From Eukaryota sp. TZLM1-RC (lineage: Eukaryota; Protista; Metamonada: BaSk clade), in the NCBI GenBank assembly GCA_040285825.1, contig JAUPSS010000008.1, positions 930,001-994,000 on the forward strand: a stretch of 64,000 nucleotides of DNA, given 5' to 3'. The notes beneath the pieces were generated by a model that was given only the letters and a program-made list of their open reading frames with translations, was not told where the DNA came from and searched no databases. How positions within the stretch are numbered: position 1 is the stretch's first letter; every line of letters begins with the position of its first letter. This document shows, piece after piece, positions 1-64,000 of the stretch. The position numbers and the translations under genes were made by a program.

Positions 1-291
1 TGACGGAGAGAAGTAGGCAACTGGGATCAAATTAGTGAAGGAAACATGACATGTCACAACTTCACCCAGGTAAATTTCAAAAGGTGAACTCTGAGATAAT
101 TCAAAAGAGTGGTTTTCAAGAACTTTTGAAGGAATAGGATATAGCTCAAAGGGAGGAGGGGTATATGACTCCTTGATATGAGAACTCAGAGGGTCTTCAG
201 AAATATTATCATTTCCAGGAGGTCTTGGGGGGTCGAGAATGTCAGGATAGCGTATAACTACACACTTGACATTGAAAGGAGTAGAATCCAT
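1..291 (-). CDS. 5' part of a probable TRAPP complex subunit 13-like protein (runs off the window start)
   Basis: Open frame from ATG at 291: MDSTPFNVKCVVIRYP...FEIYLGEVVTCHVSFTN. It resembles the TRAPPC13 N-terminal FGxI(Y/F)LGETFxxxISxxN motif. Translated by hand; not in the ORF track. Confidence 0.5.
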   Translation of the reverse strand, partial: MDSTPFNVKCVVIRYPDILDPPRPPGNDNISEDPLSSHIKESYTPPPFELYPIPSKVLENHSFELSQSSPFEIYLGEVVTCHVSFTNLIPVAYFSPS

Positions 292-1059
292 TGTTACAGA
301 TTGCAATATTAATGAAGATGTGGTGTTGTAAATGTGAGGGAAGGGACTGATTTTTTCAGAATTTATTAACCCATATCATATCCCCACTATTTACATTTGC
401 TTCCATCACTGCCAACATGTTGAGCAAATTATCATTGCATGCTTACAATTGAAACAACAAATGGTTCAAAACTCATCAGTTAAAAATTGTAATATCCATC
501 ATCATTAAGTAAGATTGTCCAATTTTGAATAATTTTCTCTTTGAAAGTGTTTCAGGGTTCTTTGAATTTCATATGTTTTTGTTGTCTCCAGTCTCTTATC
601 CAGATCTCTACCGGATCGCTGGTAACACCATTCACTGTTTTAAATCATTGATTCATCAAATCTGCAAATTTTGGACTTAAATTGGGATAAAGTTGCTGCT
701 CAATCTTCTACAAAGTCAACCGTGTGATCATGTCAACCCATTCTCACTGATTACGTAATTTTTTATTGCAATACTGAGTTCTTGAGGTATTTCATCTCTC
801 AATAACCTAATAGTTCTCTAATCTCTAACAACATAATGTAAGGTTAAGCGATGAGTGATGAGTGATCATTTTCGACTAATTGAGAGCAATACGCAAATTA
901 ATTTGTGGAGAAATAGAACCAATAGTGTGTTCTTTTGATAATAATTGGTCAAATTGAATACTCAGCTGCTTTCTCAGTGGTTATTAACGTGTCAAAATTG
1001 ATATGATACATGTTCAGCAACTCAACAACCAAGAGAATACAGAAAATCATGATGATTTA

Positions 1060-2300
1060 AATATATATATTTATTAAACAATTTATCAATCAACAACCAA
1101 ATAATCCATTTCTCCCAAAGCAAAACAACTAGATGCAATTCTCTTATAGTGAGACCCAAGAGAAAGCAAAGCATTAGAAACCAACTTCAACATCGCCTTA
1201 AAAATAGAAACACAATTCTATTTTGCCAAAACAATCTGTTGAATTTTCTGTTGGTTCTCTTTACAATCATTTTCAAAATCTGCGAAAAATCGTTAGCTGT
1301 AAAGAGCAAGTGAACCAAATAGAAAAAATACAAATGAATACAAATTGTATTTTGCATGTCATTGGGTGAACAATTTGGATAAAGGTTCACTGTATGTTTT
1401 GATTTTGAAATTTTCAGCATTTGAACGAAGATTATGAATTCCAGAATTAGCAAGCCTTTCATTTGAGACATTACAACGATCAATAGACATTACATCCACT
1501 AAAGTGAAGGATCCATCTAATCCAGGTAATAAGACATCACCTCTATTATTCATATGAAAATCATCTTCAGTATCAAACAGATTTGACAACAACGGTTCCA
1601 AATAAAGATTCAATTCTCTGAGACTTACACATACAATATAATTGGTCTCTTATAGCATCGTGGACCTTGCTTCTAAAAGCAATAAAATGTTTACCATTTA
1701 ACAATTGAGTAATTGACATTTTTCGAGAACATTTACAAATTAAATTATGAGGCAAACTATCAGGCCAGATAAAGGAACGAAATCTCTCAATAAAAGTCCA
1801 GGCAAAATCAGTTCAGAGAGTGCAATAAACTTGAGGAATGGTTGTTACTAAAGCAGAAGAAGTACTATCGCACATATCTTGTAAAAGATTTGCGAAAGCG
1901 AGATTTTTTTTCTTGTACAAATCAAGTCTAAAATCAAAATCCAATCTTTCAAAAATCTTTGACAATTTTTGTTGAAGTTTTCTACAGCAAAACTGCAAAT
2001 TAAAAAGAGATCGGTTTGGAATTTCTTGAAGGGAAAACATTTGGTTCTCCGTCTAAGCTTCAGTAAAATCTGCTAGAAATCGTAGATCGGAGCGAGCAAG
2101 TGTGAACAAAATAGAGAAAATACAAATGGATACAAATTGTATTTTACAAACTGTTGGGTGGACAATATGGGCAAAGGTTCACTTTATTTACTAATTTGGT
2201 AATTTCCATCATTTTGAAGGGGATTACGAACTTCAGCATTAGCTCAATTAAACAAATGTCAGACCGAATTAGAGAACCTTTAGCGAGACAGCAAGCAGAT
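1060..2300 (-). mobile_element. Decayed non-LTR retrotransposon 3' ends with a restriction-like endonuclease (RLE) domain, two tandem fragments
   Basis: Frameshifted ORFs give HDAIRDQL...EPLL...RGDVLLPG...LVDV...AENFKIKTY...WQNRIVF, the RLE signature. About 2060-2300 repeats about 1290-1530. An AATAAA and (TA)n tail lies near 1060-1076. Confidence 0.72.
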
Positions 2301-2301
2301 C

Positions 2302-2666
2302 AAGATTTTGTAGAGGAAATTTTGGTTCAATGAATTTCGTCCCATCAGTTATGAATTAATTTTATTAAGTGTGCATGTTCAATAAATATTTTTTTAGTTT
2401 TTCTGAAGAAAAATCATTTTCATTTGATAAAAAAAACTTAAATTAATTTATTTGAACAAAAACTTGAAAGCCTTCGTTCTTGATTTTAAAATATGTTAAT
2501 TGAAAAAAATTAATTAAAAATAAAATTTTGAATTAATGGAATAACGATTAATTGTGTCCCATCTTTTTTATCATATTCGATTTTATTGAATTTGCACACT
2601 TGATTAAATTAAATCATAACTAATGGGACGACTATCATTAAACCAAGATTTCCTCTACAAAAACTT
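2302..2666. mobile_element. MITE/foldback-like element with ~85-bp imperfect terminal inverted repeats
   Basis: 2306-2390 (ttttgtagaggaaattttggttcaatga...gtcccatcagttatg...aagtgtgca...ttcaataaa) is an imperfect reverse complement of about 2581-2662. The interior is AT-rich and non-coding. Confidence 0.7.
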
Positions 2667-2669
2667 AAT

Positions 2670-3480
2670 TTAGTCCCATCTTCGAAAATTTCATAAATTT
2701 CTTCATCATTTGAACACTTTAAAATTCGTTCCTTCCTAAAACTAAATATGGCAGCAGCTATTAAAGGCAAGAAAATTAAATCATCAAAACCAATAATCCT
2801 GTCCCAAAGTAGAAAAAACTGATCAATGGTTATGTAGTTAACATTTGTACCTAGTTAACGCTAGGAACACCTTGCCGGCAAAAATGACGACACTGGGGAG
2901 GGTAGTGCTTCCCTGCGATGTCAGCAGCTAATTTAATATGTGAATTAACAGAATTATTATTTGAATTATTAAATGTTAAATCGTCAACGCCTATCTGAAC
3001 ATACTTGTTTGGTGAGAGCTCTGTGAATTCATTAGCTAGATTGGTTAAGCTAGGAACGTGCATGGAGAGCTTGATAAGGCCCCATGGTGATAGGGAAGGT
3101 TCATTGTTACGGTTAGGAGAAGAGAGAGACTGAAGAACGGAGAACAGTTCCTCCGGCTCCCACACGTAACGAAGGGACATAAAGTCAACGGACGAGGATG
3201 TGACAGAATCTACAAGCGGGAGTTTGCTTTCACGGCGAAGATCTTCCAGGGCTGCGACGACATGGCGTTCCCAACGACGACGTGCGGAAAGAATGACTGG
3301 ATGGGTTTCGATTGGAGTGGAGATTTTAGATTTTGTTGATTGAGAGATAGCCCCTCTGGTGTCTTGTTGATACACTTGGTGTAAGCACTTGCTACAGATT
3401 CAGGACTATAGCGTTGTTTAAGCAATTCTAGTTTCAAACGTCGACGAAAAACCAATATTCTGTGGTATCTTTATAGGTAC
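2670..3480 (-). pseudogene. TBC1D19-like RabGAP pseudogene (frameshift, TBC core deleted)
   Basis: WGLIKLSMHVPSLTNLANEFTELSP..QIGVDD and QGVP are followed directly, in another frame, by the C-terminal YITIDQFFLLWDRIIGFDDLIFLPLIAAAIFSFR. Stops and frameshifts are present, and the 3' end runs into the MITE. Confidence 0.68.
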
Positions 3481-3862
3481 TCATTGAAAGGTGTGGAGAT
3501 GTGTAGTTTGTGCTCCTACTGAAAGCCTATTAGGAAGGTTGGAGAGGTCAAGATATTGCTGAAGTACGGACCTTTGAATGTTGAGATGAAAAACAAAGAA
3601 AAAGTTTGATAAAGATGAATTTTGGATGATGAAACTAATGGCAAACCATTTGAAACCCAATTACCAACATCAGTGACACAACATGCTGCTTTCAAGAGAG
3701 AAACACAACAGAAACCTGATGTCTCGATAGATGTACCTTTAATAAACTGTTTAAACAATCTTTATTTCAATATAGCAAATAGAAGAAAAGTTGTCGACAT
3801 CGAAACCAAATTTTGAAAATAACCCAAACTCAACAATCAATCATTTCTGATTGTCTGACACT

Positions 3863-5853
3863 ATGCCGTGTTCCGTCTGCCGGGCGGCCACCCACAACCG
3901 ACGTACTTGTCCTCAGAGACAAGTGTCATCACCAGATGATAATGGTTGGATTCCAGAAGCAGCGCACCACCTAAGTACTGGCTTAAATGAGGGCGAAAGG
4001 CCACTCCCAGTTCCAGTTCGCCCGCCACCAGACCCTCTCCCGTCTGCCACAACCACGACTGTGCCTGTAAGCCTCCCAAGATTCTTTGCCTCTCGTGCTG
4101 CTCAAGCTATTGAGGCACAGCTTATTCACTTACGAGATGTTGCTTTCTATGCCACCTTATTGGCAAGAAGGCTTCTATTAGAATATCCGCATCTGTCCTG
4201 CTGGCTCGCTCACCGTCAATTCTGGTCGCAGTGCTTCGACTGCGTCACCCACAGTCGACCTAAAATTAGGGAGCCTTTCAAGAGCACTAACCCTGATGTC
4301 TATGAGGCTCTTACGCATATGACATCAAGTGCTACCTGGCCGTGGCCTCCGTTAGTAGAGGGCCAAGAACATCCACCCTTTTGTCAGGCTGCTCTTTTTA
4401 GCATTAGAGCTGTTCAACTCGAATCAGCTCACAGACAGCTGCTGACCGATGGCCCTGTGACCTGGAAACTGAATTTCTTCAGGTCTATGGGTAAGCAGAT
4501 GGAGTGTCCTGCTCCATCAAAGTATGCCAGTTGTGTGGTTTCCGGTTCCACAATTTCTGCAAATTTAAGACAATGGTATGAAGAATATCATTTTCATATT
4601 TCCGAAATTTGGAACCAAACAGTAACATCTAATGATTTGTATACGCGTGCCCTGAGGCGTGATGAATTGGATATCACTGTTTAAAATTGTTGGTTGATAA
4701 GCCATTGGGGATTGGCAATTTTACATCGTCTAGAAAGTACATGCCCAAATGTATTTCGAAGACATGCCTTATCCCCAATTGCCACCAAAGTTCCAGGGTT
4801 TGTTCCTTTTAATCAACAAGCTCTGGAATATTTCAAAAAATTGAATCCTAACCAACAATTATTACGGAACCCTTTTAAGTTTTTTAACAAGAAAAAATTA
4901 AAACTTTCTCAATTTCTAGCAATGGACTCTCATTGCGCTTCACTTTTTCAAAGAAACCAAAAAAGACGTGCACCAGGCGAAAAAATTCTGAAATTCAAGC
5001 ATTGGGTCAAAGTCGTCCTTATTTCAGAGAGTCTACTAGAAAACGAAATAAGAGAATAAATGGGCGAGCTAACCGACCGAGGACAATTGCTAGACGGTCT
5101 CAAGATTGCTCGCAGGATCTTCCCATCAGAGAAGACCTTTTTTTTCGTGGCGGTTGATCCAAACCATTCAAATTTATGTGGTTGGACAACTGGACATTGT
5201 TCACAAGAGAATAGGGTAAATGTTGAACAATCTGGAATTCTACTGAATCCGAAGCAAAAGTAATTGATTTTCCCCAGCCACTCACTCAATCCTCTGTGAA
5301 CACTTATTCCGTTGAGAGCTTCAACAGGTATCTCATTGAAATAGCTTCACTGATAAGGAATGATGAGCAGGAAACAATTTCTTTGGTTTCCCAAACTTTG
5401 ACCAATAGTACAGAGAGAATTTTGAGACGAAATAAGTTTGATTTTGTGATAAGAAGACAAAAAAGGTTCATTCATTTTATTAACAAAATTAAGAGACTAG
5501 CTAATAACAGGGAAACTATTATTTGGTTTGGTAATGGTGGTAATGGACCTTCTCGACAATCCACCAAAGCCCCAACTAAGAAGTTTCTGACAGAAGTAAA
5601 GAAATACTTTGCCAATGTGAAGGTTGGAGATGAATACATGACATCTGCCAAAACCAATTGTTGCAAGGTACATCACAGGAAGGTGTATCATAAAGGCACT
5701 CGAAGAATCAATAATGCTTACTTTGAATGTCCTAGATGTGATGAACGCTGGTCTAGAGACATTTCCGCTTCAAGAAATCAGCTAGAGATTGCGATTTCTG
5801 AACATTTTACTGGGATCAGACCAGAGACATTTAGAAGGGAGGTGAGAGAGTGA
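3863..5853 (+). pseudogene. Fanzor (TnpB-like RNA-guided RuvC nuclease), family 1 copy A, with N-terminal CCHC zinc knuckle; disrupted
   Basis: N-terminal CSVCRAATHNRRTC; RuvC-I FVAVDPN; IWFGNGG..APTKKFL; RuvC-II GDEYMTS; Zn finger CC..CPRC; RuvC-III WSRDISASRN; C-terminal RPETFRR. There is one in-frame TAA (4682-4684) and about three frameshifts at or near A/T runs (~4900, ~5140, ~5258). Confidence 0.87.
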
Positions 5854-5994
5854 TAGTTGTTTGTATCCATGTATTGTCTTCGGGCGCTGTGATCCTGAAA
5901 AGGAAACCGTATAAGGGAATGGAGGAATGCTACATGATGTATGGATTTCCGATGAAATTCACAGCCTGTGAATCACAGGTGTATTACAATATTT
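5854..5994 (+). ncRNA. Putative omegaRNA scaffold / right end of Fanzor A
   Basis: GTC-TTCG-GGC hairpin (5876-5885); GCTGTGA (5886-5892) pairs with TCACAGC (5959-5965); GGAAACCGTATA (5902-5913) pairs with TGTATGGATTTCC (5938-5950); CCTGTG-AAT-CACAGG (5965-5979). Motifs are shared with copies B and C. Confidence 0.55.
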
Positions 5995-6021
5995 TCCTTC
6001 CAAAAATAACCTTTCTTCTCC

Positions 6022-7240
6022 ATGGACGCTCATTACGATGAGCTGTTCAAACATCATAATGCAGATAATACCTTTACAGGCAAAAGGATGAGAAAACCAG
6101 TTCCACGCAAAGCAGTAGATTCATCCAGCGCTGCAGCTCTCCGTATGATTTGGAAATTCAGACGAGGAGAGGATGCCCCAGGATCTCTTGCCTCTCTGCG
6201 TCCTCATTCAGATGCATTTAAATTTATGCACCCTGTTTCTTCATTTGCGAGGTACTGTTCTGCAGGAGTCATGCTTCGCTATGTCCACACATGCACAAAC
6301 AAGGAGCGAGTCCCGATCTATTCTGTCACTTATACTCCTGATGCGAGGAGAATCTTTACCGGTACGTACCAAGGAGAAATCACCCTTTGGAATGGTGTTC
6401 AGTTTAATTTTGAGACGATTCTCACAGCTCATTCCGCTGTTATTCATACCCTCACCTGGTCAAAAGATGGGGTTTTCCTCATTTCTGGTGATGGCAGAGG
6501 TGAGATTCGTTATTGGTTATCAAATATGAACAATTTAAAAAAACTACAACCACATTCAGAAACAATTCGTGACATTTCTGTTTCCCATAACAACACTAAG
6601 CTTATTACTGCTTCTACAGACAAAACAATGAAGGTTGTGGATTTTTCCACAACAAATGTTGAACTTGTATTGGAAGGACACAATGCAGATGTTCACTCAG
6701 CCCAATGGCATAATAGATTCTCTTTGATTTTATCATCTAGTAAGGACGGTACAGTCAGATTGTGGGACCCTAGGTCTGGAAATGGTGACTTGTTTACTTC
6801 TTCTCAGCATCGTAATGTTGTAAATGGGGCGAAGTGGAATCCTCATAATGAACTTTCTTTTGCTTCTATAGGCGCTGATGGTCTTGCTTTTAGTTACGAT
6901 ATAAGACAATTACGTACAACAAAAATGACATTTAGAAAACTTAAAAAAGAGTTTTCCTCATTACAGTTTCACCCTATAATACCAAATTATTTTGTTACTG
7001 GGGGTAGCGATGGAACACTAATGCATTGGGATCTCACAAGATCTGAACCCTTACATGTTATAGAAAAAGCCCATGATAATGTTATAAGGTCCATGGCGTT
7101 TCATCCCATGGGTAATGTTTTAGTTACTGGAGGTTTGTCTATCTACTTATCTTATTTCAGCAAATGATCACCACACAAAGATTTGGGCTCATAATCTACC
7201 GGAACATTTGTTACCCAAGGATCAAGAATCTTCTATGTGA
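6022..7240 (+). CDS. WDR33: WD40 polyadenylation factor WDR33/Pfs2 (exons 6022-7132 and 7161-7240)
   Basis: FTGKRMRKPVPRKAVD, YTPDARRIFTG..GEITLWNGVQFNFETILTAH and AHDNVIRSMAFHPMGN. Removing the intron restores TGANDHHTKIW. Confidence 0.92.
7133..7160 (+). other. 28-nt spliceosomal intron (GTTTGT...TTCAG)
   Basis: Its removal restores the conserved last WD40 repeat of WDR33. Confidence 0.8.
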
Positions 7241-7824
7241 TTTTTAGTGCTTTTGTTCAAAACTTTGAAAAGTTTTAGTCCATCTTGGTGTTTCCTTTTC
7301 ATAAACTATTTTATCAAAGTTTCATTCTTCAATTGCACATTGAGTCTATGTAAGTATTCTTTCTACGTTTTGGTTTCATATCTAGTTTGATTTTGCAAAT
7401 TGTTCTAATACCTATTTCTTCACAAAATTTAAATTTATGGATATCACTACAAAAGATGAGATTAAGAACCGAGGGTAATGAAAGAATGGCTTAATAATTT
7501 ACTATTTTTATTAAATGGGTGCTCATTTAAACAGATATTGTCTATAACAATCAAATAAGTTGCCTATGACAACTGAGTTGAGAAGGGAAATGTTTTCTTC
7601 TTTTTTGATTTTAAATACTTTGATGAAACACGTGAAGGGTTTCACTACTGCTTTCAGAAGAAATGATGTTCACCAGTTTGCCGTTTTCACAGCAATGTTT
7701 AGAGGAAGTGACGGCTGTTAGAAGAGTACTCAGGTCCATCCTGATACAAGGAAAAAGTAGTGTGGGATTTCTTTTATAGTTTTCTGAAGTGAAAAAGCAT
7801 AAAAAGAATAGTATAAGGTTCATT

Positions 7825-9912
7825 ATGTATTCTATATGTATCCTTGCTATTCTATGCCTAGCTTCTGCTCTGACGCCTGACCATTCCAGCCGTACCTTTT
7901 GGGGCACTTATAAACCCGGACACTTTTTCGGTGTTCGATCTCGATCACCGGACAGTTTTCACTTTGGAGTTGCATGGATGTCACTCTCCGATCCTCAGGC
8001 CCTGTCGAAGATCCGCCACGAATGTACAAAGAATGAACTCGATTCGGGGATCTATCTCACCTACAAACAACATGACTTCTTCAATTTTGCCGTTGAAGAA
8101 ATACTAGATCATGAATATAATTTAAACCTCACTATCTCCTTTGTCAAAACTAACGATTACAGTGAATGGTCTGTTTCTGTTGAGACTGCCCCCATAGATT
8201 CCACTAAACCTTTGTCAGTCATTTCTATTTTTCCATATATCAGAGGACCTCATGATATTTCAATCACCCCCTTCACCCTTTCAAATGGACATAGAACACC
8301 ATTAGCCAGTTTTTCTCAGGCTTCTGGTGAATACCAGTTCCTGGTCGTTTCCCCCACTGATGTTAATTTTGATTTAGTTTCATTTCCTCCTGGGTCTGAA
8401 AGTCTTTTTTCTCAACAAATAGCACATTCTATTATTGGTGACAAAAAGAATCAAATCACTGGACTGTTGAGCGGTAAATACAAGAGTTCTGGAAATCTTT
8501 TATTAGCACAAGTATTATCTAAAGGTAAAATGAAATTCAATTGTTTATTGTTCAAGGATAATCAAATGGTAACTGATGGACTAATATCTTCTAGAATTAA
8601 CTCAATGAAGACCAAATTGACCAACGATAATGAAGCTTTCTCTCTCCAATTTGATAATTTATCCAACTCGCATCGTGCCCTGGCCATGAGCACCCTCTCC
8701 AATCTCTATGGAGGGGCTGGTTACTGGTATGGACATTCCACAGTATCAGAGAGAACCAAGAAGGGGTCAACTAGTTTATATGCAACACCAGACGCTGAAC
8801 ATTTTTCATTCACACCTTCTAGGACCTTCTTCCCACGAAGTTTTCTCTGGGATGATGGTTTTCATCTCATGGTGGTTGCAAAATATGAGCCATTACTTGC
8901 AGCAGATGTGATCAACTCATGGATTTCTCTTATAGATGAGACTGGTTGGGTAGCAAGAGAGCAGATTTTGGGACCAGAGGCATCTTATAGAGTGCCTTCA
9001 GAGTTTAGAACTCAGTATAAACATGTATCTAATCCTCCAGCATTGATAATGCCAGTAGTTGAGTTATTTGATCAGCTTAATGAGGGGAGCTTCACTCATG
9101 ATGAAGAACAAATCATAAGACAAGCTTTGAAAAAGTGGCTTCCAAAACTTTCTCAACACCTAAAACAAATAAGGAAACATTGCTACAAAAAGAAGACCTG
9201 GACTTGGCCTGATCGAGACCATAGTCACTGCTTGTCTTCTGGGTTGGACGATTATCCAAGAGGAAAATCTCTGTCAGCTCAGGATTCTAATGTTGATCTA
9301 GTTTCATGGATGTGTTGGGCTCATGGGCATTTGCAAAGAATGTCTACTGTTCTCAGTGAAGGGGTTTATGAATACCCCAAAGCTTTGATAGATTGCAGAC
9401 AAAACTTGGTTGATTTTCATTGGTCTGAAAAACGAAAGTTCTTTGGTGATGTTACATTCAAGGATGATAAGAGAATAGTTCTTGCTTACCAAGGTTATGT
9501 TGGACTCTTTCCAGTGTTGTTTTGCCACTTAAACGCTGATGATTCGAGATTAAGTGATGTTCTCAATGTTGTACTGGATGAATCAGCTCTCCTCTCTTCT
9601 GCAGGTGTGCGATCTCTCTCCAAAACCTCCAAGTATTTTGGCACGGGGGAAAACTATTGGAGGGGTCCTGTTTGGATTAATATAAACTATTTGTTGCTCA
9701 AGGCCCTCCGTCAATGTTATTGGGATAACAATCAGGCAAGAGTAGCTTATCAATCAATTAGAGAACGTATAATTACCAATATTAATAATGATTATTCAAA
9801 AACAGGCTATTTATTCGAACAATACAATCCAATTGGCGGAGAAGGACAAAAGAATTACCCATTCTATGGTTGGTCATCTCTTGTGCTTAACATTTTGAAC
9901 GAAAGTTTTTAA
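7825..9912 (+). CDS. MOGS: Mannosyl-oligosaccharide glucosidase (ER glucosidase I, GH63)
   Basis: Signal peptide, then FWGTYKPGHFFGVRSR, PSRTFFPRSFLWDDGFH, GWVAREQILG, LSSGLDDYPR, YWRGPVWININY and EQYNP...PFYGWSSL. Confidence 0.93.
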   Translation: MYSICILAILCLASALTPDHSSRTFWGTYKPGHFFGVRSRSPDSFHFGVAWMSLSDPQALSKIRHECTKNELDSGIYLTYKQHDFFNFAVEEILDHEYNLNLTISFVKTNDYSEWSVSVETAPIDSTKPLSVISIFPYIRGPHDISITPFTLSNGHRTPLASFSQASGEYQFLVVSPTDVNFDLVSFPPGSESLFSQQIAHSIIGDKKNQITGLLSGKYKSSGNLLLAQVLSKGKMKFNCLLFKDNQMVTDGLISSRINSMKTKLTNDNEAFSLQFDNLSNSHRALAMSTLSNLYGGAGYWYGHSTVSERTKKGSTSLYATPDAEHFSFTPSRTFFPRSFLWDDGFHLMVVAKYEPLLAADVINSWISLIDETGWVAREQILGPEASYRVPSEFRTQYKHVSNPPALIMPVVELFDQLNEGSFTHDEEQIIRQALKKWLPKLSQHLKQIRKHCYKKKTWTWPDRDHSHCLSSGLDDYPRGKSLSAQDSNVDLVSWMCWAHGHLQRMSTVLSEGVYEYPKALIDCRQNLVDFHWSEKRKFFGDVTFKDDKRIVLAYQGYVGLFPVLFCHLNADDSRLSDVLNVVLDESALLSSAGVRSLSKTSKYFGTGENYWRGPVWININYLLLKALRQCYWDNNQARVAYQSIRERIITNINNDYSKTGYLFEQYNPIGGEGQKNYPFYGWSSLVLNILNESF

Positions 9913-9956
9913 TAAATAATTAGCTGTACAATGCAAAATAAACAAAAGAATAAATG

Positions 9957-11295
9957 CTATCGATATCTTAAACTATTTGAACTAAAACTTGAATAAACCC
10001 TGTCCATATCACCATTTTTCCTTCTCCGTTCCATGGAAGATGTTTTACTTGCTGAAGATGCCGTTGGTGCTAATAAAGATGAAGAAACCCCTGTTCGACG
10101 ACGAACTTTTTTAGTGGTTTTTTTCACCTCACCAGAACTGGCAGATTTAGAACGATGCTCTTTGGATGAAGATAAGGACCCATCTCTGCTTCGTTCCATT
10201 GCTCTTACTGACCGTGAAGGAACTTCTTCCACTGGTTTCAACGTTCGAACCCTTGCTCTAGGTGAGGGTTGAATAGCAAAGAACTTGGAACTCGAGGATG
10301 ATGCTTCATCCTCAGAAGAAGATTCAAACGAAGGAACCTTTACGTCCAAAACAGGCATCACTATTGGTGTACTTTTCTTTTCCTGCTTTGGTGTGGAGAA
10401 TTGCGGAGTTGATTGATCATGATGGGAAGGAGAACTGGGGGATAGGGACACATCGGCAAGGTTCTTGTTTGCTTCTTCCTGCTGTCGTTGCCACTCTTCC
10501 TCATCCACTCCATAAGGTGCTACAGAGGGACTTTTTACTCTGAGAATAGGAGTACCAGGTGAAGATGCCCTGCGGTTGGGACTGCTCTCACCAAACTTTA
10601 TTGAAGATCTCCTTCTTTGACGTCGAATTGGTTTAAATTGGGGAAAATAGGGCCCTTCCCGAGGCTGAATTAAGCCTCCTAAACAAGTGTTCAAGTGTGT
10701 GTTAAACAAAAGCTCTCTCTCAGCTTCTCGAGAAGGAGAAAGAGGACGATCAGAGGCCTCAATTGTGCGTGAAAAGTATTCCAATTGTCGTAGAAGAGAG
10801 GGTTTAACATGTTGCAGGGAAATCTTGTATGAAAGAAACTCCTTGACAGTCTTGTAGCTCCACTTGAAGAGATCCATCAGATAGGCGGCTGTAAGGGCAA
10901 CACATCGAGAGCGACCATGTAATGAATGTATTAAAACACACTGCTCAACAGAACGGGCGGCTTTGATAAAATGGTGAACTTTACGAAGATTCCTCCCTTC
11001 CGGATCTATTATGATGCAAGAGGAATCATCACGCCAAGGAAAAGACAGATACTGAGGTAATAAACAAAATGTAGAGACAAACTTTGATGCCATGCGAGCT
11101 CCAGCGTTCATCTACCTGGCCAGAAGCACAATTAATGATATGAGTGATTTTGTTGGACGTTATAAATTCAGATCTGTATGCAGCCTCCGCACCACCAATG
11201 AAGAGACCATCTTTTATCTTATAAGCGATAACAGGTACATCCAGTAAATCATTTTGAAAGAAGTCAGACGCATAATCAGTTGCAAAGAAAGTCAT
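9957..11295 (-). CDS. Dual-specificity phosphatase-like protein with Ser in place of the catalytic Cys (exons 11295-11083 and 11051-9957)
   Basis: KIKDGLFIG..NKITHIINCA, then VLIHSLHGRSRCVALTAAYLM, followed by a long Ser/Arg-rich disordered tail. Confidence 0.85.
11052..11082 (-). other. 31-nt spliceosomal intron (GTTTGT...CTCAG)
   Basis: Joins HGIK to YLSFPW in frame, linking ORF 11029-11346 to ORF 9957-11111. Confidence 0.8.
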
Positions 11296-11366
11296 GATGA
11301 TATAGATGTTGTCTATAGCAGCAAAGAAGAGGTGTCTGTGACGCAATTAGAGTAAAGTGGGATTGA

Positions 11367-11607
11367 GTTATTTTTGGAACAGAAGAGAGATGACTCAGAT
11401 CAAAATTAGTGTGATTTTAAATATCAATGCTTAGACCTATCTTTGGTTTTCATTTGAAATGCATACTTTCGTCAAGCATCATTCAAACTTATTCCAAGAA
11501 CTTTCATTTTTGGTGAGATTGTCCACAGACGTTCTAGAATCCTCAAATAATTGGCCACCAATCTCAGTGAGTCCATTTCTCCTCTAGAACAATACGTAGC
11601 TTTGAAG
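11367..11607 (-). ncRNA. Putative omegaRNA / right end of Fanzor C
   Basis: After the stop: ACGTATT (11597-11591), stem GTTCTAGA (11590-11583) pairing with TCTAGAAC (11538-11531), then GTCTGTGG. TTCCAAAAATAAC (11379-11367) is identical to 5998-6010. Confidence 0.4.
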
Positions 11608-11870
11608 CTAGTTTCTTTGTGGTCTCTGGAACGCTTCTGGTCTTGTTCCATAGTAGTGCTCAATAATTGCAATTTCTATACTTGATTACATTCCGGACAA
11701 CTGAAATAGGCATTGTGAACTTTAACTTCACCATCAACTTCTCGATAGATCTTTGGGTGTAGCATCTTGCAGCAGTTCACCTTTGCAGATGTCATATATT
11801 CATCTCCGATCTTCACATTAGCAAATGAACATTGTAACAACCTGAGAAACGCCCTGCGTGGTGTTTTCAT
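11608..11870 (-). pseudogene. Fanzor family 1 copy C, C-terminal fragment lacking RuvC-III
   Basis: KTPRRAFL..FANVKIGDEYMTSAKVNCC...HNAYFSCPEC, then after a frameshift IEIAIIEHYYGTRPEAFQRPQRN*. The WSRDISASRN segment is deleted. Confidence 0.82.
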
Positions 11871-12136
11871 AAATATTGTTATGTGTACTGTACTATCAAG
11901 ATGACAGTGATTCAATGCAAACGTACTGAACACAGAAGAGTCCGGTGTTGGTGAGTCCAGATGCACCATTACGGTGAATTTCTATCAAAATGCACTTCTA
12001 GCTTTTGGCCAATTCATGCAATCTTGATAGCTGTTAAGCATACTTTAGATCCATCACTATATGATATTACGATCAAATGATAGTTAAAGCAGCAACATCA
12101 CAATACGCGTACAGGTACGCAATACATAAAAAACAC
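11871..12136 (-). ncRNA. Putative omegaRNA / right end of Fanzor B
   Basis: ATGTATT (12127-12121), hairpin GCGTAC-CT-GTACGC (12120-12107) and GTATTGTGAT. GAAATTCAC (11982-11974) and ACAATATTT (11879-11871) also occur in the same order after copy A. Confidence 0.5.
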
Positions 12137-14030
12137 TTATCTACGGGGTCTTCGGAACGCCTCAGGTCTTTCATAATCTTATATTGTAGTAGTGCTCACT
12201 TATGGCAATCTCCAGCTGGTTTCTGGAGGCTGAGATGTCCCTCGACCAGAGTGTCTGACATTGATGGCAAACAAACTTATCATTGTTCACCCTCCCATCA
12301 TCGTGATACACCTTTTGATTGAATACTTTACAGCAATTCGATTTGGCAGATGTGTAGAATTCATCTCCATTAGACTTCACCTATGTAAAATGTTTCTGAA
12401 TCTCCTTCAAAAAGCGCTTCCTTGGGGTTTTCACAGATTGTCTTGATGGCCATCACCTCCACTGCTAAACCAAATTTTGCTTTCTCTTCCACTAGCTATT
12501 AGTTTAATTTTTTCAATAAAATCCCATTATTCTTTTTTGCCTCCTTATAAAAAAAATCAAACTTGTTGCGCCGCAGGACTCGGCGATCTCCATTTATCAA
12601 CAGTTGGTCTAATATAGTTTTCGGACAGAACTCGGGATTGCTGATTTCTCACTGTGTCGGTACCATTGCCGTTGCCGTTGCTATTTCATACAGATATTCG
12701 CGGAAATTCTGCACGAAATAGCAATTTGGTGATGCATGGGTCAAGGCAAATGGTTGAATGATCTTTTGCCCTTGGATTTAGAACAAGACCCGAAAGTTGA
12801 TGGTCAATATTGTCATTATCTATTCTTGATCCAATTGAACACCCACACAAATGTTTGTGGTTAGGATCAATTGCACAAAATGAATATTCAATTGGATCAA
12901 CTGGAGGAGGCTCATAGGCGTCGTCGTTCTTCGACGTTGCCTTGAACGGACCTGTTGCTGAACTCTGGAGTTGCGTTTCCGACTCTTGGCAGCCATATCG
13001 TGTGTGCTACTGGCTCTGGCGGTTTCAAATTCTTTGGCTGAGCGGCGATTCTTGGTTTTCTTAGGAACTGTTGAGAATGTTACCCTGAGAGATAAATGAT
13101 CTGATGCAAGGGTATACGTGGCAAAGTGTTTTTTGTTGAAGAGCTTGAATGGGTTCCTCAGTAGTTGTCGGTTTGGATTTAAACGCAAGAATGTTGTCCA
13201 AGTTGTTGACTGAAAGAAATAAAACCTGGTGAGTAGCTTGCGGATGGAGCGAGAGCGTGTCTCTCCATTGTTTCACCCGCCATGTTTTCGAGAAAAAACA
13301 TACGTAGGCCGGCGGAGTAGATAAAAGTCATCGATTCAGCGTTCAGTTAAGTGTCAGTTTTTTCTAAGAGGGCTTGGAACCTAGCAGGATCACCTACTTG
13401 TTGGTTAAACAAATCAGTTATGTGAGCATGACGTTGCTCATACCAACCAAGTAGCTGCTCTTAAACGGCGGAATCTTTAAGAACGACAGTAGCACATCCT
13501 TTCGGAGCTGGACAGTGAAAGAAGACTGCCATTGTTTTGTAGAAGTTAAGCTTCCATACAACTGGGCCATCTGTCATTATTTAAGTCAAATTGTTCGCCA
13601 TTTGGAGTGCGCAAAAGCTTCGGATGTCAGAATGACACCAGTTGTCAGTCTTTTTATCACAACCCAGAGGGGAAAAAGGCCACTTGGTTGGGTCAGAAGC
13701 ATAAAAGAGAGCCTCGTAGAGCTCCCAGTGGTTCTCAAAGGGTCGCCACTCTGGAGGATTGACTATCATCACAATGTCCTGACATTGATACCAGAACTGT
13801 TGATGATACAACCAGTAGGCAATTTGTGGATGCATCAGTATGAAATACTGAGCAAAAAGACAGGCCAAGACACTGACAGTACGTATGTAACGAAGCTGTT
13901 GCTCCAATGCATCTCTGGCAACACTGGCAAAGAATTTGGCTGCAGCAGCAGCAAAGGTTATCTATTTTTCAGGACGCCTAACTTCTTAAGGGAGTACTCA
14001 GCCTCGACGTGGCAACTTTGGATTTGCCAT
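12137..14030 (-). pseudogene. Fanzor family 1 copy B, near full length, heavily frameshifted
   Basis: Collinear with copy A: KFFASVARDALEQQL, WLYHQQFWYQC, LNPNRQLLRNPFKLFNKK, FCAIDPNHKHLCG, GDEFYTSAKSNCCKV, CHQCQTLWSRDISASRNQLEIAISEH and ERPEAFRR. Confidence 0.85.
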
Positions 14031-16398
14031 TGGAGTGGGGATGTCAGTCGAGAAAAGATCATACAGTCAACGATAATACTTCATTTATTCATTTATTCAC
14101 AACTTCTTGTATCTATCAAAAAATGAACATCAGCAAAATGATAAATAAGCACAATAATACGTGATACTCAAGTTGCCACAATTATTTTCTTTCTTGAAAA
14201 AGTTACAGTTGCAGAAGTTGTTTTAGGTGATAACAGTAGCATATTCAACCAAGGGAACGTGTTGTTTCAATGAGTTCGTATAAAGTTTTTTCTCTTTAGA
14301 AATTGAATTCACAAAATTGAAGTTATTCTATAAATTATATGTAAAATTGACCATTGTGAACAGTCGACGTTTTTTCAATAATCAGATAAATTTTAAAGTC
14401 AATTTTTTAAAACAAAAACAGCAAAAGACAAATTAACCTAACATGGACAATACAACCAAACTCATTGATCGACTTTCGGCCGTAACACTTTTTAGCAAAA
14501 TAATTGAAACAGATCGAGATTTCAATGATGGCTGCTGAATTGTCAGAATTTACAAGGGTCAACTATCTGAAATTCATTTAAAATTAGTTCACCCAATTCA
14601 CATCACCTTCTTCAACGACTGATATTAGCAGATGTCCATTTCTTCTTTACACCAAAACCTACAATAAACCATGGTATTACAAGAACGCCTATTGTTCCAT
14701 AAAGCTAAGCCTTTCCAATTCACTTAACCTTTCTTAGAACCTGAAAACATCAATGCTTAGAAAACTTAAAAACATTCACCGAACTACTGTGGGTCGACCA
14801 GCCTAAATTCAGTCTACATATTGTTGATAACATAAACACAGAAGTCATGATTCGGTTATTTTTGAAGTTATTTTTGTTCATTTTTCCAGTTTTGAAGAAT
14901 TTAACCTAAAAGAAAGATGATTTCTTTTTCGTTGTTTTTTGTTCCCAAACAATTTGCCAAATCATCTGACTTGTAAATTGAAAAACCTTTATTGCTTACT
15001 CATCTTTTCAACTGTAAAGATTATATTACATTTAGAAGTAGATTAAATGATAGTGTGAGAGACCAAATTTATGTTAAGTGCACATCTTATTTGTTCAATA
15101 TCACTAAGGGTGTGAACGGTTTTTCTTGTTTCATTTTTTGAGTTTTCTGTTGTGGGTTCAATGTTCCTATGATTACTTTGATCTGGTTCTCCATTAATGC
15201 AAAAGGGAAACCAAACTGATATATTCAATAGAAGAATAAATAATTTAATGACGTGTTAGTTACTCAAGGAAACAATTTTTGAGAAGAGTTCATTTGGAAA
15301 TAGCGCAAATTGGCTTAAACACTGGTTAATGTGTGTTAGAGAAACGAGGTTTGGCTCTGAAAAGACAACAAATTGACATTTCGATTGTTCGGTGATGTTC
15401 CTTCTTGATGTCTTTGACCAGATGAGCTAATTGGTCGTTATGTTATTAAGAGATTGTCTTCAAAAAGACATTTGAAAGTGCAAAATTACTGATGTTATGT
15501 GGTCCTCAGGACATAACTTTTCTCACAAACATTTTTTTGATAAGAACTCAGGATAGAATTTTCACTGAGGCTAATGACTTCCAACAGTCAATCCAACAGC
15601 TTGGCTAGGACATATGAAATTCGACCTTAATTGAGATTGTATTTAGTCATAATAAACAGAGATGTAAGATGATAAGATTAGACGGAAAACGGACCAAACC
15701 GAAATGACAAAGTACAATGAATATGTCTTTGCAATTAATCTATTTTGATAGATTTTAAGCAAGGTTTTAACAAAAAAAGAATCGTGACTAAAAAAGCCAT
15801 AATTTTCAGAATATATGTGCCTGTTTTCACGACACCTTCACATTATTAATTATTTATTCATTAAGACCTCTTAAGGATTTACATTTCGATATTTAACTAG
15901 TGGTCACCCAACACATCGTATCTGGTTCAGAAAGTAATTATCAAAAGATATCGACTGTTAGGAAATTGATAATCACTAAAATTGCATAAGCTCAAACTTT
16001 CCTCTTCAGATTCACAGCAATAAAGAACTAGGTGTTTGGAAATAGATGTTGAAAACTAATTATCTGGAAATTCTGCTTACAATTTTAGAAAATTAAGGAG
16101 GAAAATGAGCTGTTGATTGACACAGATTTGGATAATTAAATATCAAGGTTTTTTTTTGATGTATTGTCCAGAATCGAATTTTATGTAGTACACTAATGGT
16201 TTGATCTATTACTGAGTAGTAACCAGCTATACAATTCTAGAATGATCACTTAGTATTTGGCTCTATTCTTCAACAAAAGGAATTGAAAACTAGAACAGAC
16301 AATTTGGTGACGTCATAAGGAGAAATTTGATAAAGGAAATCATGAATAAAAGGAAAAGAATTAGAGAAATAATTTATTTAAATGATAATCCAGACGAA

Positions 16399-18651
16399 TT
16401 AAAGGTCCTTACTTTGAATCTCAATCATTCCTTGTGCATCCATAACGAATGACTCAGCCATTTGATGACTGACATTTAAGACAAAGGACAAAGTAGAAAC
16501 ATCAGAAGAAGCCAATTCATCGAGATTGGATATCGAATTCTTGATCAACCGCCGTACCCTAGAAGGACCCAACCCGGAAATTTTTAAAAGAGGGTTGTCC
16601 AAGAGGTCATCCTTAGCACCAGTTTGTAATCTTTTAGATAATTGACTGAATGCAAAAGATAAGATGTTCCAATTGAGGGCCTTTGAAAAAGTAGCCAACA
16701 TCGATGCTCTTAAAGATGCAGTTTCCTGGAGATTTTCTAAGGAACTCAATGAACACCCAAATTTGACAGACAACTCTTTCAAGCAATATTCGTTGGCTAT
16801 GTAATTGAGTATCACAGCCAAGATACATCTATGTACTGCTTGGTGCTTTTGTTGATTGAGGTCCATTCTTTTGCCAGTAACTATCTTGGAGAACAACTTC
16901 AGATCCACACCCAATTTTTCACACAAAATCATTCGATTCTGATTAAACAAACTGACTTCATCTAACATAGCAAAATAGAAATCAGAACTTTGAAGGTGAC
17001 CAACATTCATTGAGATTGTGCTCGAAAGAAAGCAGAGATGAAAGTCATCAGTTAAGCACAGTGAACGGCGAGCTGCTTCTAGTTCTTTCTCAATTACTAC
17101 AGCTTCTGTGGGAGCTATATGGGACAAACCAGAGGCAAAACCCAGAGGTGTTAGTTCAAACTGTGCACTGTGCTCATCAAATGTAACAATATGCTTTTCG
17201 ATTAGTTGACTTATTGTTGATTTAAATAAAGATGATGACGACTCCTTACCATTGCACGTGTAATACAATGTACATCTGATAAAACGTCTCAAGTCCGTTG
17301 GAGAAGAAGCTATTCCATTCGAAATGATCTCAGCAATAAAAGTCTCAAGAAGCAATGGACAAATTCCAAAGTTTGAGGTACACGAACCCACGGGTTCATT
17401 CAAAACAGTACAAATCGAATCAAAAGTAGTAGTATTTGCAATTAAATAACAATCACCCCTCGAATGTAAGGTTTTTGATCTCCCAGCTCTCCCCGCCATT
17501 TGGGTTAATTCGCTTCGACTAAGAGGACGAATTCCAATGAAAGGACTAGTGATAATCACAAATCTACAAGGCAAATCTACTCCAGCAGACAGAGAGCTTG
17601 TTGCCACGATAACTTTCAAATAACCTTGTAAAAACAACTGTTCAACAGCCATTTTATCTGATGAACAAAGTCCTGAATGGTGAAAACCAACAGAATTGGC
17701 GATGACGGTTGCCAATAATTGATTGTGTATCTCGAATTGATTTGGCAAAAACGCAGTGCTATTTCCACAATATCTTGACAGAAATTCAGCAAAATTCTCC
17801 GCGCTTTTTTTAGTGGGGACAAAGATTAAGCAAGTCTCGTCTCTATGTAAGTTTAATAAAGACAACAATTGTTCCTTTATCGTAATTGGTTTTGTAATAT
17901 CCAGTTCTTTAAAACAATCTAATTGATCATTAAATAGCTTCTCATTCCTCAAAATTGAATAGAACAAAGGAATAGATCTTTCATTGTGGACAAAGAGTTG
18001 AGCTTGAAGCCATTGAGCCACTGTTTCCAAGTTTCCAATTGTTGCACTAAACCCATAAATTCTGCAATCACTGAAATAGTATAAAACCTTGGCGATTAAA
18101 ATCTCCAGCAAGGCACCTCTTTCTAGGCCATCACTAACAAGTTGAAGCTCATCAACACATACACAACCAACTAACCCCGATCGATCGGACTGGGAATCTT
18201 TGGAGTATTCATTTGCAAAGTGATTGATGATAGAATTAGCCTTTTCAATGGTCGACACCACCACACAGGGCTGAGAAGGCAACGGAAGGGTTCCTAAATT
18301 ACTATAGAAAGGAAGCAAAGGAATGTTGAGTAAACGGCACAGGGGTCGGAGACTTTCCATACGTTGGGAAGCGAGAGCGACGAACGGGAGAATGACTATA
18401 GATGAGGTATTTCTCCTTACCACGTTGCTAAGCATGAGAAGATCCCCCAACAGAGTCTTTCCAGAACCTGTAGGGAAGCTTATAAGACCATTCTTAGCAA
18501 AGGATAGAATAGCTTGAGAGGTAAGAAATGTTTGTTGACAAGGAAGCAGTGTGTTAATTCCAACACTGTTGAGGTAATCGAGGAGGCAGTCGAGACTTAG
18601 TGACACTAACACATCTGTAAGACCACCATGATGAAGACCAGGACAAGTCAT
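16399..18651 (-). CDS. HELQ: HELQ/Hel308-like (POLQ-type) Ski2-family DNA helicase; exact start uncertain
   Basis: Walker A PTGSGKT, TIEKANS, VDELQLV..RGALLE, SATIGNL, VGFHHSGL, VATSSLSAGVDLP, QMAGRAGR and a C-terminal HhH-like LLKISGLGPSR. Confidence 0.85.
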   Translation of the reverse strand: MTCPGLHHGGLTDVLVSLSLDCLLDYLNSVGINTLLPCQQTFLTSQAILSFAKNGLISFPTGSGKTLLGDLLMLSNVVRRNTSSIVILPFVALASQRMESLRPLCRLLNIPLLPFYSNLGTLPLPSQPCVVVSTIEKANSIINHFANEYSKDSQSDRSGLVGCVCVDELQLVSDGLERGALLEILIAKVLYYFSDCRIYGFSATIGNLETVAQWLQAQLFVHNERSIPLFYSILRNEKLFNDQLDCFKELDITKPITIKEQLLSLLNLHRDETCLIFVPTKKSAENFAEFLSRYCGNSTAFLPNQFEIHNQLLATVIANSVGFHHSGLCSSDKMAVEQLFLQGYLKVIVATSSLSAGVDLPCRFVIITSPFIGIRPLSRSELTQMAGRAGRSKTLHSRGDCYLIANTTTFDSICTVLNEPVGSCTSNFGICPLLLETFIAEIISNGIASSPTDLRRFIRCTLYYTCNGKESSSSLFKSTISQLIEKHIVTFDEHSAQFELTPLGFASGLSHIAPTEAVVIEKELEAARRSLCLTDDFHLCFLSSTISMNVGHLQSSDFYFAMLDEVSLFNQNRMILCEKLGVDLKLFSKIVTGKRMDLNQQKHQAVHRCILAVILNYIANEYCLKELSVKFGCSLSSLENLQETASLRASMLATFSKALNWNILSFAFSQLSKRLQTGAKDDLLDNPLLKISGLGPSRVRRLIKNSISNLDELASSDVSTLSFVLNVSHQMAESFVMDAQGMIEIQSKDL

Positions 18652-19136
18652 GAAGCACACATAACAAGGATGACTTTGCAGGGATTACGTTGCAGGCAAT
18701 TATAGTGTTAAAATCTGGAAAAAAAGCTTTTAATCGTCAATTGATTCGCCTTTTCTTTCGACAGTGTTCGCTTGTCCAGTGTGCAACATTTAATGTTCTG
18801 CTATATAGTAGTAACAATAATAGATAACTATAAGGTAAAATAATTCATTTTCAGGTTTCTGTTTCCATCTAATAACAATCAAATAATATTGATTGAATCA
18901 GTAGAAATAGAAAAGCACAAAACGTCATTATTATCAAATGAATGAACAAAAGAAAATGGCTAATAACTATAGTGAATTTGAGCTTTGTCATCCGGAAATG
19001 TCATTGATGATCACCAGAAAACACTTAATTTAAGCAGGTGGCATTGTCAAGACTGAAAAGTACCATATCTCCTTGCTTAAATTTTGTGATTGAAAGTAAT
19101 ACTAAGGTCAATTTATTTTGAATCTGAGATCATCCT

Positions 19137-19826
19137 TCAGGTTAACAGCCCAAACACAAAGAACTCTGCTGCAATTCGAAGTTTTGACAATGCATCAGCA
19201 GACGATGACCCAAAAGAACCTTTCTGTTTTGATGGATACCTGACTTTTAAACAATTTTTACAACTCCATTGATCAGAATCAACAGGCGAATTTGAAACAA
19301 GACCAGCGCAAGCACTTGCCAATACCACACTGATTGGTTTTGATAGAACTCTAGTATGAGTTCTTATAAAGTCGAAACTGAAGCCTTGAAGTATATTGTT
19401 CACTAAATTTGTACATTGTAATTCTCGATCGGCTGTTATAAATGAACTCATCGCACCGGATAAACCTCCTCTTAAGCCGGGAGCTATGTTGTGCAGCAGA
19501 CCATTGCAAGAACTGTAATAAGTAGAGATCCAAGCCGATCTTGTCAGAAGATCACGTATAGGAGAAGTTTCTGCTTTTGTCCTTGTTAGGACCTTTTTTA
19601 AGAAGTACTTGCCTACTCGATAATAAGGTGATTGTACTGATCGCTGAAGAAAAACCACTGTTGGTATAGACTGATAAATGAGAGTAGCTACACTGGAAGC
19701 CACTAGGCCTTTGACGAAAGAAGATGGGTATATCTGCTGCATTTGTGGCTGATAAAACCGTTTTCCCTCAATGATCCTAAACAAAAATAATTCATTTTGT
19801 GTCTTCATAAACTTGCTAAATATCAT
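19137..19826 (-). CDS. Hypothetical, possibly membrane protein (weak TMEM135-like appearance); start may be at 19742
   Basis: 229-aa ORF with small-residue hydrophobic segments. No diagnostic motif was recognised with confidence. Confidence 0.5.
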   Translation of the reverse strand: MIFSKFMKTQNELFLFRIIEGKRFYQPQMQQIYPSSFVKGLVASSVATLIYQSIPTVVFLQRSVQSPYYRVGKYFLKKVLTRTKAETSPIRDLLTRSAWISTYYSSCNGLLHNIAPGLRGGLSGAMSSFITADRELQCTNLVNNILQGFSFDFIRTHTRVLSKPISVVLASACAGLVSNSPVDSDQWSCKNCLKVRYPSKQKGSFGSSSADALSKLRIAAEFFVFGLLT

Positions 19827-20873
19827 ATAGTTTCTTTCTATTGGTACACAATTTCACTTCACCTTATTGTCCACGCACTATCCTCAACAAAACCCAGAAG
19901 TTGTTGACGTTATGAACGAATTTGTTTCTTCTATACTATTCTATTTTTTTGAAAAAGGTAGCAAGATACTTTCTGGCACGGCAGTCACGTCTTGAGTAAA
20001 TTGAACGATTACTTTGTACAGCTGGTTTGAACCCCACAGTTTTACAATTCGCCCCGAAACAATTTAAGGGACTTTGCCTTGTGAATCCGCATGAAGGAGT
20101 CGAAGAAATGTTGTATAAGCTGTTGTAGAGAGGTACAGTTCAAATGTTTTTTGAGAAGTAATTTAGTAATAGTAGTTAGTAATTAATTATTTAGTGATAG
20201 TGTAATAGAACATTTTTTGTTGAAAAAGTGAACAATTTGTGTCAGAAAAGCGAGGTTTAAAAATGCAACACAGTCAGGTTTTAATTTGGTCTTTTCAACT
20301 GAGTTGAAATTTCCAAACCTAACGGTGTACTTAAACGACTTGATCTGGGTATAAATCAATCAGACTTTGGTAACAGTTTATATGTCGATAATGGAGATTT
20401 AAGTTTCCACCACTAGATTTTAAGGAAATATTTCTCATTAACTGGCTCAGAACAATGGAATGATTTAGAAAAGTCATTGTTGATTAATGAATCTGTTGTT
20501 CCTTTCACCAATTACAGTTGTGTCTATTGACCCTTGTTTTGTCTATATTGAAAAGTCAGTTAATTCTACACTTCATAATCCCCGTTCAAATACTGAATTT
20601 TTTAAAGGCAACGAGTAAAACGTTTATCGAAATTGTTTAAGCAATAGCATGCAGAATACATATATAAGATACGTTTTATTAAAAAAATTGTTTTTCCTAG
20701 TAACAATCAATGTGAAATACTGAGCTTGCAACACTTTCAAGCCACCGTTCATTGTGTTTTGAATCAATATACTCGATCAAACAATTATGCCCAAGATTCT
20801 TTAGCAGAAAATATGCAGTACGAGCAGTTGACAGCCTAAAATGCCAATTCTTTGCAGAAGGGTTGAATTTTAG

Positions 20874-21009
20874 TGTTGTACTGTGGACAATTAGTCTAGT
20901 ACATTTATGTTTATATAACATAGTTCACTAGTGATGGCCTTTATAAGGGCCGGTGAAATTCTAATAAATTGTTCCTTATTCTTTGTTATCATATATGGAT
21001 AAATCATCA
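20874..21009 (+). repeat. 5' LTR (136 bp)
   Basis: Direct repeat of 27647-27782, with 4 mismatches counted by eye. Confidence 0.95.
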
Positions 21010-23349
21010 TTAATTAATGGCCTGAAAAGCCACAATGATAACCCTCCTTCCTTTCTGAGGAAGAGTAATGTCGCTTCTTTGAAGGAGAACAATCCACCAC
21101 CCACGGTGAGTAATCCTCCACCTACGGAGAGTAATCCTTCCTTCGGGAAGAGTAATCCTCCTAAGGAGAGTGAGCTTTCCACTGAGAAGAGCCTTGCCTC
21201 TCAGAAAGAAAGCCACCTCCCCAATAAGGAGAGTGAACTTCACACTGAGGAGAGCCCTTCCTCCCAGAAAGGAAGTCACCTCCCTAATAAGGAGAGAGGT
21301 AACCACGTTGTGGATGTGACAGAACTGTACACATATCCCAATAACTCCTCGGAGCTCCTTCCTTGTAGGAAGAGTTTTCTCACTCCGAGCGAGCAACGGA
21401 GATTCAAAGCGTTTGTTGTAAGTAATAAATCTGACGCTTGTACAGAAGGTGAAGGAGGCGAAGGCGAGCAACAGTCTACGACTAGCTCCTCACGTAAAAC
21501 TCCCTCCTCACCTACTTCTGACATCAGCTCAAGTGAGGAACCTCAAAGTGATTCCAGAGGATCTCTTAATCAGAACTACAGCAGGAAAGGGGATCAGAGC
21601 GATGATGAACCACCTCATACACCCAATCCTCCTAATCCAACTCCTAGTTTCCCATCTACGGAAAAGACTTCTCAGGGTCTTTACCGAAGGAAATTAGCAA
21701 AGGCAGTTGAGGCTGTAACTAGAGATTTCTTATTGGACCTCATCGCCAATCCTCCCGAAGATGTAATGGATTGGAGTGATAACGAATTATTAAAAATGGC
21801 TGAGAATGAGTCAGAGCGTCTTGCGAGAGACGTAGACCCAGCCGAATGTGAGAAGGTCCGACGTGACTATTTGGCGAAATGTTGGCCCTTCCTCTTTGGG
21901 AAAGCCCACGGCAAAACACTTGACGACGTCGTCTACGAGAGTTATGATCAGAGTCCAAATCTTTTGAAGAAATTGGATGATCTTACCGATTCGGCAGTCT
22001 CGTGTGGAATAAGTGCAGTCGAGGATTGCTATTTCAGCGCTCATCGTTCAAAGTATCAAGCTGCTACTCCCAGGCCTGCCAAATGGCATAGGGATGCAAT
22101 TGATGACCACAAAATATATTTCAGTGGAAATCAAGAAGCTTACGACAGACTATTTTGGATAGCTAAAATGTACCCTCATAATCAACAAGGTAGAAACCTT
22201 AGAGGCGTCGTAAGGCATTTTCTAGTGGAGAATGTACACCCAAAAGATTCCATTGCGGACATTTTTATTATGCTTGGGGGCAGATTCGATGAATCTCGAG
22301 GTGACACCCTTCAATTTCATACCAAAGAGTCCTATATTAGAGAAATAGGCACAAGGGTAATTGAATTGAAAGAGCAACGTGTTGGCCCCAACAAGTTAAA
22401 ACTAGTATACCCTGATGCATGGATGGCTAAACTCAAGGCATGGGTTGATAGCTGGCCCGACCAAAATGTTTTTGAGAATGTCTTAATAAAGAGCAGTTGC
22501 CTTCCATATGATCACAAACTAGCAGGGGTCCCTAAAGGATCTAAAGATGCACCAGATTGGGTGGATTTAAGGCCACCAGCCCAGACCGTACCTGTGCAGG
22601 AGGAACCTCCTAAGACAAGATTTATCATTAAGTTGGGCGAAACATTGCCTTCAGAAGAGAGGAATATGAACCTATTTAGTACACCTTCTGTAGGGCCTCT
22701 GGCATCTAGGAGAGCTTCTTGTGAAGCAACTCCTACACAAGCATCTGTTATAAAATCATCTATACCCACGCAACCCCTAGGAACGAATGCTCCTAGAGAT
22801 TCTCTCGTCGATACCCTCGGTCTTTATAGAACTCCTGTAACAGACGAGGAGAAATTGAGGAAAAGAATAGACGACAAACTGAGATGCCTAGTTAAGTTAA
22901 ATGAAGCGTTTGACGCCAAGAAGATCTTCGACTTCGTTCTTAACTTTGGCAATTGGGCTAAAACAGTTAGGGATCGCGATGGACCCACCAGAGCATTTAC
23001 GCCAATCACCAAATACGGTCAACCTGTTCATCAGTACGACTTCGTTAGATCTATGTTCTTCGAAGTGGACCCTTTGTATTTGAGATTTATGATCGAGGGT
23101 AAGGTGATCGCAGAATTGCAGAGTTTTTATGGAGGCCGAACAAACGTGTTAGGCAACAGCCCATCTGACGCCGAAATCTGGAAATATTTGCTACTCAGCA
23201 CCCAGTACAAATACCCTACCGATGTTGAGAAGGCTTTAAGGTCTGTAAGACCACCTGAGATCAGTCGCAAAATGACTGCTGAATCTTCATGGACAGCCTT
23301 CATGGAGCAGATCATATATATAATTCGACGCTCTACAATTATGCCTTGA
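20995..23349 (+). CDS. gag: gag-like ORF; ATG lies inside the 5' LTR; ends at a TGA that is in frame with pol
   Basis: Long ORF with ESNPP-type and ~60-bp tandem repeats near the N-terminus. The frame stays open after the TGA into 23425. Confidence 0.75.
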   Translation: MDKSSLINGLKSHNDNPPSFLRKSNVASLKENNPPPTVSNPPPTESNPSFGKSNPPKESELSTEKSLASQKESHLPNKESELHTEESPSSQKGSHLPNKERGNHVVDVTELYTYPNNSSELLPCRKSFLTPSEQRRFKAFVVSNKSDACTEGEGGEGEQQSTTSSSRKTPSSPTSDISSSEEPQSDSRGSLNQNYSRKGDQSDDEPPHTPNPPNPTPSFPSTEKTSQGLYRRKLAKAVEAVTRDFLLDLIANPPEDVMDWSDNELLKMAENESERLARDVDPAECEKVRRDYLAKCWPFLFGKAHGKTLDDVVYESYDQSPNLLKKLDDLTDSAVSCGISAVEDCYFSAHRSKYQAATPRPAKWHRDAIDDHKIYFSGNQEAYDRLFWIAKMYPHNQQGRNLRGVVRHFLVENVHPKDSIADIFIMLGGRFDESRGDTLQFHTKESYIREIGTRVIELKEQRVGPNKLKLVYPDAWMAKLKAWVDSWPDQNVFENVLIKSSCLPYDHKLAGVPKGSKDAPDWVDLRPPAQTVPVQEEPPKTRFIIKLGETLPSEERNMNLFSTPSVGPLASRRASCEATPTQASVIKSSIPTQPLGTNAPRDSLVDTLGLYRTPVTDEEKLRKRIDDKLRCLVKLNEAFDAKKIFDFVLNFGNWAKTVRDRDGPTRAFTPITKYGQPVHQYDFVRSMFFEVDPLYLRFMIEGKVIAELQSFYGGRTNVLGNSPSDAEIWKYLLLSTQYKYPTDVEKALRSVRPPEISRKMTAESSWTAFMEQIIYIIRRSTIMP

Positions 23350-26300
23350 ACGGATGGTAATCCGTCTGTCGTCTACCCAGCAAAGAGATTTCTCGAAACT
23401 ATTAACGACAAAACAAACAATCAATTGATGGACACATATATCATTTGGATTGGCAAGTTTGATTCAAGTAACGAGAAACTGGGCGATGCGATTTACGATT
23501 TAGGTAACGCATTTGTTAACAAGGTCAATAGCCTTGAATCCTCGACCAAAGACATGAATTTGATAAGAACAGCTTTTGGTGCTCACGCTCCTGCGCAAAA
23601 AGGACGAAGCCAGTCAAAAGGTCCTTTTAAGAACCCTAGAGTAAGCAGTCGACCCATCCCTTCAGAGCAATGGTGTAACTTATGTAAAACCAATAAACAT
23701 CCTGAAGAGAATTGTTTTAAATTAGTGGGAAGACCTGGTTCAAAAAAGCGTCAAGGAGGTCAAAGACGTGATAGAAAACGTAAAAGTAGTAGTAATAAAT
23801 CAGATGATTATACATCTTTTAACAATAACCTTACAAATAATTCAATCAAATCCATTTATAAAATGAGCAAAACAGATTCGAATTATAATCACCTAAATCC
23901 ATTTAAAAGATTTAGAGAGTCATCCAATCCTGTGGGTTCTATCCACAGTGTTAGACTATCCAGGGTAGCAGAGGACCAAGAAAGTTCTAACGGGGAACTT
24001 TGGTTAACCTGCACCATAAATAACGTGGAAGTACAAGGCGAAATTGATAATGGAGCTGCATTTTCAGCATTATCAATGGATTTAGCCTCTAAATGTAATA
24101 TGACAGTTAATGACAATAAGACTGTCGAATACTTATCGGCAAATGGTATTCGCTCCACGACCCTGGGATGTGCAAGTGGTGTTCTTGCTCTAAATGTGGG
24201 TAGCTTGGCCATTCAAGTGTTTTTAAGGATCGAATTCCAGATCATTGCTGGTACCAATAATTTTTTGATCGGAAGAGACTTATTACAAACCTTGGGGCTA
24301 CGCACAGAGCACGGTTTTAATATTAATTTGGATCGCGAACATCGCACCATCTTAAATGCTGAATGTGAGTTCGATAATAGAATTTGTCAACCAATTAGAT
24401 TCATTGAACAATTGAGTAATAAATCAGACTTAGGTAATGATTTTGGGCATTCCACATTTAGACATGAGTTAGATGAGTTGGGCTGTAGATTATGCCTGGA
24501 TGACATTAGGGACAAAGAACGCCTAGTGGTGCTACTCGAAAAATATAGAAATGTATTTAGTGGGCTACCTCACCCGGATGGAATTGATTGTCAGCCGATG
24601 ACCATTCCATTTTATGACGAAAGTAAGGTCGTCAAAAAGAAACCTCGAAGATTAAACCCAGAAAAACAACGGGTAGCCGAGGAAATTTTTAACGAATTGA
24701 TCCGTAATGGATTTGCTGTGCCCGCAAAGTCTCAATTCAGTAGTCCCATCTGTCTTGTGATTTACCCTGATCACAGGAAACCACGATTAACTGGCGATTT
24801 TAGTGGTATTGGTGGAGTAAATGATTTAACTAAACCTGTAGAGACAAATTTGCCCAGGATTAGCGACATTTTAGAGTTTCTAAGTAAAGCTAATTATATA
24901 GCAACTCTAGACTTACCTAAGGCATTTTGGCAGCTCAAAATTGCAGAAGAGGATATTGATAAAACTACCGTATCAATTCCCGGGATGTCGATCAGTTTTA
25001 AAAGGGCTTGTTTTGGTTTGAAGAACGTTCCTGCAGTCTTCCAAAACATGATGATGGAAATATTTGATTCTGAGGGCGTATTTATTTATATCGATGATAT
25101 AATAATAGTAGCTTCGACCCTGGATGAATTTCTATCTAGAGTAGGTACGGTCCTAGAACGCGCCAAACGTTTTAGAGTTAACCTTGGCCTACCCAAGTGT
25201 AGCTTCACCACTTGCAAACATGAAATAAAAATTCTAGGTAGTATTTTTGTAAACAAAACCCGTTATATAGATGAATCTAGGATCGAGGGACTGATCAGCC
25301 TACCCAAACCCAGGACATTACCTGAAGTTAGGAGTTTTATAGGTTCAATCAATTATATACGTGACTGGTTGCCAAATTTGTCTGACTTGATAGAACCAAT
25401 CAGCAAATTAACCAGAAACAAACCGTCAAAAATCAAGTGGACTCCTGATCATGACGAGGCTTTTGGTAAGATTATAAATCTTATCAAAGCAAATATCCCT
25501 CTTGAATTGCCCTCAGAAGACAAGCATATTTTAATAAGTGCTGACGCGTCCGATGTGGCTGTAGGTGGAGTAATATGGCAAGAAGCTAACCCACCTAAAG
25601 ATCCTACGACACCGCTAATTAAGAGAAAGGTTGTACCTATTGCCTTCTTTAGCAGATTATTATCAATTTCACAAAAGAATTGGTCTGAACTTCAGAAAGA
25701 GTTGTATGCAATTTTACTAATTCTCACTGACAGTAGTTTAGAAAATTATTTAATTTCGAGGAAATTAACTATTTTCACTGATCATAGAAATTTAGCATAC
25801 CTCATATCAGCTCCTGAAAAGAACAGAATTGTGAAGAGGTGGCTACCAATATTGTCAGAATTCAATTTTGATGTAGTCCACACTGCAGGCGAGGAGAATT
25901 ATTGGGCAGACATGTTGTCTAGATTGGTTGACACCAAACCCAAAACTCCTCGAGTCCAACAAGTGAGAAACTTGGCACCTCACAGAGTTGAAGAACAATT
26001 ACTCTATTTAAATTTATTAACTAGAGTTAATTTGTTAAGGGATGATATTACTCAACCGTCCACAATTGAGCTACCCACGATCAATAGCTTATCTGCACTG
26101 AAAGAAGCAGTTGAGGATACTAAATTTGATTTATTTGACACTTGGATCTCAAAGATTAGGCAAGAACAACTTATAGATGTTGATTCCAATTTTGATTATT
26201 ATAAAGATTACAATTATAATTCAGATATTCAATTGTATACCAACAATCGTGGGAAGATTGTCATCCCAGATAGTTTAAAGAAGCAGACTTTAACTATCAT

Positions 26301-27646
26301 TCAAGGACATGCAAATGTTGGCCATCCTAGTGTGACGACTAGCGTAAAGAAATTACTCAATAGTGATTACTTTTGGCCCGACATGCGCAAAGACATGATT
26401 AACCATATTAAGAGATGCCCAGCATGTCAAAAGACGGCACATGTGCCTAAAAATGTCATTGAATCATCTGGCTCTCTTTGGGCTGATCGACCTTGTGCAC
26501 GATTAAACGCAGATACTATTGGACCATTACAACAAGATGATAATGGATTCAAATATTTAATAGTTTTTGTAGACTCGTTCACCAGGTATACGATCATTTG
26601 CCCTGAAAAGGAATTGAATGCAGTGGAGGCAACCAATCACCTCCTATGGAGTGTAGTATCAATTTTTGGTATCCCACTGTTGATTCATAGTGACAATGGT
26701 ATTGAATTTGCAAATGCCATATTCAAAGGGTTATGCGATTTATTAAACAATGAAGTAAGTCGTTCACTAACTAGCTTTTCACAAAGCAATGGTTTAGTAG
26801 AAAGAACGACACAGAGACATTTTACAAAGTCTAAGAAAGATTTTGGTGGACTCTGGCGATTATAGCAATTGGAGTGAATATATCCCAATTGTACAACTTC
26901 AAATCAATTCAACTATTAGTAGAGTTACTGGTCATTCGCCCTACAATTTAATGTTTGGTAGCGACCACAGCCCTAGAGCTGATCCTAGTAATATGTTTGA
27001 ATTAATAAAATCAGCTAATGTTAATATTCCCTTTGTTAAAGATCTTGAAGCAAAACTGGAAAGGATTTCAAAGAAGAGAGAAGAGGCAGAGCTCAGGCAA
27101 GCTCAACAACTGCCTGAAGTTAACAAACATAGGAACCCTTTTAATAAAGGTGACTTAGTTTTGCGATTAAAGACTAATGGTAAACTCCATGGTTGCTTCG
27201 CTGGCCCTTTTCTCGTTGAAGAAGTTAAATCCAATAAAAGTTTATTACTCAAGAATCTTGTCACTGGTTCGATGTCTACGGCAAGTATAAATCATTGTAA
27301 ACTATACCTTTCAGACTTCCCTAAAGAAGATCTTGATTGGCATAAGAATATTGCTGCTGGCGATATGGAAGAATCTGTAATCGTTAAAATTATAGATCAC
27401 TTTGATTACGTAGATTCGAACAATAATAAAGTTCCTTATTGTACCGCAGTTTGGTATGGCGGCGAGACTTCGTCTGTCCCAGTTGCTGACGTCAAAAGCA
27501 CTGAGGCATATCAAACATATTTGCGCTCAATTAGTCCTCACACTACCAGGAAACGGAAGGCATCTTCTAATTCCAAATCTAAGACTAATTCCCCTGCAGT
27601 CAGTACTCGTAGCTCTCGTTCGAGACCTAAGAGAGGGAAAAGGTAG
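23350..27646 (+). pseudogene. pol: NC zinc knuckle, protease, RT, RNase H, integrase and chromodomain-like C-terminus; +1 frameshift near 26806
   Basis: CNLCKTNKHPEENC; IDNGA; LDLPKAFWQL; YIDDII; DASD..GG, KELYAI, TDHRNL; H..H..CPAC; DTIGP, SDNGIEF, SNGLVER; GPF; VKIIDH..YCTAVWYGGETSSVP. An extra A turns ERRHRDIL into ERTTQRHF. Confidence 0.92.
27629..27646 (+). other. Polypurine tract
   Basis: AAGAGAGGGAAAAGGTAG immediately precedes the 3' LTR and also encodes the last pol codons. Confidence 0.85.
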
Positions 27647-27782
27647 TGTTGCACTGTGGACAATTAGTCTAGTACATTTATGTTTATATAACATAGTTCA
27701 CTAGTGATGGCCTTTATAAGGGCCGGTGAAATTCTAATAGATTATTCCTTATTCTTTGTTATCATATATGGATAAAGCATCA
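27647..27782 (+). repeat. 3' LTR (136 bp)
   Basis: Direct repeat of 20874-21009. Confidence 0.95.
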
Positions 27783-28579
27783 TTAGACTTTGAAATGAGT
27801 AAACTTTCCATCACTGAAATGCAAAATTAGCAACTATTCCTCTTGGTGAATCTTCAAAAAGAAATGATCCAGTCAAAAAATCTAAATTTGACAACAAGAA
27901 TTCAAGACTCTGTTATTTCGTACTTTATAATGTATGTCTACTGTCCAATTATTTTTCTGTCAACTCACAAATCAGGACTGTCTTCCTTCTTTATTCATCT
28001 TTATTTTTTGACATAAGAATTGAATCAGGTCTTAACTCAGTCACAACCAAAGGAAATTAACATAATGATTTGTGTGATAAGGTGAATCGCATCACAATGA
28101 TCTAGGAAATGAACCCAGAGGTTAACAAAATTATTTTAAATTGAATCATGTCTCGATTTTGGTCTATTGTATATTTCGGAAACTTGTTGACGTGGACGGC
28201 TGCATAAAATCTGACACAATATTGCTGGTTCAGATTGACGTAAAGAGGAGACTGGAGCCAATTGTATAGATCCATCAGGCATTTTCCGACAAATGTTCCA
28301 TCGACAAATGTTATCAGCAGTAGGTAACACATTCAAGGAAGAACAAATTGCACACTTAATGATTCTCGAAGGTAGTTCATTCAACATGGACAACCAATGA
28401 TGATGAGCATTCATATTTGCTGAGTATCTAATTAAATTTTCTCTCTTTAGCTCACTTGCTCACACCACCCTACAATTTCTAGCAAATTTTGTACTGATTG
28501 TTAAAAATAGGACCAATAATTGTAACAGATTGTTTTTGTGGAAAGGAATTGTTTTATCCACTGTTTAGAGGATGCTGAA

Positions 28580-28720
28580 GATGACTTCTGAAGCAATGAT
28601 TTCTCTCCGCTCTCACTCTGAGAAAGTTGCATCTAGTGGTTGTGTATTGAGAGAACTGTATTATTTAGATGTTGATTTATCAGATGCTTAATTGATGCAT
28701 TTTTGAAAGATAATGAATAA
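28580..28720 (+). mobile_element. Possible hAT transposase C-terminal dimerisation remnant
   Basis: Frameshifted SHSEKVASSGCVLRE..LDVDLSDA..FLKDNE* resembles the hATC pattern SERxFSxxGxxL..R..L...FLKxN. Confidence 0.35.
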
Positions 28721-29545
28721 AGTTCGTTTTTAAATGTTTTTTTGTTTTTGTAAATATGTTTGATGTAGCTTTTCAAAAACACATGTTGGTCCCAAAAATT
28801 GGACAATATTTGAGTACACTAAATAATGAATAGATATTATGGGGGAGAGATTACATAACTTAACAAAAATTTCCAAAATTTACACACACAAATGAAATTG
28901 ATCTATTCCTGCATCATTTTAATGGAAATATCTTAGCATAGAAATGTGTTAAATTCAACTACTTTGTGCGCACATTACATAAACAGTTATCAATTGTTTT
29001 TGGAAATGTAGATAGCTCACCTGTTTTGAAGCTAGATCTTTACTCATTGTGATCAAAAATAGTTCTAAGTTTGAATAATTTGTCTGATTCTGTCACCATT
29101 GTGCTTCAAAGATTTGGGTTGAGTATTCTTGATGAAATTTTTGTTACAAAAAATGATATTATAATTAAACAAGACAATTGACCTGCTATTATCAAAAGTA
29201 GACTAAATTTGTTCGAATTATTCAAGTAGATTCCCTTGTGTTCAAAATTCACCTTGTGTCAGTATAAGTAGATTCCTTTTTATTTTCCTTTTACTTGCAT
29301 AAGAGAGACTATGAGTAGCAAGCAGATGAAAGTTTTTTTAGAGGAAAAAAAGTTTTTTTTCTTGGTAAAAGTGATGCATCTGGAATGAGAATGTCCTATT
29401 TGTTCGACAAATAATAATAATAAACAATTATTTCATAATAATTCAAATCAAACTCTTCGTAAAAATAAATCAAAGATGTAGTTTTAGTTGTGGTTTATAT
29501 AACATATCTACAAGATAGATTATTCATTATCATTATTATTTATTT

Positions 29546-30244
29546 CTAGATGTTGAGAATTTGACGTTCTGCTTCATTCAATAAGCTCACTAATTCTAAC
29601 CTCTTTACAACCAGCCCAAGTTTCTTTCTAGTTCTCCTCCAAGAGTGAATTACAAAAGCGTTAACTAATCGCAAACCTGCATTGGCTTCAACTGGACTAA
29701 AACAAGATGACGCTACCGAGCAACTCCTCTCACCAGGATTAGCTACTTGACCCAAAGTTTTGAAGTAATGATCATAACTATCAATTAAACTGGAATATTG
29801 GGTACAAAGACGAGCAAGATCAGAACGAAGATCTTTGATAGTTCCCTGTATTCGGAGCAACCGCTTTTCGAGAACCTTTTGCCTCCATTTTCGCATGCAA
29901 TCGGTGATGTTAGCCCGGTGTATGCTGTGAAGTATGAAAAAAGACATCCTTCTTTGGTGTTCAAGAATTTCTGTTTCTTTCAACGACATAACAGAGTGGA
30001 TCTCGGACTTGAGGAGACTGTTTTCTTGCTGGAGTTCCAAGAGCCTCCGACCGATTTCAAAAGTGTATTCTTGAGAACCATGTGCAGAGAATGAAGGTCG
30101 TGAAGAGGGCCATCGAACTGTTTGTGAATCAGGGGTGAGCTCAGGGGAGAGTTCAGACAAATCATCATATGGATGATGGGGATATGGTGGAGGGGACATG
30201 TAACTGGGACCCAATATGTTTCGAACAGTTTCAGTAATGGTCAT
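29546..30244 (-). CDS. Hypothetical coiled-coil protein
   Basis: 232-aa ATG ORF with a Pro/Ser-rich N-terminus and heptad-like segments (RLLELQQENSLLKSEI). Confidence 0.65.
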   Translation of the reverse strand: MTITETVRNILGPSYMSPPPYPHHPYDDLSELSPELTPDSQTVRWPSSRPSFSAHGSQEYTFEIGRRLLELQQENSLLKSEIHSVMSLKETEILEHQRRMSFFILHSIHRANITDCMRKWRQKVLEKRLLRIQGTIKDLRSDLARLCTQYSSLIDSYDHYFKTLGQVANPGERSCSVASSCFSPVEANAGLRLVNAFVIHSWRRTRKKLGLVVKRLELVSLLNEAERQILNI

Positions 30245-30295
30245 ACACTAAATTGCCAGTGTTTGAGTTCATGAGTGTCATCAAATGGACAAATG

Positions 30296-33200
30296 TTATT
30301 GACAAATTGACAAATGTGATGAAGGTGGGAAATACCCATAAGTACACAGATACTGAGGCCTTTCATTACCACTCATTCAAGCTTCAGCAATCGCAAACAT
30401 ATTCAAACAAGCCAGCTTATTTCTATTGAAAAGCTTTGTTGAGCCTTTGTTACTGAGTTTGCAACTTTCACTGTTACAAGCTAATGAACCATGACATGTA
30501 GTAACTGGAGTCTTTTCTCTTCTATAGAATCTGAGATCTGTCACTCTCAAAAACGTAGCAACCTTTTCAAAACAAACAGGACATTTTGCTGAAGTGAATG
30601 CTTCATTAACCATCAATACTTCAAATCCATTTCTTTTCAGAAATTGAATCCATCAATGCCTCGAGTAGGTCTCTGATGTTTCAAATTCTTGGAACCTTTT
30701 TTACCATAATCACCCATTAGAATTAAAGTGTCTTTTGCATTGCCAAACTGCTGAACAAGGCTTTTTAACAACCAACTTTCAGTCTTTTGCTTGTGAATAA
30801 AAGCTTGCATTTTATGAATGCTCCACAAGTCAAGACTGTAAAACTCAATTGTCAAAAAAAACTTGCCGAAGTTTGGCAACCACAAAGTTGGAATAATCTA
30901 TAAAAGTTGCTGAATTGGCAGCAAAGGTGGATAATTCGGTGTTTGCATCTTCGATTGTCTGGTTACTGTCTTCCTCTGCCACGGTATTTTGGGTCGCCCA
31001 TTTTGTTTGTTTTTCATTAATTCCAATTTTGAAAGACCAAGACATTTGGGTCATTCTCAACCATTTGTACTTCTTGTCCTGATTCATCACCCGACTATTT
31101 CTTTGTTGTTCGGTTTCATTTTGAGGAACCATGGCCTATTCTTGATCAGTCTTTTTACTCGCAAAGTATAATAAATTACATTTTCCAGGATCACATACAA
31201 CTATTCGTTTATCGAAAATTTTCAACATCATCAATATACAAATCAGAAAGACTGGCATTGTTGTCTGGCTTTCATTTCTGCTCTTCCAAATTTCGACGAA
31301 CGAATTCCACTGCAATATTGTAACCATTTATGTGGATAATGTTGTTGAATTTATAGCTCTTCTGTTTGAACATTGGTTGGTTTAAATCGAGAATATTATA
31401 CCATGATTCAAATTGCTGATGTGGTTTGAATTTCGTAACTTGGGCTAGTGTATTGGATATTTTCAGCGTCTGTGTAGGTGGTAAATCATCAAATAATGTT
31501 TGCTTAATAATTCTCCATAATGTTCTTGTATCAATAGGAAAATATCCAGGGCCTACAGTGGTTGAAACAGGAGAAATATGATAAGGCTTTCTCTCTCTAC
31601 TGAAGATATATTGGGCAATTGTAATTGCTGGATTTAGGAATAATTGAGGATCTTTTTCAACAGCGTCTGCAAGAAAATGTATATCCACTGGAAATATGTT
31701 ATCAACTGAATTCTCGTCAGTGACAAAATTCTCAATTTGACAAGTAAATGGCTCAATAAGACCTTCAAATATGTCTCTAAGTTCATTGTTTCTTATATCA
31801 TGTTGTTCACATAATTCGAAAAATTCATCATTCAGAAGGTCTGAAATATTTTCAGGGTGATGAAACAAAGAACTCAAACAATCTCTATCATCAACTAAAA
31901 ACAAGTTTTTGAATTGGCGAAGTCTAAATCTATATAGTAAAATAATTGTAGATAATGGCGTTGAGTATCCACCTAGCTTGTGCATTGCTGCTAACACATT
32001 TTCCACATCTACTTTGTCAAAGTAAACATTGATAAATCGATTAATATGTTTTTCATAATTTAGTTTCAAATTGTTCTCAAAATTGGTAAACATTACTGGG
32101 GCCATGTACTCAGGTGATCTACTAAATCCATCAGTTGGAAATCGTGGAAAAAACTCAGGCCTACATCTCAAATGGTCTACATAACTTATAGTTTTGTTCC
32201 ACTTTTGTTGTTCAAAGGTGGTCGATAATCTATAATCTCCTTCACCATAAACAAAGTTTTCAAAATTTCGTGGAAATGCACTTTTTGGTTTCATTATTTT
32301 TTGCCCATAATACTCAGCTGAAATATAACGAATTCTGGCCATTAATGATTCATATAATTGGAATATCTTTACGATATTCATGGTGGTTTAAAATTACGTT
32401 CAAAACAAGACTGTAAATACAGCTTTAAACAACAAGTGGTGTGAATACGTAACTGTTGAAATTTTAAAGCAGTTTCTCTAAATTTGTCTATCACATTCGA
32501 ATGTTTAACCATTGAGTTGACGGTCGCTCGAATGGTTTTATAAGATGATAAAATAAATTTGTCTTTCTGAAACAGCACAACAAGTTTCAGACAAAGGAAA
32601 CAATCATGAAGCCCTTATTGAATCGAATTTTGTCTCAGAGGAGAAGTAGCCAACCAATCAATTGGCAAAATATGGGAAAATTGCTGATGAAGTTTGATTT
32701 TCTTTTCATTTATCATTTTATATGCTAGATTGGCTAATCCATGTGGGTAGGGTATTTTAATAAATCTTTTGGCAAATACCAAAGTATCTAAAAGAAAAAT
32801 GCCATTTTCCCTGATGACAACTTCTCTCCATCTCGGTGAAAGTTGATTGAGTACATCAATTGCTGTATCATCTGGAACAGTGGGAAAAGGTAAATCAAAA
32901 TAATATAATCTATTTTTTAAAACCTGTAAATCAAACTGTATTAAATTGTGATTAAGAAGACAATGGGGTTGATGATTACCAATAAGGATTAAGAACCTAC
33001 GAAGCAAGCTTTCTTCGTCAGAGAAAATTTCTGCCTGAATACCCATATCAATGTCTGGTAATCTGACTTGAGGACTCATTCTCAATATAAGTGAATACTT
33101 ACTCTCCAAAAAGAAATTGTAGCAATCAAACTTACCAATAACAATCGAAATTAAAAACACTTTTTGATCTGAAATCCACTTAACCCATTTGCTCATCAGT

Positions 33201-33917
33201 TTTCTTTTTCAAAAGATTTACACCCTCTTTTCTCTTTTTGTTGATAATCTCGTCAGAAGGGAGAAATTGGCCATCATGATTTTGGTAAAGCTAACCATCC
33301 TGATAGGTTTCAAGATCAAAGCACATAACAGTGGGAAGATTTTGATTTGAGGTCATTGATTTGAATTGAATCAATGGATCAGGCTTGAAGCCACTAAGAC
33401 TTGGCTCAATTTTTCTGACCATACTCGGTTTCAATGGTTTTTTTGTCAAAATCTTCCTGTTCTCGATATTCAACGTTGTATTCTCAATACAAATTTCACG
33501 GCTCAGTGCTTTTTTTTGTATTTTTTGCATACGCTTTGATGTTTGTTGGTCAAAAATCGCATTTCTAATAATTGTTGATGGAGGAGTTGATTTAAAATTA
33601 GATCTTCTCTTTCTGGGACCAGGATTTGCTTCAACATCTCCATCCTTTGTTAAATCAACAGTATATGGGTTTGTTGATAGAAGTTGTTGGCAGCTACTGT
33701 CTTGAAAAGATAAATTATAAACATAATAATCAAACTCAACACTATTAAAATAACAATTTAAGACACAACATCCCATATCTAAAGTGCAAGTATCTAAACC
33801 AAAAAAATCAACAAAATCAAAAACATCAAAGTAACAACAATGTAAAACAAAACATAAACAAGAACAACATCCCATATCCAAGGTGATTATCACCATGGCT
33901 AATTCAATAGCACCCAT
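30296..33917 (-). pseudogene. Fanzor family 2 copy 1: 2A peptide, NLS, PolB-type 3'-5' exonuclease and Fanzor RuvC in one decayed frame
   Basis: DVEANPGP-RKRR; ExoI CFDLET; ExoII NHNLIQFDLQVLKNR; ExoIII (Y>stop)GLHD, in frame with the Fanzor N-terminus SYKTIRATVNS; IDTRTL; RuvC-I VCDPG; LMGDY..PTRGI; RuvC-II VNEAFTSAKCPVC; CHGSLAC..C; FNRNKLACLNM; ERPQYLC. Confidence 0.85.
33615..33656 (-). other. 2A-like StopGo ribosomal-skipping peptide DLTKDGDVEANPG/P
   Basis: Exact match to the G-D(V/I)-E-x-N-P-G-P consensus, with the upstream DLT often seen in viral 2As. Confidence 0.8.
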
Positions 33918-33949
33918 ATTGATAATTTTTTTGTAGACTTATTTGTTTG

Positions 33950-34052
33950 TTAATCACCGATTAATTTAAGATTAATCGCGATAATCGTGATAATCGATCG
34001 GACAAAGATATGACCATCCGATTAATCGACGATTCGATTTTGACAAGCCCTG
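33950..34052 (-). mobile_element. hAT-like transposon terminus with subterminal repeats
   Basis: The minus strand begins CAGGGCTTGTCAAAATCGAATCGTCGATTAATCGG at 34052, followed by clustered (GA)TTAATC(G)/GATAATCG repeats. No partner end was found. Confidence 0.55.
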
Positions 34053-34103
34053 GTTAAAGTTATCTTCGAATTTTATTTTTGTTTCTTCATACAAAACTGT
34101 CTC

Positions 34104-37100
34104 ATGGCAGCCCCACGGCTACTGCTTGCCGTTTATTTTCTGTTAGTGCTCGATTTATGTTTTGCTAGTTCTAAACTTGAGATACTCAGTACTTTTTCTG
34201 TCACTGGTGGAGACTTTGGTGATTCAAGTGCTCCGTGTGTGGAAGATGAACTTGGAGTATTAGATTTCACTGGAGGAAGCTCTTCATCTTTCAATTGCTA
34301 CAAGCTCACCGTTGCTGATGGCTCGTCTATTTCAAGTCCCTTATCTTTCGAGCGACACTCTGCTCTGATAGTTCCTGTAAACGCAACCGTAGAACTCACA
34401 GGTTCCAACTCCCGTACATTCTCTGAGAGTGACTCTGCACGACCTTCATCACTCATCATCCATGGAACTCTCAAAGTCACTGGCTCTGCTACCTTCAACG
34501 TTGGAATCTTTACACATCTATCCGAAAGCGGTTCTATCGAAGTGGATAGTGGTACCCTCGAACTAAATGGGGGATCTTCTCTCTATGGCAACGTTGTAGT
34601 GTCAGATTCTGGTACTTTTGAAACAAGCGGTTCTGATTTGCATTCTATTTTTGGTAACGTGTCCGGGTCGGGTTCTGTTGTCTTTACCTCTGTTGTCAAC
34701 TTTTATGGCACCTTGAATTTAGATCCTTCTGGCTCTACTTCTGTTGATGGATCTGATGCTGAATTACATCTAATAGGTACGGATTACATTGTGGACTGGC
34801 TTGATGACGTGTTGGTTGCACCTGTAGCTGATATCATCTCCTTTGGTGAATCTAAGCCATTAGAGATATTAAACGGTGCTCTTCTCAATTTAACCAACCA
34901 TAATGTTACTATTTCCGCACTTCTGGTCACCGATGGAGCAGTAGAAGTTTATGGCAATGTTTCTTTTAATTCCTTTGAAGGACTAGCTGGTTCTATTTAC
35001 AATGAAGGTATTGTTGAATTTTCTCCTTCAAGTGTGTTGAATATTGGTGAATCAGATTCAGTTTTCGAATTCCAAGGTTTGGGTAACTATCGTTTGTTTT
35101 CTCCAACTATTCTCAATGGAGGAACATTGTCTATATCTGGTGATACCTTCCTAGGATTCCACAACACTGTCGATACATCTGCTGATACTTCTATAACTGG
35201 AGATGGTAAACTTGTTTTTGAGAAGGACTCTATAGTTGAATTTACAAACGATGTCGATATCTCTTGTCTGTTGATTAATTATGGTTTTGTTTTAATAGAT
35301 TCTTTGGATTGCTCCTTTGGTCATGGTGAAAATCATGCTAATATTACCCTTACTGAAAATAGTGTTCTTTCTATTGGCTCTTTAATTGATCCTTTCACCT
35401 TCTCCCACAGTTCTTTTGTTGTCGAAACTGGTAGTTCCACAATATTAGCCACTATTGGTTCGCTTATCGTTCAAGGGGTTCTTGGTGTTTCCACTATTGG
35501 TGCTGAATCTGATGGTCATTTTGAACTTTGGAATGGTGGATTTAACTACTATGATTTAAAGGTGAACCAATCACCCACTCTTTTACTAACCAAGGAACCT
35601 AACCTATCTTGCCTTTATGGTACCATTGAGTTGAATGGTTTTAATCTTAGTGTTGAGAGCGTGTTATTTGGCGATGAAGAAGATTGTTCTATTGTTGGTG
35701 ATGGGGCTTTGGTTGTAGTTAATAATGATTTCACTTGGCCTAGAGGTACTTTGGGACCTGGTGTTTCCTTGGAGTTTGCTGAAGCTTGTACTAGTAGTAT
35801 TTCGGGATCTGTAGGTCTTTCTATAATGGATGACTGCCTAATTACCAACCATGGATCCTTAACCATTGATTGTCCCTCGCTAACCGTTACTTCTGAGTCA
35901 CTTTTTGTTTTATTCAATACTGGTTCTCTCACTTTACGCAGAGGTAATCTTGTTTCAAGTGGGGGCACTGTTCCCAGGATTCACTCTACTGGCTCCTTGT
36001 CTAAGATCTCAACCAATGCCCAGAATGTTTATTGGAAAGTTCTCCATAACAACACTGAAACTGCAAGTTTTGGGGGAATTGTCCATTTTAGAGAAGATTC
36101 AGAGATTTATTCTCCTATTTCCATTTCTAATAATTTCGACATGCGTGCTAAAGTAACTCTCCATGGAGACATCAGTGGTTCAGGTACTTTACGATGTTTT
36201 TCCGATTGTTGGATTAACAATTCAGTAGTAACTACCACTTTGTATGTCGGTAGCAATTCCGATTTAAACTGTTATGGATGTCATATTCAAAATTCTGATC
36301 AACCTACCTTTGCCTCTTCACATACCGCCAACCTTGTTCTAGGGGATGGTGCTTTGTTTGATAACTATGATCACTATACTGGCATCATTAGTTACAATCA
36401 TTTGATTGTCAGAAAGATGGGGGACAATAAACCATCTGTGATTAACAAATTGCAAAGGTTCTACAGTCATCCTGCTGTTACTATAGAGGAAGGCACAGTT
36501 TTAGAAATCAACCATTTACCAAACGACGATAAGCTTCAAAGAGGAAGTTTAGTTGGAGGAGGAACTCTAGTATTTAATTCTGAAACTATTTTCGATACAA
36601 GTGATTCCAGAATTGGGCTTGAAGTTACTGCTATTTTTAATGATGGTGGATTATTAGAACGAGGTAAGGTTGAACAGTGTTCTTCTTGTGATTTTGTTGT
36701 TAATCATGGTACATTTAGATTTGGAGTTTCTGGAATTATTTCCTCATTGGAAAATGGAAGGTTTATTATCATAGAATCTGCTGCTTCTGCCGAACGTCCT
36801 ACTCATCTGGCAGATTTAAGTGATTATAATCTTATTGTTTATGGTAATTTAGATTTTGGTTCTTCCCTTACACTCAGCCCAATTAACCCTTCTTTTACCG
36901 TATCCAATGGTACAATGAAGTTTTCTTCCTTGACACTCTCTCAACATGCGACCCTCATTACCACCAATTATTTTGAAGTTACTGGAACTCTACGTTTAGA
37001 TGATCACAGTATTCTTGGAATCAATAGTTTTGATTCTTCCATCAATACGCTTAACTATTTGTCCAGCACAAGTACTTTTTGGGTTTCTTTAACATCAGTT

Positions 37101-40100
37101 TCTATTAATTCGGTGCAGAATTCAAACTTTTTCAGTCCATCTTCTATTGATATTTCAGCATACTTTGGCAATTTTACATTGACCAGATCTAGTATAGCGA
37201 TCGAAGGAGAAGCTTCAGTTTCTGGATCTTCCCTAAGCTTTGATACTGATGGTACAATCGAAGGTTTTGGTTCTCTCACTTTTAATGATTCAGTTTCCAT
37301 CAATTCTGATTGTAATATTGTTGGTTTCCCCACTTTGCTTTTCAAGAAAGATTCCTCTTGTAGTTCTTGTTCTTTTACAGGTTCTATTGCCCTAGTGTCT
37401 AATTCTTTATTTACTTTTTCTGGTACATCTTCTTTTTCCAGTAATTCGGTTATGAAGGGAACTGATTTTGACATTTCTCCAAGTTCTTCAATTCAAATTG
37501 ATGGACTATTCTATATTTCAAATTCTATTAGTGTTGCAGGAGATCTGACACTGGCCAATCCTTTAGTTGCCGATTCTATTACTGTTTCATTTGAGGGTAC
37601 AATTACTTCTCCAGATGTTGTTTTAAGCGGTTGTGATGTTAATTTAAATGGTGGTTCTTTGGTCACTATGTTGCATTTGATGAATTGTGACGTATATTCA
37701 ATATCTTCAAGCAGTATTACTGAGTTTTATCTGGATTCCAGTAGCAGGTTGATTATTGATGTGGGAAGTTCTACTCCTTTAGTAACAACCTCTGCTAGTT
37801 GGTTTGCTGGTTCCGCTGAAATTACTTTAACCGAAACCTTGTCTAATGACGTTACAATTCCATTGGTTACCGGTTCTATTTATGGTAAGTTGAGCGATAA
37901 CCTCTCTACTCAAGGTTCTTACCTTGAGCACTCCTCATCCCAACTTTCCCTCAAAACCAGTATTTGTTTAAATGGTTGCTCATCTAATGGTGTTTGTGAT
38001 TCTGGAACTTGTACTTGTGATACAGGGTTTGCTGGAAATGATTGTTCTCTTTCTACTAATTGTGATGGAAAAGGTGTTGATTTATTGGGTCATTGTTACT
38101 GCATTGATGATAATTATGGCACTTCTTGTTCTTCAACCAGTGGTTCCGTCACAATTACTGCTTTGACTGGAAGTATTGATTGGTTTAACACAAACTCTTG
38201 GTCTACAACCACTATTCCCAGAGTAATTGATTCTGTTGTTATTGATAACGCCGATTCTTCAGTGAGTCTTGGTGATATTGCCTTTGTAGAGTCTATCGAA
38301 ATTTCTAATGGTGTTTTAGAAGTTTCAAACACTGGTATTTTAGTAGTTAATGGTCACTTACTGTTAAATGGAGGAACACTTTCCGGGGAAGGAACTATTT
38401 ACCTTTCTCCTACTGCTTCTTTTGATGTTTCAGGCGGTTCCTTATCTGTGAATACCCTCATTGTGCCAAATTCGTTTAACTTAAATACCAATATCCTTGT
38501 TTCTGGTTCCACAATTATCACTGATTCGTGTACACTTGATTCTGGTAGTTTCGATCTTGAAAATTCTTTGCTGTCTTGTAAAACCGTAAGTGCCATCAAC
38601 TCTGTTTCTCTCACTGGTGATTCTACTATTTACAGTTCTTCTACCTTGACCAGTACTTCTGATTTGTTGATTGAACCTTTCTTGGTTCTGAATCAAGCTG
38701 TTCTAGGAGCTAATTCATTATTTCTTAACTTAATCACTGTTTTGGGAAGTATTGACTACAACTCCAATCGTTTAACCATTGGTGGCAATGGTTTTTTATT
38801 TGACTCTAAAGCTTTAGGTTTGGGACCTTTTGAACTTTCTAATTTTAATGGATTTCTGAGTAGTAGTTTTAAACTCGAAGCTGGTTCCCTTAGTGCTAGA
38901 GATTCTTCATTTACCTGGTCGAGATTGGAAAGTCCTGTTTTATTTCACTTGATTTCTTGTACAATTGATTTTGCTTTACCAACAGTTACGGAGTTGGCTA
39001 AGGTTGAAAGTATCGATTCCACTATTTCTGCAGTTTCTCTTACTGCTTCTGAAGTGTTTTTAAATGCATCTACATTATCTTCACCTGTTTTGTCTACACC
39101 TTTGTTTACCGGATATGATTCAGCTGTTTCCTCTAGTTTTGGTTTAATAACCTCTTTCAATTCCCACAAAACCACTCTTGATGGCTTCAATAATATTGAT
39201 ATTCTTTCTGTTGGCCATTTCGTTTCAAATGCTGATTATTTATTTGCTGAAACAGTGTCGTTAGCACCTGATTCTGTCTTTGAAATTGACGGTGAATTTG
39301 AATTCTTAGGTCCAGTTTCCATTAGCGGGAACGTTTCCTTTATTTGCACACCCTCATCTAAGTTAATCATCAATGCTCTTTCCATCGTCACTCTTACCAA
39401 TGCCGATTTATGTTTCTCTGATTGTAATGTATTGTTTTATGGGCAAATTACCGCAAGTAATTCTATTTTATCTGGAAGTGCTGTTTTTACTGGCGATGGT
39501 TTAATTGATGCTAACCTTTCAACACTGGATGGAGCTGATTTAGTGTTTGATGGTAGTAGATTTGTTCAAGCTGCTAGTATTAACATCAAAAACAATGTCC
39601 ATTTCATTGACACCTCTCTCAATAACCTCTCCATTACCACTGAAAATCCCTCTCTAGTTGAATTTACTGAGTGTAAAGGTGTTGCTTCTTTACTAGAACT
39701 TGATGGAAAAGTTTCAGGAGATTACATTCAAACTGAGTCTCTAGTCCTCAACATAAATTCTGAAATTGAAGGTATTACTCTTGACGTCAATGTTTTAACC
39801 ACTGTAAATAACCCATCTGTTGCATTAGCAAGTGAATCCACCTTGCTTACCTTTGATCTCACTCATACTCTTCCTGACTTGACAATTACTGGACCTGATG
39901 AGTCTTTATTAGTTGTACATAATGACCTTACTCTACCTGCTTCAAGTTTTTTGAATTTAGATATCCCTTCTGTACTAGGGGATGTTTCAGTTGGTGACTC
40001 TGTTGTTATATTTAACAAGGATGCTGTTTTAAATCGTAAATTATCTATTGGCACTGGTTCTAATGTAACTATCAATAGTAAATTGTCAATTGTGGATGGT

Positions 40101-43100
40101 GAAATGTCTGGTGTTGGCGATTTATTTGTAAATGGAGATTTAGAAGTATTAAATAGTATATTTTCTATTGTTGGAACCATCTCATTATCTCCTTCTTCTG
40201 CTCTTTTAGTTGATGATCATTCAGATTGTACAGTTACGACCATTAATATTGATGATGCAACTGCTGAATTTGGTACTCATTGTATTATTAATAACCTTTA
40301 TTCAATTTCTGCCACAATCAACATTAACGAATTAGTTTTGCTTTATGTTACCGAATCCACCCTGTTAACCGACTCGAAGTTCATTGGGGAAGGTTTTGGC
40401 TTTTTTTACAATTCCATTGATATCACTACTGATTTGACCGTTACCGCAACTTCATTAAGTTTTGCTAATTCGTCAGTTCTTTTCAATGGAGATCTTACCC
40501 TTGCCTCAGCTGCTACCTTGACGTTTGATAGTTCATCAGTAGTTACTGTTTCATCTGCCGAGTTTACTCAATCTGATGGTGATTCCAAATTGGTAATTAA
40601 TGGTCACGTTGACGTCACATCCCCTTCTTTTTCATTTTCCAACAACCTTTTTGGTTATGGTGTGTTAAACTTTATTTCGACAGATCTATCACTTTCTGGT
40701 TCTGGAATATTTGATGGTAACTTGTCCATGTCTGATGGCTCAATAGATATTGTTTCTCCTTCATCTCACATTTTTGTTGGTTCTTTCGTTACCTTTGGTT
40801 CTACTAGCTTTACTGTTACCTCTGGATCTGTGGAGATTGGTGGGGAGTTTGAACATTTGAACTCTTTAATCTTAAATGGAGGAGATTTATTATTGACTGT
40901 ATTGAATCCTTCACCTGGTTGTTCCATGGTTAGCATTAATAACGATGCTGAATTACGAATTTCAATGCCGGTTGAATTTGCTGACCTAGTACTGTCTGAT
41001 ACTGCTAAACTTACTGGAACCAATCGCCTCAAAATCTACAATTCCTTTCATTTTAATGGCGGTAGTATATCCTTGACTACTTTACACTTACCCAGTACAT
41101 CTCAATTTAATTTAGAAACGACCACCACTAAGTCTATTTCTGGATGTAACATTTTCAACAATGGAACAATTAATTTTATCAGTGGTTCAATCGATTCATG
41201 TTCAAATTCCATCATTGATTCGTCTGGTACTCTTCAAACTCTGTCTTCTGCATTTACCATGACAGTCAGTACTTCCTGTGTTGTAATTAATCGAAATTTA
41301 ATAGATATTCCAACTTCTTCTTCGCTCTCCTTTGGGTTCCGAATGGAAAACCTCGATGTCGTAACAGTTGATGGAAGTCTTTCACTCAGAGGAGGAGGAT
41401 TCACCACCAACTCAATGAGTTCGTATTTAGGATCATCAATTGACCATTTCTCCAACACATTTACCTATCTCAACACCTCAAGTACTGATTACCAAGGGTC
41501 TGTCAAGGTAAGTTCTGGTCATGTTCAAGTTATAGGTAACCTCACTTCTACAGAGGAAGTAGAAGTTGCTGATGGTACTCTCACACTCAAACCAATTACT
41601 GCCAGCTCTGATGTTCACTTTTTAGTCAGTGGTGGGGAATTAAGTATACCATTCAATCTATCACTAACTCAAATAACAGCTACTGCAGGAAGAATTAGTG
41701 TTGACTCAACTCTTGATTTGGCCAATTTAATTACTTCTGGTGGAACAATTAGTGGAGATGGTGTTGTTAATGTACTTTCTGTTTCACAAACTTCTTCTAC
41801 TACTTATTCTTCTCTTAAAATGAATGTTTTGGATTATATTGTTCTTCAAGGTGGTACACTTTCAGGTTCAAGTTCCTTTGAACTTGTTATAAACCAAGAT
41901 GCTAGGCTTATTGATAGTTATTCGTCAAGTGGGTCTATTAGTGGTACAACTTGCTCCTTAGTTAATCTTGGTAATATCACCACGTCTTCTACCTTTTCCA
42001 TTAGTTTTTCCATTGTCAATTATGGCGATCTGAATGTTGTTTCCAGCACTCTCACTGTGTCAAGATCGGTTAATAACTATGGAAATATTACTATAGAAGA
42101 ACCTTCAACTCTTTCACTTACTGGTGTGGATCACTTTAACTATGGTCTGATCTCCACATATGGATCACTATCTCTTTCTTCAACATTGGTCAACTATTGT
42201 CCTGGTATTGTCCATGCATCACCCAGTGGTTCTATAAGTGGTTCATTTGATAATAGATGCGAATTGAAAGTACAGTGTCCTGCTGCTTTTGAGGTTGGTT
42301 CTGGAGATACATTTGAGGTGAATTATCCTGTTGATGTGTGTTCATTAAGAATTGTTTCTACTGGGTCTGTTGAAGTTAATTCTCAATTGATTGTACGTGA
42401 AGATTTAGAAGTAATTCATGGCACTCTGACAAACAATGCCCATATCGAAGTTGGTAATGATTTTAACTTTTTGAGAGGTACATTGAATGGGGATGGTTTT
42501 ACGTTTGTCAATGAGACTCTACTTTTTGATTCTACCAGTACCAAGACATTACAAGATTCTCATCGCTTTATCGTTTCCAATCAAGCTCTTTGGAGTAGTG
42601 GCCAGATAACTATAACCAGTCATGAAGCTTCAATTATAGTAATGAAGGGTGCTGTATTTACGATTGATGCTGATTCGTCTACGCTTACTACTTCTACTAG
42701 TTCAAATACCGAGGCACGCATTATCAATTATGGTACACTGACCAAAGTTGGATCAAATGCTAATAATAATTATTTTGCTATTGATAACCATGGGCTTGTT
42801 TTAGTTGAAGCTGGAATCCTTAGATTCTACTCTGGAGGTCTTTCCACTGGTAATTACTCTATCTATACTGGCTCAACACTAGATTTACGAAGTGATACCT
42901 TTTATTTTTCAAGGGAATCAGTAGTTGAAGGTGATGGTTCTTTAATTTTCAATTCTGGTGCCTCTGAATTATATGGTTATCTAGATATGGCATCTGTTAC
43001 TGTCAGTGGAGCCACATTAAATCTTTATCCCTCCTTGGTATTTAGTCCAAGAATGTACAATGATGTTGTTCTTTCTATCACTAGTGGCAACTGTAATTTA

Positions 43101-46100
43101 GTTGAACTTTATAATTACACAATGATTAATGTTCATGTGTCTTCTAGTGGAACTTTCACTTTGAGCAATAGCTTTATTGATATTGAGCAGTTTACCATTA
43201 ACAATGAAGTTCGTGGAAATGGCAGAATTGATATTAATGACTTGATGGAAGTAAGTAACAGTGCTGATATTAATGGTAATCTTTATTTTAAAATACTGAA
43301 TGAACTTAAAGTTGATTCGACCAATAATGTTGTTATCCACAATACCATTATTGATATTATCGGAGAATTCCATTATATCAGGGGCAATGTTTTTACTGAT
43401 CACTCTGTATGGAATAACTATGGCACAACTCTCTTTGAACAAACCCACACAATGTCCTGTTCCTCGTCCTCTGGTCATTTTTATAATTATGGATTAGTCA
43501 TTGGCTCAAGTTCCAATACCGCCACTGTTAATATTTTCTTCCACAATCATGGTTTGGTGGAGGTCCACTCTGGTACTCTTAATCTAGGTCTTACTGATAG
43601 TCAACAATTTGATACGCAAAGTACTGGGGAATTTGTAGTTTCTGAATCTTGTACATTAGGATTATCTATCAGAACTTACACGGAAAGTTGCTTGATTCAT
43701 GGTGAAGGTAATGTTGATTTTATTCAACGTTATCCGTCCCAGTTCTATGGAGTGTATAATATATCTGGTTCAACTACCATTGATGCTCAAGATAATTCTG
43801 GAACTTTTCTTTTTATTCCTCATGAACCTTTTTTGAACTTGGTTGATAGTGTTTTCAAATACAACGTTACTGCAAGAGTTTTGAATTTGGGTCAATCAGT
43901 CACAGTCACCCGATCTTTATTGAATGTTTCTAATCACGAAATTCACATTCCTCACTTGACAATCAATAATGAAAATGGAAGGTTTGGCTTTGAGTCTACT
44001 GTTTTTGTAGACCATGTTTCTGTAACTGGAAATGGAACTTTTGTCGGCACTCGCGGTGTTTTATCAGTAAATGAAAGCTTTACGGCTACTACTGGCCAAG
44101 TAGAAGGAGTCACTGTAGATTTGGGTGAGTTATCAGTAAGCGATATTTCCATTTCTTCCAATGCGTTGGTGTTAGATAATGCTCATCTCTTAGTTAGGGG
44201 ACATTTAACCACGAATATTCGTCATTTCAACGTTGACGGGTCTTCTATTACGATTGCGACCACAGGTACTCTTCATTTGGATTGTATTGGTTATTGTAAT
44301 ATTCAGTCTTCTCATGGAACTACAGGAAAAGTGTCCAATTATGGTGCCTTATTAATTGATTCAACTAGCAATTTTTTTATGAGAGTTCCCTTGGAGTTGT
44401 TTTCAGGTTCTTTTTACAATGTAACATCAGGAACCCATGATTGGCTGGACGATGTTGTTGATTATGGTAGTACAATTTTTATTGGGTCAAGTGTTAATTT
44501 TTGGGCTAGGAATGGTCATTTACAGTCTTCTCGAAGGTTTGTGAAGCTCGGTGGTAACTTTATCAATACAAATCGCTTTGCCATCCATAGGACAACTGCT
44601 CAAATTACCGCGAACTTTTATTCCTCTGGATTCATTTATTCTTTCCATGATCGACCCGTTTCATCTAGCATTACTCAATTAAATTCTGATGGTAATATTG
44701 GACATGTAAATTTTTGTGGTAGATTAAGTTTATCTGGCGTTGGTTTTATGGAATCTATTACTTTCCATTCTGCATGGCCAACGAGCAGTTACAATTGCCT
44801 AAGCTCAAACGACAATTATCTTTCTGGAAATCCTAATTTTTTAACTGTATTAAATGACTTTAATTACAGAAATGGCACGATTGAATTTTCTTCTATTGAT
44901 AGCACTTTAGTTCTTGGAGGTACTTCTTATTTTGGACAGTCTAGTTATTTGAATGAATTACACTTCAACCGAGGATCACTAATGGTTAATGGTACTGGTG
45001 AATATCAACGTAATCTTAATTTTAACATTGAAGAAGATGCAAAACTTATCAATTTGCGGTCTGGATCATTTACTGTTTCAGGGGGTACCAATAGACACTT
45101 TCAATCCAATAATAACCCAGGTTTTATCATCAACTATGGAACTTGGATAGATGAACCTTCGTCCAGTATCCTTCAATACCAAGTCGATTTCCATAACTTT
45201 GGATTATTTGAAAAGAGAGGTTCTGTTATTTCCAGAATACACACTTTGCGTAATTTTACCAATCATGCTAATGCCACTCTTGAGATTTATAGCTCTATAT
45301 TATGTTTTGATGGCAGTTCTGCTATTCATGGAACTGTTGAAGCTATTGGTGGTCAGCTATCCTTCTACAACAAAGTACATACTTTCCACTGGGATTCAAC
45401 TTTATTAGGATCTACTGACTCTATCACACTTGAATCAGGAGATTTGTTCTTTTATGGAACTGTCGATCTTACCAATGGTTTAGACATTTTCCTAGTCAAT
45501 TCTGGCACTTTGCATTGGAAGGCTCATACTGCTATTCTCGGCTCTGGCTCTGTTCGTGTAAATGATGGCACGGTCTATGTCAACACTACACTAGAAGGCA
45601 TTCCTACTTTCCTTGTCGTTGGCGGTCTGTTGGACTTTGGATCTACCAAGCCACAAATTCGACACTCCATATTATCAGGAGGAACCGTCAGATCCGGTTC
45701 TGATGTGTTTGTTGTAGATGAGTTTATCTTTGCAGGAGGTGATTTTTATAGCTATGGTCACATGATTGTGGAGGCAAAATCTACAGTGTCGTTTGATGTT
45801 GCTTCTGATAACCTAGCAACTGTTTCTGAATTAAGAATACTAAACTATGGTAGAGTTTTGTTTAATGGTGGGCAATCTGTCGGAAGTCATTCATTGTTGG
45901 TTAATCATAATTTATTTGAAACAGTGTCCTCTGACGGGAACTTTGTATTGCCTATTCATAACTTTGGTTACCTAAACCAAACAACTGCTAGCTCCACTTC
46001 TTATCTCAGTGACAGAGTAACTAATTACAATACTATTACCAGTGTTGATGGTACCTTGAAACTCAATGGTGGGGTTACTAACTATGGTGGTTTCGTGGTA

Positions 46101-49100
46101 TACCCTGCTGCTGTTTTGGACTTTTCTGATGGTGATACCTCTCTATTTGAAGGCACTACCCTAGCTGGGTCAGGTGATGTATTCTTTTCTGGTGGCTATG
46201 TTGATGTTTTGTGTCCTCCTTTGGATGTTGAAATTGATATATTATTTATTAATGGTGGAACTGTTAATTTTCATTGTTCGGAGTTTACATTTACCGATCT
46301 TTTACTGAGTGATGGTGCGCTACACGTTGCCAATAGAATGACTGTTTCTCGAACTTTCTTTTTGTCTGGTGGTTTACTGAGTGATGTTGGTACTCTTACC
46401 ACTCCCGATTTACAAGTAGATAGTCCAAGTACCAAGGAAATTTCTTCAACTACTATCAAAGTTTTAGATACAGGGTTAGTTGCTGAAGGTACTCTTATCG
46501 CTAGAGATGGTGCTATCATCAACAACACCGCCAGCTCTCTCTTCACATTCACTGGTAACGAGTTTAGTGAAATTGTTGATGGAGGAGGAGTACGTTCTGA
46601 ACTGATTAATGATGGAACTATTGTTAAAGATACTACCCCTTCACCCGTTATTGTAGGAGTTTATTTGGATAACTTTGGATTGGTGGAGAGTAATTTTGGT
46701 AACATTTCTTTTGCCGGAGGTTCTAACCATTTTGGAGAATTTAAAGCCAATCAAGATGCAATTTTATCTCTTAGTGGAGGTGCTCATGAGTTACTCCCTG
46801 ATGCATTAGTCTCTGGAGATGGAACCTTTTCTATTGATGGAGTTGCTGAAGTTCAATGTAGAAACAACTTTTATATGGGTGACGACTCTGTAGTTTATCA
46901 AACTGGAGGAATTTCTGTTTTTGATAGTGGTTTTGATGTTTCCAATGACCAGACCTTATTCCATCTCAAAGATGGTACAATGAGATTCATAGGAAGCGAT
47001 GGCTCCATGTCAGTTTCATCTCTATTAATTGAAGGAGGAAAGCTCTATGTTCCAGCAGAACTCACTGTTAGAAGTGATGTTGATCAGACTGGCGGTCTAT
47101 TCTCTACTTCAGGTATAACTGAAATTCAAGGCACTTACACACTCAACACTGGTGAAGTCTCGGGTTCAGGAACTTTAAATGTTGATGGCCATTTCAATTG
47201 GTACAATGGTCTTTTCAGTGGTCAAGGGGCCACCAACTTTTTTTCTTCCTCTGAATGGGTTTCAGCTGGAATGAAGGAAATTGATGAAAGATTTGTTGAA
47301 AACTTTGGAGATATAACAATCTTTGATGGGCACATTTATGGATCCAGAGGTGCAATCTTTATCAACGCTCCCAATGCCACAATTGATCTCGGTAATGTTG
47401 ATTGGTTGGTCAATGAGGGCACTGCTCTCATCAGGAACTTTGGTAATATCACCAAGGAAGATTTCTTGATTGAACATTCAAATGGCTTTTGTTACTCTCC
47501 AAGACTACATGGCAAATTCAGTCCATATTCTGATTCTTCCAATCTGTTTGTGAATGATTATGTCCTCAATCTAATCAATGGAGTCTTCACAGTTGATGGA
47601 ATTAGAGACACTTCCTTTAATTCAGGACTTAGCATAACGGGATGGACCAGAAGAGAATTTAGAAATGATTCAACTCTTGAGTATAGGGGTTCATTTGGTT
47701 ACTCTGACTTGCTTCGAGTTGGTTTCTCTGATAGCTATCTTTATTCAGACCCTGACTCGTTATGGTTTTATGGCGATGTTGTTCATTCTTCTTACCAAAC
47801 AGAACTTGAAAGTGCCTCTATCAACTCGAAACTCAATGATATTACCCTATCTGCAACCAATGATCATGATTCATGGAATTTTTATTCAATTGTTTTTGAT
47901 TCTGGACAGTTCAGAACTTTTGTTAATGGTGAACCAGTGTCTTCAGAAATACTGTCTGGATCATTCCCCGTTAGTACTAACCAAACTTTGGAAATTGGTG
48001 ATTTTGAAAGTATGTTTGAACTGGAAAAGCTTCGAGTTTATGAAAGACCTTTAAGTTCTCCAGAAATTTATAATATTTACACTGCTGAACTATCTGAATT
48101 GGAAAACAACCTGCCTATTGTTACCAACACTGAAGATGGGCTCATAGGTTACTATACATTTGCTGATCCTAATTTGCCATTCACTGCCCTTGGTCATTGT
48201 GATACTCTTTCTCCTCCAGGTAGTGTTAACACTAGATATAGTAGAACCAGAATTGAATGGGTTATTGAGAATAGAGAAACAATAGCAGCCAATAATGGTT
48301 CAGTTGAATTTTTAGGAGGTGGTGCATCCACTGGTCTCCTCTCTTCTCTCTCAACAGGTTCTTTCCTATTTGGTAACGAAAGAGTCACACTTGCGGGTCG
48401 TATTGACACTGCTGAGGCTATTGTTATTGATAGTGGTGATCATGAAATCAGAACTGATATGAGAGTTGTCATTTTGCAAGAAGGTGGTACTTTGAGACTA
48501 ACTCCTAGAGTAACTCCTTGTCCTGAACCAGGAGATGAGATTGTTGCTCCCAAAATTGTTTTAGACGGTGGTGAATTGATTGTTCCTCGACCTTTGGATC
48601 CTTCAAAGAATTGTTATCATTTACAAGAATTAACGATTTTTTCTGGAACATTAACTTGTCAAGGTGATTTAACTGTTTTAGATTTTATGCATATGCACGA
48701 TGGCTTTGCTAATGTTGATGGAGCTTTAACTGTCAATACAGAGTTTTTACTGTATGGGGGAGTAGTTGATGGTGTCGGTCAGATCACTTCTACACATCAT
48801 CTTGATTGGGCAGATGGTATTATTAAAGGAGCTGGAGGAAGTTTGGTTTTGTATAATAATGTAACAATTTCAAGTGACGGAGATCGAATTCTTGAACAAC
48901 GACATGTCACCATTAAACCAGATACCATTTTCTCTTGGGATTACGGTAATTGGACAATGCTTGGGGGTCCAGTAATTGATAATTATGGTACAATGTTGCT
49001 TAACAAGGAATTTCTAGTATTGGAAAGTCCCCCAAACACAAGCCCTCCTGTTTTAAAGAATTACCATCAAATTGTTATTAATTCTCAAGAAGCTTTTATT

Positions 49101-52100
49101 TATTTATATATAGACAATACTGCTGATGCAGAACTTGTCGTTACAACAGGTGAAACCTACATGCTTACTGGGGGTACTCTTCGTGGGCAGTTATACACTG
49201 CCTACAATGCTTCACTAATCTTCCCTTCTGTAGGTGATTCTTCAAGTAGAGTTTACTTTGCTGAGAATAGTTGGTTGGTTGGTCAAGGAACTGTTTTATT
49301 TGATGGGTCTGATATTGATGCATATGGAGTGTTCAACATGACTGGTGATGCTGCTAAAATTATTGCTAGGAATGGTAATGTTTGGTTTAGACCCAGTTCT
49401 CTTATTGCATCCACTGCCCCTCTCATAGTCGATGGTGCCGATGTAGATTTTTCTGGTGGTGTACACACAGTCACGAACATTATTGTTTTGGATGGAAACG
49501 TCTACATTGACGCAGATTTTACTGTCACTATGAATCTTCAACTCTACGGTGGAAAATTCGAATTGGATGGAGATCTTGAAGTTGTTGATGGTACGTTTAG
49601 TTTGTATGGTGGTACAATCGGTGGTATGTCTGATATTGTACTCCGTGATACTGTTAATTCCACTTGGTCTTGTACTTCAGATACTTCTGGTGGTGTCTTT
49701 GTTGGATATGGTGTCACAAGAGTATTTGGTACTATCTTTATTGAAGGAGAATGCCCTAAAGCTTGGAGTCGCCGTAGAATTCGTCTGTATGGTGATTCAT
49801 ATTGGAGTGGTGGGTATATCGATGCTACAGAAGATGGTTCGTTATTGGTTAGAGCGGGAGCTACACTACATTCTCTTAACCAAAACTCGATATCAATGGA
49901 TGGTGCCTTTAGAAATGATGGTACTGTTTATGCATATGATTCCTTGGATGTTATTAGTCAAGTTATTGCCGATGCCAACTCTGTGTTTGCAGCTTATAAT
50001 GGTACGTCGAGATTCTTAGATGGAGGTCAACTGCCTGGAACTATTTTCCTTGATCATAATACTGAGTTGGTTTTCTTGTCTGGGTTGTTTCATATGGATC
50101 GTAGCGCGTTGTTCATTGGAAATGGTACAATTTACTTTGAAGATTCTTATTGCACATTCCTTGGTAAAGTCGAATCTATGGAAGTTATTGTCAATGGTGG
50201 TAACGTTGCTTTTAGAGCACCTGCAGTGCTTGATAATTGTCATTCTCAATTATTAATTAATGAAGGTGATGTTTCTTTTGAAATGTCTGAAACTCGAAAT
50301 GTTATTGATGTTTGTGTCTTGTCTATCACAGGAGGAAGTGTACTACAAAGATGGGGCTTGGATCTGTTTGTGCAGGATTTGTTCACCATTACCGGTGGTC
50401 AATTCGAGATTTTAGGTCAAGTTGTCAGTGGTTCCCATGGTTCTTTTAACTTTTTTGATGGAATTATAACAGGGAGCGGGTATACCACAGTTTATGGTAG
50501 TTCAAACTGGACTTGTACTGAATTTAGAGGAAATGAAGGAAATTCTTTGTTTTATGATGAGGTTTTTATTTACGATTTCTGTCCAAAGAAGATTGACCAG
50601 CGAACGCTTTCTTTCTATGATTTAGCCTCTTGGTCTGATGGTCATTTAGCTCTCAGTAACCGTGCTACTCTTGATTGTAGGGGTACTTTCTCAGTTAACC
50701 AAGATAATTTCATTACCGATCACCGTCCTCAGCCTGATCACTATTCTCAAGTACGAGTAGAATCTCAATTAGATGTAGTTTTTCAACTACGTGTCGATGC
50801 CTATTTCGTTAATGTTCACAAAACTCTGATTTCAGAAGGTATAGAACTTACCCTGACCGGTGGAGGTGAATTTTATGGCACCCTTAGCGGTGAATTAGAC
50901 AGTTTAGTTACTCTAAATCAGGGTCATTTCACTGCTCATCCAGAATCTCGTTTCATAGATGCTTTAAATATTAAATTGACTGAAACTGCAGTGACTGATT
51001 TGAGAGGGTTCATGAACATTACTGGTTCAATTTCAATAGATGATGGGGAGTTGAACCTTTTTTATCAATCAGAATGGGCACCTTCTGTTTACTTGTATAT
51101 TTACGGTGGATTAGTCAATGTTCAGCGGGAAATCTTTGATATTTATTTGGTTACTGCCTCTTCTTTTATTATTTCAGGTGGTAGATTGCACATTCATGAT
51201 GATGTTTTGTTTAGATTAAATGGTTTCTTAAACTCTACTGGAGGAAGAATCAGCACTGGTGAATTTTCCTCCTCAACCTTTTATGATTTTAATTTCATTG
51301 ACGGCTTAATTGATGGAAGAAGGGGTAATGTAATTGTGGAAAACGTGTTCAACTATTGGAAGGGAAGAATGGAAGGTTCCATGTATGAAGGGGATGGAGC
51401 TGTAACAGTTACTGGTTTACTGAATATTTTGGGCACTGATCCCAAAGTCGTTGAGGACCGTCATCTAATTCTTTCTGGAAATGGTACTTGGTTTGACTCG
51501 GACTTGGAATTCTCTGGACAAGCTCGATTTATTATTGATTCCAGTGGATATTTAACCGTTGAATTGGAAAATTCTCGCAGTTTCAAGGGAAATAATGTCA
51601 ACCCTAGATTTGTCAATAGGGGAGTGCTCAATGTTACTACCAATTCTGAATTACTTTCCTTTGAAGGTACCAGCGAACACTTAGGTCTCAGTGTTTTCTA
51701 TGGTAATGTTGATTTTATCTCACGAAATCATTTGTTCTCTCAAAATCTGTTAATCAATGAGCACAGTGTCTTAACTTTCAAGGGTGGAGTCTCTGACTTC
51801 CAAAGTTCTTCATTCACAAATTCCTTTGGTCATTTAATTATTCAGAGCGGTACTGTTTCCTTTAGTGGACTTGTAGTTTCAAATTCGAGTTCAATCTTCA
51901 GAATTTCTGGAGGTAGTGTTAACTTTGTATCAAATGCAATATTTAACAATGAACTATCCTCTGTTTTAACTATTGAAAATGGTGCCGTCAACATCCCTCC
52001 ATCGTCTAGCCCGTTAGTTGACCACTTGCTCTTGACTGGAGGTGATTTCTCTGTTGATGGTCAATTACAGGTGTCTCAAAGCCTTACAATGCAGGACGTG

Positions 52101-55100
52101 GCTGATTTTAATGGAGATGGAAATGTTAAACTATTGAACACTTCTTATTTTGCTTGGAATGGTGGGCATTTCTCTGGTGGCAACGGTCATTTGGATTCCT
52201 TTGGTCATGTTTCTATTAATACTGTATCTAGTACTGGATTCTGGCAGCTTTTGATTCACAATTTTGGAGAATTACGTGGAACTGATGTTAATTTCAATTC
52301 AAATGGCAGAATAATAGTTCAAGATTCTGCTACTTTTAATGTTTCTTGTGCTGACTGTGCCTTGAACCATGTTGATTCCCAAGCGTTGGAAATCTTTGGA
52401 ACCTTGAATGTTCTATCATCTACAAATTTTAACCTTTTTGGTTTTACTTCTCATTTAAATTCTTTTATTCTTTTCTCAAATACTGTTTCTACTATTGTTT
52501 TCGACTCTTCACACAGTGGTTTTGTTAAAATTATTGACACTGTTCTATCTCTTGACGGTCCTTCCAATACCCACCAAGTCTCTTCTTCTGGGGTTTATTC
52601 TATTGAGGAATCATCGGAACTTTTAATAGATTCTACTGATGTACTTCTCAAAGGATTAGTTAATTCAACTGGTGATGGCAGGTTTGTTATAACTAATGGT
52701 TTCATTTCATTTACTGACCAAGGTGAGTTTTATGGTAGTCAGCCACTCCTGCTCCAGCAATCATTACTCTCAGTGCCTGACGTTCATTCTAATGGTGTTG
52801 TTAATCTTATCTCTGCTGATGATTCTTTAATTGAAGTTTATGGAACTCTCACCATTACCAATAAGACTTACTCAACAGGTGCTTTATGGCTCTCTTTATC
52901 TGACCATAGTAGTATCTCTATTCTAGGTGGCTCTCAATTCACGGATTCTATTGTTTCTGGAATTGGTGTGTTTACAAATCATGGCCATTTACACTCCATT
53001 TCGCTTTCTTTTGGTGGAAAAATTGTTTCAAAAACAGATTTGACTTTGAATGCAAACGATGAACTTAATTTGTTCAACAATGCAACCTTTAATGATGCTT
53101 CTAATAATGCATGGATCAAGATCAAAAATGGTGGAACTGTTCAAACCATCACTGAATCTGGCTCTGAAACTGCTTTCATTCAACGTGTTTCAGTTGAAGA
53201 AGGCCAATTTACTGTTGATACCAACACTAACGTTTGTGTCTTCCATCAGTTGTCAGGAGTTGTGTCCATTAATCCTTCAAATCAACTTGATATCACTTGT
53301 AACTCTCATTTGGAAGGTGGTCTTTTAACAGGAGGAGGGTATTTATTGGGCAATATCTCCTTCAACTTGGCAGAATCTTCTATACTTGCCCTTGATACAA
53401 TTATGGATGTTTCTCTTGATTCTGATCTTTCTGTAGAGACTGGAACACTTGAGTTACTACCAGGATTTAAACAATTGAATGACCAAGTTGCTTTGGTTGT
53501 TGATAATGGTTCTCTCTTCAAATTAAGCATATGTGACTCGTCTCAAGCAGCAATTCAAAACTTACTCATCATTAATGGAACAGTGCTCAACACTTGTCCA
53601 GCTTTTGTGAATCATCTTGTTTTAAATGGAGTTGATGCAAAGTTTATAGATGAAGGTGGAGTTTTGGTTAACAACTTCAATGGATCTGGTGGAGTTGTCA
53701 ACATTTCTGAGACTGTTTTTACCATTACTAATCTTGCCGAATGCCACAACTTTACCCTTTATTCTTCCAGTAATTCACCAATTGTTTCCATGGTGGATTT
53801 CTCTGTTTTTGATCATTGTCACTTGAATTCACCTATTTCTGCACCATTAATTAACACTCAAACTCATAATTCTTTAATTACTTTTGGTGAATACTTTAGT
53901 ATTTGGGACAATACCCAGATTGAAATCACTGTTGGTGAACTTTTGGTGGATCCCACTCAATCAATGTTTAATTTAAGTGATGTTAAAGTTTCTAATTACG
54001 GTAATGCATCTATTTTGTCTGGTATTTCTTTACAATCTTCCAAATTTGAAGTTGATTCTAATGGTGTTTTGAATATTGGATTTTCTTCTAATGTTTCTTC
54101 CATTGAGCTTATTGTTAATGATGCTAGTATCACCAATCATGGTCGTGTTGAGTCTGATTCAGCTACTCTCACTGATTCGGTTGTTTCAGGAAATGGTAAC
54201 CTTGACCTTGTTGATGCATATTTTGGTAGTAATGTTGAATTTAGAAGTCAATTCGTTGAAATTCTGCAAAATGGTGATTTATTGAGTCCTATGACAATCG
54301 ATCTTTTTGATTCTACATTCACCGTTGGTTCTTCTTCAACATTTTCCTTGGATGAACAGGCCAGTTTTGCCACCAATGGTGATTCTTTATTGATCATTAA
54401 TGGCCAAATGGATATATCTGCAGATTTAAGGGTTGAACAAATTGAAGTTGATGGATTGGTTACTATTTCCTCTGGAACCACCACTATACATGGACCATCT
54501 CTAAACAAAGGAAGCTACTCTATTGGTTTTGGAGGTGTTGTTGATTTTACAAGTAATTCACATATCTTGGTCTCGGATAATCAATGTTTACAAAACATGG
54601 GCACTTTAATTTTCAGTTCTACTATTAATCTGAACTGCACCATCGATCATTCATCTTCTTCTGAACTATCTATTTTAGGTACCTTAAACATTCTGTCCGG
54701 CGGTTCTATTGAAAATCCCAATTCAAATGTTCACAATCAGGGAATTTTGAGTATTAACTCTACTATTTCTCCTGTAATTACTAGTCTTTCTTTGGGAACT
54801 TCCTCTACTACTTTTGGAAGTTTGTTGTTTTGTGTCGATCAATTATCTTTATTGAGTGGTCAATTAATTGGCTCACACGTCCTTGTTAATCATTATACAC
54901 AATGGGATTCTTCTCTCCTAATTGATTCTTTTCTCGAAATTAATGATTTTGATTTGGTTAACTCGATCACCAAAAATTTAACAAACTCCACAATCAAAAC
55001 TTTAGGGTTAGTCCAAGTTTCTAATGGTGCAGTTTTTGCTGATACGACCTCCAGTTTTGTTGTTTCATCTTCCAGTACCATTGACTTTGTGGAGTGTTCA

Positions 55101-58100
55101 ACCATTAGTTCAGCATCTAGTTCTAATGATTTTGTCTTTATTCTTTATGGAACTCTTTTACATGATGGAGATTGTACTACTAGGATCTCGAATTCATTGT
55201 TCAAAGCTGGCTCACAGAGCACTATTTCGTTGGGCACTATAATCCTTGATTCTCTTGGTGACGTTTATGGTAATTTCGCTGTTGACTCTTCCTTGTATTT
55301 TGAACATGGAATTTTCAATGTTAATGGTTCAATTGATGGAAGTGGACAGCTTAATGGCCATCATTCATACACCTTATTCGACACTGTTCCTTCCATATCT
55401 AGCATTTATTTAGATAATTCTCTATTTAATTTTGCAACAACAACCACCAATCTTGGTTACTATGATTCTAGTTCTTCTGTTTCCCAATTCATCGGTGCTG
55501 TTTCATTTGTACATCTCAATTGTTTAGATTCCCAGTTAGCTTTTACTGATGCTACAGCTAGTTCAAATCAATTTGATAATAACGATTGTTTCTTTAATCT
55601 CACCAATTCAGATTATTCTTTATTAACCGACTTTTCTCTGAATAGTCCTTTAACAATTACTGGAAATGGTACCTTTGATGTGGATTCTGGAGTTTCAATT
55701 ATTTGGTCAAGTGGTGATTTTATTATCAATGATTCTGCCACTTTATTAATTCAAGATCAAGCATCAATTATTTCATCTTGCTCTGTTTGTAACTTTTTCT
55801 CAACACAACTTGCCTATATTGATAATTATGGTTTGTTAAATTTTGAGTCTTCCACTGATGTTTATGTTGAACCATTTATCAGAAATTTGAATGATATTTA
55901 TTTGTGTCGAACCAAGTTTGAACCATCAAAGTTTGGTTTTATCAACAATGGAACTATTAATTCTTGTTCTACTCATGACAGTACAATTGTTTTATCATCC
56001 AGTCAAGTTGATTTTATTTCTCCTATTTCTTTCAATGGTTTAGTCATCAATAATGGCGCCAACACCACCATTAATCATGGATTTGATGTTCCCCTCCTGG
56101 TTTCTGGAGGTTCTGTCACTGTCAATGAAGGTGTCGTAATTAATCAGCAAGTTACAGTAGATATCAGCTGTGAAGACTTTGCTGTTGATGAATACACCTT
56201 ACACCAAGATGATTTTTGGGACAATTATTGCTTTGCTCAAGGTTTCTACATGATGAATGACACTCAATTTGATGTGGTTGAGATTCAGCGTGGTCTAATA
56301 AGTGCGCAAGGTGAGGTCTTTGTCAATGCAATATTCAAGCAAACAGAAAGCTCTTTGGTTCATGTGGCTGATAACTCTACTATTTACCTTATCCCTGGAC
56401 CTTTTTACCGTCAAGTTGGATTTATTTCAGGTTTTGGTTTTATTGAGTTGTTAAATGGGTGGTGTAATTGGCAAGGATGTCATTGTGATTATGGATGGGT
56501 CGCCATGGATTGCTCAGTCACTTGTACTAACTTTACCACTTGCGACACGTGTACTTCTATATCCTACTGTGGTTGGGGAGCTGAAGCAGATCTTTGTGAA
56601 GTTGCTCAAGATGATGGAACCCCTGCTAATGTTGACTTTCAAGATTGGTACCATGGATCATGTGAAGGTTGTACCCTTTTGAATGAAGAAGCAATCTCCA
56701 GTGAAAATATTTCTATCGGTGTTTCTTCTGGATCTCGTGGTATAATGTTCCAAATAGCTGTTCCCTATGTTCGGAATTCTTGGACTTGGTATCTTGATTT
56801 TACACAATTCAATAATGGTACCGACAGTATAACATCTTCTTCTCAGTGTTCCAACAAGGATCCTTCTGCCATGAATTCTTTAGATAGAAGCTTGTTCAAT
56901 AGATCAGCACCACATGCGCTTCTGACAGCATCATTGAACAACGACTACTACCCCGCCTTTAGTCATACCAATATTTGGTCACAGTATGCACTCTCGTGCT
57001 CATTGATAGGGCTCGAACTACTGATTGATCCTCTAGATTTGTTCCAATGTACACATTCCTCTGGAGAGTACCAAGTTGACATTGTTCCATATGATGATAC
57101 TCCTTTTATTGATGTTCAAGGCAATCTCTACGCTCAACTAATCTCTCCAGATTTAACTGGTAATGAACCTGATTCTTTGTCTACTTTTGATCATGCGGAG
57201 TTTTGGTTCCAGTACACGGTCTCTGTGACCAAGTTTGAGCTTTGGGGTCAATGTGATTCTTCTAGAAACTGTTTGACACGTCATCCCTTCCCCATTGGTA
57301 ACGTTTTATCTACTTGGACTGTAGATGGTGACCAAGTATCTCTTACCATTGAGTTTTCTACGTCTGCTGACCTTGCTGAACTATTGGCAACTCCTTTCAA
57401 TAACTCAATGGACTTGGAACGCAAAAGTAGATCTTCCTACAAACTAGAGTCTCTTTCCCCAGTGACTTCATCAGAAACTTTCCAGTTTTTTGGAAACTAT
57501 TTAGTTAAATCAAATGAGGATTCTGTTTTGTTTTCATTTAAAGTTGGTATGGCTCGTCTTGGATCTCCCTTTGATTCCAAGTCAATTACTGGCGTTTTTG
57601 TTTCGAATAATTCTCCTTCAAATATTGCTGAGGCCACTTCAGTTGATAGGTCATCTTTTTATCCTGGACCATACTTTACTGGTGATTATCTATATGTTCG
57701 ATCATTTGTTGAACTCTCATCTGATTTGATGGTGATTACTGATAACATGAAACTTTCCACAAGCATTAAGGGTGCTTATCTGTGTCGTAATAGCCGTCCT
57801 GTAGTTTATGAACCAAAAGATGGTCACTATGGTTGCTTGTCTTCAACTGGTGAACCTCTTGACGAAACGCTGTCAATAATTCATGATTTTGAGGCAGATG
57901 AATTCTTTGTTGTAGAGTTTTTTGAAACCAACTCTGAATTAGCAAACTTAATTGTTTCTACTGCAAATAAGAACTCCCATTTATTAGTAAATGGATTTAG
58001 TTTTGTTTCTCCTGATATTCAAGAGGGTGGAATTTATTACCTCCATGTCGATACTGTTGTTGAGAATTCAATTGACAACACCCCCATTTCTATCAATTCA

Positions 58101-58826
58101 GTTGTTGGTATTAGTTTAGAACCTAGAGTAATTCCAATTGAAACCAAAGACTACTTGCCATTAATTCTGACTGTGGTAGCTTTTGGAGGAGGGCTCTTTT
58201 TTGTTTACTTTTTGGCTCGCCAATTCAGCAAGTTAAAATTAAAAATGAGATTATCAAAAGATATGGATTCTGTCATCAAGACAAAGGCTTCCAAGTTAAC
58301 AGAATTACAGGATTCATCTAATCCAACAGTTGCATTCCCTCTTAATTCTGATGCTCTCTCTCTATTTCCCAATCTCTCGACATGGTATGCCTCCAATAAA
58401 CACTCAATCAGTAGAAGTAGATCTAATTCTCAATCTACTTTACCTTCATTACCTAGTCTCTCAAGAAATCGTTCTTCGCATAAGGTTTCCTTTGCACAGT
58501 CTTCAAACAGTTCCTCCCAATCCAAGCTCTCCACAAGTACTTCGAAACCTGCGTTGAAGAAATTACCTCCCTTGCCCACTGTGGGTCAAGGATCGAGGCA
58601 CGCAGTTTCTTTGAGCAAAACAGTTGATACTACTGGAAGAGAATCAGCAGCAGAGGTGTCGAAAACTCTGCCTCCTGTCCGCAATGCCCAAAACAGGCTC
58701 AAGAGAGCATCCAATCTTCTTGGAGCACAAAGATCTGCTCTTAATCTTGATGCATTATCTCCATCTAATAATTCTGAATTGCCAGGTGTTGTAGATTTGT
58801 TGAATAGTTTTGAATCTTCCAAGTAG
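34104..58826 (+). CDS. Giant 8240-aa type I membrane/surface protein (beta-helix/adhesin-like repeats, EGF, LamG-like, EGF+PSI, TM)
   Basis: Uninterrupted 24.7-kb ORF with a signal peptide and G/S/N/T/V-rich beta-strand repeats. Tandem EGF at ~37960-38135; LamG-like WNFYSIVFD..FVNGE..LEIG..LRVYERPLS at ~47620-48090; CHCDYGWVAMDC and CDTCTSISYCGW at ~56455-56670; TM at ~58160-58220; Ser-rich cytoplasmic tail. Confidence 0.9.
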   Translation: MAAPRLLLAVYFLLVLDLCFASSKLEILSTFSVTGGDFGDSSAPCVEDELGVLDFTGGSSSSFNCYKLTVADGSSISSPLSFERHSALIVPVNATVELTGSNSRTFSESDSARPSSLIIHGTLKVTGSATFNVGIFTHLSESGSIEVDSGTLELNGGSSLYGNVVVSDSGTFETSGSDLHSIFGNVSGSGSVVFTSVVNFYGTLNLDPSGSTSVDGSDAELHLIGTDYIVDWLDDVLVAPVADIISFGESKPLEILNGALLNLTNHNVTISALLVTDGAVEVYGNVSFNSFEGLAGSIYNEGIVEFSPSSVLNIGESDSVFEFQGLGNYRLFSPTILNGGTLSISGDTFLGFHNTVDTSADTSITGDGKLVFEKDSIVEFTNDVDISCLLINYGFVLIDSLDCSFGHGENHANITLTENSVLSIGSLIDPFTFSHSSFVVETGSSTILATIGSLIVQGVLGVSTIGAESDGHFELWNGGFNYYDLKVNQSPTLLLTKEPNLSCLYGTIELNGFNLSVESVLFGDEEDCSIVGDGALVVVNNDFTWPRGTLGPGVSLEFAEACTSSISGSVGLSIMDDCLITNHGSLTIDCPSLTVTSESLFVLFNTGSLTLRRGNLVSSGGTVPRIHSTGSLSKISTNAQNVYWKVLHNNTETASFGGIVHFREDSEIYSPISISNNFDMRAKVTLHGDISGSGTLRCFSDCWINNSVVTTTLYVGSNSDLNCYGCHIQNSDQPTFASSHTANLVLGDGALFDNYDHYTGIISYNHLIVRKMGDNKPSVINKLQRFYSHPAVTIEEGTVLEINHLPNDDKLQRGSLVGGGTLVFNSETIFDTSDSRIGLEVTAIFNDGGLLERGKVEQCSSCDFVVNHGTFRFGVSGIISSLENGRFIIIESAASAERPTHLADLSDYNLIVYGNLDFGSSLTLSPINPSFTVSNGTMKFSSLTLSQHATLITTNYFEVTGTLRLDDHSILGINSFDSSINTLNYLSSTSTFWVSLTSVSINSVQNSNFFSPSSIDISAYFGNFTLTRSSIAIEGEASVSGSSLSFDTDGTIEGFGSLTFNDSVSINSDCNIVGFPTLLFKKDSSCSSCSFTGSIALVSNSLFTFSGTSSFSSNSVMKGTDFDISPSSSIQIDGLFYISNSISVAGDLTLANPLVADSITVSFEGTITSPDVVLSGCDVNLNGGSLVTMLHLMNCDVYSISSSSITEFYLDSSSRLIIDVGSSTPLVTTSASWFAGSAEITLTETLSNDVTIPLVTGSIYGKLSDNLSTQGSYLEHSSSQLSLKTSICLNGCSSNGVCDSGTCTCDTGFAGNDCSLSTNCDGKGVDLLGHCYCIDDNYGTSCSSTSGSVTITALTGSIDWFNTNSWSTTTIPRVIDSVVIDNADSSVSLGDIAFVESIEISNGVLEVSNTGILVVNGHLLLNGGTLSGEGTIYLSPTASFDVSGGSLSVNTLIVPNSFNLNTNILVSGSTIITDSCTLDSGSFDLENSLLSCKTVSAINSVSLTGDSTIYSSSTLTSTSDLLIEPFLVLNQAVLGANSLFLNLITVLGSIDYNSNRLTIGGNGFLFDSKALGLGPFELSNFNGFLSSSFKLEAGSLSARDSSFTWSRLESPVLFHLISCTIDFALPTVTELAKVESIDSTISAVSLTASEVFLNASTLSSPVLSTPLFTGYDSAVSSSFGLITSFNSHKTTLDGFNNIDILSVGHFVSNADYLFAETVSLAPDSVFEIDGEFEFLGPVSISGNVSFICTPSSKLIINALSIVTLTNADLCFSDCNVLFYGQITASNSILSGSAVFTGDGLIDANLSTLDGADLVFDGSRFVQAASINIKNNVHFIDTSLNNLSITTENPSLVEFTECKGVASLLELDGKVSGDYIQTESLVLNINSEIEGITLDVNVLTTVNNPSVALASESTLLTFDLTHTLPDLTITGPDESLLVVHNDLTLPASSFLNLDIPSVLGDVSVGDSVVIFNKDAVLNRKLSIGTGSNVTINSKLSIVDGEMSGVGDLFVNGDLEVLNSIFSIVGTISLSPSSALLVDDHSDCTVTTINIDDATAEFGTHCIINNLYSISATININELVLLYVTESTLLTDSKFIGEGFGFFYNSIDITTDLTVTATSLSFANSSVLFNGDLTLASAATLTFDSSSVVTVSSAEFTQSDGDSKLVINGHVDVTSPSFSFSNNLFGYGVLNFISTDLSLSGSGIFDGNLSMSDGSIDIVSPSSHIFVGSFVTFGSTSFTVTSGSVEIGGEFEHLNSLILNGGDLLLTVLNPSPGCSMVSINNDAELRISMPVEFADLVLSDTAKLTGTNRLKIYNSFHFNGGSISLTTLHLPSTSQFNLETTTTKSISGCNIFNNGTINFISGSIDSCSNSIIDSSGTLQTLSSAFTMTVSTSCVVINRNLIDIPTSSSLSFGFRMENLDVVTVDGSLSLRGGGFTTNSMSSYLGSSIDHFSNTFTYLNTSSTDYQGSVKVSSGHVQVIGNLTSTEEVEVADGTLTLKPITASSDVHFLVSGGELSIPFNLSLTQITATAGRISVDSTLDLANLITSGGTISGDGVVNVLSVSQTSSTTYSSLKMNVLDYIVLQGGTLSGSSSFELVINQDARLIDSYSSSGSISGTTCSLVNLGNITTSSTFSISFSIVNYGDLNVVSSTLTVSRSVNNYGNITIEEPSTLSLTGVDHFNYGLISTYGSLSLSSTLVNYCPGIVHASPSGSISGSFDNRCELKVQCPAAFEVGSGDTFEVNYPVDVCSLRIVSTGSVEVNSQLIVREDLEVIHGTLTNNAHIEVGNDFNFLRGTLNGDGFTFVNETLLFDSTSTKTLQDSHRFIVSNQALWSSGQITITSHEASIIVMKGAVFTIDADSSTLTTSTSSNTEARIINYGTLTKVGSNANNNYFAIDNHGLVLVEAGILRFYSGGLSTGNYSIYTGSTLDLRSDTFYFSRESVVEGDGSLIFNSGASELYGYLDMASVTVSGATLNLYPSLVFSPRMYNDVVLSITSGNCNLVELYNYTMINVHVSSSGTFTLSNSFIDIEQFTINNEVRGNGRIDINDLMEVSNSADINGNLYFKILNELKVDSTNNVVIHNTIIDIIGEFHYIRGNVFTDHSVWNNYGTTLFEQTHTMSCSSSSGHFYNYGLVIGSSSNTATVNIFFHNHGLVEVHSGTLNLGLTDSQQFDTQSTGEFVVSESCTLGLSIRTYTESCLIHGEGNVDFIQRYPSQFYGVYNISGSTTIDAQDNSGTFLFIPHEPFLNLVDSVFKYNVTARVLNLGQSVTVTRSLLNVSNHEIHIPHLTINNENGRFGFESTVFVDHVSVTGNGTFVGTRGVLSVNESFTATTGQVEGVTVDLGELSVSDISISSNALVLDNAHLLVRGHLTTNIRHFNVDGSSITIATTGTLHLDCIGYCNIQSSHGTTGKVSNYGALLIDSTSNFFMRVPLELFSGSFYNVTSGTHDWLDDVVDYGSTIFIGSSVNFWARNGHLQSSRRFVKLGGNFINTNRFAIHRTTAQITANFYSSGFIYSFHDRPVSSSITQLNSDGNIGHVNFCGRLSLSGVGFMESITFHSAWPTSSYNCLSSNDNYLSGNPNFLTVLNDFNYRNGTIEFSSIDSTLVLGGTSYFGQSSYLNELHFNRGSLMVNGTGEYQRNLNFNIEEDAKLINLRSGSFTVSGGTNRHFQSNNNPGFIINYGTWIDEPSSSILQYQVDFHNFGLFEKRGSVISRIHTLRNFTNHANATLEIYSSILCFDGSSAIHGTVEAIGGQLSFYNKVHTFHWDSTLLGSTDSITLESGDLFFYGTVDLTNGLDIFLVNSGTLHWKAHTAILGSGSVRVNDGTVYVNTTLEGIPTFLVVGGLLDFGSTKPQIRHSILSGGTVRSGSDVFVVDEFIFAGGDFYSYGHMIVEAKSTVSFDVASDNLATVSELRILNYGRVLFNGGQSVGSHSLLVNHNLFETVSSDGNFVLPIHNFGYLNQTTASSTSYLSDRVTNYNTITSVDGTLKLNGGVTNYGGFVVYPAAVLDFSDGDTSLFEGTTLAGSGDVFFSGGYVDVLCPPLDVEIDILFINGGTVNFHCSEFTFTDLLLSDGALHVANRMTVSRTFFLSGGLLSDVGTLTTPDLQVDSPSTKEISSTTIKVLDTGLVAEGTLIARDGAIINNTASSLFTFTGNEFSEIVDGGGVRSELINDGTIVKDTTPSPVIVGVYLDNFGLVESNFGNISFAGGSNHFGEFKANQDAILSLSGGAHELLPDALVSGDGTFSIDGVAEVQCRNNFYMGDDSVVYQTGGISVFDSGFDVSNDQTLFHLKDGTMRFIGSDGSMSVSSLLIEGGKLYVPAELTVRSDVDQTGGLFSTSGITEIQGTYTLNTGEVSGSGTLNVDGHFNWYNGLFSGQGATNFFSSSEWVSAGMKEIDERFVENFGDITIFDGHIYGSRGAIFINAPNATIDLGNVDWLVNEGTALIRNFGNITKEDFLIEHSNGFCYSPRLHGKFSPYSDSSNLFVNDYVLNLINGVFTVDGIRDTSFNSGLSITGWTRREFRNDSTLEYRGSFGYSDLLRVGFSDSYLYSDPDSLWFYGDVVHSSYQTELESASINSKLNDITLSATNDHDSWNFYSIVFDSGQFRTFVNGEPVSSEILSGSFPVSTNQTLEIGDFESMFELEKLRVYERPLSSPEIYNIYTAELSELENNLPIVTNTEDGLIGYYTFADPNLPFTALGHCDTLSPPGSVNTRYSRTRIEWVIENRETIAANNGSVEFLGGGASTGLLSSLSTGSFLFGNERVTLAGRIDTAEAIVIDSGDHEIRTDMRVVILQEGGTLRLTPRVTPCPEPGDEIVAPKIVLDGGELIVPRPLDPSKNCYHLQELTIFSGTLTCQGDLTVLDFMHMHDGFANVDGALTVNTEFLLYGGVVDGVGQITSTHHLDWADGIIKGAGGSLVLYNNVTISSDGDRILEQRHVTIKPDTIFSWDYGNWTMLGGPVIDNYGTMLLNKEFLVLESPPNTSPPVLKNYHQIVINSQEAFIYLYIDNTADAELVVTTGETYMLTGGTLRGQLYTAYNASLIFPSVGDSSSRVYFAENSWLVGQGTVLFDGSDIDAYGVFNMTGDAAKIIARNGNVWFRPSSLIASTAPLIVDGADVDFSGGVHTVTNIIVLDGNVYIDADFTVTMNLQLYGGKFELDGDLEVVDGTFSLYGGTIGGMSDIVLRDTVNSTWSCTSDTSGGVFVGYGVTRVFGTIFIEGECPKAWSRRRIRLYGDSYWSGGYIDATEDGSLLVRAGATLHSLNQNSISMDGAFRNDGTVYAYDSLDVISQVIADANSVFAAYNGTSRFLDGGQLPGTIFLDHNTELVFLSGLFHMDRSALFIGNGTIYFEDSYCTFLGKVESMEVIVNGGNVAFRAPAVLDNCHSQLLINEGDVSFEMSETRNVIDVCVLSITGGSVLQRWGLDLFVQDLFTITGGQFEILGQVVSGSHGSFNFFDGIITGSGYTTVYGSSNWTCTEFRGNEGNSLFYDEVFIYDFCPKKIDQRTLSFYDLASWSDGHLALSNRATLDCRGTFSVNQDNFITDHRPQPDHYSQVRVESQLDVVFQLRVDAYFVNVHKTLISEGIELTLTGGGEFYGTLSGELDSLVTLNQGHFTAHPESRFIDALNIKLTETAVTDLRGFMNITGSISIDDGELNLFYQSEWAPSVYLYIYGGLVNVQREIFDIYLVTASSFIISGGRLHIHDDVLFRLNGFLNSTGGRISTGEFSSSTFYDFNFIDGLIDGRRGNVIVENVFNYWKGRMEGSMYEGDGAVTVTGLLNILGTDPKVVEDRHLILSGNGTWFDSDLEFSGQARFIIDSSGYLTVELENSRSFKGNNVNPRFVNRGVLNVTTNSELLSFEGTSEHLGLSVFYGNVDFISRNHLFSQNLLINEHSVLTFKGGVSDFQSSSFTNSFGHLIIQSGTVSFSGLVVSNSSSIFRISGGSVNFVSNAIFNNELSSVLTIENGAVNIPPSSSPLVDHLLLTGGDFSVDGQLQVSQSLTMQDVADFNGDGNVKLLNTSYFAWNGGHFSGGNGHLDSFGHVSINTVSSTGFWQLLIHNFGELRGTDVNFNSNGRIIVQDSATFNVSCADCALNHVDSQALEIFGTLNVLSSTNFNLFGFTSHLNSFILFSNTVSTIVFDSSHSGFVKIIDTVLSLDGPSNTHQVSSSGVYSIEESSELLIDSTDVLLKGLVNSTGDGRFVITNGFISFTDQGEFYGSQPLLLQQSLLSVPDVHSNGVVNLISADDSLIEVYGTLTITNKTYSTGALWLSLSDHSSISILGGSQFTDSIVSGIGVFTNHGHLHSISLSFGGKIVSKTDLTLNANDELNLFNNATFNDASNNAWIKIKNGGTVQTITESGSETAFIQRVSVEEGQFTVDTNTNVCVFHQLSGVVSINPSNQLDITCNSHLEGGLLTGGGYLLGNISFNLAESSILALDTIMDVSLDSDLSVETGTLELLPGFKQLNDQVALVVDNGSLFKLSICDSSQAAIQNLLIINGTVLNTCPAFVNHLVLNGVDAKFIDEGGVLVNNFNGSGGVVNISETVFTITNLAECHNFTLYSSSNSPIVSMVDFSVFDHCHLNSPISAPLINTQTHNSLITFGEYFSIWDNTQIEITVGELLVDPTQSMFNLSDVKVSNYGNASILSGISLQSSKFEVDSNGVLNIGFSSNVSSIELIVNDASITNHGRVESDSATLTDSVVSGNGNLDLVDAYFGSNVEFRSQFVEILQNGDLLSPMTIDLFDSTFTVGSSSTFSLDEQASFATNGDSLLIINGQMDISADLRVEQIEVDGLVTISSGTTTIHGPSLNKGSYSIGFGGVVDFTSNSHILVSDNQCLQNMGTLIFSSTINLNCTIDHSSSSELSILGTLNILSGGSIENPNSNVHNQGILSINSTISPVITSLSLGTSSTTFGSLLFCVDQLSLLSGQLIGSHVLVNHYTQWDSSLLIDSFLEINDFDLVNSITKNLTNSTIKTLGLVQVSNGAVFADTTSSFVVSSSSTIDFVECSTISSASSSNDFVFILYGTLLHDGDCTTRISNSLFKAGSQSTISLGTIILDSLGDVYGNFAVDSSLYFEHGIFNVNGSIDGSGQLNGHHSYTLFDTVPSISSIYLDNSLFNFATTTTNLGYYDSSSSVSQFIGAVSFVHLNCLDSQLAFTDATASSNQFDNNDCFFNLTNSDYSLLTDFSLNSPLTITGNGTFDVDSGVSIIWSSGDFIINDSATLLIQDQASIISSCSVCNFFSTQLAYIDNYGLLNFESSTDVYVEPFIRNLNDIYLCRTKFEPSKFGFINNGTINSCSTHDSTIVLSSSQVDFISPISFNGLVINNGANTTINHGFDVPLLVSGGSVTVNEGVVINQQVTVDISCEDFAVDEYTLHQDDFWDNYCFAQGFYMMNDTQFDVVEIQRGLISAQGEVFVNAIFKQTESSLVHVADNSTIYLIPGPFYRQVGFISGFGFIELLNGWCNWQGCHCDYGWVAMDCSVTCTNFTTCDTCTSISYCGWGAEADLCEVAQDDGTPANVDFQDWYHGSCEGCTLLNEEAISSENISIGVSSGSRGIMFQIAVPYVRNSWTWYLDFTQFNNGTDSITSSSQCSNKDPSAMNSLDRSLFNRSAPHALLTASLNNDYYPAFSHTNIWSQYALSCSLIGLELLIDPLDLFQCTHSSGEYQVDIVPYDDTPFIDVQGNLYAQLISPDLTGNEPDSLSTFDHAEFWFQYTVSVTKFELWGQCDSSRNCLTRHPFPIGNVLSTWTVDGDQVSLTIEFSTSADLAELLATPFNNSMDLERKSRSSYKLESLSPVTSSETFQFFGNYLVKSNEDSVLFSFKVGMARLGSPFDSKSITGVFVSNNSPSNIAEATSVDRSSFYPGPYFTGDYLYVRSFVELSSDLMVITDNMKLSTSIKGAYLCRNSRPVVYEPKDGHYGCLSSTGEPLDETLSIIHDFEADEFFVVEFFETNSELANLIVSTANKNSHLLVNGFSFVSPDIQEGGIYYLHVDTVVENSIDNTPISINSVVGISLEPRVIPIETKDYLPLILTVVAFGGGLFFVYFLARQFSKLKLKMRLSKDMDSVIKTKASKLTELQDSSNPTVAFPLNSDALSLFPNLSTWYASNKHSISRSRSNSQSTLPSLPSLSRNRSSHKVSFAQSSNSSSQSKLSTSTSKPALKKLPPLPTVGQGSRHAVSLSKTVDTTGRESAAEVSKTLPPVRNAQNRLKRASNLLGAQRSALNLDALSPSNNSELPGVVDLLNSFESSK

Positions 58827-59065
58827 TTTTTGTACATTAAATTTTATAAATTTTTGTTTAATATTAATGTGTTTTCTTTTATTTAATTAAAAATAGGGCC
58901 AAAAATCAACTGATTGGTTTTCCACAAATACAGACTAATGGTTGTTTACTCTGGCGTTTTGTTGTGCAGCAGTTCATCTTATTGTTATTGTTTATTGTTA
59001 ATAGCGTTAAATGTACTTTGTTGTATGCTCAACAAAATGAAAGTTTACCTTGGTCACTCTTTATG

Positions 59066-59126
59066 TTGCTAAACTGTTGAACAAGGTTTTTTAACAACCA
59101 AACTTTCTGACTTTTACTTGTGAATA
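59066..59126 (-). mobile_element. Short relic of Fanzor family 2
   Basis: WLLKNLVQQFSN matches 30740-30800 and 63480-63530 at the DNA level. Confidence 0.6.
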
Positions 59127-59852
59127 CTAGATTCACAATGAGACAGAAATAAGATATAAAGACGCCAAAATTGTTGAAGTTCTTCGTGCTTTTACTTAAA
59201 TGTAATTTTGAGTTGTACACTAGATTTCAACTGGAATAATAAGGGTTGCTGAGTGACGTTCATACGACGTGTGACAAACGACGTTAATTCTATATCAAAT
59301 ACTTCTCGGTCATTACAGTGTGCCTGAAAGCATTATCTAACGAAGAACGATAAGTTTTTAACTTGGAACAATTTAAAGCATTTGACCTAAGGTGAGCTGT
59401 GGTGAATTAGAACAAATACATGTTTCTTTTAATAAAAGTTGATCAATGATAATATCAGACATAATCTCATTTTGTTACAAAAGTTTCGTTTTAGACAATA
59501 TGATGATCTGTTCCTCGCACAAAACATTTCATAATGCTAGTGAATGAAGATCTTGGTCTAGGACAGCTGAGTTGCAGAAATATTGAAAAGGATCACGATG
59601 TTTTCCCTAATCACTCAATGGCAATATTCCCGAAAAGATATATTTAAATTTAAAATACACTCTTCGAACAATACGGAAACGACTGACTGGAATGTATGAA
59701 AATCATCGATCCTGATAGAAACAAATGTAGCTCGACTGTTTTAAATCAAGATCTCCACTCATTGAAAAATTCTTTGTTAGAAGGAAATTGATAACATCTC
59801 TTCTTGGATCATAATTAAAGTGCTTCTGTCCTATCCATTCACTGCCATCAGC

Positions 59853-60851
59853 ATGGGTTTTCTTTTCTTTGGGAGATCCTCTTCTCCCAACCTCCAGGAT
59901 AGTTTAGGTAATAACTGTACAAAATTATGCAGGTCTCTTCGATTAAATCCTGTACCATTACTCAACATCATATCTGAACTGTCTTATGAACACTTTCAAA
60001 CCTTAGCTGATTTCATCTTTGATGTTGTTTTTGCTGATTGCACACTTGACTTTGACACTATTGAATCATCCCAGCCATTTCTAGACTTTTGCCTAACTTT
60101 GTTTGACACTGAAATCTGTGCATCCCCTGAATCCTTCCTTAGATCAAACACTGTGGCCTCAAAACTTCTCTCCCGCTTCTTTTCATCTCCTTCAATCAAT
60201 TCCTTCCTAGCACGGGCTCTCTCACCCATCATACATGAACTCTCAACTGACCAAGATCCCGACTACATTTACCTAGCTGAACGTGTAATCTCTCTCATCC
60301 ACAGTCCCCATAATCTCGCTAGTATTTCCCCTTGTGTTGTGTACCTTGCTCAAGGGATACGTAAATTGTTAATTAAGTATCGGGTAACAGAAAACAGAAG
60401 AATTGCTCTATTTGGTGCTTTTGTCTTTCTTCGATACGTGAACCCTGGACTCTTGTTCAGTAATTTTAGTATAAAAGAGGATTCAGATAAGGATCTTCGC
60501 CAAAAAAAAGTTAAGTTGTGTAAAGTTTTGCAATTGGTAGCCAATACTGAAAAGACTCAATCCACTACTCTTTCTAAACATGGAGATGTTGATGTAGAAA
60601 AGGTAAAAGAACTACAATCGTTGTTGACTGGGCTTCTTGTCGATCTTGTTAACCAAGAGATTGATTACGACACTACAGTTGCCTCTGGAGCATTGGTTTC
60701 AGCCAGCAAAGTGGCCGATTTTCTGACGTTTTGTCATCTTTTTAATCGTCAATTACCAAAGAATTTGGTAAAGTTTTTACCCTCTTTAAGAATGCTTAAC
60801 AAGCTAAGAAAGGGTAACTTGAACACCAATGTTAGGTTGAACTTAATGTAG
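59853..60851 (+). CDS. RasGAP-domain protein
   Basis: Arginine-finger FLRSNTVASKLL, GAFVFLRYVNPGL and KLCKVLQLVAN motifs. Confidence 0.85.
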   Translation: MGFLFFGRSSSPNLQDSLGNNCTKLCRSLRLNPVPLLNIISELSYEHFQTLADFIFDVVFADCTLDFDTIESSQPFLDFCLTLFDTEICASPESFLRSNTVASKLLSRFFSSPSINSFLARALSPIIHELSTDQDPDYIYLAERVISLIHSPHNLASISPCVVYLAQGIRKLLIKYRVTENRRIALFGAFVFLRYVNPGLLFSNFSIKEDSDKDLRQKKVKLCKVLQLVANTEKTQSTTLSKHGDVDVEKVKELQSLLTGLLVDLVNQEIDYDTTVASGALVSASKVADFLTFCHLFNRQLPKNLVKFLPSLRMLNKLRKGNLNTNVRLNLM

Positions 60852-61749
60852 ATTTCTCTTGTATTTTAGTTTCTGTATAAATTTAAAATTATTTAATTTA
60901 TTAACTTATTATTGTTCATTGCTTCAAACATCAACTATGATTTTTGATGATCATTATCAGTATTAGTTTCAAGTTATTTCTTTTGAGTGGCAAACATTAT
61001 ATAAAATAGACATTAAAATTGGTAGTTAAAACTATGGTGTGATCCCTCCTTCCACTGTTTCCAAGAATGTTGTCATTAAAAGTGTAGTCTCATTGAAGGG
61101 AAGATGGACCAATTATTAGGTGTCAAAAATTTCTCCCTTATGGCCAAAAAATGCTCATTAGTCTATTTGAATCAATTTCTGTTGAAAAAAAAGAAAAAAA
61201 AACACAATGACATGAACCCAAACTATTATTTCAATGGTAAAACTTTCACCTACAATAAAGACCATGTACAAAAATCAACAATACTGTATTTGAAAACAAT
61301 TTGAAATTCTAATTCATATACAAAAAAGAGTACCGTGTGTTTGCTGAGGATGTCCCTACACGGTATCGGAAGAAGAATCAAACTAAAGGTAAACAAACCA
61401 TATGTATAGCAATATTTTTCATTTTGATTGGAATTTCCATTGTACCCCCATTTTCTCCAATGTTTCGTCAATCGCTTCTCATGTTGATCTTTGTTTCCAT
61501 CTCCATTCGCATCCCACACCCCCACTACGACTACTTCCACCACCACACCACCACTGTAATTTGTTCATTTACTGATCCCTTATTTACTGTTGATAATTCA
61601 GAGGTTATTTTTGCTGAACAATCACTCATCATTCTCAAACTCTTGTTGGTAATAACAATGCAGATGTTACCTTCTCTAATTTTGATGTGCTAAATTCACA
61701 AGCTTCGGGAAATGTTAAATTAACCAATTCTAAATTTACTACAACTAAA

Positions 61750-63733
61750 TAAGGTCCTGCTAAGTTGTGGTGGTTTTAAGCAAGTTGAAATCAAAGAACA
61801 CTAATCAAAATCTTCCTATGGTTATGTGTTTTGATCTTGAAACATATCAGGATAATTATTTTCACCAATATCAGGAAAATCAAGTTCTTCCTCCTAATCA
61901 GATCATCAACAAAAATAAGAAAAATGATTCAAATTTTTGGAAACAAAATGATGAAAAGTTGGATGAATGGATTTCAGATCAAAAAGTGTTTTTTACTTCG
62001 ATTATTATTGGTAGGATTGATCAACACAATTTCTTTTTGGAAAGCCAATATTCGTTACTATTGAAGAAGAGTTCCCAAATTACGTCTTTACATGAACTTG
62101 ATATGAATATTCAGGCAGAATTATTCTCTAATGAAGAAACTTTGCTTCACAGATCAAACGTTATTGGCAATTATCAACCATATTGTTTATTGAATCACAA
62201 TTTCATTAAATTTGAATTACAAGTATTGAAAAATCGATTCAATGCATTCAATTTACCATTACCCACTGTTCCAAATGATCCAATGGTGGATGTACTCAAT
62301 CAATTTTCACCAAGATGGAGAGAAGTTGTCATCAGGGAAAATGGCTTTTGTCTTTTAAATACACTGCTATTTGCCAAAAAATTTATTGAATTCCAATATG
62401 GACATGGCTTAGGCAATACCCAGTAATACTTACCAATTTTTGAGAATATTTTGGTATTTCCAGTGGTGAGAAATATAGTATAATTTTCATTTTCTTGCAG
62501 ACGCTGTTGAACAAAATTCTCAAGTATAACTAAAACCAGCAATTACAATTGTCCAATATATTTCCAGTAAAGAGAAAACCTTATCATATTTCTCCTGTTT
62601 CAACCACTGTAGACCCTGGATATTTTCCTATTGATACAAGAACAATATGGACAATTATTAGACAAACATTAATGGACGATTTGTTGCCTGATCAGAGATT
62701 AAAAATGGTCAATAATCAAGATCAAATCCATAGATTCAAACCACCTGAGCAATTTCACTTTTGGTCTAACAAAAGATTTATAAATTCAACAACATTATTC
62801 ACACAGATTGATTTAATATTGCAGTAGAATTTGTTCGTCAGGATTCACAAAATTAGAAATGTAAGCCAGACAACAAGGCTAGTATTTCTAATTTATATAT
62901 TGATGATGTTGATATTGAGACTTTTCAAGACAAATCAATTGTTGTTTGTGATCCTGGAAACATGATTTATTGTATTTTGAGAGTAAAAAAAACGGATCAA
63001 GAATTAGCCATGTTGCCTGAACATGAAACTGAACAGCAAAAAAATAGTCGGGTGATGAATCAAGAAAAGAAATACAAATGGTTGAGAATGGCTCAGATGT
63101 CCTGGTCTTTAAAAGTAGTATGAATGAAAAACAAAAACGATGGGTGACAATGTATACTGGGGTAGATTACAACAGGAACCAAATGATATAGTCTAACGAA
63201 ATGACAATTGAAGATGCAACCAATTCAGTTGCTGCCAATTCAAAATTGGAATTAATGAAAAACAAACAAAATGGGCGACCCAAAATACCGTGGCAGAGGA
63301 AGACAGTAACCAGACAATCGAAGATGCAAACACCGAATTATCCGCGTTTGCTGCCAATTCAGCAACTTTTATAGAGTTCTCAAACTTTGTGGTTGCCAAA
63401 CTTCGGCAAGTATTTTTGACAATAGACTGGTATATTCTTGACTTGTGGAGCATTCATAAAATGCAAGCTTTTATTCTCAAGCAAGAGACTAAAAGTTGGT
63501 TGTTAAAAAACCTTGTTCAAAAGTTTGGCAATCCAAAAGACACTTTTATACTAATGGGTGATTATGGTAAAAACGGTTCCAAGAATTTAAAACATCATCG
63601 ACCTACAAGAGGAATTGGATGGATTCAGTTTCTGAAGAGATATGGTTTTGAAGTATTGGTTATCAATGACGCATTGATTTCAGCAATATGTCCTGTTTGT
63701 TTTGAAAAAGTTGGAACTCCTTTGAGAATCAAC
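61750..63733 (+). pseudogene. Fanzor family 2 copy 2: exonuclease-Fanzor, internally deleted, chimeric and 3'-truncated
   Basis: NQNLPMVMCFDLETYQD...LLNHNFIKFELQVLKNR...GHGLGN jumps to HFLADAVE, then KPYHISPVSTT..GYFPIDTRT, VVCDPG, LMGDYGKNGSKNLKHHRPTRGIGW and INDALISAICPVC. Confidence 0.85.
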
Positions 63734-63748
63734 AACGTTCTTTTAAGA

Positions 63749-64000
63749 ATGAAATTGGGACTTATATCTGCAGTAGAAGCTGAATTTCGTCCGATAGCTG
63801 ATGCTGTCCAATCTCCAGCTATTTCCACTATCGCTTCCAGGAATTTTATCTCTGGAATTCTCTGTAATCGATCTTTAGTGCTCTGTAAGTCAGGTATTGG
63901 TAAGGTAGCAGCTTCTATTACAACATGCATCCTTATACAGGAGTTTAAATGTGATCATATTTTATTCATCGGCACTGCTGGCTCTGTCAACTGTTCAGTT
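63749..64000 (+). CDS. mtnN: 5'-methylthioadenosine/S-adenosylhomocysteine nucleosidase (N-terminus; runs off the window end)
   Basis: MKLGLISAVEAEF...VLCKSGIGKVAASITTCILIQEFKCDHILFIGTAGS. Translated by hand; not in the ORF track. Confidence 0.85.
   Translation, partial: MKLGLISAVEAEFRPIADAVQSPAISTIASRNFISGILCNRSLVLCKSGIGKVAASITTCILIQEFKCDHILFIGTAGSVNCSV

Follow-up and report, generated by a model that had tools for sequence, protein, structure and literature searches.

An exonuclease–Fanzor fusion preceded by a 2A-like peptide in a mobile-element gene of Skoliomonas

Within the TnpB/Cas12 lineage, Fanzors form the eukaryotic branch; they are in development as compact genome editors, and exonucleases have been fused to nucleases of this kind in the laboratory to alter repair outcomes. 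All three fused exonucleases tested on MmeFz2 (TREX1, TREX2, and T5) lowered its activity (PMC12923547). The Fanzor motif D ... [TS][TS]xxC4 zinc finger ... RD has been called "strictly conserved" (Bao & Jurka 2013). GtFz1 from Guillardia theta, which naturally carries N658 at the third catalytic position, cleaves DNA, and the D606N variant of SpuFz1 from Spizellomyces punctatus is more active than the wild type (PMC11423790). We found no published natural exonuclease–Fanzor fusion in the searchable literature, which agrees with the first-pass annotation of the present locus, where the architecture was noted as unfamiliar among described Fanzors.

The window, a stretch of 64,000 nucleotides from the free-living metamonad Skoliomonas litria TZLM1-RC (assembly GCA_040285825.1, contig JAUPSS010000008.1), contains on the minus strand, at 33917..30299, a decayed copy of a mobile-element gene in which a leader, a 2A peptide, an RKRR stretch, a PolB-type DEDDy exonuclease, and a Fanzor1 follow one another (Table 1). 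Every motif named in the first-pass annotation was recovered in place on this strand, including the TAA said to occupy the ExoIII Tyr position, where alignment with relatives puts the stop exactly on the Tyr; ExoI and ExoII are intact. The annotation had spoken of a few stops and frameshifts; such breaks are indeed present, and their number is about nine (four stops and five frameshifts), so that this pseudogene is a dead copy. Its normal stop after YLC is also lost, and the frame extends to 30299. Because the Skoliomonas assemblies were built from long error-prone reads (PMC11316075), some of the frameshifts may be assembly errors. Public non-RNA sequencing runs yielded only short paralogue contigs, 90–95% alike, with the unique flanks uncovered. 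A contig of this kind has 8 nt fewer at 32362-32372, and one carries T>A at 32615, giving TAT (Tyr) on the minus strand. Searches with the window copy took each open piece of the interrupted gene as its own query, and the piece at 31272-32381 matched full-length relatives with HMMER.

Table 1 Features of the two element copies in the window.
Feature	Position	Strand	Remarks
Stops, copy 1	33293-33291, 32617-32615, 31138-31136, 30379-30377	-	
Frameshifts, copy 1	near 33200, 32385, 31300, 30870, 30645	-	
Leader ORF, from ATG 33917	33657..33917	-	hydrophobic, Cys-rich; T/G-rich low-complexity DNA
2A/StopGo-like peptide DLTKDGDVEANPGP	33615..33656	-	core same in four independent instances
Basic RKRR directly after the 2A proline	33603..33614	-	KKRK in the corresponding position of P0063
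PolB-type DEDDy 3'-5' exonuclease domain	32560..33323	-	PF03104, alignment with intact relatives; broken by TAG 33293-33291, frameshift near 33200, TAA 32617-32615
ExoI CFDLET	33323..33306	-	
SDEESLLRRF	33022..32993	-	
ExoII HNLIQFD	32950..32930	-	
LLDTL	32794..	-	
ExoIII	TAA 32617..32615, then GLHD from 32614	-	YC.QD in relatives
Fanzor1-type part (WED/REC to C-terminus)	30344..32559	-	HMMER matches, motifs; broken by frameshifts near 32385, 31300, 30870, 30645 and stops 31138-31136, 30379-30377
RuvC-I VCDPGK	31198..31181	-	
RuvC-II NEAFTS and Zn finger CPVC...C..C	30607..30461	-	
RuvC-III NRNKLAC	30427..30407	-	
C-terminal RPQYLC	30361..30344	-	
3' tail	30245..30343	-	candidate omegaRNA/right-end region
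Second decayed copy, same subfamily	61767..63739	+	motifs, alignment with relatives

The second copy in the window lacks the leader and the 2A. It retains ExoI CFDLET (61827..61844), carries a D>E change in ExoII (62196..62216), has lost the stretch from mid-exonuclease to mid-REC through an internal deletion (62417 to 62488), and is truncated at its 3' side within RuvC-II. At the sites of the first stop and first frameshift of copy 1, it is in frame.

As judged from the raw DNA of its relatives, the exonuclease–Fanzor fusion is real. In the sister strain TZLM3-RCL, an uninterrupted ORF at locus L001 (4986..8876, 1296 codons) encodes the three Exo motifs together with a complete Fanzor. The translations of L003 and L004 are identical to P0046 and P0047, L010 has an open frame of 980 codons, and the 927-codon open frame of L012 comprises 2A, C48, ExoI-III, and the Fanzor N-terminus; in all five loci, the frame runs uninterrupted over the exonuclease–Fanzor junction. 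Contig JAUPST010000003.1 holds one of the intact loci, at 505,132-509,112. No locus that was read is unbroken from the 2A through the Fanzor C-terminus, and continuity is given by overlapping intact stretches. The first-pass annotation had placed both halves in the same frame, which holds for the paralogue P0001 (82% identical to the window copy) and for distant relatives and fails in copy 1 itself, where a frameshift is needed at the junction (32387-32381). Two ORFs with ATGA coupling were considered and ruled out by the continuous ORFs. The expectation that intact relatives might encode the two parts separately was thus not borne out, nor are the parts adjacent only in decayed copies: they are joined in five diverged subfamilies, mutually ~30% identical, that share the architecture and are under purifying selection. 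Among three 96%-identical copies, dN/dS was 0.13–0.19 for the exonuclease, 0.16–0.30 for REC, and 0.25–0.34 for RuvC, making the exonuclease the most constrained part of the protein.

The exonuclease half belongs to the PolB type, as had been proposed. Window positions 32615-33196 matched DNA_pol_B_exo1 (PF03104) with an E-value of 3e-8 and 33.8 bits against a Pfam cut-off of 23; relatives scored 35–52 bits (E down to 6e-14), and seven proteins lay above the threshold. The best PDB sequence match of the P0009 exonuclease half was Pol delta. The catalytic signature (DxE, NxxxFD, YxxxD) is preserved in all intact subfamilies, with ExoI DxE, ExoII Nx2-3(F/Y)D, and ExoIII Yx3D all found in P0009, P0047, P0048, P0063, P0088, and L008. 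The protein is not a polymerase: the palm, fingers, and thumb domain PF00136, already noted as not visible in the window copy, had no match in any piece or relative. Fanzor homology begins ~100 residues past ExoIII, at the first stretch aligned with SpuFz1, and no long linker separates ExoIII from the Fanzor N-terminus, so the fusion is tight. In an AF2 model of P0047, the exonuclease part was poor (pLDDT 35–60, shallow alignment), and the domain and its position relative to RuvC were not resolved.

The Fanzor half of the same model reached pLDDT 80–95 and matched SpuFz at a TM of 0.75–0.78 (Foldseek, E 3e-27). In a phmmer search of the PDB, P0009 matched SpuFz1 (E 1.2e-29) and Parasitella Fz1 (PpFz1, E 3e-26), and the Fanzor pieces of the window align to the same relatives as were tested against Fanzor1. 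Of the Bao & Jurka motif, the D, E, TS, and C4 elements are present, and RD is RN in the window copy and all seven Skoliomonas sequences. The residue at the SpuFz1 D606 position is Asn in 7/7 of these and in 0/18 other Fanzor1 relatives. The RD rule is outdated, given that GtFz1 is active with Asn at that position, and the Skoliomonas Fanzor is to be classed as a GtFz1-type D-E-N variant and not as a canonical RD member. A RuvC that is dead because RuvC-III carries Asn was also considered; active GtFz1 N658 and hyperactive SpuFz1 D606N rule it out (PMC11423790). The Asn may have arisen independently of GtFz1, because by Foldseek score the Skoliomonas proteins lie closer to SpuFz.

Upstream of the fusion, the 2A motif is real as a sequence element, and ribosome skipping at this site is putative. 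GDVEANPGP (33641..33615, minus strand) is its sole occurrence in the six frames of the window. The motif recurs before the exonuclease–Fanzor elsewhere in this genome and also in that of the sister strain, with the same core in L005, L007 (twice), L008 (twice), L011, and L012. Four independent cores differ by at least five synonymous and no non-synonymous changes. The RKRR stretch that follows is likely a nuclear localisation signal (NLS). Of the Cys-rich leader reported earlier, the ORF is present, and its T/G-rich, low-complexity source (with a 31-mer pile-up at 33658-33965) means that it may not be a domain. Comparable hydrophobic leaders precede the 2A in P0053, P0089, L007, and L008, and the leader would leave as a separate peptide through the 2A. 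Neither the leader nor the upstream regions showed similarity to the adjacent gene of 8240 aa.

Fuller relatives have the order leader-2A-Ulp1 protease-(2A)-NLS-exonuclease-Fanzor, often with one or two Ulp1/C48 domains and, in one subfamily, a second 2A, whereas there are subfamilies in TZLM3-RCL without it; L007 and L008, from the window's own genome, read leader-2A-C48-2A-KKRK-exonuclease-Fanzor. P0087 contains two PF02902 domains (E 1.9e-18, 67.5 bits against a Pfam threshold of 20.7), P0089 scored 21.9 bits against the same threshold, and the C48 motifs HW and DCG occur in L011 and L012. The protease is found in relatives only, with no C48 domain upstream of the 2A in the window. Two features had gone unremarked in the first-pass annotation: the Ulp1/C48 protease, usual in the full element and placed between two 2A sites, and the Asn of RuvC-III.

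The intact members are a multi-copy mobile-element gene specific to Skoliomonas. Copies that are 96–98% identical and have sharp ends sit at unrelated loci. A word-based search with the P0009 exonuclease region, blind below ~50% identity, returned TZLM3-RCL paralogues only, and viral contigs searched with the exonuclease piece gave no relative. No transposase was found in the 4–5 kb unit, and no flanking transposase or TIR was seen. In three subfamilies, the element ends 49–59 nt past the stop, each with a 6–7 bp hairpin of differing sequence. The 3' end is a candidate omegaRNA/right-end region; folding of these ends gave z-scores of -0.5 to -2.4, overall not significant.

We regard guided cutting followed by 3'-end trimming as the best explanation, and hold it with somewhat better than even confidence. 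Ribosome skipping at NPG/P would discard the upstream product and free an NLS-exonuclease-Fanzor protein, which would enter the nucleus and bind an omegaRNA derived from the element's 3' end. RuvC would then cut DNA matching the guide, and the fused exonuclease would shorten the resulting 3' ends. This trimming may serve to remove a short non-homologous 3' tail at the cut, expected because a Fanzor cuts some 15–20 nt from the insertion point; the trimmed end could prime copying of the element, or exact re-ligation could be blocked. The 3'-5' polarity, which differs from canonical resection for homologous repair, speaks against this mechanism. We also counted against it the absence of a transposase from the unit and the impairment of MmeFz2 by TREX1/TREX2/T5 fusions (PMC12923547).

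Alternatively, the exonuclease might act on DNA independently of the RuvC cut, on a displaced strand or nascent 3' ends where the protein is bound, or in a transposition step. We consider this unlikely, even though the 4–5 kb unit without a transposase, the tightness of the fusion, and the strong constraint on the exonuclease would all suit such a role: without a free 3' end a 3'-5' exonuclease cannot act, the RuvC cut is the obvious source of one, and with the D-E-N triad active in GtFz1, a silent RuvC is unwarranted. A role on RNA, whether trimming the omegaRNA 3' end or making the guide from the element transcript, seems quite improbable. Elements that end so close to the stop imply that the omegaRNA must be cut from the mRNA 3' region, and DEDDy domains include the RNA trimmers RNase D, Rrp6, and Nibbler. 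However, this domain is most closely related to the proofreading domains of family-B DNA polymerases, RuvC domains of the TnpB family reportedly process their own RNA unaided, and the guide lies at the omegaRNA 3' end, where 3'-5' trimming would consume it.

Two further explanations would deny the exonuclease a function or the fusion its existence. The exonuclease could be what is left, without function, of a polymerase gene captured from, say, a Polinton-like or viral element that was the source of the cysteine protease as well. This would account for the missing polymerase domain, and the pairing of a PolB-derived domain with a clan-CE protease is reminiscent of Polinton/Maverick gene content. 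The five catalytic residues are nevertheless all kept across subfamilies only ~30% identical, the dN/dS is the lowest in the protein, and the best matches are to Pol delta rather than to protein-primed PolB, which leaves this explanation very improbable. That the adjacency is an artefact of two separate genes or of chimeric gene models is scarcely credible. In the window copy, the exonuclease frame does end in a TGA overlapping the ATG of the next frame (ATGA at 32381), and several GenBank models bridge frameshifts with "introns" of 25–30 nt; against this stand the open junction frames in the raw DNA of five loci, the in-frame P0001, and the paralogue contig that is 8 nt shorter at 32362-32372.

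Taken as a whole, the proposal that intact members are working omegaRNA-guided nucleases, in which a cis-fused Pol-delta-like exonuclease, 2A-expressed with an Ulp1 protease, processes RuvC-cut 3' ends, is tentative, and we place it a little short of an even chance. If true, guided cutting with 3'-end trimming would make this protein a natural "cut-and-trim" editor and the first member of the Fanzor/TnpB family to possess a second catalytic nuclease domain. The element would likewise be the first DNA element to express a polyprotein through 2A, otherwise a strategy of retrotransposons and RNA viruses. The relatives indicate that evolution made and kept a fusion of an exonuclease with a guided nuclease, with the exonuclease as its most strongly conserved part and with a RuvC site carrying the Asn variant known to raise SpuFz1 activity. 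With these findings, the range of Fanzors comes to include Metamonada (skoliomonads), and that of 2A peptides a new class of element. They also offer a natural model of how end processing serves a guided selfish nuclease, of how several proteins come from one message of a eukaryotic DNA element, and of how Fanzor elements spread without a transposase.

Compared with the proofreading domain of family-B polymerases (Pol delta, PDB 3IAY; PF03104), the Skoliomonas domain shares ExoI DxE, ExoII NxxxFD, and ExoIII YxxxD, but it stands alone before a Fanzor, without the N-terminal, palm, fingers, and thumb domains. Engineered fusions, such as TREX2-Cas9 and T5 or TREX joined to Cas12 or Fanzor, embody the same idea of a tethered exonuclease acting on cut ends; those are man-made, with DEDDh (TREX) or 5'-3' (T5) enzymes, whereas the Skoliomonas fusion is natural, PolB-type DEDDy, and under selection. 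Its 2A resembles those of non-LTR retrotransposons (Trypanosoma L1Tc/Ingi and animal APE-type), in whose ORFs D(V/I)ExNPGP likewise lies close to the N-terminus (PMC3708506). In Skoliomonas, by contrast, it belongs to a metamonad DNA element with a Fanzor and, in one subfamily, occurs twice around an Ulp1 protease, resembling a small viral polyprotein.

Among guided nucleases, SpuFz1 (PDB 8GKH, 9CEU) is homologous over the whole Fanzor length, sharing the RuvC-I D, the relocated RuvC-II E in xEx.TS, the C4 zinc finger, and the RP.YL C-terminal tail. The Skoliomonas protein differs in the ~300-aa DEDDy exonuclease on its N-terminus, preceded by the 2A, the putative NLS, and usually a C48 protease, in the Asn in place of D606, and in a 3' tail of only ~50–60 nt. 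GtFz1 has the same third catalytic residue and a matching fold (9cer, Foldseek E 1e-17) but is without exonuclease, 2A, or protease. With TnpB of IS200/IS605, the element has in common a solo guided-nuclease gene, a RuvC/Zn-finger core (8h1j, Foldseek E 2.6e-4), and a short 3' tail, so that the guide scaffold must overlap the end of the ORF; in contrast to bacterial TnpB, the Skoliomonas protein is eukaryotic and three times larger, with extra catalytic domains and putative StopGo expression.

On the minus strand, the open segments of copy 1 form a chain over 33917 to 30299 (see table). About nine breaks (four in-frame stops, five frameshifts) interrupt it, and its normal stop codon is gone; copy 1 is therefore a pseudogene. 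Its separate open pieces served as search queries, and the biggest exonuclease piece matched Pfam DNA_pol_B_exo1 above threshold (E = 3e-8). Copy 2 (61767..63739, plus strand) carries its parts in the same order, is deleted internally and truncated at its 3' end, and stays in frame through the positions of copy 1's first stop and first frameshift. Directly 5' of it, a 40-aa stretch (61627-61746, plus strand) is 70% identical to the region before the first 2A of L008, a locus in the same genome, so copy 2 may once have had a longer 5' part. A third, tiny remnant lies between copy 2 and a giant gene (61 nt at 59066-59126, matching 30740-30799 of the Fanzor region at 88% identity).

Features of copy 1 and candidate 3' tails of related loci
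Feature	Position	Strand	Remark
Hydrophobic, Cys-rich leader	start of copy 1 chain, upstream of 2A	-	
2A peptide DLTKDGDVEANPGP	33656..33615	-	
RKRR	after 2A, before exonuclease	-	
ExoI CFDLET	33323..33306	-	DEDDy exonuclease
ExoII HNLIQFD	32950..32930	-	DEDDy exonuclease
ExoIII, TAA + GLHD	32617..32603	-	DEDDy exonuclease
VCDPGK	31198..	-	Fanzor-like part
NEAFTS and CxxC...CxxxxC finger	30607..30461	-	Fanzor-like part
NRNKLAC	30427..	-	Fanzor-like part
RPQYLC	30361..30344	-	Fanzor-like part
Candidate right-end/omegaRNA tails	L001 8877-8935; L005 7580-7631; L007 11728-11776		shared layout, unrelated sequences

When the longest open piece (31272-32381) was searched exhaustively with HMMER, 44 proteins matched, and the near relatives among them came exclusively from Skoliomonas strains. 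P0009, a 1281-aa protein from the sister strain TZLM3-RCL, carries PF03104 at 369-504 and continues to the Fanzor C-terminus; in raw DNA its gene is one unbroken 1296-codon ORF (L001 4986..8876). Translations of loci L003 and L004 are exactly the relatives P0046 and P0047, and in locus L010 a frame of 980 codons stays open from the linker, across ExoI-III, up to the end of the Fanzor. In P0001, an 82%-identical paralogue from the window's own genome, the exonuclease/Fanzor junction is in frame; a paralogue contig of a public run has 8 nt fewer at 32362-32372 and a T>A at 32615, so that its minus-strand codon is TAT (Tyr) in place of the window's TAA. The fusion proposed by the first-pass annotation is thus a single ORF in intact relatives (L001, L003, L004 and L010) rather than separate ORFs, and the adjacency extends beyond decayed copies, as the open frames of L001 and L010 and the P0001 junction indicate. 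Pfam likewise bore out the DEDD/PolB assignment (PF03104/DNA_pol_B_exo1 in the copy 1 piece and P0009) and detected no polymerase domain in the window pieces or relatives. The 2A peptide placed ahead of the fusion recurs in both strains with its core amino acids kept. Exonuclease-Fanzor fusion and 2A are true features of a Skoliomonas family; copy 1 is dead, and the family to which it belongs is living. The sequence searches run for relatives found no such fusion outside Skoliomonas.

A neighbouring 232-aa ORF matches contig JAUPSS010000008.1 of the TZLM1-RC assembly GCA_040285825.1 exactly. Skoliomonas litria, a metamonad with a free-living, anaerobic way of life, comes from a soda lake in Tanzania, and TZLM1-RC is its type strain (PMC11603281, PMC11316075). 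Skoliomonas assemblies were built from long error-prone reads (PMC11316075), so single-base frameshifts are to be read cautiously, in-frame stops being exempt. GenBank gene models span single frameshifts by 25-30-nt "introns" (L007 9676-9704; L011 3160-3229 and 5109-5211; L010 2881-2884); because the assemblies are nanopore-based, assembly errors may underlie some of them, and the copies may be intact.

The C-terminal half of P0009 matched the sequences of solved Fanzor1 structures (Spizellomyces, E = 1.2e-29; Parasitella, E = 3e-26). An AlphaFold2 model of P0047 reached pLDDT 80-95 across the Fanzor part and superposed first on SpuFz (TM 0.75-0.78), next on PpFz and GtFz, and then on Cas12f and TnpB; its exonuclease part was poor because just four to five sequences covered it. 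The N-terminal domain matched Pol delta catalytic subunits best and, in the ESM Atlas, PolB exonuclease clusters.

GDVEANPGP occurs once in the window and precedes exonuclease-Fanzor genes for P0063 and P0066 (window's genome) and P0053, P0087 and P0089 (TZLM3-RCL). Four independent instances of the core show at least five third-codon-position differences and no amino-acid change. At L007 and L008, both in the window's genome, the frame runs leader, 2A, Ulp1/C48 protease, second 2A, KKRK, exonuclease, Fanzor; locus L012 has 2A, C48, ExoI-III and the Fanzor N-terminus in one 927-codon open frame, and Pfam supports the C48 domain (P0087, E = 1.9e-18). Copy 1, in which no protease domain was found, retains the 2A immediately before the putative NLS and exonuclease, a region 55% identical to its counterpart in P0063. 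Leaders preceding the first 2A are hydrophobic, T-rich and mutually unrelated in sequence; the simplest reading is that 2A discards anything translated upstream.

Selection on the fusion was evident. DxE, NxxxFD and YxxxD are kept in all five subfamilies (window, P0009, P0088, P0048/P0011 and P0063 types), which are only about 30% identical to one another. Among three 96%-identical TZLM3-RCL copies, dN/dS was 0.13-0.19 in the exonuclease, 0.16-0.30 in the REC region, 0.25-0.34 in the RuvC/zinc-finger region and 0.44-0.63 in the low-complexity N-terminus; the exonuclease is therefore the protein's most constrained part.

The RuvC-I Asp and relocated RuvC-II Glu are retained in every sequence compared. 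At the third position, all seven Skoliomonas sequences have WNRN, and 18 other Fanzor1 relatives have RD at the same place; in the alignment the Asn takes the position of SpuFz1 D606, a catalytic residue that coordinates metal (PMC10432273). GtFz1, with a natural Asn (N658) there, cleaves DNA, and the D606N exchange raises SpuFz1 activity above that of the wild type (Xu et al., PMC11423790), so we dropped the idea that Asn marks a dead nuclease. Given these precedents, the Skoliomonas residue is best read as the known active-type D-E-N variant.

Alongside architecture, homology and selection, the data demonstrate mobility of the unit: copies at unrelated loci are 96-98% identical with sharp ends. 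The start codon lies a few tens of nt into the element (26 nt for L001, 59 nt for L010), which in three subfamilies ends 49-59 nt past the stop codon; no second ORF or transposase was found within it. These tails share a T-rich spacer, a 6-7 bp hairpin (5-6 nt loop) about 15-25 nt past the stop, differing in sequence by subfamily, and about 20 nt to the element end. They fit a candidate omegaRNA scaffold that would overlap the end of the ORF, its guide lying in the flank; public runs yielded no RNA support for the element. The 5' part of P0009-type elements (L003 1830-2437; L001 5089-5250) contains an 87-nt tandem repeat that codes for a unit of 29 aa (SPVAADGILQKNCFDATRLQLPSLPAAPES) and whose copy number varies among copies. 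In L003, about 4 kb containing a DEAH-helicase ORF lie between this part and the remaining element.

The giant gene (34104-58826, plus strand) is a single ORF without introns and encodes 8240 aa. Its product starts with a stretch resembling a signal peptide, has long repeats rich in Ser/Thr/Gly and EGF-like Cys motifs, and carries a transmembrane segment at the C-terminus. Only 187 nt separate its ATG from that of the copy 1 leader, on the opposite strand. Giant genes adjoin other family copies too (7382 aa in L005, 3705 aa in L007). An annotated 232-aa gene (29546-30244, minus strand), Pro-rich at its start and then coiled-coil-like, begins 55 nt past the copy 1 frame end; no relative occurs at the other family loci compared, which makes it a probable host gene bordering the 3' end of the element. 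A Ty3/gypsy-like retrotransposon (20995-26865, plus strand) has a 784-aa ORF upstream of a 1145-aa product with Asp_protease, RVT_1, RNase H and integrase (precomputed Pfam matches of L006). Around S. litria family copies (L007 3890-5547 and 12228-13394; L008 and L009 flanks), further Fanzor fragments and reverse-transcriptase genes are locally dense.

What the exonuclease does may be considered against Pol delta proofreading, which in yeast break repair clips short non-homologous 3' tails off the invading ends. StopGo would free an NLS-exonuclease-Fanzor protein, the D-E-N RuvC would cut under omegaRNA guidance, and the fused domain would trim the break 3'-5'. A Fanzor cut about 15-20 nt off the insertion point would leave exactly such a tail, which the exonuclease could remove; this putative cut-and-trim function is plausible. 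Two points count against a simple resection reading: resection for homologous repair does not run 3'-5', and MmeFz2 was impaired by engineered TREX or T5 exonuclease fusions (PMC12923547). Rival ideas are that the exonuclease trims the guide or has a RuvC-independent DNA role. A third, that it is a remnant domain, is contradicted by the kept catalytic motifs and low dN/dS.

Three primary Fanzor papers (Bao & Jurka 2013, Saito 2023, Xu 2024) mention no exonuclease, and the papers found on both subjects were, judged by title and abstract, reviews or engineering work with no natural fusion. The TREX/T5-MmeFz2 fusions are artificial, whereas the Skoliomonas fusion is natural. 2A-like peptides occur in RNA viruses and non-LTR retrotransposons (PMC3708506), whereas in Skoliomonas 2A heads a Fanzor gene; for Fanzor or DNA elements, our literature search turned up no such peptide. 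The candidate tail is compatible with the layout of IS200/605 TnpB, whose guide lies in the flank, and Skoliomonas Fanzors share with GtFz1 an Asn at the third RuvC catalytic position.
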